In this document: piece by piece, positions 1-34,636 of the stretch
How the letters are laid out: every line of letters begins with the position of its first letter
How positions within the stretch are numbered: the first letter of the stretch is position 1
From: Candidatus Hydrogenedentota bacterium
GTDB taxonomy: Bacteria > Hydrogenedentota > Hydrogenedentia > Hydrogenedentales > SLHB01
Assembly (NCBI GenBank): GCA_034408725.1
Contig: JAWXCN010000022.1
Coordinates: 1 to 34,636 of the forward strand
Length of the DNA: 34,636 nt
Direction of reading: 5' to 3'
Program-made: the position numbers and the translations under genes
Notes under the pieces: generated by a model
Database searches by the model: none
What the model was told of the DNA's origin: nothing
The model's input: the letters and a program-made list of their open reading frames with translations, nothing else

Positions 1-109
1 CAGGAACCAACGTGATGCCTGGCGTGTCTTCTTGAAACACACCATAATCATCTTCGTTCTTCCGCTTGCGGCGGCCTATATCAGTCTGCGCGGCAACTTC
101 AATGCGCAT
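1..109 (-). CDS. PP2C/Stp1-family Ser/Thr protein phosphatase, 5' fragment (runs off window start)
   Basis: Not in the ORF track. Hand translation from ATG at 109 gives MRIEVAAQTDIGRRKRKNEDDYGVF..., matching the PP2C N-terminal TDxGxxRxxNED motif. AAGGAG RBS at 115-120. Confidence 0.8.
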   Translation of the reverse strand, partial: MRIEVAAQTDIGRRKRKNEDDYGVFQEDTPGITLVP

Positions 110-209
110 GAAATCTCCTTGGACCTGCGGTATGGGAACCATAGCAAAGCAACAAACGGCTGGGCAACCGCAATTTCCTGTTGCGGAATGTTGGCGTTCG
201 CGTAAAAGG

Positions 210-238
210 TTGACTACCTTGTGCAGCATGGCTAGAAT
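210..238 (+). promoter_or_regulatory. sigma70-type promoter for the DnaA-like/coiled-coil gene
   Basis: TTGACT (210-215), 17-nt spacer, TAGAAT (233-238), lying 42 nt before the ATG at 281. Confidence 0.65.
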
Positions 239-280
239 CGCAGTTACCCTTGTTGGCGTACTGCGGGGATTGATAAGGGC

Positions 281-2932
281 ATGAAACGCTTCAACTTCGG
301 AACCTTTCTCGTCGACGATTCCAATCGTCGCGCGTTTCAACTTTGCCAGGATATAGCGGAGCTCAAGCCCGTTTCACCGTTGCCGGCTGTTCTATTGGGC
401 GACGAAGGCTGCGGCAAAACGCACCTCCTCTATTCCATTGTCAATCGTATTCGCGCCGGCACCACCAAAACGGGCCTCGCATATGTCACCGCGGCCGACT
501 TTCCCGATCAGGTCCGGCAGCTAATTGACGATCCGTCTCCGGTCGAGCGCGCGCAGAGCGCGGTGCTGCTGGTGGATCAACTGGACCGATTCACCGACCT
601 GATCGATGAACTCGAGGCCGTGGTCCGCATCTTTCTTGATCACCACCACTACGTCGTGCTCGCGACGAAAGTGCATCCCGGCAGGCTGCAAAACCTCTCG
701 CCAGGTTTCCGCGCGATCATCGAATCCGGGCAAGTCATCCAAATCGTGCCGCGGGGCGCCGAATCACAAATCGAAACCATCAAGCGGCAGCTACGCGAAG
801 AATCCGACACCCAGCTCGCCAACAAGCAGCAGGAAATCGAGCAGTTGCGTTCGCTGCTCAATCGTGTCGGCAAAGAAAATAATCCCGAAGCGCCGGCCAA
901 CGTCGCCGCGTTGCGCGCGGAACTCGAAGCCGAACGCATCGCGAAAGCGGACATGGGCCGCAAACTTGCCGAAGCGCGTGAAGCCGCGGAAAACGCGCGC
1001 GAAGAAGCATCACGTGTGCTCGGCGTTGCGTCAACGGACGCGGACGATCTTGAAGCAACCCGCAATGCCTCGCGCGTGACCGAACTCGAACGGCTCGCCG
1101 ATGCCTTGCGCGAAGAAGCAAACCAGGCGCGCATGGAAGCATCGGAAAACCTCGATACTGCGCGCGAACTTCATGAACAGCTCGAACAAATTCGCGCTGA
1201 CGCCGCAAGACATGTCATCGCGGCGGATGAAGCGCGCGAACAGGTCGAGCGCGTCGAGACGGAAACCACCGAGGCATTCGCCAGGGCCGGCGCCGCGGAC
1301 GCGGAGCTCGAGGTTGTCCGCGCCGCAATTGCCGCCGAACAGCAGACCGTCCACGACCTGAAGTCGCGGATGGAACAACTGGAATCTGAATCCGCCGCCG
1401 AACGCGCACGGTTCGACGAATTGCGAGAGGAGCTGGAACAGACGCACGCTACGTCCAGCCAGCGCGGTTCACAGTTGGCCGAACTACAGGGCCTGTTCGA
1501 CCAAACCAGCGGCGAAGCATCCGGCGCGCGTGAACAGTACGCCGCGGTACAGGAGGAACTGCAAGAAACGTCGGCGCAACTCGCGCAGGCGGAAGGTTCC
1601 TCGCGGCAATTGCGCGAACATCTTCAACAAGTTCAGGCCGAAGCCGAATCATTGCGCGCGCAAGCCGATGCGCAACGCGCCGAAGTGGACGAACTCCATG
1701 CGCAACTCGCCGCTGCCCGCGAAGAATCCCAACGCGCCGGCGCCGAAGCGGAAAGCATGCGCGCCGTGATGTCGGACACGGATCGCTTGCAGCAGGAGTT
1801 CGCCGACGTGAAATCGGCCCTCGACGAGGCGCGGGGAGATGCCCAGCGCCATCAACGCGAGCGCGACGAGCTGGAAGCCCAAGGCACCACGCTCACCGCG
1901 CAGTTGGACGAAACCCGCGCGGAATCCAATGCAGTCGTGAACCGCATGCAGACAGTGTTGGCCCAGATCGAATCCGTGCGCGAACGCGCCCACGATCAGC
2001 GCGAAGCGCAACGCGCGCAGATCGAAGAATTGGAAGCGCTGCTCGAAACGCAGGCCCGCGCCGCGGTCCAGCCCGATGTACTCGCCGCGGTCAAAGCCCA
2101 GGCCGACGACGCTGTCGCGCAGATCGATGCGCTCCGTCACGACTTTGATCGCGAACGTGCGGAAATGGCTTCCGCGCACACCGCGACGCAAGCCGGGTAC
2201 GATGCGCAGATTCAATCCCTGCGCCACGAACTCGACTCGACCCGCGCCGAGGCAGAACAGGTCGATTCCGAACGCGAAACGCTGCACGTCGAACTCGAAC
2301 GGATTAAACACGACGTCGAATCCACCCGCGCGCACATCGGCGAACTCATCCAGGCGCGCGAATCCGCCGCGGCGACCTACCTCGAAACCGAACGAGACCG
2401 CGAACAGTTGCGCGCATCATCCGCCCAGGAACGCGAACAACGCATGAAGTTCCAAAGCGAAGCCGCGAAACTGCGCGCCGAACGCGACGCCGCGCGCGCC
2501 AAACTTGATAGCGTCGAGCAATCGCTAAACGAACGCATCGCGGAACTCGACACCATGAAACGCAACGCCGCCGCCGCCCAATCGCTCGCGGGTGAACTCG
2601 AAAGCCGCATCGCCCGCCTCGAAACCGAACGAGAATCCCTCAAACAAACCGCGCGAAACCTCCAGTCCCAAATGGAAAACGTCGCCAACAACCTCATGCA
2701 AAGCGGCCAGGCATTCTTCGCGGCTCTCGGCGGGAACCCCGCATCCAACCCAGGCGCAAACGGAAATGACGATTCACAACCCGACACCCGCTCCACCTCC
2801 CCCTTCGGCAATACCCCGGCGCGCCTGGCCGATACCCCCGGCGAATCCTGGGGCCCCGGCGGCGTATCCGTGCTGCGCCCACTTGATGATCTGGAACCAT
2901 TTGATGAGGAAGGTTCTGGCCGGGATATATAA
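281..2932 (+). CDS. DnaA/Hda-type AAA+ ATPase domain fused to a long coiled coil (not a canonical DnaA)
   Basis: aa 1-157 align by eye with DnaA domain IIIa (FNFGTFLVDDSNRRA; Walker A GDEGCGKTHLL; Walker B VLLVDQ). aa ~160-815 are E/A/Q/R/L-rich heptad coiled coil, followed by a disordered Pro/Gly/acidic tail. Confidence 0.75.
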   Translation: MKRFNFGTFLVDDSNRRAFQLCQDIAELKPVSPLPAVLLGDEGCGKTHLLYSIVNRIRAGTTKTGLAYVTAADFPDQVRQLIDDPSPVERAQSAVLLVDQLDRFTDLIDELEAVVRIFLDHHHYVVLATKVHPGRLQNLSPGFRAIIESGQVIQIVPRGAESQIETIKRQLREESDTQLANKQQEIEQLRSLLNRVGKENNPEAPANVAALRAELEAERIAKADMGRKLAEAREAAENAREEASRVLGVASTDADDLEATRNASRVTELERLADALREEANQARMEASENLDTARELHEQLEQIRADAARHVIAADEAREQVERVETETTEAFARAGAADAELEVVRAAIAAEQQTVHDLKSRMEQLESESAAERARFDELREELEQTHATSSQRGSQLAELQGLFDQTSGEASGAREQYAAVQEELQETSAQLAQAEGSSRQLREHLQQVQAEAESLRAQADAQRAEVDELHAQLAAAREESQRAGAEAESMRAVMSDTDRLQQEFADVKSALDEARGDAQRHQRERDELEAQGTTLTAQLDETRAESNAVVNRMQTVLAQIESVRERAHDQREAQRAQIEELEALLETQARAAVQPDVLAAVKAQADDAVAQIDALRHDFDRERAEMASAHTATQAGYDAQIQSLRHELDSTRAEAEQVDSERETLHVELERIKHDVESTRAHIGELIQARESAAATYLETERDREQLRASSAQEREQRMKFQSEAAKLRAERDAARAKLDSVEQSLNERIAELDTMKRNAAAAQSLAGELESRIARLETERESLKQTARNLQSQMENVANNLMQSGQAFFAALGGNPASNPGANGNDDSQPDTRSTSPFGNTPARLADTPGESWGPGGVSVLRPLDDLEPFDEEGSGRDI

Positions 2933-3205
2933 GGCGAAGCAAAACGCTCACGTGAAAGGCAGGCTTTCCGAGCTTCGAGGCGCCCGTGCCGCTAACATCT
3001 GCCTTCGCCAAATCTTTTAATCTTCCTTCGAGACTTTGATGCGTTTCCTTCTCTGCGCCCCCGGTATTTGCAAAATCTACGAACGATTGTCTCTGTGCAA
3101 ATCTCTCGCCATGGACAAGGATGGTTTCGCGTTGAAATCGCTTTGGTGTTTGTTTGGGTGGTATCCTTTTACCTTTATGGCCTTTCACTCATTTGGTGGC
3201 GATAC

Positions 3206-4039
3206 GTGTTGGACCAACAGAACCTGATTCGCGCGGCGTTGCGCGAGGACATTGGGCACGGCGACGTGACAACGCTGGCGCTCGTGCGCGCGGATGCGCG
3301 GTGCCGCGTGCGGTTGCACGCGAAGCAGGGCGGCGTGGCGAGCGGGATGGGTGTGTTTCGCGGGGTGTTCGACGAGCTCGATGCGGACGTGGCCGAATGG
3401 TCGGCGATGGATGATGGCGCGCGGTTTGCCGGGGGCGATACGCTGGTGTCGTTTGCGGGGGCGACGCGAGCGGTGTTGAGCGGGGAGCGTGTGGCGCTGA
3501 ATTTTGTGCAGCGGCTTTCGGGGATCGCGACGCAGACGGCGGCGATGGCGGAGCGCGTTCAGGGGTTGCCCGTGCGCATTTGCGATACGCGTAAGACGAC
3601 TCCATTGCTGCGGGCGCTCGAGAAGCAGGCCGTGTTGCACGGCGGCGGCGCAAACCACCGGTTTGGGTTGTACGACGGCGTGCTCATTAAGGAGAATCAT
3701 ATAGCCGCGGCGGGCGGCGTTGGCGAGGCGGTGCGGCGCGCGGCGCGGCATGCGCATCACCTGATGAAAATTGAATGCGAGGTCACGGACCTTGATGAGT
3801 TTGACGAGGCGGTCGCGGCGGGGGCGCAGGTGATCCTGCTCGACAACATGCCGCTTGATGCCATGCGGGAGGCGGTGAAGCGCGCGAAGGGTTCGGGTGT
3901 GTTGCTCGAGGCGAGCGGCAACGTCACGTTGGAACGCGTGCGTGCGATTGCGGAGACAGGCGTGGACATCATTTCGGCGGGGTCGCTCACGCATTCCGCG
4001 CCGGCGATTGATCTGTCGCTCGATATTTCCAATGCCTGA
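3206..4039 (+). CDS. nadC: nicotinate-nucleotide pyrophosphorylase (quinolinate phosphoribosyltransferase)
   Basis: Motifs EDIGHGDVTT, ERVALNF, DTRKTTP, NHRFGLYD..LIKENH, LLDNM, EASGN. Start is likely GTG 3206 or TTG 3209 rather than 3068. Confidence 0.95.
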   Translation: MLDQQNLIRAALREDIGHGDVTTLALVRADARCRVRLHAKQGGVASGMGVFRGVFDELDADVAEWSAMDDGARFAGGDTLVSFAGATRAVLSGERVALNFVQRLSGIATQTAAMAERVQGLPVRICDTRKTTPLLRALEKQAVLHGGGANHRFGLYDGVLIKENHIAAAGGVGEAVRRAARHAHHLMKIECEVTDLDEFDEAVAAGAQVILLDNMPLDAMREAVKRAKGSGVLLEASGNVTLERVRAIAETGVDIISAGSLTHSAPAIDLSLDISNA

Positions 4040-4772
4040 CACCGCGACGCGCCCTCCCCTGCTCGCGACGCCGTTGGTGACGCACGTCGTCGGCTCTCGC
4101 GTGTTGATCTACGAGAGCATCGGCTCTACCAGCGATTGCGCGTTGCGCCTTGGGGGCGACGGCACGGTAATCGTCGCGAATGAGCAGACGGCAGGCCGCG
4201 GCAGGCACGGTCGCACATGGCACAGCGAGGCGGGCAAAGGGTTGTGGTTCAGCGTTGCGTTCGAGCATGCGATAGAGGGATTGGCGTTTGCCGCGCCGCT
4301 GGCCGTGCGAGACGCAGTTGCGCCGCTGGTGCGCGCGACGATTAAATGGCCCAACGATGTGTTGATCGGTGGCAGAAAATTCTGCGGCGTGTTGATTGAA
4401 ACGAGGCGGGGCCGCACCGCGCTGGGCATAGGCATCAACGCGCATCATGCCGAATCGGATTTTCCGGATGAGCTGCATGGGCGCGCGACTTCCATTGAAG
4501 CGGCGACGGGGGTGCATTGGGACCGCGGCGAATTGTTGCGCGATGTTTTGACCCGCCTTGATGAACGGATTATGGTGATCCGATCAGGCGGACTGGATGG
4601 GGTGTTCGCTGAGTGGGCGGAGGCGTGCGGCCTTGTTGGCAGGCGCATGCGCGCGGCGGGGATGGAAGGCCGCGTACACGCGATTGACACGGACGGCGCG
4701 CTCGTGATGGAAACGGCGGCGGGGTTGCGCCGCGTGTTGTTCGGCGAGCCGATAGAATTGGAGGGAAACTAG
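4032..4772 (+). CDS. birA: biotin-[acetyl-CoA carboxylase] ligase lacking the N-terminal HTH (monofunctional)
   Basis: Motifs QTAGRGRHGRTW, KWPND, KFCGVL, GIGIN. ATG 4032 overlaps the nadC stop. Confidence 0.9.
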   Translation: MPDTATRPPLLATPLVTHVVGSRVLIYESIGSTSDCALRLGGDGTVIVANEQTAGRGRHGRTWHSEAGKGLWFSVAFEHAIEGLAFAAPLAVRDAVAPLVRATIKWPNDVLIGGRKFCGVLIETRRGRTALGIGINAHHAESDFPDELHGRATSIEAATGVHWDRGELLRDVLTRLDERIMVIRSGGLDGVFAEWAEACGLVGRRMRAAGMEGRVHAIDTDGALVMETAAGLRRVLFGEPIELEGN

Positions 4773-4775
4773 CGC

Positions 4776-5552
4776 ATGTTGCTCGTCATGGACGTTGGCA
4801 ACTCGCATACGAAGCTCGGCTTGTATGACGGCGAGTCTCTCATTGCGCATTGGCGGCTGGCGACAACGTCGGCGCGAACGACAGACGAGCTGCGCATTAT
4901 GCTTACGAGCCTGCTCTCGCAGGACGACATATCACCACGGTCGATAACCGGGTGCTGCATCGCGAGCGTGGTGCCGCCGGTGAACCCGATGATCGAGGCG
5001 ATGTGCAACGTGATGTTCGGCGTAGCACCTCTATTCGTAGTGCCGGGCGTGCGCACTCGGATTACCATAAAGGTGGAAAACCCGAAGGAAGTCGGCGCGG
5101 ACCGTATCGTGAATTCCGTTGCGGCATCGGAAGCATTTGGCGGGCCGGTGGTGGTCGTGGATTTGGGTACGGCGACCAAGTTCGAGGTCATCTCCGAGCA
5201 TGCGGAATATCTTGGCGGGGTCATCGCGCCCGGCGTGCAGATTTCCGCGGACGCATTGTTCGATCGCTGCGCAAAACTGGCACGCGTAGAAATCATCACC
5301 CCGGACCATGTCATCGGCAAGGACACCGTATCGCACATTCGCGCGGGCCTGACGTATGGTAACGCGGGCATGGTGGACGGACTCGTCGCGCGGATTGCGC
5401 ACGAAATGCGCGCAACGCCGACAGTCGTGGCGACGGGCGGATTCGCCCCGTTGATCGGGCCCTTGTGCAGCCGGATCAATCACGTCGATCCGCTGCTCAC
5501 ATTGAAAGGGTTGCGCGCGGTATTTTCAAAAAATGAGAAGTCACTCGTATGA
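4776..5552 (+). CDS. coaX: type III pantothenate kinase
   Basis: Motifs DVGNS, SVVP, GADR, DLGTAT, GGVIAPG, ATGG; birA-coaX synteny. Confidence 0.95.
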   Translation: MLLVMDVGNSHTKLGLYDGESLIAHWRLATTSARTTDELRIMLTSLLSQDDISPRSITGCCIASVVPPVNPMIEAMCNVMFGVAPLFVVPGVRTRITIKVENPKEVGADRIVNSVAASEAFGGPVVVVDLGTATKFEVISEHAEYLGGVIAPGVQISADALFDRCAKLARVEIITPDHVIGKDTVSHIRAGLTYGNAGMVDGLVARIAHEMRATPTVVATGGFAPLIGPLCSRINHVDPLLTLKGLRAVFSKNEKSLV

Positions 5553-6166
5553 GGCGCGGACTTGCACTCGCGTGTGCGTTTCTCGCCGCGGCGTGTTCGC
5601 AAAAACCGGTGGAGACGACGGTTGCACCGGCCCCGGCGCAGACCGCGGAAATGCCTGCTGCTTCTCCCGACGCCGCGCCGGTGTCGACGCCTGGGCAAAT
5701 TCAGGAGCCTGAAGACTTTGCAACGATAGGCAACACTACCCTCCGGTTTTTTGATGACGTACTTGAAAGCGATCAACCCAAAACGCCCACCTTTGAATTG
5801 CGCGCGCCAAAACTTTCCATGACGGAAGACAACGTCTGGGTCGTTGAGCAGGCGACCGCAGTCGCGTTCGCCGAAGACGGATCGGAGACGACGTTCGTTG
5901 CGGGCGCGGGACGGTTTGATGACAACACAAAAACGGCGATATTGTCGGGCGGCGTGAACGTGACGTTCGGCACGCAGCAGGTCGCGTTGCAGGACATGAC
6001 GTGGTCGAACGAAACGCATACCGCTTCTTCGTCGAACCCGGTGACGGTGACCGACGGCGAGACCCGGCTGGAAGCGGCGAGTATGGAGTATCACGCCCAC
6101 ACCAAAACGCTTCTTCTCCACGGATTGTCCGGGACGGTCAGCATGAAGCGGGCACAGGCGGAATAA
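5549..6166 (+). CDS. lptC: LPS export protein LptC-like, with lipoprotein signal peptide
   Basis: Lipobox LAAA-C at aa 16, Pro/Ala linker, beta-rich domain (GRFDDNTKTAILSGGVNV, SSNPVTVTDG). Located upstream of the lptA-like gene and lptB. Confidence 0.7.
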   Translation: MRRGLALACAFLAAACSQKPVETTVAPAPAQTAEMPAASPDAAPVSTPGQIQEPEDFATIGNTTLRFFDDVLESDQPKTPTFELRAPKLSMTEDNVWVVEQATAVAFAEDGSETTFVAGAGRFDDNTKTAILSGGVNVTFGTQQVALQDMTWSNETHTASSSNPVTVTDGETRLEAASMEYHAHTKTLLLHGLSGTVSMKRAQAE

Positions 6167-7539
6167 TGCGCGCTAGCTGGACATGGCTGCTGGGGTGCAT
6201 ATTTTTTTGTGTGATGACACATGCACAGGAACAGACAAACGCGTTCGAGTATGTTGATATCACCAAAGGCGGGCTCGGCGAATTCGTGGACGGGCAACTG
6301 CGCCGCGTTACGGGGGGAGTCGAGCTTGCATTGCGCGCGGCCGATCCGGCGGCAAAGCCGATGGTGCTCAGCGCGCAAGACGTTACGTTTCTTTGGGGCG
6401 GCGATTCGTCTACGCCAAGTGGAATTCAGCTCAGCGGCGGTGTGAGCGTGGACGGCCCGCAGGGCCTGATAACGGCGAACCGCGCCGACCTGGACTTGAC
6501 CGCGGACACGTTGACCTTTTCAGGCAGCGTGCAGGGAAAATCGGAATCGATTGAGTCCTTTGCCGCCGAACGCATCGTGTACGACATGGCGTCCGGCAAT
6601 TCGGAAATGAGCGGGCTCTCCGCGCGCGGAATTAAGCTTGGCAAAGCCGGCGCGGCGGACGGTTTCTCTTCGATGAACATTGATCGCGCGGGTAACGTAG
6701 TCTCAAGCGGTGGCCAGGTGAGAACCATGCAGGGCGGCGTCGCGATTTCGCTTCAACCGCGCGGTGACGGGAAGCCGTTGGTGCTCCATGCGGGCGCGGC
6801 GACGTTTGCATGGAGCGGCGCGGGCGGTCAGCCCACGTCGATTGCGTTGCGTGGCGACGTGCGCGTCGATGGGCCGCAGGGCGCGATCAGCGCGGAGCGC
6901 GGCGATTTCGATCTCGCGAAAAAGCAGCTCGTGTTCTCGGGAAAAGTAAACGGAAGCCTGCCGCAGATAAAACGGTTCGATGCCGATACGCTGAACTACG
7001 CGATGGACGGCGGCGAAACCCTCATGACCAACGTGCGCGCGAAAGGCCTCGACCTTGGAACATCGGGGGAAAAGGAGACATCCAAAGACCCGAACGCGGG
7101 CAAGAGCTACACGAGCATGGACATCGAGAGCGCGCCGCAGGTTTCGCTCGAAGGCCAGAAGTTGAACTGGATGCGCGGAGGAGTAAAACTCGTGATGCAT
7201 TCGGCGGGCCCTGAAGAGAAACCCATGACGATCACTGCTCGGGAGATGTCGTTTGAGTATGGAGAAAGCGATGGCACGCGGCCCCAGCGCATCGTGCTCG
7301 ATGGCGGCGTGGACATGCAATCGCCGGAGCGGAACGTGACGTCGGACAGCGCGGCGCTGGATTTCGCGTCGAACACGCTGAAGTTTAACGGCAATGTCGC
7401 CATTGACACGCCCGACGTGAAGGAATCGACCGCGACGGAATTTTCGTACAACATCACAACGGGCCAAATTTCGTCGAAGGGTTTGAAGGCTAAAAGCATT
7501 CGCGTGTCCAACCCGGAAGAAGAAGAGGCGACCCCGTAG
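6166..7539 (+). CDS. LptA/OstA-like periplasmic protein with three tandem ~132-aa repeats
   Basis: ATG 6166 overlaps the lptC stop; Sec-type signal peptide; three alignable OstA-like units; occupies the lptA position between lptC and lptB. Confidence 0.7.
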   Translation: MRASWTWLLGCIFFCVMTHAQEQTNAFEYVDITKGGLGEFVDGQLRRVTGGVELALRAADPAAKPMVLSAQDVTFLWGGDSSTPSGIQLSGGVSVDGPQGLITANRADLDLTADTLTFSGSVQGKSESIESFAAERIVYDMASGNSEMSGLSARGIKLGKAGAADGFSSMNIDRAGNVVSSGGQVRTMQGGVAISLQPRGDGKPLVLHAGAATFAWSGAGGQPTSIALRGDVRVDGPQGAISAERGDFDLAKKQLVFSGKVNGSLPQIKRFDADTLNYAMDGGETLMTNVRAKGLDLGTSGEKETSKDPNAGKSYTSMDIESAPQVSLEGQKLNWMRGGVKLVMHSAGPEEKPMTITAREMSFEYGESDGTRPQRIVLDGGVDMQSPERNVTSDSAALDFASNTLKFNGNVAIDTPDVKESTATEFSYNITTGQISSKGLKAKSIRVSNPEEEEATP

Positions 7540-8283
7540 ATGGTGAACGCGGCCCCGGATGCGACGCTGTTGCGCGCGGAAGGGTTGGTAAAAAGTTTCA
7601 AGCGGCGCGTTGTCGTGAACGACGTGAACATTGCGCTCGCCGCGGGCGAGGTCGTTGGGCTGCTTGGGCCGAATGGCGCGGGCAAAACGACGACGTTTCG
7701 CATGGTGGTGGGTATGTTGCGGCCCAGCGCGGGCAAGATTTTCTTCAACAATACCGACATCACGCGGTACCCGATGTACAAACGCGCGCGCGCGGGTATG
7801 GCGTACTTGCCGCAGGAACCGTCGGTGTTTCGCAAACTCACGGTGCGCCAGAACCTGCTCGCGGTGCTCGAACATCTGCCCCTGCGGCGCGCGGAACGGC
7901 ACGCGCGCGCCGAAGAATTGATGAAAGACCTCAATATCACGCACCTCGCGGATGCGCCCGCGTACACGCTCTCCGGTGGTGAACGGCGCCGGACCGAAAT
8001 ATGCCGCGCGCTCGTGACGCACCCGAAAGTTTTTTTGTTGGACGAACCCTTCGCGGGAATCGACCCGATCGCCGTATCCGAGTTGCAGGACATCGTGCAT
8101 TCGCTCAAAGGCGCGGGAATCGGCGTGCTGATTACGGACCACAACGTGCGCGAAACGCTGGGCATCACGGACCGCGCGTACATTATTTTTGAAGGCAAGA
8201 TACAGGTTTCGGGCACGCCGGATGAAATTGCGAACAGTGAAATTGCGCGGCGTATTTATCTTGGCGAACGGTTCAGGATGTAA
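7540..8283 (+). CDS. lptB: LPS export ABC transporter ATP-binding protein
   Basis: Motifs [61 protein letters not shown]. Confidence 0.96.
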
Positions 8284-8300
8284 AAGGGATCGCAGGCTGC

Positions 8301-9023
8301 ATGCAACTCGAAATGGGGTTCGTCGCCCCCGCGGACCGCGAATTTAGACTTGAACGCGAGCTGGAATCTCTTTCCGGGATTCGGGTGAAGCTGCACGTCA
8401 CCGACAATACCCGCACGGTCATGTCGATGACGCCGGGCCGCACGTTCAAGGGCAAACGCGTGCGGCTCCATCACATGTTTCTGGATGCTGACAACGACGT
8501 GGTACGCGCCGTCGCCGCCTGGATACGGCATCCGCGCGCGTCCGGCGCGACCCCTGTACTTGATGCATTCATTCGCGACAACCGGCATCGCATGCGAAAA
8601 CGCACGGGCCGCGCAATCGCGATTGAAACCGAAGGCGCTCACCACAATCTCCAGGAATTATTCGACGCGGTGAACCGGCAACATTTCAAAGGCACAATCA
8701 CGGCGGCCATCACCTGGGGCCGCGCGGGATTCAGCCCTCGGCGGTACCAGCGCAGCATTCGTTTCGGGAGCTATACGGTGGACATCAACTTGATTCGGAT
8801 TCATCCGTCGCTGGATCAGGCATTTGTGCCGGCGTATTTCGTGCGGTTTATTGTGTTTCATGAAATGCTGCACGCGCATCTGGGAATAGAAGAAAGCGAA
8901 ACGGGCCGGCGCAAAATCCATACGCGCGCGTTTACGGCGCTGGAACGCGCATATCCCGAGTATGCGCGGGCGATTGCATGGGAACGCACGCCGGCAAACC
9001 TTCGGAAATTGCTCAGGGCGTAG
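8301..9023 (+). CDS. SprT-like/YgjP-type zinc metalloprotease domain protein
   Basis: HEMLH zinc motif, LFDAVNRQHF, ITWG, FGSY, IRIHPSLD and a downstream H..F; basic composition. Confidence 0.75.
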   Translation: MQLEMGFVAPADREFRLERELESLSGIRVKLHVTDNTRTVMSMTPGRTFKGKRVRLHHMFLDADNDVVRAVAAWIRHPRASGATPVLDAFIRDNRHRMRKRTGRAIAIETEGAHHNLQELFDAVNRQHFKGTITAAITWGRAGFSPRRYQRSIRFGSYTVDINLIRIHPSLDQAFVPAYFVRFIVFHEMLHAHLGIEESETGRRKIHTRAFTALERAYPEYARAIAWERTPANLRKLLRA

Positions 9024-10400
9024 TTATGAATCCGCCGTGCCGGGAATTGCCCCCGTCCGCAGGATCGCGCAACCCATTATGCCGGCCGTGATGCTGGCGA
9101 TGAAAGTGCCGAACTTTGCCTGCGCAATGTATTCGGCATTTCCGGCAAGTCCAGGGTCCATGAACGCCAACTCGCCAATGAACAATGCCATGGTAAATCC
9201 GATGGCGGCAATCCAACTGAGACCATATACATGCCGCCACGTCATGCCGTGAGGTAATTCCGCCCACTTTAATTTGACCGCGATCCAGGAAGCGAGAGTG
9301 ATGCCGATCTGTTTGCCGAGAAGCAACCCGAAAATAACGCCAAGCGTAACGCGCTCGAACAACATGGTCCCGATATTTCCAAGTTGCAGCGTTATGCCCG
9401 AATTGGCGAACGCAAACAGCGGCAAGATAAACAGCACGCAAACAGGGTACAGCGCATGCTCAATGCGTTGCAGCGGCGCCTCGACGTCGTGGCACTCTCG
9501 CGTCATGTGCCGGATCAATTCCTGTTGCCGATGGTTTACGAGATAGGGTTGGACGTGGTCTTCGGCGTGAACGAACCGATCCAGCAGAACGCTCAAGCGC
9601 CCCGCGAACAACGGCGTTACGTAGCGCGCGCTTGCCGGCACCGTGAATGCCAACAACACGCCGGCAATCGTCGCGTGTACGCCGGATTGCAGAAAGGCCC
9701 ACCAAACCAGCAGTCCGATCCCTGCGTACGGCCAGGTTTTTCTCACGCCTGCCCAATTCAGGCCGAAGGAGAATAAGATCAATATCCCGCCTGTTAGCAA
9801 AGACGACGTGTCGATCTGTTGTGTGTAGAAAATCGCTATTACGGCTACTGAGCCAATATCATCGGCGATAGCGAGCGCCACCAGAAACACGCTCATCGCG
9901 GGAATGACGCGTTTGCCAAGCAATGCAAGACAGCCCGTAGCGAAAGCAATGTCCGTCGCCATGGGTATCCCCCATCCCCGGATAGATGGCGCGCCCCAGT
10001 TTATCGCCGCGAAAATGGTTGCGGGAAATATCATGCCACCCGCCGCGGCGACCACGGGCAACAATGCGCGACGGAACGACGCAAGTTCGCCGACGAGTAG
10101 TTCGCGTTTTATTTCGAGGCCAACAACGAAAAAGAAAATGGCCATCAGCCCGTCATTTATCCAGTGATGAACGGATTGCGTGATTTCGATTCTCCCGAGC
10201 GAAACGCCGGCGCTCGCATGCCAGAGATCGTGATACCACCCGCTCGCTGGTGAATTTGCGAGCGCCACGGCTCCTGCCGCGCTGGTCAACAGAAGAACGG
10301 CGGATATCAAATCCCACGCAAGGAGTTTCTGGATGAAGGAGGTTTCCTCGAGCGGCGGCGCGTCTCCGGATGCCTCATCGGGCACGTGCTCCGTATGCAC
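9024..10400 (-). CDS. nhaA: Na+/H+ antiporter NhaA
   Basis: Motifs WINDGLMAIFFFVVGLEIKRE, PMATDIAF, LAIADD, SGVHATIAGV, IGFTMALFI. Confidence 0.95.
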   Translation of the reverse strand: MHTEHVPDEASGDAPPLEETSFIQKLLAWDLISAVLLLTSAAGAVALANSPASGWYHDLWHASAGVSLGRIEITQSVHHWINDGLMAIFFFVVGLEIKRELLVGELASFRRALLPVVAAAGGMIFPATIFAAINWGAPSIRGWGIPMATDIAFATGCLALLGKRVIPAMSVFLVALAIADDIGSVAVIAIFYTQQIDTSSLLTGGILILFSFGLNWAGVRKTWPYAGIGLLVWWAFLQSGVHATIAGVLLAFTVPASARYVTPLFAGRLSVLLDRFVHAEDHVQPYLVNHRQQELIRHMTRECHDVEAPLQRIEHALYPVCVLFILPLFAFANSGITLQLGNIGTMLFERVTLGVIFGLLLGKQIGITLASWIAVKLKWAELPHGMTWRHVYGLSWIAAIGFTMALFIGELAFMDPGLAGNAEYIAQAKFGTFIASITAGIMGCAILRTGAIPGTADS

Positions 10401-12983
10401 TTATTTCGCCTCGCTCGCGTAGCCCGCGCTTTCCAGTTCCGCTTTTTCCTCGTCGGTTAATGGAACTGCCGTACCGCCATCCGCGGACTCCGATTCGAAC
10501 CAAATAGCGAATGACGGGGTTTCAGGGGTGGGACCGCTCACAGTCTTTTTGCCCGGCTTCGCGGGGTCTAGCGTCGCGTCGAAACGGGTGCCAGCGACAA
10601 CATCGTCCACCCCGTTGTGAACGTTGAACGGAGATTCCGATTCGATGTGCAAGAGAACTCTCGCATTCGGGTCCTGTGTACGTACGAGGATTTCTTCGCG
10701 CTTGAGCGGCCCAAGTGTTGCCCGGAGCGAATGCGAGGTGCGCTCGAAGAGGTCGGTGCGGCTCATGTTGCCGCCATATAATAGCCTCGCCGTTTCCAGC
10801 GGACTGTCCGAGCTCAATACGAGGTTTCCGCGCCAATCCTCCGAGGGTGACTCGAACGCGATATGCCAGCCGTGCGGCGCGACATCGAAAAAACGGTGCA
10901 ACTCACCGCGCAAAGTTTCCAGTTCCGGCGGCGCGGACGCTATCAGGTTTGTCGCCTCGTGCGGGTCGATTGCAAGGTGATACAACTCCTCCGCTCCGTC
11001 GTGTCTGTTCTGAATCAGTTTCCATTCCGGCGTGCGTACCGCGATGTGACGCTGCCGTCGAATGAATGTCGTTTGAGGAGGAAGCACCTCGCCCGACAGG
11101 CGCCGCAAAAGGCTTTGTCCGTCAGCATCCGGCGTTTCCAGCATTGCCACTTCGAGAATCGTGGGCATGATGTCGATCAACCCCGTCATGGCGGGCACGC
11201 GCGTACCACCGTGAGCACCTTTCGGGAACCGGACCAGCAATGGCACTTGCGCGGACGCTTCGTAGACATGTTCGTGCAGGAACTCGCCATTTTCGCCGAA
11301 TTGTTCGCCGTGGTCCGCGGTGATCACGATAATGGCGTCATCATAAACGCCAAGTGCGCGCAACTTGTCGAGCAGTTCGCCCACCCCGTGGTCAACGCCG
11401 CGCATGCTGTCGTCGTAGAGCGCAATGGCGTATTCGATCTCGTCCGGCGTCAGCGTTTCCCTACCTTCCAGCACTGCGAAGAGCAAGTCCGTTCCCTGGG
11501 GTCTTCCGGGCGCGCGCAGGGACAGTGGTTCCGGCATCTCGTTGGAAAACTTCAGGAATTCCGATCTGGGAGGATAATATGGGTAGTCGCAGCCATCGCA
11601 TTCGGATTCACGAAACTTGCTGTGATGATCATAATTGTGGAAAAAGAGGAAGAATGGGGCGTGCGCGTGTTTGTCGAGCCACGGGTTTACTGCTTCTAGC
11701 GTTGTGAAGAGATCGCGTGTAATGGCGGGGGTCGAATACTTGTCGAATCCGTGCGCGAGGCCGCGGTGAGGTTGTAGCCAGATCCGGTAGCCCGTAAAGG
11801 CCGCGGTGGCGTAGCCCGCATCGCGCAATGCCTCGGGCAGCGTCACGATTTCCTCCGCGAGATTTGTCGTCGAGGTAACTCGGTGATGGGTTGGATACAG
11901 ACCCGTGAGCATGCTGGTATGGGCGGTAAGCGTCCAGGTTTCGGGAGTGAACGCATTTTCGAAGAGCACTGCTTCGCGGGAAAACGCATCAATGTTCGGC
12001 GAGGTGTCGCGCGAATACCCATAACAGCCGAGATGATCGGCGCGGGTCGTGTCACATGAAATAAGCACAACTGGTGTGCTCGCGCGGCGCGCGCGGCTGG
12101 TGATCATGGGATTTCCCCAGATCGACACAACGTCACGCGGGGCAGTCGCCTCCAACACCAGCGTTATGTCCTGTCCGGCATACGCGCCCAAGTCCGCGTT
12201 CAATTCAGTCCATCCGGAATCTTCGTGCGTGATGGTGCTCTGAATGAGGGCGATGGGAGCGCCTTCGGGTTGTGACAGTGTGACGGAGAATTTGGCCGAT
12301 GCGTTTTCAGGTATTGTGTCCCCAGGTACAATCATGCCCGCATGCGCTTCAAACATGGCGCTTTCGGGCACGGTGATCATCCATTCCGCGCGGTCCAGAT
12401 CGAGCGATTCCATCGTGAGGTTGTTCAGCGTAGTGCGGGCCGGTCCTTCCGGCGCGACATACACGAGCGAGCAGGATTCCAACTCGATGCTGCCGCCTGA
12501 ATCCGTCAGAAATGATATGCCGCGTATAGGTCCGCTCCAAAATATTACGTTGTTGAGATCGATGGTGTAATCATGGAACTCGCCGTCGTCCAAAATGGCG
12601 AATGAAAGGTCCTGGTTCCGCTTCGGGGTCCACTTTCGCGGCTCTTGCCACGTAAACCTGCACTGCTTCGTAGTCGAAGCCTTCAGGCGCACACGGCATT
12701 CGGTGTAGTCGCTTGCGTTGAACGCCGGTATTTCCAGACGAACGCCGTTTATGGGTCCGTCGGCTGGAACGGATACAGCGGTGAACGCTTTTGGATCGAG
12801 CACCAGCGGAGCGCGTGTGGTTTTGGCGCGCGATACGAAGTACGTCTGGGTGAGGCGCGTGACAGGCCTCGCGGACGCCGCACGGTCCGTTGCCGTGTCG
12901 ATCGGCTCGTGAATCGCAGTTGTTGGCGATGGACCGCACGCAGTTACCGCTAAAATGATGACTGCAAAAATAAAACGCCGCAT
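10401..12983 (-). CDS. sulfatase-like hydrolase/transferase (alkaline phosphatase superfamily), predicted lipoprotein
   Basis: Motifs LISCDTTRADHLGCYGY, WTLTAHTSMLTG, YDDSMRGVD, TADHGE, ELYHLAIDPHE. Probable start ATG 12983 gives a lipobox (VTA-C). Confidence 0.85.
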   Translation of the reverse strand: MRRFIFAVIILAVTACGPSPTTAIHEPIDTATDRAASARPVTRLTQTYFVSRAKTTRAPLVLDPKAFTAVSVPADGPINGVRLEIPAFNASDYTECRVRLKASTTKQCRFTWQEPRKWTPKRNQDLSFAILDDGEFHDYTIDLNNVIFWSGPIRGISFLTDSGGSIELESCSLVYVAPEGPARTTLNNLTMESLDLDRAEWMITVPESAMFEAHAGMIVPGDTIPENASAKFSVTLSQPEGAPIALIQSTITHEDSGWTELNADLGAYAGQDITLVLEATAPRDVVSIWGNPMITSRARRASTPVVLISCDTTRADHLGCYGYSRDTSPNIDAFSREAVLFENAFTPETWTLTAHTSMLTGLYPTHHRVTSTTNLAEEIVTLPEALRDAGYATAAFTGYRIWLQPHRGLAHGFDKYSTPAITRDLFTTLEAVNPWLDKHAHAPFFLFFHNYDHHSKFRESECDGCDYPYYPPRSEFLKFSNEMPEPLSLRAPGRPQGTDLLFAVLEGRETLTPDEIEYAIALYDDSMRGVDHGVGELLDKLRALGVYDDAIIVITADHGEQFGENGEFLHEHVYEASAQVPLLVRFPKGAHGGTRVPAMTGLIDIMPTILEVAMLETPDADGQSLLRRLSGEVLPPQTTFIRRQRHIAVRTPEWKLIQNRHDGAEELYHLAIDPHEATNLIASAPPELETLRGELHRFFDVAPHGWHIAFESPSEDWRGNLVLSSDSPLETARLLYGGNMSRTDLFERTSHSLRATLGPLKREEILVRTQDPNARVLLHIESESPFNVHNGVDDVVAGTRFDATLDPAKPGKKTVSGPTPETPSFAIWFESESADGGTAVPLTDEEKAELESAGYASEAK

Positions 12984-13060
12984 AACTCTGGACGGTATCA
13001 CAGACTTCCGGCGGGCGGCAAGGAACGGCGCGAATTGCCGATGAGTGCTCATAGGCACGA

Positions 13061-13161
13061 TGCTCTGGTTTAGATTCGCGTGCGCCTGAAGCCTGCGAAT
13101 TTATTGAGGAATTCGAGTACCCCGAAGTGAAAGCGGCGCTGACACGCCGCGGTCCAAGGCG
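13061..13161 (+). repeat. REP-like dispersed element, copy 1
   Basis: 13112-13161 matches 18019-18068 at 49/50 nt; weaker similarity continues about 50 nt upstream. Confidence 0.85.
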
Positions 13162-13234
13162 CCTTTGCAAACGGCCCATGTCTTGGTTAGTATTACCTTG
13201 CGGTTCTTGACCGCGGGGACGGGGAGAACATTTC

Positions 13235-13597
13235 GTGCGATATTCCGGGGAAGAACGCCGGCGCTACATGCGCAGCAAACGCGGATTCGCGTCCATCGTG
13301 GATTCAGGCGGCCCGGGCGTTTTGAACCATATCGATAATATCAGCGCAAACGGCGTGCTGTGCCATACCGTTAAGCCGATTCCGCTCATGACAAAGATGA
13401 GCATGGCACTGGAACTGCCGAGATCAAACCCCGGGCGGATCGATTGCGAAGGAATCGTGGTCCGATGCGAACCCCACGCGGTTGGTGACGATCACTTCAA
13501 GGTGGCTATCCTCTACACCAAAATCAATGACGATGACCGGGATGCCATTCACCGGTTTGTCGAACAAGACCTCGCCACACCCAACGGCGACGTGTAG
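13235..13597 (+). CDS. PilZ-domain (c-di-GMP receptor) protein
   Basis: ERRRYMR (RxxxR) and NISANG (D/NxSxxG) motifs; single domain of 120 aa. Confidence 0.85.
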   Translation: MRYSGEERRRYMRSKRGFASIVDSGGPGVLNHIDNISANGVLCHTVKPIPLMTKMSMALELPRSNPGRIDCEGIVVRCEPHAVGDDHFKVAILYTKINDDDRDAIHRFVEQDLATPNGDV

Positions 13598-13609
13598 CGA
13601 GACCGCACC

Positions 13610-15214
13610 GTGGGCCGCCGCCCCACACGCGATCGACTGCTGTTGCTATTCTGTCTCGCCGTGCTTGGTCTGACAGTCGCCTATCCAACCTTTCGATTGA
13701 TTGTCGAAGCCGTCGCGCACTGGCAACCGGATGCACTGGCGCGAAAAGGCGGCTGGATAGCGGTGCGCAACACGGTTTTCATTTCGTTACTGTCAGTAGC
13801 TTGCGCGGGCGGTGTTGGAACAGCACTTGCCTTCGCGCTTGCGCGGTATTCGTTTCCTGGCCGCGGAGTCCTGGCGGCGCTCGCCTATCTTCCTTTCACG
13901 CTGCCGCCGCTTGTCGGGGTGGTCAGTTTCTATTACATCATCGGCCGCGACGGGTTTATCCCCCGGGGATTGGAACAGGCTTTCGGGTGGGAACACGCCG
14001 CGTTGGAAGGTCCGGCTGCTATCCTCCTCATTCACACTTATTCGTTCTACGTATTTTTTTATGCAATGGTGTCGGCGGCGCTCGAGTCGTTGGACAGATC
14101 TCTGATCGAGGCCGCGCGCACATTAGGCGCGTCCCGCCGCATGGTATTTTTGCGCATCACGCTCCCGCTGTTGCGGCCAGCGTTGTTGGGCGCGGCATTG
14201 CTGACGTTCATGTCGTCAGGCGCGTCGTTCAGCGCGCCGCTGATATTCGGAAACGACTTTCCGATGTTGAGCGTCCGTATTTACGAAGAACAAAGCGCGC
14301 ACAATGAGGCGCATGCACAAACTTTGACCATCGTACTTGCGGCGGTATCCCTGTTGGGTGTGTTGGTCTTCCGTTCGTCGCGCGCGCTGAAATCGGGCGC
14401 AGCGAAAGGCGTGCGGGCGCCGGTCAGAAGCGTGGCGGGACGGTGGCTGGCGTTGGCTGTGGCATCAGCGGTGATTGCGGTGTTGTTGGCTCCGCACGCG
14501 ACCATCGTTTGGCTTTCGCTGGTCGATCACCGGCAGTGGTACGCGGAAGTTTTTCCGGCGGCATGGACGCTGGACAATTACCGGGAGATATTCAGCGACG
14601 CGTCGGCTTTCCGGCCGATTCGGAATTCGCTCTGGATGAGCGTGACCGCCGCCATTGCTTCGTTGGCGGTGGCGCTGCCGGCGGGCTATCTCATCGCGCG
14701 CCGCCGCAGAGGTGGAAGCTGGGTCAATGCGTTGGTGATGACGCCGTGGGCGTTGCCGGGGACGGTGATTGCGATTAACCTCATCGTGGCGTTTAATGAT
14801 CGATGGCTACCGCTTGTTGGTACGGTGTGGATAATTCCGCTGGCGTATTTCGTGCGGAACGTGCCGTTGCTGACCCGGTTTTGCGCGTCGGCCATTGAAC
14901 CTTTTGATGCGTCGCTGATCGAAGCGGGCCGCACGCTGGGCGCGAGGCCATCGTATTGTTTTCGCCGGGTGGTATTGCCGCTCGTTGCCCCCGCGATTGG
15001 CGCTGGTCTTGCCCTGGTGTTTGCGACGTCGCTGGGTGAGTTCGTCGCTTCGGTGCTCTTATGGGTGCCCGCGAACATACCGATTTCGGTGCAAATCAAC
15101 ACGGCATGGCGGGGTTCGGGAATCGGCGCGGCATTCGCCTATAGTGTATTGCTGATGCTGCTGGCGAGCGCGACCTATCTGGTGGCGCGCAGGTTTTCAT
15201 CGCGGCTGGTATGA
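13610..15214 (+). CDS. ABC importer permease, FbpB/ThiP-type (two fused BPD_transp_1 halves)
   Basis: Two EAA loops (EAARTLGAS, EAGRTLGA) and about 12 hydrophobic segments. Confidence 0.88.
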   Translation: MGRRPTRDRLLLLFCLAVLGLTVAYPTFRLIVEAVAHWQPDALARKGGWIAVRNTVFISLLSVACAGGVGTALAFALARYSFPGRGVLAALAYLPFTLPPLVGVVSFYYIIGRDGFIPRGLEQAFGWEHAALEGPAAILLIHTYSFYVFFYAMVSAALESLDRSLIEAARTLGASRRMVFLRITLPLLRPALLGAALLTFMSSGASFSAPLIFGNDFPMLSVRIYEEQSAHNEAHAQTLTIVLAAVSLLGVLVFRSSRALKSGAAKGVRAPVRSVAGRWLALAVASAVIAVLLAPHATIVWLSLVDHRQWYAEVFPAAWTLDNYREIFSDASAFRPIRNSLWMSVTAAIASLAVALPAGYLIARRRRGGSWVNALVMTPWALPGTVIAINLIVAFNDRWLPLVGTVWIIPLAYFVRNVPLLTRFCASAIEPFDASLIEAGRTLGARPSYCFRRVVLPLVAPAIGAGLALVFATSLGEFVASVLLWVPANIPISVQINTAWRGSGIGAAFAYSVLLMLLASATYLVARRFSSRLV

Positions 15215-15254
15215 AGCCGTGTTTGCGTTTTATGAACGCACATTGGGATAGGGC

Positions 15255-15989
15255 ATGAAAGTTCTATTGTTTGGAGCCGAGGCCGAATCGATCCGGCCGC
15301 ATATTGAACGGCACGCTGCAATCGAAATTGTCGAGGCGTTGCCGGACGTCGTCGTGTGCTACGGGGGGGACGGCACACTTCTTTCCGCCGAACTCAAGTG
15401 GCCCGGCGTTCCCAAGGTTCCCATCCGCAACAGCCGGCGCGGCAACCGTTGTATCCCGCATCCGGCGGGCGAGGTGATTGATCGGCTCGTGGGCGAAAAG
15501 CTGGCGCGCACGGAGTTTCTCAAAATCACCTGCAGCGTGTTCGAGGAGGCGAACGGCGCGCCAACGCACGTTGTTTCGGCAATGAACGAGTTCAATGTCC
15601 ACATGGGCAATATCAATCTCGCGGTGCGCTTCAAAATCTGGCTCGACAATGAGCCGTATGACAACGGCGCGGAAATTATCGGCGACGGGCTGGTGGTGAG
15701 CACGCCGTTTGGAAGCACGGCCTATTTCAGCCAGATCACGCGGGGCATCTTTCACACGGGCCTCGGACTGGCGTTCAAGAACATTACGGAATTGACCAGT
15801 CACGTCATCGTGCCGGAGTCCACGATATTACGAGCATTGATCACGCGGGGGCCCGCTGTATTGGCATACGACAACTCACCCGATTACATTACGCTGAAAA
15901 AAGGAGACCGCCTTGAGATTCGCAAGGACACGCGGCCGGCGACGGTGCTGACGTGGTCCACCGTTACGCGGCCAACGGATTCGTTTTGA
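15255..15989 (+). CDS. nadK: NAD(+) kinase
   Basis: Motifs GGDGT, NE, GDGLVVSTPFGSTAY. Confidence 0.85.
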   Translation: MKVLLFGAEAESIRPHIERHAAIEIVEALPDVVVCYGGDGTLLSAELKWPGVPKVPIRNSRRGNRCIPHPAGEVIDRLVGEKLARTEFLKITCSVFEEANGAPTHVVSAMNEFNVHMGNINLAVRFKIWLDNEPYDNGAEIIGDGLVVSTPFGSTAYFSQITRGIFHTGLGLAFKNITELTSHVIVPESTILRALITRGPAVLAYDNSPDYITLKKGDRLEIRKDTRPATVLTWSTVTRPTDSF

Positions 15990-16110
15990 TAGAGATTTTG
16001 GATTGAATGCGGCGGGCGGGCAGAGATCGAGAAACTGCACCGCGCGTGCCAGCCCGGTTGTTCCCTCTTGCGCCCTCGTTCCCAAATTTCCATTTGGGAA
16101 TGCCCACCTC

Positions 16111-17736
16111 CTACTGCCAGCGTTTGCGGGAGGATTGCGCGAACGGCTCGACCGCGCGCAGCGCCAAAAAGATAAACAGGAACCCAAGAACAAGGTGGGT
16201 TATCACGTGCCACAGCCAGGGTCCATTGAATTGGTCGAGCGGGTTTGTTCCCGCGTCGGCTGCTTTTTCGAGGAAACCGAGCACGGGCGAAAGAAACGCG
16301 GCGCCGGTCCCGTAAAATTTCAGAGCAAAAAGTCCGGTGCCGAAACCGCCGAACAGGAGCACGCACAGGGCATAACTCGCGGCGAAGGCCGCGGTGGGCC
16401 GCTCGATTGCCGCGCAGGCATAGGTGCTCGCACAGGCGCAAACGAACATCCACACGCATAGCGAAACAAAGCCTGTGGCGAAGATTGCAAGGTCGCGGAG
16501 ACCAAGCGCGGGATATATGAACGGAGCAAGTATCATGCTGAGCAGGCAGGGCAGCAGCACGCCTTGCATACTAATCAGAACGCCGAGCACTTTTCCCAGG
16601 AAAATGCTGCTGGGGCGCATTTTGCTCATCAGCAAAAAGTCAAAAGACCTTTGCGCGCGCTCTTGAACGATGGTGCTGGCGGTCATTCCGGGCACGAGGA
16701 AAAGGACCAATACCATTTGAATGGCAATCCATACCGGTGCCGGTGGCGGTTGTCCGGGGGTTATGGCGGCGGAACTGAATAACCCGGCGGCGAGAATTAC
16801 GGATGCCAAAATAGAAAGCCGGACTTGCCAACGCCAGGTCATTAGCTCGCCACAACGCGCTTCGCGCACCATGACAGGATTGAGGAGACTCGGAATCGGC
16901 CGGAAAACGCCAGGCTTGAGAAGCGCCCCTTTCAGATAGGCGACAAGCACGGGCGTCGCCGGGTCCATCGCGCGGTCCAGCCTTCTATCGACCGCGAGCA
17001 GGATCGCGGCGCAAGTCAGGGCGATGCTACCGATCATGGCGTGAAACAACGCGAACGCGAACACTTCGCGGTTCGTGAGCAGTCCACCGACGACGGTTTG
17101 GAAAACCCGCGCCGGCATGAATTCGTAGAGGATCGAGTTCATAAATACGGATGACAGGGGCGCTACTGCGATGGAGAGCAACAGGGTGGACGCGAGCAAG
17201 ATCGCAAACACAAGTAGGAACGTAATGGTCTGCGCGATGATCATGCGTCTGGATACCGTGGAACAGAGTATTCCAACGCCCGCGCTCGAAAATGCCACGG
17301 CAAATGCCATCAACCCAAGATGCCCGAGCACGTCCATGTCCAGTCCGAGCAGGAAATAGGTCGTGGCGGCAATGGGGAGGCCGGACACGGCGATCACGCT
17401 GAACAGGCCGAGAATACTGATAAGCTTGCCCACGACGATGGCCGCGGGGCGGATGAGCGTGAGGCGCAATTGGTCGTAGGTTTCGCGTTCACGTTCGAGC
17501 GAGATTGTCGCGGCGCCGTAGGCAGGAATGATCAGCGCGGCCGCCGCCGCAAGCAGGGCGCTGAGCAGTTCGAGCATCGAGCGTGATGCGACGCCAATCT
17601 GGCTGGTATGCGCCGAGGGCGATGGCCAGAGCCCGCCGACGATTACGCATGAAACAGTCACAAAAATGAATGACCACACGAATAACCGCGCGCCCCGCAG
17701 GTGACGGATAAATTCCTGGCGAATCAACGCGAACAT
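16111..17736 (-). CDS. ABC-2-type (exporter) permease, internally duplicated
   Basis: Two halves, each with TIxxER..T/S(Y/F)DxLxL and IxxGK motifs; NPVMVRE linker; multiple TM segments. Confidence 0.75.
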   Translation of the reverse strand: MFALIRQEFIRHLRGARLFVWSFIFVTVSCVIVGGLWPSPSAHTSQIGVASRSMLELLSALLAAAAALIIPAYGAATISLERERETYDQLRLTLIRPAAIVVGKLISILGLFSVIAVSGLPIAATTYFLLGLDMDVLGHLGLMAFAVAFSSAGVGILCSTVSRRMIIAQTITFLLVFAILLASTLLLSIAVAPLSSVFMNSILYEFMPARVFQTVVGGLLTNREVFAFALFHAMIGSIALTCAAILLAVDRRLDRAMDPATPVLVAYLKGALLKPGVFRPIPSLLNPVMVREARCGELMTWRWQVRLSILASVILAAGLFSSAAITPGQPPPAPVWIAIQMVLVLFLVPGMTASTIVQERAQRSFDFLLMSKMRPSSIFLGKVLGVLISMQGVLLPCLLSMILAPFIYPALGLRDLAIFATGFVSLCVWMFVCACASTYACAAIERPTAAFAASYALCVLLFGGFGTGLFALKFYGTGAAFLSPVLGFLEKAADAGTNPLDQFNGPWLWHVITHLVLGFLFIFLALRAVEPFAQSSRKRWQ

Positions 17737-17776
17737 GGGGCAAGTTTCCTCGGGGATTTTCCGACACTATACAACA

Positions 17777-17810
17777 ATTTTGGATTTTAGATTTTGGATT
17801 TTAGATTGAA
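17777..17810 (+). repeat. heptamer tandem repeat (ATTTTRG)x4 ending in ATTGAA
   Basis: ATTTTGG ATTTTAG ATTTTGG ATTTTAG ATTGAA read directly. Confidence 0.9.
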
Positions 17811-17892
17811 TACAAGGTAATCGCGCTTAAATCCCAGTTAAAGCGCGAGTGCGGGGAATGCTACCAAAGCGCTGCGCGAAATCCGCGCGGGG

Positions 17893-18068
17893 CGCCTTGG
17901 ACTGCGGCAGCGGGCAGCTGCCGCTTTCCATTCCCTGGGCAAGAGCGCTTCGCAATTAAGCAAGATTGCGCTGGCTTCGATTCGTCTGTCCTTGAAGCCT
18001 TCAAGTTTACTGGACGATTTCGAGTACCCCGAAGTGAAAGCGGCGCTGACACGCCGCAGTCCAAGGCG
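17893..18068. repeat. REPIN-like inverted pair of REP-like elements (includes dispersed copy 2)
   Basis: CGCCTTGGACTGCGGC (17893-17908) is the exact reverse complement of 18053-18068. Inner GCCGCTTTC (17920-17928) pairs with GAAAGCGGC (18036-18044). Confidence 0.85.
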
Positions 18069-18082
18069 GTGTTCGGGTGTTG

Positions 18083-18943
18083 TCAGGCTTTCACTGCGCT
18101 CACATTCAGGCTCACGACGTAATCACTCGGTTTTGTACCCTGCGGCAGGGCATCGAGGATGCGGCTGAAGAGTGGATCATTTGTGGTCGTCATGGAATCA
18201 ATGTAGCCGCCTTTTTCGTCGAGCACGATGTTCTGGAGACCTGCTTCGCGGGCCATGCGCTCTGTTTCGCTGATAAGCGCGGCTCCCGCTACACATCCGA
18301 TGAGGGCCTCGACCATTTCGGCGATGGCCGGGGGCAACGGCTTGCGCAAAGCGAGGTCACTGACAGCAACGCGGCCACCGGGCTTCAATACGCGCGCAAT
18401 CTCGCGCCACACCTGCGCCTTGTCTGGGGAGAGGTTGATCACGCAGTTTGAGATGATCACGTCGGCGCTGGCGTTGGGCAAAGGAAGGTGCTCGATCTCA
18501 CCAAGGCGAAACTCGACGTTATCGAGGTTTGTGCTCTTGCGATACGTCTCCGCGTTGCGCCGGGCCTTCCCCAGCATCTCCGGCGTCATGTCCACTCCAA
18601 TTGCGCGGCCCGTAGCGCCTACCTTGCGTCCGGCGATGAAGATATCGAATCCGCCGCCGCTTCCCAAATCCACCACTACTTCTCCGGGCCGCAATGCCGC
18701 CAATGCCGTCGGGTTGCCACAAGAAAGACCCATGTTCGCGCCGCTCGGAATCGCCGCAAGGTCATCGGTGGCGTAACCGATTGAAGCGGCCAGCGCGTCC
18801 GCGCCGCTAGGCGCGTCCGCCCCACAACAGGACGATTTGACGCAACAGCCGGAATCCGCGGGCTCAAGTTGAGCAATTGCGGCATAGCCCGCCCGTACTT
18901 TTTCCCGCACGTCCTGTTGTTGCAAAGTCATGGATTCGGACAT
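18083..18943 (-). CDS. arsM: arsenite S-adenosylmethionine methyltransferase
   Basis: Conserved cysteines in GLSCGNP, ISNCVINL and GCVAGA; SAM motif VVDLGSGGG; N-terminal CC pairs; directly downstream of arsR. Confidence 0.92.
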   Translation of the reverse strand: MSESMTLQQQDVREKVRAGYAAIAQLEPADSGCCVKSSCCGADAPSGADALAASIGYATDDLAAIPSGANMGLSCGNPTALAALRPGEVVVDLGSGGGFDIFIAGRKVGATGRAIGVDMTPEMLGKARRNAETYRKSTNLDNVEFRLGEIEHLPLPNASADVIISNCVINLSPDKAQVWREIARVLKPGGRVAVSDLALRKPLPPAIAEMVEALIGCVAGAALISETERMAREAGLQNIVLDEKGGYIDSMTTTNDPLFSRILDALPQGTKPSDYVVSLNVSAVKA

Positions 18944-18990
18944 CGTAGTTCTCCTTTTCTAGTGAGTTGTTCCGGTCTGTATTTCGCCAG

Positions 18991-19335
18991 TTATTTACAG
19001 CACACGATGGCTTTGGGCTCAATGGCCTTGTTTCGCGTGCAGCACTCGGCATACAAAAACGCGAGCAGTTCACTCAGTGCTTCGATATTCGCGGAATACC
19101 AGAGAAATGTGCCGTCGCGGCGCACCAGCACCAGCCCTTCATTTCGCAGTTTTTCGAGGTGGTGCGACAAGGTGCTGGAAGGGATAGCCAATTCGGCGTT
19201 GAGGTCGGTGACGTTCATGCCTCCGGGGTGGGCACTCAGCAGCAGGCGCATGACGCGCAGTCGCGGCTCCGTGCCCATGGCGGAGAACATGTCGGCGTAC
19301 CGTGCGATCATTTCAGTTGAGGAATCGTTAGCCAC
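18991..19335 (-). CDS. arsR: ArsR/SmtB family repressor with C-terminal Cys pairs
   Basis: RLRVMRLL, STLSHHLEKLRNEGLV, C-terminal ECC...VCCK. Start GTG 19335 has GGAG upstream. Confidence 0.9.
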   Translation of the reverse strand: MANDSSTEMIARYADMFSAMGTEPRLRVMRLLLSAHPGGMNVTDLNAELAIPSSTLSHHLEKLRNEGLVLVRRDGTFLWYSANIEALSELLAFLYAECCTRNKAIEPKAIVCCK

Positions 19336-19358
19336 GCTTATATCTCCGTAATTCCGCA

Positions 19359-19387
19359 ATTATAGAAATATATTTCGGGATTGTCAA
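19359..19387 (-). promoter_or_regulatory. perfect-consensus sigma70 promoter of arsR-arsM with overlapping palindromic operator candidate
   Basis: Minus strand TTGACA (19387-19382), 17 nt, TATAAT (19364-19359). Perfect palindrome GAAATATATTTC at 19365-19376. Confidence 0.85.
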
Positions 19388-19483
19388 CCCCAAAATTTGT
19401 CCGCGTATTGCAGCTACGTGTGGCGAGTCCTACAATGCCTTCGGGGAATCAGACCAAATCGCCAATCTTCCGGAGGAAATCAG

Positions 19484-20422
19484 TTGCACGAAGAGGGCAA
19501 AATCCAAGGCAGCGGCCAACATAGTTACGAACTTGTCGAGGGCTGGGGGCACTTGCCCGAACACGTCAAATTCGGCAACACCCACGGCGTGGCAGAAGAT
19601 TCGCAGGGGCGAATCTATGTTCATAACCAAAGCCCAACCGGCCATTCAATGGTTGTGTTCGATGGCGATGGCGCATTCATTACCGCATGGGGCAAAGAAT
19701 TTGCAAAAGGGGCGCACGGGCTGCAGCTATTAAAAGAGGGCAGCGGCGAATTCCTTTACCTCGCGTTGACGGATGAACACAGGTGCGTGAAGACGACGCT
19801 GGACGGCGAGGTGGTGTGGGAACTGCGATACCCCGCGGAGAGTGGCCTGTACGAGTCAGAGAACGAATACGTGCCAACGAATATCGCGATCGCGCCCAAC
19901 GGGGACTTCTACATTGCCGACGGGTATGGAAAAAGCTATATCCACCACTACAATCGCAAGGCCGAATACCTGAACTCGTGGGGCGGCAAAGGGTCTGCGC
20001 CGGGCGAAATGAATTGCTGCCACGGCATCTACGTGGACACGCGCGGTGCGCGACCGGAGATCGTTGTTGCTGACCGCGCGAATGTGCGGCTCCAATATTT
20101 CGATCTTGATGGCAATCACCTTCGCTTTGTCACCGGTGACCTGTTGCATCCTTGTCACATTGATCAGCGGGGAGCCGATCTTTTGATTCCGGACCTGTAC
20201 GGCCGGGTAACGATCCTCGACCAGAACAATAGACTTGTTACGCATATCGGCGAAACGCCCAACGCAAACCGGCTCGCGGGGTGGCCAAATATCGTTAAGG
20301 AAAAGCGCGTGCCCGGAAAATTTACGTCGCCGCACGGCGCGATATGGGACCGGGACGGGAACCTTTACTGCGTGGAATGGATTCCAGATGGGAGGGTGAC
20401 AAAGTTTCGCCGGATGTCTTAG
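19484..20422 (+). CDS. NHL-repeat beta-propeller protein (peptidylglycine alpha-amidating lyase-like)
   Basis: Repeated H/P-G-I-x-x-D units, YIADGYG, VADRAN, PHG..D.DGNLY. Probable TTG start at 19484 after GGAGGA. Confidence 0.8.
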   Translation: MHEEGKIQGSGQHSYELVEGWGHLPEHVKFGNTHGVAEDSQGRIYVHNQSPTGHSMVVFDGDGAFITAWGKEFAKGAHGLQLLKEGSGEFLYLALTDEHRCVKTTLDGEVVWELRYPAESGLYESENEYVPTNIAIAPNGDFYIADGYGKSYIHHYNRKAEYLNSWGGKGSAPGEMNCCHGIYVDTRGARPEIVVADRANVRLQYFDLDGNHLRFVTGDLLHPCHIDQRGADLLIPDLYGRVTILDQNNRLVTHIGETPNANRLAGWPNIVKEKRVPGKFTSPHGAIWDRDGNLYCVEWIPDGRVTKFRRMS

Positions 20423-20540
20423 TCGAACCGCGATGGTTTAAGAGACTGAGTGCGAAGTTGAAACTGCGAAAACTTCGAGTTCTGAGGGTCTGTGGAAGCC
20501 CCAAAATTACGTAGTATTGTTCGCTTTTTTTGATCGCCTC

Positions 20541-20549
20541 TGGTATAGT
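20541..20549 (+). promoter_or_regulatory. possible extended -10 promoter for the S41-rph-rdgB-tsaC run
   Basis: TGGTATAGT (TGn-TATAGT) about 50 nt upstream of ATG 20601, which has a GGAGGT RBS. No clear -35. Confidence 0.35.
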
Positions 20550-20600
20550 TCCGACCGTGTTGGTTGATCGCACGCGCACTTCTCCTGGAGGTACCGTCGT

Positions 20601-22061
20601 ATGCGCAATGTCCGTTCGCAATTCATCGGGCTCTTTATCTTCCTCGCCGCGCTCACCCTGCTTCTCACGAATGGGTTTTGGGCGCATATTCATGCCGAAC
20701 AGGAAAAAGACCTGTTCCGGCAAATTGAACCGCTGGGTGGCGTGCTTGCCGAAATAATGAAACATTACGTGGAATCGCCGGACGTCGATAAAGTCGTCGA
20801 AGGCGGCATCAACGGGATGATGAACTCGCTGGATGACCACAGTTCGTATGTTCCGCCGCGTTTTTATCAGGAATTGAAGGAAGATACCGAGGGCCGGTTT
20901 GACGGCATCGGCATTCAGATCAAATTGAACGACGACAAGAACATCGTCGTATTTACGCCGATCCCGGGTTCGCCCGCCGCGAAGTCCGGAATCCTTCCGG
21001 GCGACATTATTGTGGAAATCGACGGCAAGTCCACGAAGGAAATGAACATTGACGCAGCGAAAGACCACATCCGCGGAGAAGGTGGCACGGTCGTCACACT
21101 GAGGGTTTTCCGGCCCGGAAAAGCAGAGGGCGAAGAAGGCAAGTTTTTGGATATCGGAGTCACGCGCGGCCAGGTTCAGACGCCAAGCCTGATGGAAAGC
21201 CGGGTGTTGAAGGACGGCGTTGGTTATGTGCGGGTCAGCGATTTCAAACAGACGACCGCGCGCGATCTTGCCGAGAAAATCAAAGAGCTTGAACCACTTG
21301 GAATGCAGTCGCTTATTCTGGACCTTCGTTGGAACCCCGGCGGCCTCTTGAGCGCGTCCGAGGAAGTGGCAAGCCTGTTCCTGAAGAAGAACATGCTGGT
21401 GACGTATACGCGCGGACGGCCAAACGCGGACGGCACGGTGCAGGAAGACATCACGCTGTACACAGACCGCGAACCGGTGTTGCCGCAGAATTTCCCGATA
21501 GTGCTGTTGGTGAACGAGATGACGGCGAGTTCGTCCGAGATCGTGACCGGCGCATTGCAATACCACAAACGCGCGCTCATCATTGGCGCGAAGACGTTTG
21601 GCAAAGGCAGCGTGCAGACGATCATTCCGCTTCCTTCGCCCCGCAACAGCGCGCTACGCCTTACGACGGCCTATTATTACACCCCGGCCGAAGTGACGAT
21701 TAACAAGCATGGCATTCTGCCGGATATCGATGCGCCATTTCCCCAGGAGAAATGGGAAGACCTGCTGAAGCAGATGATGGGGTCGTGGGAAAGCGACGCC
21801 ACCAAGATGGATCAGCAGAACCACGGCAGCGTGACGGGCGACGCCGTCACCGACTTGACCGTTGAAGACGTTCAGCTCCAGCGCGCCGTCGAGATTCTTT
21901 CGGAAGACCAGGCGTGGGAAGGCATCCTTGCGAAATACCACAAGGACACCAAGATCACGCAGGTGGCCGCCATCGAACCGACTGGCGAAAACAAAGATGC
22001 GTCGTCGTTGATCGCTGCCGAGGAAGCTTCTGTAGCTCCCGCGACGGAGGCGACCCCATAG
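20601..22061 (+). CDS. C-terminal processing protease, S41A family (PDZ + peptidase)
   Basis: N-terminal TM/signal, GIGI PDZ motif, [22 protein letters not shown]. Confidence 0.93.
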
Positions 22062-22063
22062 GC

Positions 22064-22777
22064 ATGCGACCGGATGGCCGCGCAAACGACGCGCTCCGCC
22101 CGGTAACGATTGAACGCAACTATACAAAGTTTGCCGAAGGCTCGGTAATGATAGCTTTCGGTGATACGAAAGTGTTGTGTACCGCCACCGTCGAGGAGCG
22201 TATTCCGCCATTTCTGCGGGACACCGGGCGCGGCTGGGTAACTGCCGAGTACGGCATGTTGCCGGGGTCTTCCCAGGAACGCATATCGCGCGACGCCGTA
22301 AAAAAGGGGCGCGCGATGGAAATCTCCCGGCTTATCGGGCGTTCGCTCCGATCTGTAATGAATCTTACCGCGCTGGGTGAACGCCAAATCCTGATCGATT
22401 GCGACGTGTTGCAAGCTGATGGCGGCACGCGGACCGCCTCGATCACCGGGGCGTTCGTGGCCCTGCACGATGCCGTGCATGCCCTCGTACAACGGAACGT
22501 CCTCAAACACTCGCCACTACTCGGTCACTGCGCGGCGGTCAGTGTTGGCGTGGTCGGCGGTGAACCCATGCTGGACCTGTGCTACGAGGAAGATTCCAAG
22601 GCGGACGTCGATATGAACCTCGTGTTGCGCGATGACGGCACATTCGTCGAAGTGCAAGGGTCTGCGGAGGGCGCGTCCTTTTCCCGTTCAATGCTGAATG
22701 ACATCCTTTCCCTCGGAGAGAAAGGGACGTTAGAACTTATTTCCCTCCAACGGACTGCGCTCGGCATTGCTTCCTAG
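22064..22777 (+). CDS. rph: ribonuclease PH
   Basis: Motifs [57 protein letters not shown]. Start ATG 22064. Confidence 0.97.
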
Positions 22778-22779
22778 CC

Positions 22780-23382
22780 ATGCCGGACAATGTGCTACTG
22801 ATTGCAACGGGCAACGCACATAAGCTGGACGAGATTCGATCGTTCCTGAAGGGCGTGGCGTGGCGCATCGCCGGCCTGGATGAATTCCCCCCGTGCAACG
22901 CGCCCGCGGAAACCGGAACGACGTTCAAAGAGAATGCCACGATCAAGGCGCTGGCTTACGCCGCGCAATTCAAGGTGGCATGCGTGGCGGATGACAGCGG
23001 CCTCGAAGTGGATGCATTGGGTGGCGAACCGGGTGTGCGCTCGGCCCGGTACGCGGGCGAAAATGCAACTGCCAGCGACAACAACGCGAAATTATTGCTG
23101 GCGTTAAAAGCAACTCCTGATGTTCAACGCACGGCGCGGTTTGTCTGCTATTGCGCGCTCGCGCTTCCGGGCAAAGATATCCACATCGAGACAGGCGCCG
23201 TCGAAGGGCACATCGCGCACCAAGAACGCGGCGCAAACGGCTTTGGATATGATCCACTGTTCATTCCCAACGGGTACAACGAAACCTTCGGTGTGCTCGG
23301 TCCAGACGTGAAAGCCGCGATAAGCCATCGCGCGAAAGCGTTCCGTAAATTGCGCGCCCACCTGGAACCCGCAACGCAATGA
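22780..23382 (+). CDS. rdgB: non-canonical purine NTP pyrophosphatase (dITP/XTP)
   Basis: Motifs ATGNAHK, ADDSGL, PGVRSARY, GFGYDPLF, SHR; rph-rdgB synteny. Confidence 0.96.
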   Translation: MPDNVLLIATGNAHKLDEIRSFLKGVAWRIAGLDEFPPCNAPAETGTTFKENATIKALAYAAQFKVACVADDSGLEVDALGGEPGVRSARYAGENATASDNNAKLLLALKATPDVQRTARFVCYCALALPGKDIHIETGAVEGHIAHQERGANGFGYDPLFIPNGYNETFGVLGPDVKAAISHRAKAFRKLRAHLEPATQ

Positions 23383-23972
23383 AACGCGTGGCCCCGTCGC
23401 CGGAAGGGATCGCGGAAGCCGCGGCGGTAATACGCGCCGGTGGCATCGTCGCGTACCCCACGGAAACCTTGTACGGACTCGGCGCGGACCCTTTCTCGGC
23501 ACCGGCCATTCGCAGGTTGTTCGCCGCGAAAGGGCGGGCGGAAACGAATCCGGTGTTACTAATTGCCGCGGATGCCGCACAAGTGGCACAGGTGGTACGC
23601 GAGATTTCAGCAGTTGCGCAACGGTACATGGATGCGTTTTGGCCGGGGCCGTTAAGCCTGGTGTTGCCGAAACACAAAGACGTGCCCGCTGAACTCTGTG
23701 GCGGGACGGACAAGGTATGTGTGCGCGTGACTGCAAGCGAGATTGCGCGCGCGCTGTGTATCGCGGTGGGACATCCGATCACTTCCACCTCGGCCAACCG
23801 TAGCGGCGATGCGCCTTCGGCGCACTTCGAGCAGCAGGACTTGACCGGAGTCGATCTCTACATTGACGCGGGACCGCTAGCCGCGAGCACACCTTCGACT
23901 GTTTACGATCCTGACGAAGGGATTATTTACCGCCACGGCGCAATTTCGGAGGCGGCCCTGCGTTTGAAGTAG
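23379..23972 (+). CDS. tsaC: threonylcarbamoyl-AMP synthase (single-domain TsaC/YrdC)
   Basis: Motifs PTETLYGLGAD, KGR, FWPGPL, STSANRSG, PST. Confidence 0.93.
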   Translation: MKRVAPSPEGIAEAAAVIRAGGIVAYPTETLYGLGADPFSAPAIRRLFAAKGRAETNPVLLIAADAAQVAQVVREISAVAQRYMDAFWPGPLSLVLPKHKDVPAELCGGTDKVCVRVTASEIARALCIAVGHPITSTSANRSGDAPSAHFEQQDLTGVDLYIDAGPLAASTPSTVYDPDEGIIYRHGAISEAALRLK

Positions 23973-23977
23973 CTCTG

Positions 23978-25075
23978 TCACCCGCCGGTTTCCACTTCGT
24001 ATACCTGGCTGTGTCCAGTTGCGTCCGACGTATAAACAATCCGGTTAGAATCGGGCGAAAAATTTGGATGCGGATGGGTGTGTTGCGGCGCGTAGACTTT
24101 TACGGGGCCGTCGTCGTAGGGGCAGTGATCGATGTTCCAATGATCGCCGGCATTCGACGCGCCGGGAAAACAAACCGTGCGCCTCGGAGCGGCGCAGTCA
24201 TTCGGATCGAAAAGTTGTAGGCCGATATCCGGGTTTCTGGTGTCCGCGACCATTGCCGATCCGTCGCGATTCAGCATGGGATGCCATGCGTTGAACTTCG
24301 CGCACCACCGCGTGGCGCCGGTTACGGTGTCGACTCCCATGACGCCGTGGGGCCAGTTGGTAGTCAGGATTTCGTTCGTACCGGGGCGCCAGGTTTCGTG
24401 GACGATCCATTCCTTTTTCGCGGTGTCACGGAGGTATGTAAGACGATTGTTCGAGCCGTCGCGGTGAATCACCCAGATACGTTCATGGTAGGGCCCGGCG
24501 TAACGCAGGATGCCGGAATCATCGGGATGAAACTCGGGATGCCCTATCGTGTCGCGTTCGAGAATGATCCCGGTGCCGCCGGTCTGCGTGTCGATAACGT
24601 GAAACCGGGATACCTTTCCAACCTTCACCGGGACCGCCCACCACTTGCCGTCGCGGCTGAGCGTGGTGGTGCCCATCGCCGCGCCAACCATCCCCTGCTC
24701 CTTCATCGGTACGCTGCCGAAATCCGCAAGACATTCTTCCGCGAAGGTTTCCGTGTGAACGCGCAACGCGCTCGCCCCGGCGGTGAAATACACGTACAGT
24801 CCGTCGCCGGAGGGATGGATTGACCACTCGTTCAAATCGTCGCGGTTGGTAAGTTGGATCAGTGCGCCGGTTTCGCGTTCTTCACAAAAAATTTGCGCTG
24901 TCCCCGTGCGGTGCGAAACGAAGTATAGGCGGCGCATGGCATCGTCGTACGCGGGAATGTAGTAGAACGGATGATGATGAATCGAAGGATGCGATGTTAC
25001 CTGCCGCACGCGCGCGCCCGTGCGACCATCGCGCAGCCAGCGGGATTCGGAAGGATATGTATCGCCCTTGTTCAA
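23978..25075 (-). CDS. oligogalacturonate lyase-like beta-propeller protein
   Basis: N-terminal D..TGARVRQVT..HHPFYY, GHPEFHP, HETW, C-terminal HPHPNFSPD..YTSD as in the Ogl family; no signal peptide. Confidence 0.75.
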   Translation of the reverse strand: MNKGDTYPSESRWLRDGRTGARVRQVTSHPSIHHHPFYYIPAYDDAMRRLYFVSHRTGTAQIFCEERETGALIQLTNRDDLNEWSIHPSGDGLYVYFTAGASALRVHTETFAEECLADFGSVPMKEQGMVGAAMGTTTLSRDGKWWAVPVKVGKVSRFHVIDTQTGGTGIILERDTIGHPEFHPDDSGILRYAGPYHERIWVIHRDGSNNRLTYLRDTAKKEWIVHETWRPGTNEILTTNWPHGVMGVDTVTGATRWCAKFNAWHPMLNRDGSAMVADTRNPDIGLQLFDPNDCAAPRRTVCFPGASNAGDHWNIDHCPYDDGPVKVYAPQHTHPHPNFSPDSNRIVYTSDATGHSQVYEVETGG

Positions 25076-25103
25076 TCGAGATCCCCGGTGTTCTTTAATG
25101 GCC

Positions 25104-26114
25104 TCAGATGCCCAGTATTCGTTGCGCGTTTGTCACGAGTATTGCGCGGCGTTGCTGCTCCGTTATGGGAAGTTTATCAATCGCCTGAATCGTATCGCGA
25201 AGGAGTTGTGCGCCGCCTTCGGGGCCGAAGGGTATGTCGGTGGCGAAGAGAACGCGATCTATCCCGAAGAAATCCATCGCACACGCGATAGCCGCATGAG
25301 AACCAAACGACGCGGTATCTGCGTGAAATCGGCGAAATGCGTCCACGGGACGTTCGCGCAGCGGTGTACGAATTGCCTCCTCGTGTTCTGGTGCGGTGCG
25401 CGTCCCGAGTTGATCGAGACCGGCAGCCAGTCTTCCTTCGAGCATCGGCACAATTCCGCCTGCGTGATGCGCGATCACGACGAGATCGGGCCATCGATCG
25501 AATATACCCGAAAAAACGAGCCGCGCCATGGCAAGGCTTGTTTCGTATGGCCAGCCGAATGCCCACCACATGTCGAATTTCGACACGGCTTCGCCGGGAT
25601 AATCCGGGCGGGCCATCGGACGAACGGGGTGCAACCAGATCGCGCGGTGCGCCCGCGCTGTGTGGTCTATGATCGAGAGCAGTTCCGGCGCGTCCAGGGG
25701 TTGGGAATTTACGCTTGAAAACAATTGAACACCAAGCGCACCGAGGGTTTCGTATGCGCGTGTTGCTTCGGTGAGCGATGCATCGGGATCGTTCAGCGGC
25801 AACGCGGCGACAAAGCCCGCGAACCGATCGGGGTATTGCTCCACCCATTCCGCCATGGCGTCGTTTGCGACGCGGGCGAGATCGCGCGCGCGCGCCGCGT
25901 GACCGAGGGCTTCCACAGGTGGGGAGCCAAGACTGATGATTTGGCGGTAGCCCGGAAACGCATCCATCAAGCGGAACCGCGCTTCGACATCTGCCATCGC
26001 TGGAATACTCGCGGCTCGCGTAAACATGAACGGCGGCGAAGTCCGCGCGATGACCGCCGCACAATACGCCGGCGGCAACACATGGCAGAAGACGTCGATT
26101 GCGGTGGTGTTCAA
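25104..26114 (-). CDS. amidohydrolase family 2 protein (ACMSD/LigI-like TIM barrel)
   Basis: Motifs IDVFCH, ANDAMAE, WLHP, AHHAGG, FATDIPF. Probable TTG start at 26114. Confidence 0.85.
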   Translation of the reverse strand: MNTTAIDVFCHVLPPAYCAAVIARTSPPFMFTRAASIPAMADVEARFRLMDAFPGYRQIISLGSPPVEALGHAARARDLARVANDAMAEWVEQYPDRFAGFVAALPLNDPDASLTEATRAYETLGALGVQLFSSVNSQPLDAPELLSIIDHTARAHRAIWLHPVRPMARPDYPGEAVSKFDMWWAFGWPYETSLAMARLVFSGIFDRWPDLVVIAHHAGGIVPMLEGRLAAGLDQLGTRTAPEHEEAIRTPLRERPVDAFRRFHADTASFGSHAAIACAMDFFGIDRVLFATDIPFGPEGGAQLLRDTIQAIDKLPITEQQRRAILVTNAQRILGI

Positions 26115-26164
26115 TCGGAAATCATCCTTGCTAGCGCCGTCACGGCGACTGCAAACCCGAAAAG

Positions 26165-27145
26165 CTAATTGCGCGCGCGCAGGGTTGACGCTTGTGGACA
26201 ATCGAAACCGATGGACTCGAGCTCGCGGCGAATCTGTTCGATCTGGTCCGCGGACAACGGCCGCACAGGACGGCGAAAATGCGGGCTCGGGAACCGGCCC
26301 ATGAGCCAGCGCGCGACCTTCATCCGCTGGTGCGCGCCGCAGCCGGGTTCGCCGAAGTTGTAGATGATGCGCGCGAGCGGCGCCACCGTCTGTTGCGCGG
26401 CTTTCGCGCGCGCTAGATCGCCGGCGAGCGCGGCATGCACAACTTCGACCATGAGTTCCGGCGCGAACCCCGCAAACCCTATCAGCGCGCCATCGGCGCC
26501 TTCAAGCAGCGTGGGCAGAAGAAATTCGTCGTGGCACGTGACGATCGAAACATGCGGCGCCGCAGCCTTGAGTTTTTCATAGTCGAAAAGCCACCGGGCC
26601 ATGTCGCGCGTACCCATTTTTATCATGACGACTTCAGGAAGTTTCACCATATCGAGCATTTCGGCGAGTGAATAGCCGGCCTTGGTCCACGCGGGATATT
26701 GATGAACAACGATGGGCATGCCCGCGCCTTCGGCAACGTCCTGGATGAAGCCAACCGCAGTGGTGGACGTGCGGCCAAATCGAATCCAGTGGTGCGGCGG
26801 CATGAGCAAGATGGCGTCGGCACCGGCTTCTTTCGCGGCAAGCGCGTGATCGATGGCTTCTAGGCTGCCTTCCGCGGATACGCCGGCGATGACCTTTACA
26901 TCGGGAAAGGCTTCGCGCACGGTTTCTGAAACTATCCGAGTTACCCGCGCCCGCTCATTCGGACGAAGCGACATGATCTCGCCGGTGTGGCCGTTGCACG
27001 TAAGACCTTTGATGCCGTCAACGGATGCGACTTCGGCAATATATTCGCGTAGCCCGTCTTCGTCGATTGTCTCATCGGCGTTAAACGCGCAGAGTGTCGC
27101 CGCGAACACGCCTTTCCAAGGGTCGTTGGTGTGAATGATTGGCAT
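26165..27145 (-). CDS. dihydrodipicolinate synthase/N-acetylneuraminate lyase family aldolase or dehydratase (not DapA)
   Basis: NGHTGE, GADAILLMPP, Schiff-base Lys in MIKMG. Probable start ATG 27145. Confidence 0.85.
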   Translation of the reverse strand: MPIIHTNDPWKGVFAATLCAFNADETIDEDGLREYIAEVASVDGIKGLTCNGHTGEIMSLRPNERARVTRIVSETVREAFPDVKVIAGVSAEGSLEAIDHALAAKEAGADAILLMPPHHWIRFGRTSTTAVGFIQDVAEGAGMPIVVHQYPAWTKAGYSLAEMLDMVKLPEVVMIKMGTRDMARWLFDYEKLKAAAPHVSIVTCHDEFLLPTLLEGADGALIGFAGFAPELMVEVVHAALAGDLARAKAAQQTVAPLARIIYNFGEPGCGAHQRMKVARWLMGRFPSPHFRRPVRPLSADQIEQIRRELESIGFDCPQASTLRARN

Positions 27146-27168
27146 GGAGTTTTCTCTCGATGTTATCA

Positions 27169-27195
27169 ATTTTAGACTTTAGATTTTAGATTGAA
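27169..27195 (+). repeat. heptamer tandem repeat (AYTTTAG)x3 ending in ATTGAA
   Basis: ATTTTAG ACTTTAG ATTTTAG ATTGAA; same family as 17777-17810. Confidence 0.8.
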
Positions 27196-27235
27196 GAACC
27201 CAACATGAATTTGGCAACTATTCATTTGAACCATA

Positions 27236-28957
27236 TTACCATTTGATCAACAGAACAAACCCGCTGATTAACAGAGCGACCATGATCCAACCCACAAAAA
27301 AACCGATGATGGAGGTGCGGGACAGCGTTGGTATTTCGAGGCCGAATGCCGTGATGAGCATTGGACGTTGCGCCGGGGTCACCCCTTTTGGAAGCGTGCA
27401 AGGTTCTTCGATGACTTCGCCTGGCACGATGGGCGTGCGCGTCAGGGTATAAAAGCGGTCGAGCTGTTCTTTGGGGACGGGTTTGGTTAGCAAACTGATC
27501 ACGATGCCGGTCAGTGAGGCGACCGTCATGTATCCGAGGATTTGCCAGGGTAAATACACTTCGATTTTCGCGCCTTCGATCCAGACCAGTTTCCATGACC
27601 GCGCCAGCGGAAATGTAGCCAACCAATTGACAAAAAACGGAAGTTCCGTGAGCAACCACACTCCGAATCCCGAGAACGTCGCGGCCCACGCGCCCGCAAC
27701 GGTCATGCGCCGCCAGAGCAATCCAATCCAAAAAACGATCCCCATCATGGGCGCGATCTGAAACCAGATTTCGAGCGCGCGGATTACGTTTTCCACCCAG
27801 AACGCAAACGCAATTGCACCAGCCACAACGATCAATGACGACGCTCGCCCGATCCAGAGATAGTGGCTGTCGGTGCATCCGGGTCGCCAGGGCCGATAGA
27901 TATTTTGCGTGAACAACGCGCCCGCGGCGAGCATGTAGTTGTCGCACGATCCCATGATGCCGGCGATCATCGCGGCGAGGAACAGGCCGAGCAGGCCGGG
28001 CGTCGCGCGCGGGAGAAATTCCTGCGCCATGTCACCGTAGACGTTGTCGGGCACAACGGAATCCAGGGGAACACCGTGCCGTATGTACCACGCGAGCGCG
28101 GCGATAGCGGTCAAGCACCACGCGATGGTGCAGAACCGTTTGATGAAATTGCCGCCCATTAGCCCGACACGGCCTTCCAACTCTGTCTTGCCCGCGCCGC
28201 AGACGCCCATGATGTGCGGTTGCGCGACAATTCCGACGAGCGCTTGCAGGCCCATCATGATGATGAAGAACACGGAGATTTTTCCGGGCGCAACGAGTGA
28301 CAGCTTTGCGGGATCGGTGATGGTTTCGCGCACACCCTCGAGTCCGCCCACGTCGCCGAGGACGAACGGCAGCAACATGAACGAGAACACGACAATGAGC
28401 GTGCCCTGGATCATGTCGGTGATGATCGCGGCGGCGAGACCACCAAGCATGCCGTAGGTGACGAACAGCACGGCGGTGATAAAGATGGCGATTTCGGGGT
28501 TAACCTGCGCCCCCGTGCTGGATTCCATGAGCGCGCCCGTGCCCTTGAGGATCATGCCGATCTTTACGCCGATACTCACAATGCCGACGACGGAAAAAAG
28601 GAGGGCGACGCTGTTGTCGTACCGCAAAGAATATGCGTCGGCGGTGGTGACCGCGCGCAGGCGCCGGAATACGGGCGCGATGATCCAGTAGAACGGTGTG
28701 ACAAACAACCACAGCCATTGGTACCAAATGCCGGATAGACCGGAGGTAAAGGTCGCCGAGGCGACACCTACAGCCTGGTCCGAGGCGGTGCCCGCGCCGA
28801 ACGCGCTCATGACCATCGCCGTCTTGCCGAACTTACGCGGCATGAAAAATTCCGCGATGTTCTTCGCGCCGCGTCCGAACCAAATGCCGAGCGCGCTTGT
28901 TGCCGCGAGATAGACGATGAGCACGGTAAAATCTGCGACGTGTAGTCCGGCGATCAT
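27236..28957 (-). CDS. sodium:solute symporter (SSS family)
   Basis: About 13-14 TM segments; YGMLGGLAAAIITDMIQG, GLLGLFLAAMIAGIMGS. Probable start ATG 28957 after GGGGAG. Confidence 0.92.
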   Translation of the reverse strand: MIAGLHVADFTVLIVYLAATSALGIWFGRGAKNIAEFFMPRKFGKTAMVMSAFGAGTASDQAVGVASATFTSGLSGIWYQWLWLFVTPFYWIIAPVFRRLRAVTTADAYSLRYDNSVALLFSVVGIVSIGVKIGMILKGTGALMESSTGAQVNPEIAIFITAVLFVTYGMLGGLAAAIITDMIQGTLIVVFSFMLLPFVLGDVGGLEGVRETITDPAKLSLVAPGKISVFFIIMMGLQALVGIVAQPHIMGVCGAGKTELEGRVGLMGGNFIKRFCTIAWCLTAIAALAWYIRHGVPLDSVVPDNVYGDMAQEFLPRATPGLLGLFLAAMIAGIMGSCDNYMLAAGALFTQNIYRPWRPGCTDSHYLWIGRASSLIVVAGAIAFAFWVENVIRALEIWFQIAPMMGIVFWIGLLWRRMTVAGAWAATFSGFGVWLLTELPFFVNWLATFPLARSWKLVWIEGAKIEVYLPWQILGYMTVASLTGIVISLLTKPVPKEQLDRFYTLTRTPIVPGEVIEEPCTLPKGVTPAQRPMLITAFGLEIPTLSRTSIIGFFVGWIMVALLISGFVLLIKW

Positions 28958-28993
28958 GATCTCCCCCGAAAAATTCGTGCGCGGCATTGTAGC

Positions 28994-29098
<105 letters not shown>

Positions 29099-29236
29099 AT
29101 CCCCCCGTTTTTATAGCGTCTCTATTGCACTACGACGCAGCCGTAGCGCCTCGGTCGCCTGTCCGCGGCGAAGAATCGGAGCGGTAATATAAGATTGCGC
29201 CACGAATACTGCGAACGATTTCGACCGGTACGAAGA

Positions 29237-29271
29237 ATCGATTACGAACACGAGAATTAGCACTAGCACGA
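29237..29271 (-). repeat. degenerate inverted copy of the TGCTCG/TAATCG array
   Basis: ATCGATTACGAACACGAGAATTAGCACTAGCACGA reverse-complements to TCGTGCTAGTGCTAATTCTCGTGTTCGTAATCGAT. Confidence 0.7.
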
Positions 29272-29335
29272 CAAATTCGAGACACGGGCGTTGGTCGGGA
29301 TACTCTCTTCGTTCATAATCACAATAGGAATTCGT

Positions 29336-30049
29336 ATGCCTTCACTTCTCGAAATCTCCGATGCGATGTCGAACGAATTGCGTTTGCTCACGTTCGCGCC
29401 GCCGATCACGCATGTGTACAACCCGCTCGACTATGCGCGGGACGTTCACGCCGAATACCTTGCACGATACGGGGGCGGGCCAAAGGAGATCGTGCTGGTT
29501 GGCATGAACCCCGGCCCGTTCGGGATGGCGCAGACCGGTGTGCCGTTTGGAGACGTCGCGATGGTGCGGGACTGGCTCGGCATTCGTGGTGATGTCGGCA
29601 AGCCGCAGCCGGAGCATCCCAAGCGCAAGATCGATGGTTTCTGTTGCGCGCGAAGCGAGGTGAGCGGGACGCGGTTGTGGGGCTGGGCGCGCGATTCCTT
29701 TGGTACACCTCAGAAGTTTTTTTCGCGATTCTTTGTACACAACTATTGTCCGCTATGTTTCATGGAAGCGTCCGGTCGAAATTTTACGCCGAACAAACTG
29801 CCAGCGTCGGAACGGGCACAGGTAAATGAAGCGTGCGACCACGCCCTGCGCGGCGTTGTGGAAACGCTGTCACCCCGCTATGTGCTGGGCGTGGGTCATT
29901 TCGCGGAATCCCGCGCGCGGGAGGCGCTCAAAGGCCTCGATGTAACAGTCGGTCGCATCCCGCATCCCAGTCCCGCAAGCCCCGCCGCAAACCGCGGCTG
30001 GGCGAAAGAGGCGTCGAAAGCATTCACGGAGTTGGGGATTTCGTTGTGA
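29336..30049 (+). CDS. SMUG1-type (family 3) uracil-DNA glycosylase
   Basis: Motifs YNPLDYA, GMNPGPFGMAQTGVPFG, EVSG.RLW, NYCPL, HPSPASP. Start ATG 29336. Confidence 0.92.
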   Translation: MPSLLEISDAMSNELRLLTFAPPITHVYNPLDYARDVHAEYLARYGGGPKEIVLVGMNPGPFGMAQTGVPFGDVAMVRDWLGIRGDVGKPQPEHPKRKIDGFCCARSEVSGTRLWGWARDSFGTPQKFFSRFFVHNYCPLCFMEASGRNFTPNKLPASERAQVNEACDHALRGVVETLSPRYVLGVGHFAESRAREALKGLDVTVGRIPHPSPASPAANRGWAKEASKAFTELGISL

Positions 30050-30254
30050 CCAATACTGGTCTTCCAATAATAGGTCCGGGTTGTTGCACTTCGGTGCGCT
30101 GTTAACCGGTTTTCTACCGGCGCGCAATTTGCGAAACGAAGGGTGAATGATTGACGGGTAAATGTGGATAGTGTTGTGTTCTGCGATTTAACCCATATTC
30201 AATTCACAAAGGCCGGCAATTTTAGAAGTTTTGGTTAAATGTGAACCGCAAGTC

Positions 30255-32936
30255 CTATTTTTCAGCGTCGTCGTCTTCAGCGGGAGCATCTGTGAACACA
30301 AGATCACCAAAATCGATTGTCTCGCCCGGGTGTGCTTCGAGTGTTCCCAATTCGATGGGTGCGAGTTCCCGATCGGACAACATTCCGACCTGTACGTGAA
30401 TTTCCATCGTGCCCGGCATTAGGACTGACTCTGCACTTATCAATCCTTCCGTGTCCGTTGCGAGTTGAAGCAGTTGTTCGTTTCCGTCATCAAACCGTGC
30501 AAAGAACTCCAGGGATGTGTGTCGGAGGGGAATTCCGTTTGCGTTCGTGACGCGTGCCTTGACTCCACAGGGTCTATCGAAAACAACTGTCTGTTCAGGG
30601 AGAATTGCGCCCGGCGTGATCTCAAAATGTGGCGTTGCAAACGGTTTTTCTATGTCAAGGTTAAACGGTTTGATTTCCATCCAGAAATCGGTCGCGGGGG
30701 TGTAGATTTTGAAAGGGAGGTTGCCGTCGTCTCCAATTTGAGTCGAATTGCCCCAAGAATAATCAGTGCCATCCGGCAGCGTAATGTGGACGGTGTAACT
30801 GATGCTGTTGACGGAATTTCCAATGTCGTCGATGATGCGTAGCGGCAGAGTCGCCGGTTCGTAGATGGGTAAGTCTACTTCGATTGTTTCTCCGCCTTTC
30901 AAGTCATACGATTTCGCGAAGCGCCGCATGTGGTCATCGCGAATTTCGTCATGGAGCGACCCGTCGTGGTAGGCGACGATCTGGTAACGGCCGGAGCCTT
31001 TCGTCGCATCAACGCGATAATGACCGTCAACGTCGGATTGATTACCGTGTTGGAGGATTTTACCGTCCTTTAGCACGTAGACGGAGATGCGCGGCGCCGG
31101 GGTTTTTGAAATCTCGGTAAGAACGCGTCCTGAGAATGTGATGGGACTTGAAACTTCGGGACTCCACTCGATCGATTCGCCTTCTTTAACTATGAAGTTG
31201 TGTTTTACCTGCAACGGAATTTTCCGGCGATCGTCAACGGGGTCTGTTTTAGAAACATGCGCTCTGTAATTTAATCCCGGATACAAGTTCTTGATGCGAT
31301 AATTTCCGGAAAAATCTAGTGGAACTTCGACTATTTCCATTGGCACTCCGCCAGAATACCAGACTGATAACTCGGGGCTTGGAAGTTGGCCGATGACAAC
31401 TACGGACGTTCCGATATTGAAGGGGCCTGCATTCGGCGCAGAAACGCGCCCGTAGAGTGTGGCGGTGGCCGGCTCGCGCAAAGTAAGCGGTGACGAACCT
31501 ACCGCAAGGTTTGGAAAATAGCATTGACCAATCGCCGGTGAAATGGCTCGTAGCGTAATCCATTCCGTTTCTGGGTCCACCCAAAGCTTGAAACGTCCCA
31601 CGCTGTCCGTGGTGGTGCGGTCCATTGGCAGATAGCTGTCACCTTTCGTGCGCCATGCATATTCAACGGAAACTAGCGCTGAATCCAGCGGTGCATGATT
31701 CACGTCTGAGATTACGCCGTAGACACCAACGGCGTCGCGCATGAAAATTGTAGGCACTGTCGTTTCATCGGCAGGCATTACCGTGACCTGGGTGCGTTGG
31801 CCGAGTTTACCTTCGGCATGCGCAACGACTTCCCCTTTACCAAAAAACGGCACCACATCGAATAGATAACGGCCGTTGTAATCAGTGATGGCTTTGAGAA
31901 AGCGTAACCTGCGCGCGTACGACTCATTCAATCGATAGTAGTCGTCGTGACGTTGCTCGTGGATAACGATCAACAGGATCACTTCCGCATTGGGAACCGG
32001 TTGTTCATCGACGGTATACACGCGTCCCGTCACGCTGCCGGGTTCTGCAGGCGGTTCAGTTGGCGTCGGGGCGGTTTCTTTCGGAGCTTCACTCGGGTTT
32101 TTGGTGAGTGAAATGGGGGCAAGTTCGGGGTTGGCGGTTTGAATGGAAGCCACCGGCTTGGCGGAAGCAGTTTTATCAACGCGGTTTGGGCGTTGCCAGT
32201 AATACGCGAACAGTAGCAGTGCGGCAGCTATCATGACTGCGCCGAACTTTAGACCTGTGCCGACGCCTGTTGTCGCAACGAGAGAGCCTGTGGCTGCGGT
32301 GCGGGAAGGGCCCGCCAGCGCAAGCTTTCCCAGGTTGGCTATGAGTGCGGCAGGCGCAGCTTCCGCGGCATGTTGGAGGCACAGGCTGGAGAGCGCGGCG
32401 ATACTAACGGTAATTGCGCGTTTGCGGAGCGATCCGCGTACGTGATCGATTGCTTGCGCGATACGCAGTGATACGGTCCGCTCGGGGATATTGAGGGACA
32501 GTGCTACTTCCCGCTGCGTTTTTCCTTCCAAAAAATATTCGATTAACGGCGCGTGCAACGCTGGCGGAAGTTCTGCGATCGCGTGGTCGACGTGTTCGAT
32601 CAGGTCGTCCCAGGAAGGTTCGACGGATTGCGGAGTGTCCTGAACGGCGCGGGTTTCGCGTTGTCTTCGCAGCGTTTCGTTGCGGACGCGTTGCAACGAC
32701 CGTTTGGTGGCCACGCCGTGTAACCACGCGCCGATGCTGTTGGTCGTTGGCGCGTGGTCCAGTGTTGCCAGCGCCAGGAAACATTCCTGGGCTACATCTT
32801 CAGCTTCGGTAGCATCGCCCAGTATTCGCCTGCACGTGCCGTAGACCATTCCCGCGTGCGATAGCACCAACGTGCGAAAGGCATCGGGGTCGCGACGTTT
32901 AAGCCAGAGTTGCATCGCGTCGTAGTGCGGTTTCAT
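30255..32936 (-). CDS. ECF sigma-70 factor fused to a TM helix and a large extracytoplasmic region with carboxypeptidase-regulatory-like beta domains
   Basis: sigma2 (EAEDVAQECF, AWL), sigma4 (LPP...EGKTQREVA), TM at about aa 231-247, Pro-rich linker, then repeated G-R-V...P...TDxxGxY/F units. Confidence 0.85.
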   Translation of the reverse strand: MKPHYDAMQLWLKRRDPDAFRTLVLSHAGMVYGTCRRILGDATEAEDVAQECFLALATLDHAPTTNSIGAWLHGVATKRSLQRVRNETLRRQRETRAVQDTPQSVEPSWDDLIEHVDHAIAELPPALHAPLIEYFLEGKTQREVALSLNIPERTVSLRIAQAIDHVRGSLRKRAITVSIAALSSLCLQHAAEAAPAALIANLGKLALAGPSRTAATGSLVATTGVGTGLKFGAVMIAAALLLFAYYWQRPNRVDKTASAKPVASIQTANPELAPISLTKNPSEAPKETAPTPTEPPAEPGSVTGRVYTVDEQPVPNAEVILLIVIHEQRHDDYYRLNESYARRLRFLKAITDYNGRYLFDVVPFFGKGEVVAHAEGKLGQRTQVTVMPADETTVPTIFMRDAVGVYGVISDVNHAPLDSALVSVEYAWRTKGDSYLPMDRTTTDSVGRFKLWVDPETEWITLRAISPAIGQCYFPNLAVGSSPLTLREPATATLYGRVSAPNAGPFNIGTSVVVIGQLPSPELSVWYSGGVPMEIVEVPLDFSGNYRIKNLYPGLNYRAHVSKTDPVDDRRKIPLQVKHNFIVKEGESIEWSPEVSSPITFSGRVLTEISKTPAPRISVYVLKDGKILQHGNQSDVDGHYRVDATKGSGRYQIVAYHDGSLHDEIRDDHMRRFAKSYDLKGGETIEVDLPIYEPATLPLRIIDDIGNSVNSISYTVHITLPDGTDYSWGNSTQIGDDGNLPFKIYTPATDFWMEIKPFNLDIEKPFATPHFEITPGAILPEQTVVFDRPCGVKARVTNANGIPLRHTSLEFFARFDDGNEQLLQLATDTEGLISAESVLMPGTMEIHVQVGMLSDRELAPIELGTLEAHPGETIDFGDLVFTDAPAEDDDAEK

Positions 32937-33023
32937 GGCGCTATCATCCTCTATTCATGCCCATACTGGATAGTGTCCTGAGTTTGAGATTCGTTCGATA
33001 TGAAGTTTGGAAATCGGACCTTG

Positions 33024-33238
33024 CATCCCCCTAAATCTCTCTTCAAAAGGGGGACTTTGAAGAACATCCCCCTAAATCCCCCTTCAAAAGGGGGACTTTT
33101 GAAAGATCGGATCATGCGTGTGACTTTCACACCTCACATCCCCCTAAATCCCCCTTCAAAGGGGGACTTCGAAGAACATCCTCCTAAATCCCCCCTTCAA
33201 CGGGGGGACTTTGACGATCGGATTATGCGCGTGACTTT
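33024..33238 (+). repeat. four ~35-bp palindromic repeats (CATCCCCCTAAATCCCCCTTCAAAAGGGGGACTTT) arranged as a 113-bp higher-order duplication
   Basis: Copies start at 33024, 33065, 33137 and 33177. Copies 1-2 and 3-4 are both joined by GAAGAA and both followed by GATCGGATYATGCGYGTGACTTT. Confidence 0.92.
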
Positions 33239-33358
33239 TGCCAAGGATTTGGGATTCATGACACTAGATGTTCCCACTGCGCCCGGTTTCGGCATTAGAT
33301 TCTGGATTTTAGTTCAGGGATAATTCGTCCGCGGACAAATTGGGGGCTTTTGGATTCA

Positions 33359-34636
33359 ATGGCAAAGCAAACTGTCAGTAGACGAGCATTTTTGGCGGCA
33401 GCCGGCGCTTTTGTTGCGCATTCGGGTTGTGCGACGCGTCCCAACACGGCGCGGGTCGTGCCGAAGAAGCTGTCGCCGAATGAAAAGGTCAATCTTGCGC
33501 TGGTGGGATGCGGTGGGCGCGGATATGAAAACCTCAAAGAAGTCCTGGGCGAGAACATCGTCGCGTTGTGCGACGTCGACAGCCAGCGGGCTTCCCGCGC
33601 GTTGGCTGAGCACCCATCCGCGGCCCGTTACGACGACTGGCGAAAGCTGTTCGACCGTGCCGATACGTTCGACGCGGTAATCGTCAGCACGCCAGATCAT
33701 ACGCACGCGCCGGTAAGCGTCGCGGCGATGCGGCTGGGAAAGCACGTGTATTGTGAGAAACCGTTGGCGCGGACGATTCACGAAGCGCGGGTCATGGCGG
33801 AAACCGCGCGCGAGTATGGCGTCGCAACGCAGATGGGAACGCAGGGCGTTTCATTCGACAATTCTCGCAAGGGTATCGAGATGTTGCGCGCTGGCGTGAT
33901 CGGCGGGCCGCGCGAAATACATGTGTGGACGGATCGCGCGGGCACGTGGTGGCCGCAAGGTGTTGAGCGGCCGAGGGAATCGCCGCCCGTTCCCGCGCAC
34001 GTGAACTGGGACGTTTGGCTCGGCACTGCGCCAGCCCGCGCGTACCATCCGCTTTATCATCCGTTCAAGTGGCGCGGCTGGAAGGATTTTGGGTCCGGCG
34101 CCATTGGAGACATGGGGATTCACAACGCGGCGATTGCGTATTTGGGCCTTGGACTCGGCATGCCGGATGCCGTGACCATAAAATCTTCTCCGCTTTGCGA
34201 CGAAACGTTTCCGGTGTGGTCTGAGCTGTGTCTGGATTTTCCCGCGCACGGCCCGAACCCGGCATTAAAGATGTATTGGTACGACGGCGGACACAAACCT
34301 TCGCAGTCGTTGATCGCCGGTGGAGAACTGAATGGCAACGGCTGCATCATCGTGGGAGAAAAAGGAACGCTGTACTCGGTGGATTGGGCGGGTGACGTAC
34401 ACCACTTGTATCCCGAGGATGCGTTCAAGGAATACGCCGCACCCGCTCCGATATTGCCGCGCGTGAAAAGTCATCACCAGGAATGGATCGATGCCTGCAA
34501 AGGCGGGCCGGAGCCGATGTGCAACTTTGCGGATTTTGCCGCTCCGATGACTGAGATCATGCAGTTAGGGAATCTTGCGGTGTTGGTGGGCCGGGATTTG
34601 AAATGGGATACGAAAGCGATGAAGTCGCCGGACTGC
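33359..34636 (+). CDS. Tat-exported Gfo/Idh/MocA-family oxidoreductase (runs off window end)
   Basis: Not in the ORF track because it has no stop. ATG 33359 gives MAKQTVSRRAFL (twin-arginine), VGCGGRG, STPDHTH, HVYCEKP, QMGTQG, GDMGIH. Confidence 0.92.
   Translation, partial: MAKQTVSRRAFLAAAGAFVAHSGCATRPNTARVVPKKLSPNEKVNLALVGCGGRGYENLKEVLGENIVALCDVDSQRASRALAEHPSAARYDDWRKLFDRADTFDAVIVSTPDHTHAPVSVAAMRLGKHVYCEKPLARTIHEARVMAETAREYGVATQMGTQGVSFDNSRKGIEMLRAGVIGGPREIHVWTDRAGTWWPQGVERPRESPPVPAHVNWDVWLGTAPARAYHPLYHPFKWRGWKDFGSGAIGDMGIHNAAIAYLGLGLGMPDAVTIKSSPLCDETFPVWSELCLDFPAHGPNPALKMYWYDGGHKPSQSLIAGGELNGNGCIIVGEKGTLYSVDWAGDVHHLYPEDAFKEYAAPAPILPRVKSHHQEWIDACKGGPEPMCNFADFAAPMTEIMQLGNLAVLVGRDLKWDTKAMKSPDC

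Follow-up and report, generated by a model that had tools for sequence, protein, structure and literature searches.

An N-terminal DnaA-type AAA+ core on a long coiled coil in the Hydrogenedentota: a candidate nucleotide-dependent adaptor or tether

Gene and locus organization

The window, which is the whole stretch of 34,636 nucleotides analyzed here (contig JAWXCN010000022.1 of a Candidatus Hydrogenedentota bacterium, assembly GCA_034408725.1), carries near its start an ORF encoding an AAA+ head followed by a coiled-coil rod and a disordered tail (Table 1). The open reading stretch in this frame exceeds the ORF by 15 codons only, and the ATG start is supported by the conservation of M1 in 105 of 111 aligned homologs. 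The promoter match upstream is considered weak, as one such match was found and one was expected by chance. The truncated PP2C gene at the contig end has its ATG at 110..108 with a GGAG ahead of it; stretches homologous to this fragment adjoin the family gene in five of 20 loci, and at locus L024 a full-length PP2C neighbor matched PP2C_2 with 67.6 bits. No tandem DNA repeats were found in positions 1..3100. DnaA boxes (TTATCCACA, at most one mismatch) were detected seven times in the window, a number reached by 8 of 100 shuffles, and none of them lay close to the gene.

Table 1. Coordinates of the features described in the text (positions in the window; aa, residues of the 883-aa protein).
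Feature	Position	Strand	Remarks
PP2C phosphatase gene, 5' end	1..110	-	Divergent; truncated by contig end
Sigma-70-like promoter match, TTGACT-17-TAGAAT	210..238	+	43 nt 5' of the ATG; weak
Whole ORF	281..2932	+	883 aa plus stop, ATG start; orthologs in 114/135 genomes of the phylum
AAA+ head, aa 1-155	281..745	+	Alpha/beta core like DnaA domain IIIa; Bac_DnaA, AF2, Foldseek
Walker A GDEGCGKT, aa 40-47, then H48	398..421	+	Intact
DPSP, aa 84-87	530..541	+	Family-specific; between two short helices at the site of the DnaA initiator-specific motif
Walker B LLVDQ, aa 96-100	566..580	+	Mg-binding Asp retained, Gln for the second acid
Sensor-I region ATKVHP, aa 128-133	662..679	+	SSDRPP in the genome's own DnaA
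Box VII-equivalent helix PGFRAIIES, aa 141-149	701..727	+	I146 in the arginine-finger column; helix in the AF2 model
Coiled-coil rod, aa 160-802	758..2686	+	Extends the helix that starts the lid in DnaA
Conserved mid-rod island, aa 560-586	1958..2038	+	Overlaps the sole long non-helical AF2 stretch, 564-603
Conserved rod-end block, aa 756-780	2546..2620	+	Consensus roughly ALRxEAAxQVAxANAQAGExExRLxxL
Disordered Gly/Pro/Ser/Asp-rich tail, aa 803-883	2687..2929	+	pLDDT <50; composition
C-terminal peptide ...LRPLDDLEPFDEEGSGRDI	2861..2929	+	PLxDLxPLxE-like motif plus terminal small residue-Ile

The head is a DnaA-type AAA+ core without lid or DNA-binding domain

The first-pass annotation had likened the N-terminus to DnaA domain IIIa, and profile and structure searches bore this out. 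Pfam Bac_DnaA (PF00308) aligned aa 2-152 with positions 3-160 of its 162 (E 3e-13, 50.7 bits, cut-off 23; 53.7 bits in a genome-wide profile scan), and the next AAA-type families, ATPase_2, NACHT and AAA, reached 17-19 bits, under their own cut-offs. The DnaA equivalog TIGR00362 scored 58.6 bits against a cut-off of 343.9, matching over its positions 106-289 of 437 only, and alignments to DnaA models end around aa 175-185. The AF2 model of the head (pLDDT 87.5, >90 over most of its length) contains five parallel strands (aa 36-40, 65-70, 94-99, 124-129 and 151-155), in keeping with the alpha/beta core of AAA+ P-loop proteins and its parallel sheet of the 5-1-4-3-2 type. With this model, Foldseek returned DnaA domain III as the best match (8bv3_A, E 2.4e-10, followed by 1l8q, 8btg, 2hcb and 2z4r), and all of the top 50 matches were AAA+ proteins. 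Pfam, NCBIfam, a PDB sequence search and fold comparison thus all ranked DnaA first. Judged from these similarities, the head is derived from a DnaA-type AAA+ module.

Shared with DnaA are an N-terminal FxFxxF..N, the GxxGxGKTHL P-loop, the hhhhD Walker B, the five-stranded core, the two short helices at the initiator-specific motif site and the helix at the box VII site; identity between the head and the genome's own DnaA is 25%. Domains I, II and IV of DnaA are missing, as is the lid; the additions are a coiled coil of 640 aa and an acidic tail. The reported loss of domain IV and of lid subdomain IIIb agreed with our results: Bac_DnaA_C, the model of the DnaA-box binding domain, gave no match on the 883-aa protein, and from aa 160 onward a continuous helix runs into the rod in place of the lid and its sensor II arginine.

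As a DnaA-derived AAA+ protein that lacks domain IV and coexists with DnaA, the 883-aa protein resembles Hda and HdaA, and Hda structures were among the Foldseek matches of the head (5x06, E 2e-7; 3bos, E 2.5e-7). Hda retains the lid and the arginine finger and carries an N-terminal clamp-binding motif. In contrast, the 883-aa protein has neither finger nor lid, gave no match at E<=1 to the Hda models TIGR03420, NF005982 and NF051883, and contained no beta-clamp binding motif anywhere along its length when scanned with a simple, crude QL-type regular expression. The helicase loaders DnaC, DnaI and IstB belong to the same AAA+ clade, and IstB (5bq5, E 4.9e-6) appeared among the lower Foldseek matches; however, DnaA models scored far higher for the head, and Pfam IstB_IS21 did not match the 883-aa protein.

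The ATP-binding motifs are conserved and the catalytic positions vary

Motif counts were obtained from 194 family heads, and some column counts from 111 aligned homologs. Walker A, read as intact from the start, is nearly invariant across the 194 heads (G45 in 191, K46 in 190, T/S47 in 191 and H48 in 190). The DPSP motif is also well kept (D84, P85 and P87 in 100, 108 and 101 of the 111 homologs, respectively), and immediately past it the protein has a 4-residue deletion relative to DnaA. A second deletion, of three residues, directly follows Walker B. The latter motif stood as first described, its coordinates having been given one codon too long (563-580 instead of 566-580). Its first Asp is preserved in 192 of 194 heads (D99); position 100 varies, with Q in 115, E in 26, D in 21, H in 11, G in 9 and N in 4 (32 heads having none of Q, E or D). 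The D-Q form was found in 10/10 loci of the window's GTDB family. The description of Walker B as degenerate holds for this protein, where Q replaces the second Asp of DnaA. Retention of the catalytic residues in homologs, which the first-pass annotation had named as grounds for refutation, was observed in part: 47 of the 194 heads have an acidic second Walker B residue, three of them together with an Arg in the finger column. Walker B degeneracy is a feature of this lineage and not of the entire family.

The replacement of the DnaA sensor-I and finger segments, noticed by eye at first, was reproduced by alignment with the genome's own DnaA. Within sensor I, S/T129 (187 of 194), H132 (145) and P133 (174) are common, and position 130, where DnaA has Asp, is occupied by S (66), N (50), R (26), A (16) or K (10), the last of these being found in the 883-aa protein. 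The alignment is gap-free from P133 to G150, so that the finger Arg of DnaA pairs with I146, FRAII (aa 143-147) standing opposite LISRF. This column is mostly aliphatic in the family (L 94, I 37, M 18, V 10, T 10, R 8). Two residues N-terminal to it, column 144 is basic in 151 of the 194 heads (R 127, K 24). The 883-aa protein lacks the residues on which DnaA relies for hydrolysis and for trans-activation.

A long heptad rod leads to an acidic tail with a conserved end

The long heptad rod of the first-pass annotation was recovered by periodicity analysis and by AF2 alike. Hydrophobic residues recur with a period of 3.5 (z about 6-7), the a/d heptad score reached a z of 15 (aa 166-805, 200 shuffles), only three prolines occur in 640 aa, and the composition is dominated by A (19%), E (15%), R (11%), Q (9%) and L (9%). 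In the full-length AF2 monomer model (pTM 0.36), helices span aa 160-197, 208-249, 257-392, 399-563 and 604-802, with breaks near aa 198-207 (P202, P205), 250-256, 393-398 and 564-603 (P598), and the tail is disordered. Rod length and sequence vary widely among members, with conserved islands at aa 183-192, 560-586 and 756-780, in addition to the C-terminus. Mean column conservation of the last block is 0.70, compared with 0.1-0.4 in the remaining rod, and the block was also seen in a consensus of 94 sequences. A listing of PF24161 for the protein was discarded as compositional, this being the eukaryotic coiled-coil family CCDC39; the genome scan gave no match to PF24161, and its control was likewise without signal.

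Over the final 60 aa, the tails of the family average a net charge of about -8.6. Sixteen of 111 homologs have a PLxDLxPLxE-like motif in their terminal 45 aa; of the same 111, 28 end in SI and 41 in [STAG][IVL]. SI was also the commonest ending among proteins of at least 330 aa (31 of 183). A folded MshEN domain takes the place of the acidic tail in three of the 194 members and, in addition, in the second copies of two genomes (P0110, P0140, P0186, G077 and G076).

The family is phylum-wide and its head is under purifying selection

A strong ortholog was present in 114 of 135 Hydrogenedentota genomes, and the head was N-terminal in every one of the 155 cluster representatives that matched at E<=1e-30; these two results rule out an assembly chimera and show the fusion to be genuine, as the first-pass annotation had assumed. 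The gene is mostly single-copy per genome, and ten genomes of one GTDB family lack the coiled-coil protein. Among strong head matches without visible truncation by contig ends, open frames ranged from 313 to 1597 aa. Heads of the same genus share 85-91% identity, those of other families 34-50%. The dN/dS values were 0.03-0.07 for the head and 0.16-0.48 for the rod, the head thus being under strong purifying selection. In agreement with the proposal that the architecture was undescribed, no published description of the protein was found, the sources including two Hydrogenedentota genome papers covered by a term search of their main text.

Genomic context gives conflicting clues

A separate canonical dnaA was found, as anticipated, on another contig, unlinked to the gene at 281..2932, and the sole Bac_DnaA_C match in the genome was on contig C270. 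Canonical DnaA was present in 45 of the 46 genomes searched. The Bac_DnaA profile scan yielded three matches only in the genome, namely DnaA, an 838-aa paralog and the 883-aa protein, and no short Hda-type protein. It is the paralog, not the 883-aa protein, that represents the Hda-like member of this genome, with 88.5 bits over the entire Hda model TIGR03420. It also carries an MshE-type c-di-GMP motif domain (55.9 bits, cut-off 38), and its gene lies directly upstream of pilB here and in 10/10 other genomes from seven GTDB families, pilT-pilS-pilR following downstream in eight of those ten. The paralog is retained in the GTDB family that lacks the coiled-coil protein.

The next gene downstream encodes an HD_3 (YfbR-like) phosphohydrolase in 15 of 20 loci; its product scored 30 bits against the 122-bit cut-off of the deoxynucleotidase equivalog. 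Of the 135 genomes, 116 contained this gene, among them 10/10 of the GTDB family without the coiled-coil protein, and strict co-occurrence of both genes was consequently rejected. Conserved nadC-birA-coaX-lptCAB synteny was rejected as well, the order being kept in the same-genus locus L017 only and in none of the 19 other fetched loci. Upstream genes at ten loci were unrelated among themselves, four of them being without an assigned family; acetyl-CoA synthetase, iPGM, a T2SSE ATPase, an ARMT1-like phosphatase, an SNF2 helicase and an M19 dipeptidase were represented, the T2SSE ATPase gene being immediately upstream in 1 of 20 loci. In none of the 20 loci examined was the family gene inside a pilus cluster, and no pilus genes were found near the MshEN-tailed copies. 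Hence, the clues from context (HD_3 neighbor, MshEN tails, DnaA-like paralog in a type IV pilus operon) conflict.

Possible functions of the 883-aa protein

The explanation that we favor, with a probability of roughly 0.55, is that the protein acts as an adaptor or tether, in which an ATP-binding, hydrolysis-poor switch or docking head is carried on a coiled-coil stalk. A DnaA-type AAA+ module would have been trimmed to its nucleotide-binding core, with the first lid helix lengthened into the coiled coil, and the head, rather than being a motor, would bind nucleotide as a switch or docking module. Mg-ATP would be bound via Walker A and D99, and its hydrolysis is expected to be slow or nil in this lineage because of the Gln in place of the second Walker B acid and the loss of sensor II and of the finger Arg. 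The rod would pair two chains into a dimeric stalk of up to about 95 nm (643 residues x about 0.148 nm), enough to cover about a tenth of a cell's span. The short conserved peptide that closes the acidic disordered tail would dock a second partner, and the protein would in this way link the partner of the ATP-bound head to the partner of the tail.

Near-invariant G45, K46 and D99, set against a freely varying position 100 and a finger column that rarely holds Arg, form the pattern that would be expected if nucleotide binding, and not turnover, were selected. The mostly single copy and an identity that falls with taxonomic distance fit a vertically inherited housekeeping function, the variable rod with its persisting islands fits a spacer with discrete binding sites, and the swapping of tails for MshEN marks the C-terminus as an exchangeable partner or ligand end. 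On the other hand, a head without lid and sensor II may have a low affinity for ATP, and the P-loop may be conserved for a different ligand or for structural reasons alone. Moreover, the acidic position 100 of a quarter of the heads (47/194), together with the conserved basic residue at 144, makes it possible that family members hydrolyze ATP in trans by way of a displaced finger, and slow hydrolysis of this kind may occur in the 883-aa protein itself.

A second explanation, already put forward in the first-pass annotation and in our opinion possible but rather unlikely, is that the partner is DnaA. The ATP-bound head would take the finger of the end protomer and so terminate or sequester a DnaA-ATP oligomer, stalk and tail acting as the tether to another structure, which in the first-pass annotation was a polar or cytoskeletal scaffold; without an arginine finger of its own to offer, the head would end the oligomer. 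Its greater proximity to DnaA than to other AAA+ families in sequence and fold, the retained ATP site with a lost finger, the coexistence with canonical DnaA and the lack of a short Hda-type protein are all in favor of this. The usual HD_3 neighbor might add a tie to DNA precursors by analogy with YfbR, a 5'-deoxynucleotidase, but its score is far under the deoxynucleotidase cut-off and it persists where the coiled-coil protein is missing. Furthermore, the gene is unlinked to dnaA, DnaA boxes are not enriched in the window, the head shares little identity with the DnaA of this genome, and the stretches at the initiator-specific motif (ISM) and past Walker B are shorter and differently patterned (DPSP), so that the DnaA-DnaA interface need not be preserved. 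A complex prediction with the head (aa 1-175, 93-row alignment), domain III of the genome's own DnaA (aa 120-362, 30-row alignment), 2 ATP and 2 Mg scored 0.00 in both of two runs without controls and carries no weight either way. A protein that possibly works alike is YabA of Bacillus subtilis, which forms a coiled-coil oligomer, binds domain III of DnaA, tethers DnaA elsewhere and restrains initiation. However, YabA is about 120 aa long, ends in a zinc-binding domain, lacks an AAA+ module and has no sequence relationship with the 883-aa protein.

It is doubtful that the protein is a scaffold of the pilus, c-di-GMP signaling or the envelope, in which case its partner would be the MshEN-containing, Hda-like paralog or PilB-type ATPases and its DnaA ancestry would be historical only. 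The location of the paralog gene at the start of the type IV pilus operon shows that this phylum employs DnaA-type modules in settings other than classic initiation, and the c-di-GMP domain of the paralog, the coiled-coil members ending in MshEN and the single T2SSE ATPase neighbor point in the same direction. Nevertheless, the family gene lay outside the pilus cluster in 20/20 loci, MshEN tails are rare and their copies stand away from pilus genes, and the paralog is maintained where the coiled-coil protein is not.

We regard as improbable a self-assembling, nucleotide-gated cytoskeletal element, in which the ATP-bound heads of separate dimers would touch, R/K144 serving as a displaced finger, and assemble into filaments or a lattice that would be long-lived owing to little or no hydrolysis. 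The frequency of basic residues at 144 and the resemblance of the D-Q Walker B to engineered AAA+ trap mutants, which stabilize oligomers, speak for such an element, but on its helix residue 144 is offset by two positions from the DnaA finger. The weak matches of the rod to intermediate-filament and SMC coiled-coil models are compositional and well under the cut-offs.

An SMC/Rad50/MukB-type chromosome-organizing ATPase, suggested by the nucleotide-binding head on a very long coiled coil, by rod matches to NCBIfam SMC and Rad50 models (22-61 bits, cut-offs 300-1087) and by the JGI name 'chromosome segregation ATPase' of four homologs, is effectively refuted by the domain tests: those matches are confined to the rod, the single N-terminal head is of the AAA+ and not of the ABC fold class and thus no ABC half-site, and the protein has neither a C-terminal head half (its C-terminus being disordered) nor a hinge or zinc hook. 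It is also most improbable that NTPase, coiled coil and HD effector form an anti-phage defense module: a long coiled-coil ATPase beside an HD-domain gene may recall some defense systems, but the weak PADLOC matches (JetC and LmuB, 16-28 bits) fall in the rod only, with none for the head or the HD protein, the neighbors are housekeeping genes, and a phylum-wide, mostly single-copy, vertically inherited gene under strong purifying selection is unlike those of defense islands.

Hda and HdaA, DnaA paralogs without DNA binding, are central regulators of replication initiation known mainly from Proteobacteria. The family described here adds a third kind of DnaA derivative, conserved throughout an almost wholly uncultured phylum, in which the nucleotide-binding core alone remains and catalysis has apparently been given up in most lineages. 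Whichever its partner, the protein would offer a case from nature in which an AAA+ module has become a docking head that depends on nucleotide, and together with the MshEN/Hda-like paralog it suggests a diversification of the initiator AAA+ fold, within this phylum, for tasks beyond classic initiation. More speculatively, and with little likelihood, an ATP-locked, DnaA-derived pseudo-initiator on a tether of ~95 nm might cap oligomers of DnaA or of the Hda-like paralog, the tail peptide or MshEN anchoring it to an envelope or polar partner. If so, replication licensing would be physically coupled to surface or pilus signaling, through a previously unrecognized class of cell-cycle hardware in Hydrogenedentota.

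Family members are currently deposited as 'DnaA/Hda family protein', 'chromosome segregation ATPase' or 'hypothetical protein', names that obscure the nature of the protein.

Head identity and family range

The window spans contig C22 from end to end, one of 280 contigs in a source genome of 5.17 Mb that is 92% complete. Residues 2-152 of the subject protein, which combines a DnaA-like AAA+ head, a coiled-coil rod and a disordered acidic tail, matched the Pfam model Bac_DnaA (PF00308) over profile positions 3-160 of 162 with 50.7 bits (cut-off 23), and every other P-loop family in Pfam stayed under its own cut-off. The NCBIfam DnaA equivalog aligned with residues 2-179 over profile positions 106-289 of 437 at 58.6 bits, far under its cut-off of 343.9 bits, and no Hda model was found among the NCBIfam matches. 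An AlphaFold2 model of residues 1-220, built on a 94-row alignment (pLDDT 87.5), exhibited a five-stranded alpha/beta core ending at residue 155; past residue 160 the chain formed one unbroken helix. Foldseek ranked DnaA domain III first among PDB structures (8bv3_A with E 2.4e-10, then 1l8q, 8btg, 2hcb, 2z4r and 3r8f), followed by RFC subunits and Hda (5x06, 3bos); an ESM Atlas look-up agreed with a DnaA-type fold, and a PDB sequence search with the subject protein returned DnaA entries only (4 distinct sequences). The DnaA origin of the head put forward in the first-pass annotation is thus borne out by the profile, fold and PDB sequence matches. Bac_DnaA was matched by three proteins of the source genome: the subject protein, an 838-aa paralog on contig C191 (145 bits) and the canonical DnaA on contig C270 (462 aa, 240.8 bits). 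The last bears the sole Bac_DnaA_C match of the genome, confirming a separate canonical dnaA.

A word-indexed search with residues 1-180 retrieved 113 clusters, 110 of them (representatives P0002-P0111) relatives of 489-976 aa with head identities of 42-87%. Named relatives were all attributed to Hydrogenedentes, barring P0087 (labelled Nitrospiraceae), under database names that include "hypothetical protein", "DnaA/Hda family protein" and "chromosome segregation ATPase". An exhaustive phmmer search across 1.84 billion representatives found 155 proteins at E<=1e-30; the count rose to 214 at E<=1e-10 and to 1352 at E<=0.001, the head starting within the first 53 residues in all 150 matches listed. 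Within the phylum, 114 of 135 genomes had a family match at E<=4.7e-25; the remaining 21, among them the whole of GTDB family f8 (10 genomes) and the two genomes that lie outside the order, had only DnaA-level cross-matches or none. Moreover, the head-rod junction is spanned by contigs from other microbial-mat runs (X2 record 1, window 1-1188; X3 record 10, window 546-948). The fusion is not an assembly chimera.

At window 1081 and 2498, contigs of three runs with higher depth (20-39) touch both positions with 22 other letters between, and the table of joints lists none between them; these contigs are probably another organism's similar Ala/Glu-rich coding sequence. P0112 and P0113 (585 aa; named Stahlbacteria, WOR-3) carry two tandem DnaA-like AAA+ modules, the first with a lid, an architecture unrelated to the coiled-coil family, with only 24-26% identity to the head.

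The fold and domain are known, and databases already label the head. A search of the full-text literature, which for DnaA paralogs covered listings and the opening lines of abstracts, gave no description of a DnaA-like head on a coiled coil, and within that coverage the architecture does not appear to have been characterised; in the main text of two Hydrogenedentota genome papers, a term search gave no occurrence of DnaA, pili or AAA. Within the DnaA/Hda group, the family constitutes a new architecture that extends across the phylum.

Catalytic residues

The four motifs quoted in the first-pass annotation were all found in place (see the table). In BLASTP, the head was 25% identical to the DnaA of its own genome (E 3e-13), with deletions of 3 residues directly past Walker B and of 4 residues in the initiator-specific helix region, and with no gaps from P133 to G150. 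Q100 faces the second Walker B Asp of that DnaA, K130 its sensor-I Asp and I146 its finger Arg. Among 194 aligned heads, G45 (191), K46 (190), T/S47 (191), H48 (190) and D99 (192) were near-invariant. Position 100, the second Walker B residue, was Q in 115, E in 26, D in 21, H in 11, G in 9 and N in 4, and the column of the box VII arginine finger (position 146) held L in 94, I in 37, M in 18, V and T in 10 each, and R in 8. An acidic position 100 and a finger Arg coexist in P0103, P0107 and P0109 only. Since Walker B is uniformly D-Q in the window's GTDB family (10/10 loci) and variable elsewhere (DE, DD, DN, DG, DT or DQ), the catalytic degeneration reported at first pass holds in kind across the family, whereas its detail is lineage-specific. 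Judged from the alignment, the position that activates water accepts nearly any residue in this family, and the residues that bind nucleotide are conserved.

Two cysteines also mark the head: Cys22 (window 344..346), conserved in 102 of 111 homologs, where DnaA has Thr or Ala, and Cys44 (window 410..412) within the P-loop, conserved in 66 of 111, where DnaA has Leu. They may conceivably serve a redox or metal-related function.

Rod, tail and proposed function

Over residues 166-805, a hydrophobic period of 3.5 residues stood out from shuffles (z 6-7), as did the a/d heptad score (z 15), while periods of 3.0, 3.67 and 4.0 gave nothing above them. Because of this periodicity, the scarcity of prolines (3 per 640 residues) and the helices of the full-length AlphaFold2 model (pLDDT 73, pTM 0.36), the ~650-aa coiled coil noted at first pass is real; with each residue contributing about 0.148 nm, its length could be as much as ~95 nm. 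Against same-genus and same-family orthologs, dN/dS was 0.03-0.07 for the head, 0.16-0.48 for the rod and 0.25-0.47 for the tail, dS being saturated and the contrast alone meaningful. Family tails are strongly acidic. The C-terminus ends in SI in 28 of 111 homologs and in [STAG][IVL] in 41; a PLxDLxPLxE-like motif is common to the subject protein and 16 of the 111, and 15 have an HHVEEL-type motif instead.

The head would thus bind nucleotide and be catalytically relaxed, the rod would serve as a variable spacer carrying discrete conserved sites, and the C-terminus may be an exchangeable docking end. Taken together, these features suggest an ATP-gated adaptor or tether, a reading to which we assign a probability of roughly 55%.

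Features of the window and of related loci
Feature	Location	Strand	Remarks
PP2C-type Ser/Thr phosphatase N-terminus	window 1..110	-	divergent from subject gene; truncated by contig end
Subject ORF	window 281..2932	+	883 aa
Walker A GDEGCGKT	aa 40-47, nt 398-421	+	intact
Walker B LLVDQ	aa 96-100	+	subject protein
ATKVHP	aa 128-133	+	sensor-I region
FRAII	aa 143-147	+	contains I146, finger column
Helices	aa 160-197, 208-249, 257-392, 399-563, 604-802		full-length AlphaFold2
Non-helical stretch	aa 564-603		full-length AlphaFold2
Disordered tail	from aa 803		full-length AlphaFold2
Conserved islands past head	aa 183-192; 560-586; 756-780; C-terminal peptide		second overlaps non-helical break
nadC, birA, coaX, lptC, LptA-like gene, lptB	window 3068..13058 run		downstream of subject gene; housekeeping
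SprT-like protein, NhaA (-), 884-aa sulfatase (-)	window 3068..13058 run		after lptB, in this order
HD_3 gene of source genome	G000:C15:26325-26894 (L067)		not beside subject gene
HD_3 gene at a family locus	L029 10271..10840		example among L019-L036
MshEN-tailed copy, genome G077	L078 2052..4466	-	second copy beside ordinary one
MshEN-tailed copy, genome G076	L079 213..2300	+	second copy beside ordinary one
838-aa paralog	G000:C191 = L068 6466..8982	+	MshE-type c-di-GMP motif domain + MshEN, long linker, Hda-like AAA+
pilB	L068 9001..10722		directly downstream of paralog
pilT	L068 10759..11880		after pilB
pilS-like kinase	L068 11877..13493		after pilT
pilR-like regulator	L068 13500..14888		after pilS-like kinase

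Genomic neighbourhood

The order from nadC to lptB is conserved within the genus and not beyond it, and the PP2C neighbour recurs in 5 of 20 loci; that the Ser/Thr-rich tail is a PP2C substrate is pure speculation. The sole recurrent partner was a gene of ~189 aa for an HD_3 (YfbR-like) phosphohydrolase, on the same strand and directly 3' in 15 of 20 loci (10/10 outside the window's GTDB family, 5/10 inside), often at a spacing of 3-40 bp or with a 4-bp overlap; the remaining neighbours vary. Two genome surveys cross-read by hand placed this arrangement in 63 genomes, and in the window's genus the HD_3 gene has moved elsewhere. Full-length HD_3 matches are 51-90% identical across the phylum, and the protein scored only 30 bits against the 5'-deoxynucleotidase equivalog (cut-off 122). 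The pairing is not obligatory, as HD_3 is present in 116 of the 135 genomes and even in each of the 10 genomes of f8, which lack the family. The link of HD_3 to nucleotide metabolism would suit the capping of DnaA oligomers by the head, as the first-pass annotation proposed, and capping also follows from an anatomy with an ATP site and no finger; we nevertheless regard it as unlikely.

MshEN members and the pilus-operon paralog

A C-terminal MshEN, a c-di-GMP receptor-type domain, replaces the acidic tail in 3 of 194 members (P0110, P0140 and P0186), and two genomes, G077 (both domains by Pfam) and G076, have extra family copies with this ending; no pilus genes surround these two copies. The P-loop of P0140 has Arg in place of Lys. 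The 838-aa paralog is the first gene of a type IV pilus ATPase/regulator cluster, and its adjacency to pilB recurred in 10/10 further genomes of the phylum, which represent seven GTDB families. Its c-di-GMP motif domain scored 55.9 bits (cut-off 38); its AAA+ module has an intact Walker B, keeps the box VII Arg and the lid, lacks domain IV, and matched TIGR03420 at positions 7-225 of 226 with 88.5 bits, under the cut-off. A full-text search found no literature on MshEN with a DnaA-type paralog. The MshEN fusions suggest that the head acts with this paralog or in c-di-GMP signalling, which we consider quite improbable. Homotypic assembly of heads through R/K144, a position that is basic in 151 of 194 heads, is given equally little credence, and SMC-like and defence readings failed tests of membership.

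Besides its pilus-type paralog, genome G032, a member of the order, has three full-length DnaA-like matches (E 7e-193, 1e-95 and 2e-78); these could be genuine additional copies of dnaA, or they could stem from contamination, which is stated as 5% for this genome.

Follow-up and report, generated by a model that had tools for sequence, protein, structure and literature searches.

A three-unit LptA-like protein encoded between lptC and lptB in a Hydrogenedentota bacterium, a probable covalently pre-assembled LPS bridge

The window analyzed, the whole stretch of 34,636 nucleotides, stems from a Hydrogenedentota bacterium whose genome is available as a draft metagenome-type assembly (92% complete, 280 contigs). 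On its forward strand the genes coaX, lptC, lptA, and lptB are arranged in this order as an operon in which the codons of neighboring genes overlap or abut. The coaX stop is overlapped by the ATG of lptC (5549..6166, 205 aa), the TAA stop of lptC overlaps the ATG at 6166 of a three-unit lptA (6166..7539, 457 aa, coordinates including the stop), and the TAG stop of the latter is followed directly by the ATG of lptB (7540..8283, 247 aa). The placement of the gene between lptC and lptB, which an earlier note had read from the letters, was borne out by profile matches on both sides. The upstream product scored 39.3 bits against TIGR04409 (cut-off 38) and 31.8 bits against PF06835, and the downstream product, the ATPase of the LPS exporter, scored 348.6 bits against TIGR04406 (cut-off 240). 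For the span 5549-8283, a search of sequencing runs listed none of RNA. The lptC product has a LAAAC lipobox-like motif (by eye), a Pro/Ala-rich tether and then one jellyroll, and is predicted to be a lipoprotein. Its full length aligns with the N-terminal part of relatives in which LptC and the three units form one chain, and the LptC part of such a fused relative, taken from its model, matched 6mjp_C with Z 17.1 (rmsd 2.2 Å, 131 aligned residues).

The reading frame of the three-unit gene is open as from 6001. ATG 6166 gives the 457-aa product with a hydrophobic N-terminus ending in THA|QEQ (by eye), and the alignment with relatives begins there; orthologues in other genera are of 448-471 aa. 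Residues 1-21 (6166..6228, forward strand) read by eye as a signal peptide consisting of MRAS, a hydrophobic core and THA|Q. Residues 1-25 had a pLDDT below 50 in the AlphaFold2 model, and the LptC-fused relatives lack the signal peptide of the three-unit lptA.

The remainder of the protein is built from three tandem units, for which lengths of 132, 131, and 133 aa had been proposed. These are alignable without large gaps, and an HMM of the family's units returned three full-length copies with boundaries at most 3 nt from those proposed. Unit 1 comprises residues 27-157 (6244..6636; 173.5 bits, HMM positions 1-131), unit 2 residues 167-296 (6664..7053; 163.3 bits, all-beta with pLDDT 87-95), and unit 3, the predicted LptD-docking end, residues 315-446 (7108..7503; also a copy found by the unit HMM), all on the forward strand. 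Linker 1 between the first two units (6637..6663, forward strand) has nine residues in the GKAGAADG region, a pLDDT of ~69 and 12-38% identity among orthologues. Linker 2 (7054..7107, forward strand) is charged and has ~18 residues, of which 300-312 have a pLDDT below 50; its identity among orthologues is 6-35%. Across orthologues, identity was 40-83% in all three units vs. 6-38% in the two linkers. The motif previously described for the units (GGV.L, KP, F.W/Y, P..I.L.G.V, L.F.G.V, Y) was seen in the unit alignments. By BLASTP units 1 and 2 are 39% identical (E 4e-30), units 1 and 3 32% (E 3e-23), and units 2 and 3 27% (E 9e-17). Tandem Repeats Finder returned 0 rows on 6100-7600, i.e., no repeat at the DNA level, and the triplication is therefore old and visible at the protein level alone. 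A tree built from 58 units placed the first, second, and third units mostly by position and set all units of multi-unit proteins apart from single-unit LptAs with support 100/99. This topology indicates an old duplication that has since been retained.

The whole protein scored 29.9 bits against PF03968 (LptD_N), above the cut-off of 20.4 for the LptA/OstA superfamily, with the best stretch at residues 354-433 in unit 3. Its best Pfam score was 32.6 bits against PF06835 (LptC family), and the whole-protein Pfam matches fall in unit 3. Taken alone, units 1 and 2 were far below the Pfam thresholds (PF03968 12.1 bits for unit 1 and no match for unit 2; PF06835 11.8 bits), and unit 3 also stayed below them with 19.8 and 15.8 bits, the latter against PF03968. 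With a profile of 27 units, eight sequences of the PDB were retrieved at E ≤1, each of them an LptA (best E 3.8e-4), while profiles restricted to unit 1 or to unit 2 reached LptA in the PDB weakly, at E 0.018 and 0.1, respectively. As the C-terminal half of the unit aligns with the N-terminal part of LptA, such matches speak for a shared hairpin motif and not for a shared register. Membership of the superfamily also agrees with the beta-jellyroll fold (from structure matches for unit 3 and for unit 1 of the relative P0006), with the lptC-lptA-lptB gene order, and with a head-to-tail docking to LptC at the N-terminal end and LptD at the C-terminal end that is predicted in silico and by comparison of relatives.

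Canonical LptA is a single domain of ~160 mature residues. The three-unit protein was not recognized as such, scoring 22.3 bits against TIGR03002 (cut-off 71.7) and 14.3 against NF008143 (cut-off 234), and it has three domains in 457 aa. Since the equivalog scores were missed and there are three domains, we file it as an architectural variant within the LptA/OstA superfamily. It was not taken for LptC, because TIGR04409 gave 30 bits against a cut-off of 38, the N-terminus reads by eye as a cleavable signal peptide, and a separate LptC that reaches TIGR04409 is encoded upstream. LptD was rejected as well, as the PF04453 barrel has no match in the protein.

The AlphaFold2 model of the three-unit protein is all-beta with pLDDT 82.3 and pTM 0.73, and a four-domain chain of LptC and the three units gave pTM 0.71. 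The alignments behind both models are shallow, with 11 and 14 sequences, and the stacking of jellyrolls in them may reflect LptA filaments among the AlphaFold2 training structures. The alignments from a whole-model Foldseek search carried little information (TM 0.17-0.29, rmsd ~20 Å), with LptD as best matches, and VIA-align was used instead. Structural alignment of the models placed the units at Z 13-15 relative to solved structures of LptA, LptC, and the LptD N-domain. Unit 3 matched E. coli LptA 2r1a_A with Z 15.1 (rmsd 2.2 Å, 117 aligned) and Pseudomonas LptH 4uu4 with Z 14.7, and unit 1 of P0006 (residues 208-335) matched E. coli LptA 2r19_A with Z 14.4 (rmsd 2.4 Å, 116 aligned). For unit 2 by itself there was no structural match centered on it among those listed; that it is a jellyroll is based on homology to unit 1 (E 4e-30) and on the all-beta prediction. 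Several alignments cross unit junctions. The LptD N-domain 5iv9_A (22-204) aligned to model residues 25-227 with Z 13.3, and LptC 6mit_C aligned to residues 284-449. In the model of a fused relative 5iv9_A aligned to 74-273, again across a junction, and the long-sheet protein 6t69 to 316-637 over 202 residues with rmsd 3.3 Å. A groove that is continuous across the units would be consistent with these models. Altogether, the BLASTP units, the PF03968 match, the all-beta model, and the structure matches uphold the claim that the protein is LptA-like and consists of three jellyroll units.

The remaining genome was searched for a second LptA. PF03968 found LptD, the three-unit gene, and lptC alone across the genome, genome searches with TIGR03002 and PF13100 yielded no further locus, and when 58,634 six-frame ORFs were searched with the unit HMM under --max, the three-unit gene was the sole match. 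The suggestion that no conventional single-domain lptA is encoded elsewhere thus held for profile searches of this 92%-complete, 280-contig assembly. The genome encodes lptD, lptF/G, lpxC (337.8 bits), and lpxK (238.9 bits), and its sole PF04453 match, on contig C213, is an LptD with both its domains. Among profiles from the family's relatives, the only one with a further match in the genome was the HMM of their C-terminal domain. This match, on contig C121, was considered as a second LptA and rejected, since it is an insertion within MraY. The ~130-aa helical domain concerned forms the end of LptA in most members of the phylum and is also found inserted in MraY.

The three-unit architecture was found in all 15 complete orthologous loci, each with three full copies by the unit HMM. 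These come from 15 independently assembled genomes of five genera and carry no internal stops; the architecture was also present in 18 cluster representatives of a library of 1.84 billion proteins. Within the genus of the present genome, three of five genomes encode LptC and the three units as one in-frame fusion, and the other two have them split. Chains of 645-663 aa with LptC and three units and no internal signal peptide made up seven of the 11 homologues (query excluded), and an eighth homologue, P0014 (352 aa), represents the fused form incompletely, with LptC and most of unit 1. Among the 29 loci where LptC was found, nine have it fused in frame to unit 1. The chain order LptC-U1-U2-U3 corresponds to the direction of LPS flow, and the fusions preserve it. 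In most of the phylum the same LptC goes together with an LptA of one unit, and three units are therefore dispensable for function in the lineage. That the repeat number might vary between relatives had been anticipated, and forms with one unit, with two elongated ones, and with three do occur across the phylum, with or without LptC fusion. Unit number spans 1 to 3 in a single family-level clade, and as all multi-unit genomes belong to one family, few independent events are implied.

Docking at the C-terminal end was assessed by modeling unit 3 together with the LptD N-domain. The pair reached an ipSAE of 0.69 vs. 0.00 for the best control; among solved complexes 58 of 80 attained the ipSAE mark applied, and among mismatched pairs two of 110. 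At least 90% of the contacts agreed between runs, the partner pLDDT was 75-77, and the predicted interface joins residues 432-451 of unit 3 to residues 128-146 of LptD through antiparallel edge strands. The two proteins are a textbook pair, and the score may have passed through likeness to solved complexes. Docking with LptC and LptD, on which the earlier reading depended, is thus supported by a modeled pairing at one end and by natural in-frame LptC fusions in relatives at the other.

Comparison with known systems places the protein closest to E. coli LptA (YhbN; 2R19/2R1A) and Pseudomonas LptH (4UU4), with which it has the beta-jellyroll in common. As with E. coli LptA it is secreted, periplasmic by that reading, and encoded between lptC and lptB, and docking on LptD by the C-terminal strand is likewise modeled for it. 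Sequence similarity to E. coli LptA is, however, below the reach of the LptA equivalog models, and three papers describe E. coli LptA as one self-associating domain (PMC6164715, PMC10863985, PMC10208570) whereas three domains are present in one chain here. LptC (3MY2, 6MIT chain C) has the same fold (Z 14.2 and 13.6) but carries a membrane anchor that the three-unit protein lacks, and in relatives LptC is fused N-terminal to the three units, none of which is itself LptC. Other parallels are TamB, YhdP/AsmA-like, and VPS13-type proteins, in which one polypeptide of repeated beta modules forms a long hydrophobic groove over an intermembrane gap; these belong to another fold family, have other cargo, and do not rely on an ABC transporter to drive transport through a jellyroll chain.

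Based on these observations we estimate a probability of about 75% that the gene encodes the sole LptA of this bacterium, a soluble periplasmic chain of three head-to-tail LptA-type jellyrolls derived from an old triplication. After cleavage of the signal peptide the mature soluble chain would reside in the periplasm. LptB2FG would take LPS out of the inner membrane and pass it to lipoprotein LptC, whose last strand would pair with the first strand of unit 1. From there the LPS would slide down the groove from unit 1 through unit 2 to unit 3, whose last strands would join the first strands of LptD's N-terminal jellyroll at the outer membrane. Both LptA-LptA junctions, which in E. coli lie between separate molecules, would here be hairpins inside one chain. 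How many LptA modules a bridge contains would therefore be set genetically, at three, or at multiples of three if chains stack. The covalently pre-polymerised bridge proposed in the earlier note stands in part. The LptD docking model, the natural LptC fusions, and the finding of a single LptA-like gene all fit a pre-assembled bridge, while binding of LPS and actual docking by the three-unit chain are extrapolated from the models. PMC10863985 gives a length of ~4 nm for one LptA and of ~15 nm for an LptC-LptA-LptD bridge, and if these lengths apply a three-unit bridge would span roughly 23 nm. That the triplication acts as a ruler for a wider periplasm, as the earlier note also suggested, would be a speculative extension of this reading in these uncultured bacteria.

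An arrangement in which LptC and LptD are connected in line by only one or two of the jellyrolls, the others providing slack, a spare docking site, or an LPS reservoir on a hinged chain, is considered unlikely. The predicted disorder of the weakly conserved, ~18-residue linker 2 makes it possible that units 2 and 3 are hinged, one unit suffices in most relatives, and Hicks and Jia speculate that a variable number of LptA copies absorbs changes in the distance between the membranes (PMC6164715). The pTM values of the three- and four-domain models argue instead for defined relative positions, structural alignments run across the junctions, the three units are similarly conserved, and the order of LptC and the units is constant in the fusions. 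More improbable still is that the chain belongs to an Lpt-like route for surface lipoproteins or another glycolipid, with the extra units adapting the slide. A route of this kind for surface lipoproteins is proposed in a preprint on Borrelia, an LPS-less bacterium, where LptC is also predicted to be a lipoprotein, as here (10.1101/2022.12.21.521298). The present genome, by contrast, encodes LpxC, LpxK, and an LptD with both domains, and with a single Lpt-like periplasmic chain found there would be no other route for LPS, which argues against a different cargo.

A mis-assembled or degenerating duplication with functionless extra units is hardly credible. The sequence comes from a draft assembly of metagenome type in 280 contigs, but three units without internal stops recur in the 15 independent genomes of five genera and in the 18 cluster representatives, no repeat was found at the DNA level, and the units are conserved while the linkers drift. 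The three-unit repeat is not an assembly artefact.

Articles from 2018, 2023, and 2024 (PMC6164715, PMC10208570, PMC10863985) describe the number of LptA copies per LPS bridge as not yet known. In the literature searched, which covered few subscription journals and no supplements, no description of a tandem LptA or an LptC-LptA fusion was found, and the in-frame LptC-three-unit fusions in the genus of the present genome are new here. If the reading of a sole, three-jellyroll LptA is correct, three LptA modules in one chain, or four jellyrolls with LptC, would mean that multi-LptA bridges are used in nature and that bridge length is partly fixed by a gene in place of self-assembly. The three-unit and LptC-fused proteins would offer defined constructs for structural study of an assembled bridge, and the one-unit, three-unit, split, and fused forms among close relatives a comparative test of bridge length against envelope width.

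A wider, tentative idea that we regard as doubtful is that Hydrogenedentota represent a natural series of LPS bridges whose lengths are fixed genetically (one, two elongated, or three jellyrolls, with or without covalent LptC and with or without the C-terminal helical domain) in which module number tracks the intermembrane distance, and that the ~130-aa helical domain shared with MraY might couple LPS export to peptidoglycan precursor synthesis. Were the fixed-length series true, these genomes would give a direct handle on the LptA count per periplasm. Among the names seen in public databases, relatives of the protein are labeled "hypothetical protein", or "LptC" for fused and partial forms, and their annotation can therefore be improved.

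The lptA gene at 6166-7539 (+) most likely encodes a single-chain, three-module LptA. Its reading frame is open from 6001, and the ATG at 6166 gives a protein of 457 amino acids. Judged by eye, residues 1-21 look like a Sec signal peptide, with MRAS, then a hydrophobic core, and THA before the QEQ that follows. The three segments marked in the earlier note were 132, 131, and 133 amino acids long on translation. An HMM built on units taken from this protein and from ten homologues found full-length copies at residues 27-157 (unit 1), 167-296 (unit 2), and 315-446 (unit 3), which agree to within 3 nt with the coordinates where three tandem units had been proposed. Pairwise unit identities were 39%, 32%, and 27% (BLASTP E 4e-30, 3e-23, and 9e-17). 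No repeat was found in lptA at the DNA level, and the triplication is therefore old. Orthologues were 40-83% identical to this LptA in the units but only 6-38% in the linkers, which argues that all three units are under constraint. The linker between units 1 and 2 has 9 residues and would form a short hairpin.

The gene order was found to be nadC, a biotin-ligase-family gene, coaX, lptC, the three-unit lptA, and lptB. The proposed location of lptA exactly between lptC and lptB holds, with both neighbours identified by equivalog models (39.3 bits against a cut-off of 38 for LptC upstream, 348.6 bits for LptB downstream) and with overlapping or abutting codons. Stop and start codons overlap at the coaX-lptC junction and at the lptC-lptA junction (TAA with ATG), and the lptB ATG follows directly after the lptA stop TAG. 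For a 240-aa ORF directly after lptB (8301-9023, +), Pfam gave no match with E at or below 1e-5. Inspected by eye, LptC (5549-6166) has an N-terminal lipobox-like LAAAC followed by approximately 45 Pro/Ala-rich residues and the jellyroll, and its relatives carry clearer lipoboxes (e.g., IAAC and VAAC). Based on these sequence features LptC is probably a lipoprotein, whereas E. coli LptC is bitopic with a transmembrane helix. The LptC of Borrelia is likewise predicted to be a lipoprotein in a preprint (10.1101/2022.12.21.521298).

Matching LptA HMMs to each repeat, as the earlier note had suggested, gave a divided outcome. The whole protein passed the Pfam cut-offs for the LptC family (32.6 bits) and LptD_N/LptA (29.9 bits), both through unit 3, but every single unit was below threshold, and the cut-offs of the LptA equivalog models were not reached. 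A profile of 27 units matched eight sequences in the PDB, all of them LptA (E 3.8e-4 and above). The AlphaFold2 model, based on an 11-sequence alignment, was all-beta (mean pLDDT 82.3, pTM 0.73); pLDDT drops below 50 only in the signal peptide, at residues 300-312, and over the seven C-terminal residues. With VIA-align, unit 3 matched E. coli LptA 2r1a_A (Z 15.1, rmsd 2.2 A, 117 aligned), LptH 4uu4 (Z 14.7, rmsd 2.5 A, 122 aligned), and LptC 4b54_A (Z 14.2, rmsd 2.7 A, 118 aligned). We also modelled a relative fused to LptC (P0006, 647 aa; pLDDT 81.4, pTM 0.71), in which the N-terminal domain matched LptC (6mjp_C, Z 17.1) and units 1 and 3 matched LptA (2r19_A, Z 14.4, and 2r1a_C, Z 15.1). The claim that the repeats are jellyrolls thus gains an LptA fold for unit 3 and for unit 1 of P0006, in models from shallow alignments.

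The units could be separate beads or one continuous rod. Residues 25-227 of the LptA model aligned with residues 22-204 of the LptD N-domain 5iv9_A (Z 13.3, rmsd 4.3 A, 168 aligned), so that unit 1 and the first strands of unit 2 lie on one continuous solved jellyroll. LptC 6mit_C aligned to residues 284-449, which are the last strand of unit 2 and unit 3. In P0006 the junction from LptC to unit 1 (74-273) was aligned by 5iv9_A, and residues 316-637 matched the long-sheet protein 6t69 (202 residues, rmsd 3.3 A). As far as models from shallow alignments can be read, these matches across junctions and the pTM values speak for a single continuous rod rather than separate beads.

A conventional single-domain lptA elsewhere was not found in four profile searches of the genome (5.17 Mb, 280 contigs, 92% complete). 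PF03968 matched only LptD on contig C213, the three-unit lptA, and lptC; TIGR03002 found nothing further beyond LptD; and the sole PF13100 match was the three-unit lptA. This was also the only gene found by the unit HMM without filters among 58,634 six-frame ORFs (next best E 2.9). LptD with jellyroll and barrel, LptF/G, LpxC, and LpxK are all encoded in the genome. The lptD gene (L004, G000:C213:2-2614) is cut by the contig start, and in its product the N-terminal jellyroll is preceded by a low-complexity stretch, rich in Pro/Ala/Glu/Lys, of at least 125 residues. The 14 genomes of genera g1, g17, and g18, whose three-unit LptA has no helical C-terminal domain, each gave one locus with the protein query.

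Docking with LptD was modelled from residues 298-457 (unit 3, with alignment) and residues 120-345 of the truncated LptD frame (N-domain, no alignment). Three runs gave a score of 0.69, whereas the highest of three controls scored 0.00; the runs agreed in at least 90% of contacts, with a partner pLDDT of 75-77. Residues 432-451 of unit 3 were paired with LptD 128-146 in antiparallel register. Such antiparallel edge contact is the known type between LptA and LptD. An edge pairing of this kind would also account for how the 9-residue hairpin linker can stand in for an intermolecular junction. Among solved complexes 58 of 80 reached the same mark, as did 2 of 110 mismatched pairs. The modelled contact proposed for LptD passes the controls, but the pass may stem from resemblance to known structures and is no demonstration of binding.

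In a single-chain, three-module LptA, the lipoprotein LptC would hand LPS to unit 1, and unit 3 would hand it to LptD. Published model figures (PMC10863985) give approximately 40 A per LptA and approximately 15 nm for LptC-LptA-LptD, and by arithmetic a three-unit bridge would be approximately 23 nm long. The number of LptA per bridge is still called unknown in PMC6164715, PMC10863985, and PMC10208570. No description of tandem or fused LptA was found in the full-text literature searched, whose coverage excludes most subscription journals and supplements. Particular here are the soluble three-unit chain, the split and fused forms in one genus, and the range of unit numbers.

All named homologues belong to Candidatus Hydrogenedentes/Hydrogenedentota and are annotated as hypothetical protein, with fused or partial forms labelled "LptC". 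The phylum scan gave a match in 126 of 135 genomes, and the best 30 of these loci were analyzed with the unit and LptC HMMs. Three full units were found in 15 (genera g1, g17, g18, g16, and g2), two elongated units, in which internal hairpins are duplicated, in four, and one unit in nine; two loci cut by contig ends had more than one unit visible. The remaining 96 genomes, searched by protein query alone, had one listed match each, no longer than 636 nt, and the open frames measured approximately 99 to 532 aa. All multi-unit genomes fell within the family-level group to which this genome itself belongs, where unit number ranges from 1 to 3, in agreement with the suggestion that repeat number varies in the lineage. 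The phylum does not require three units, since most relatives have one. In a 58-unit tree the single-unit LptAs formed one clade (100/99) apart from all multi-unit units, units 1, 2, and 3 clustered largely by position, and the two elongated units clustered together (98/97). In the sister group with two elongated units (L026, L028, L029, L030; P0025-P0029), HMM positions approximately 57-100 of the first unit are duplicated once or twice internally; jellyroll length therefore also changes by added hairpins, and not only by whole units.

Of 29 loci in which LptC was found, 9 have it in the same frame as the units, and thus fused; three of five genomes of the same genus are among these, while this genome and the one most closely related to it (76-77% identity) have the split form. 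No internal signal peptide is present in the fused proteins P0005-P0011 of the genus. In P0019 (L024, genome G082) and P0022, both fusions of LptC with three units, LptC is separated from unit 1 by a hydrophobic stretch that resembles a signal peptide and ends in AHAQ or VHAQ, and the frame has no stop codon; these may be genuinely fused chains, the result of recent read-through, or two separate products of a single frame. Searched with a profile, 1.84 billion cluster representatives yielded 853 proteins with E at or below 1e-3, of which the 18 best are all multi-unit. Among 26 multi-unit family proteins scanned, six had three units only, 10 LptC and three units, five the same with a C-terminal helical domain of approximately 130 aa, and five LptC, two elongated units, and this domain. 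Single-unit proteins were approximately 290-320 aa with the domain and 170-190 aa without.

The helical domain ends LptA in most of the phylum, is absent from the LptA studied here, and had no Pfam match. Its motifs are DWP, PSPGKR, FYD..AW, and RLNR.LL.AAYP (P0031, P0017, and others). The same domain is an insertion inside MraY of this genome (L042, G000:C121:2409-3890, 493 aa; E 2.6e-23). With the insert as query, matches were found in 123 of 135 genomes, most of them in frames approximately 500 aa long, and in g1, g17, and g18 the MraY copy is the sole copy of the domain. Two more distant metagenome proteins, P0112 (615 aa) and P0154 (983 aa), contain 5 to 7 LptA/LptC-type stretches, with PF06835 scoring 97 bits over 7 of them and PF03968 scoring 127.6 bits over 5.
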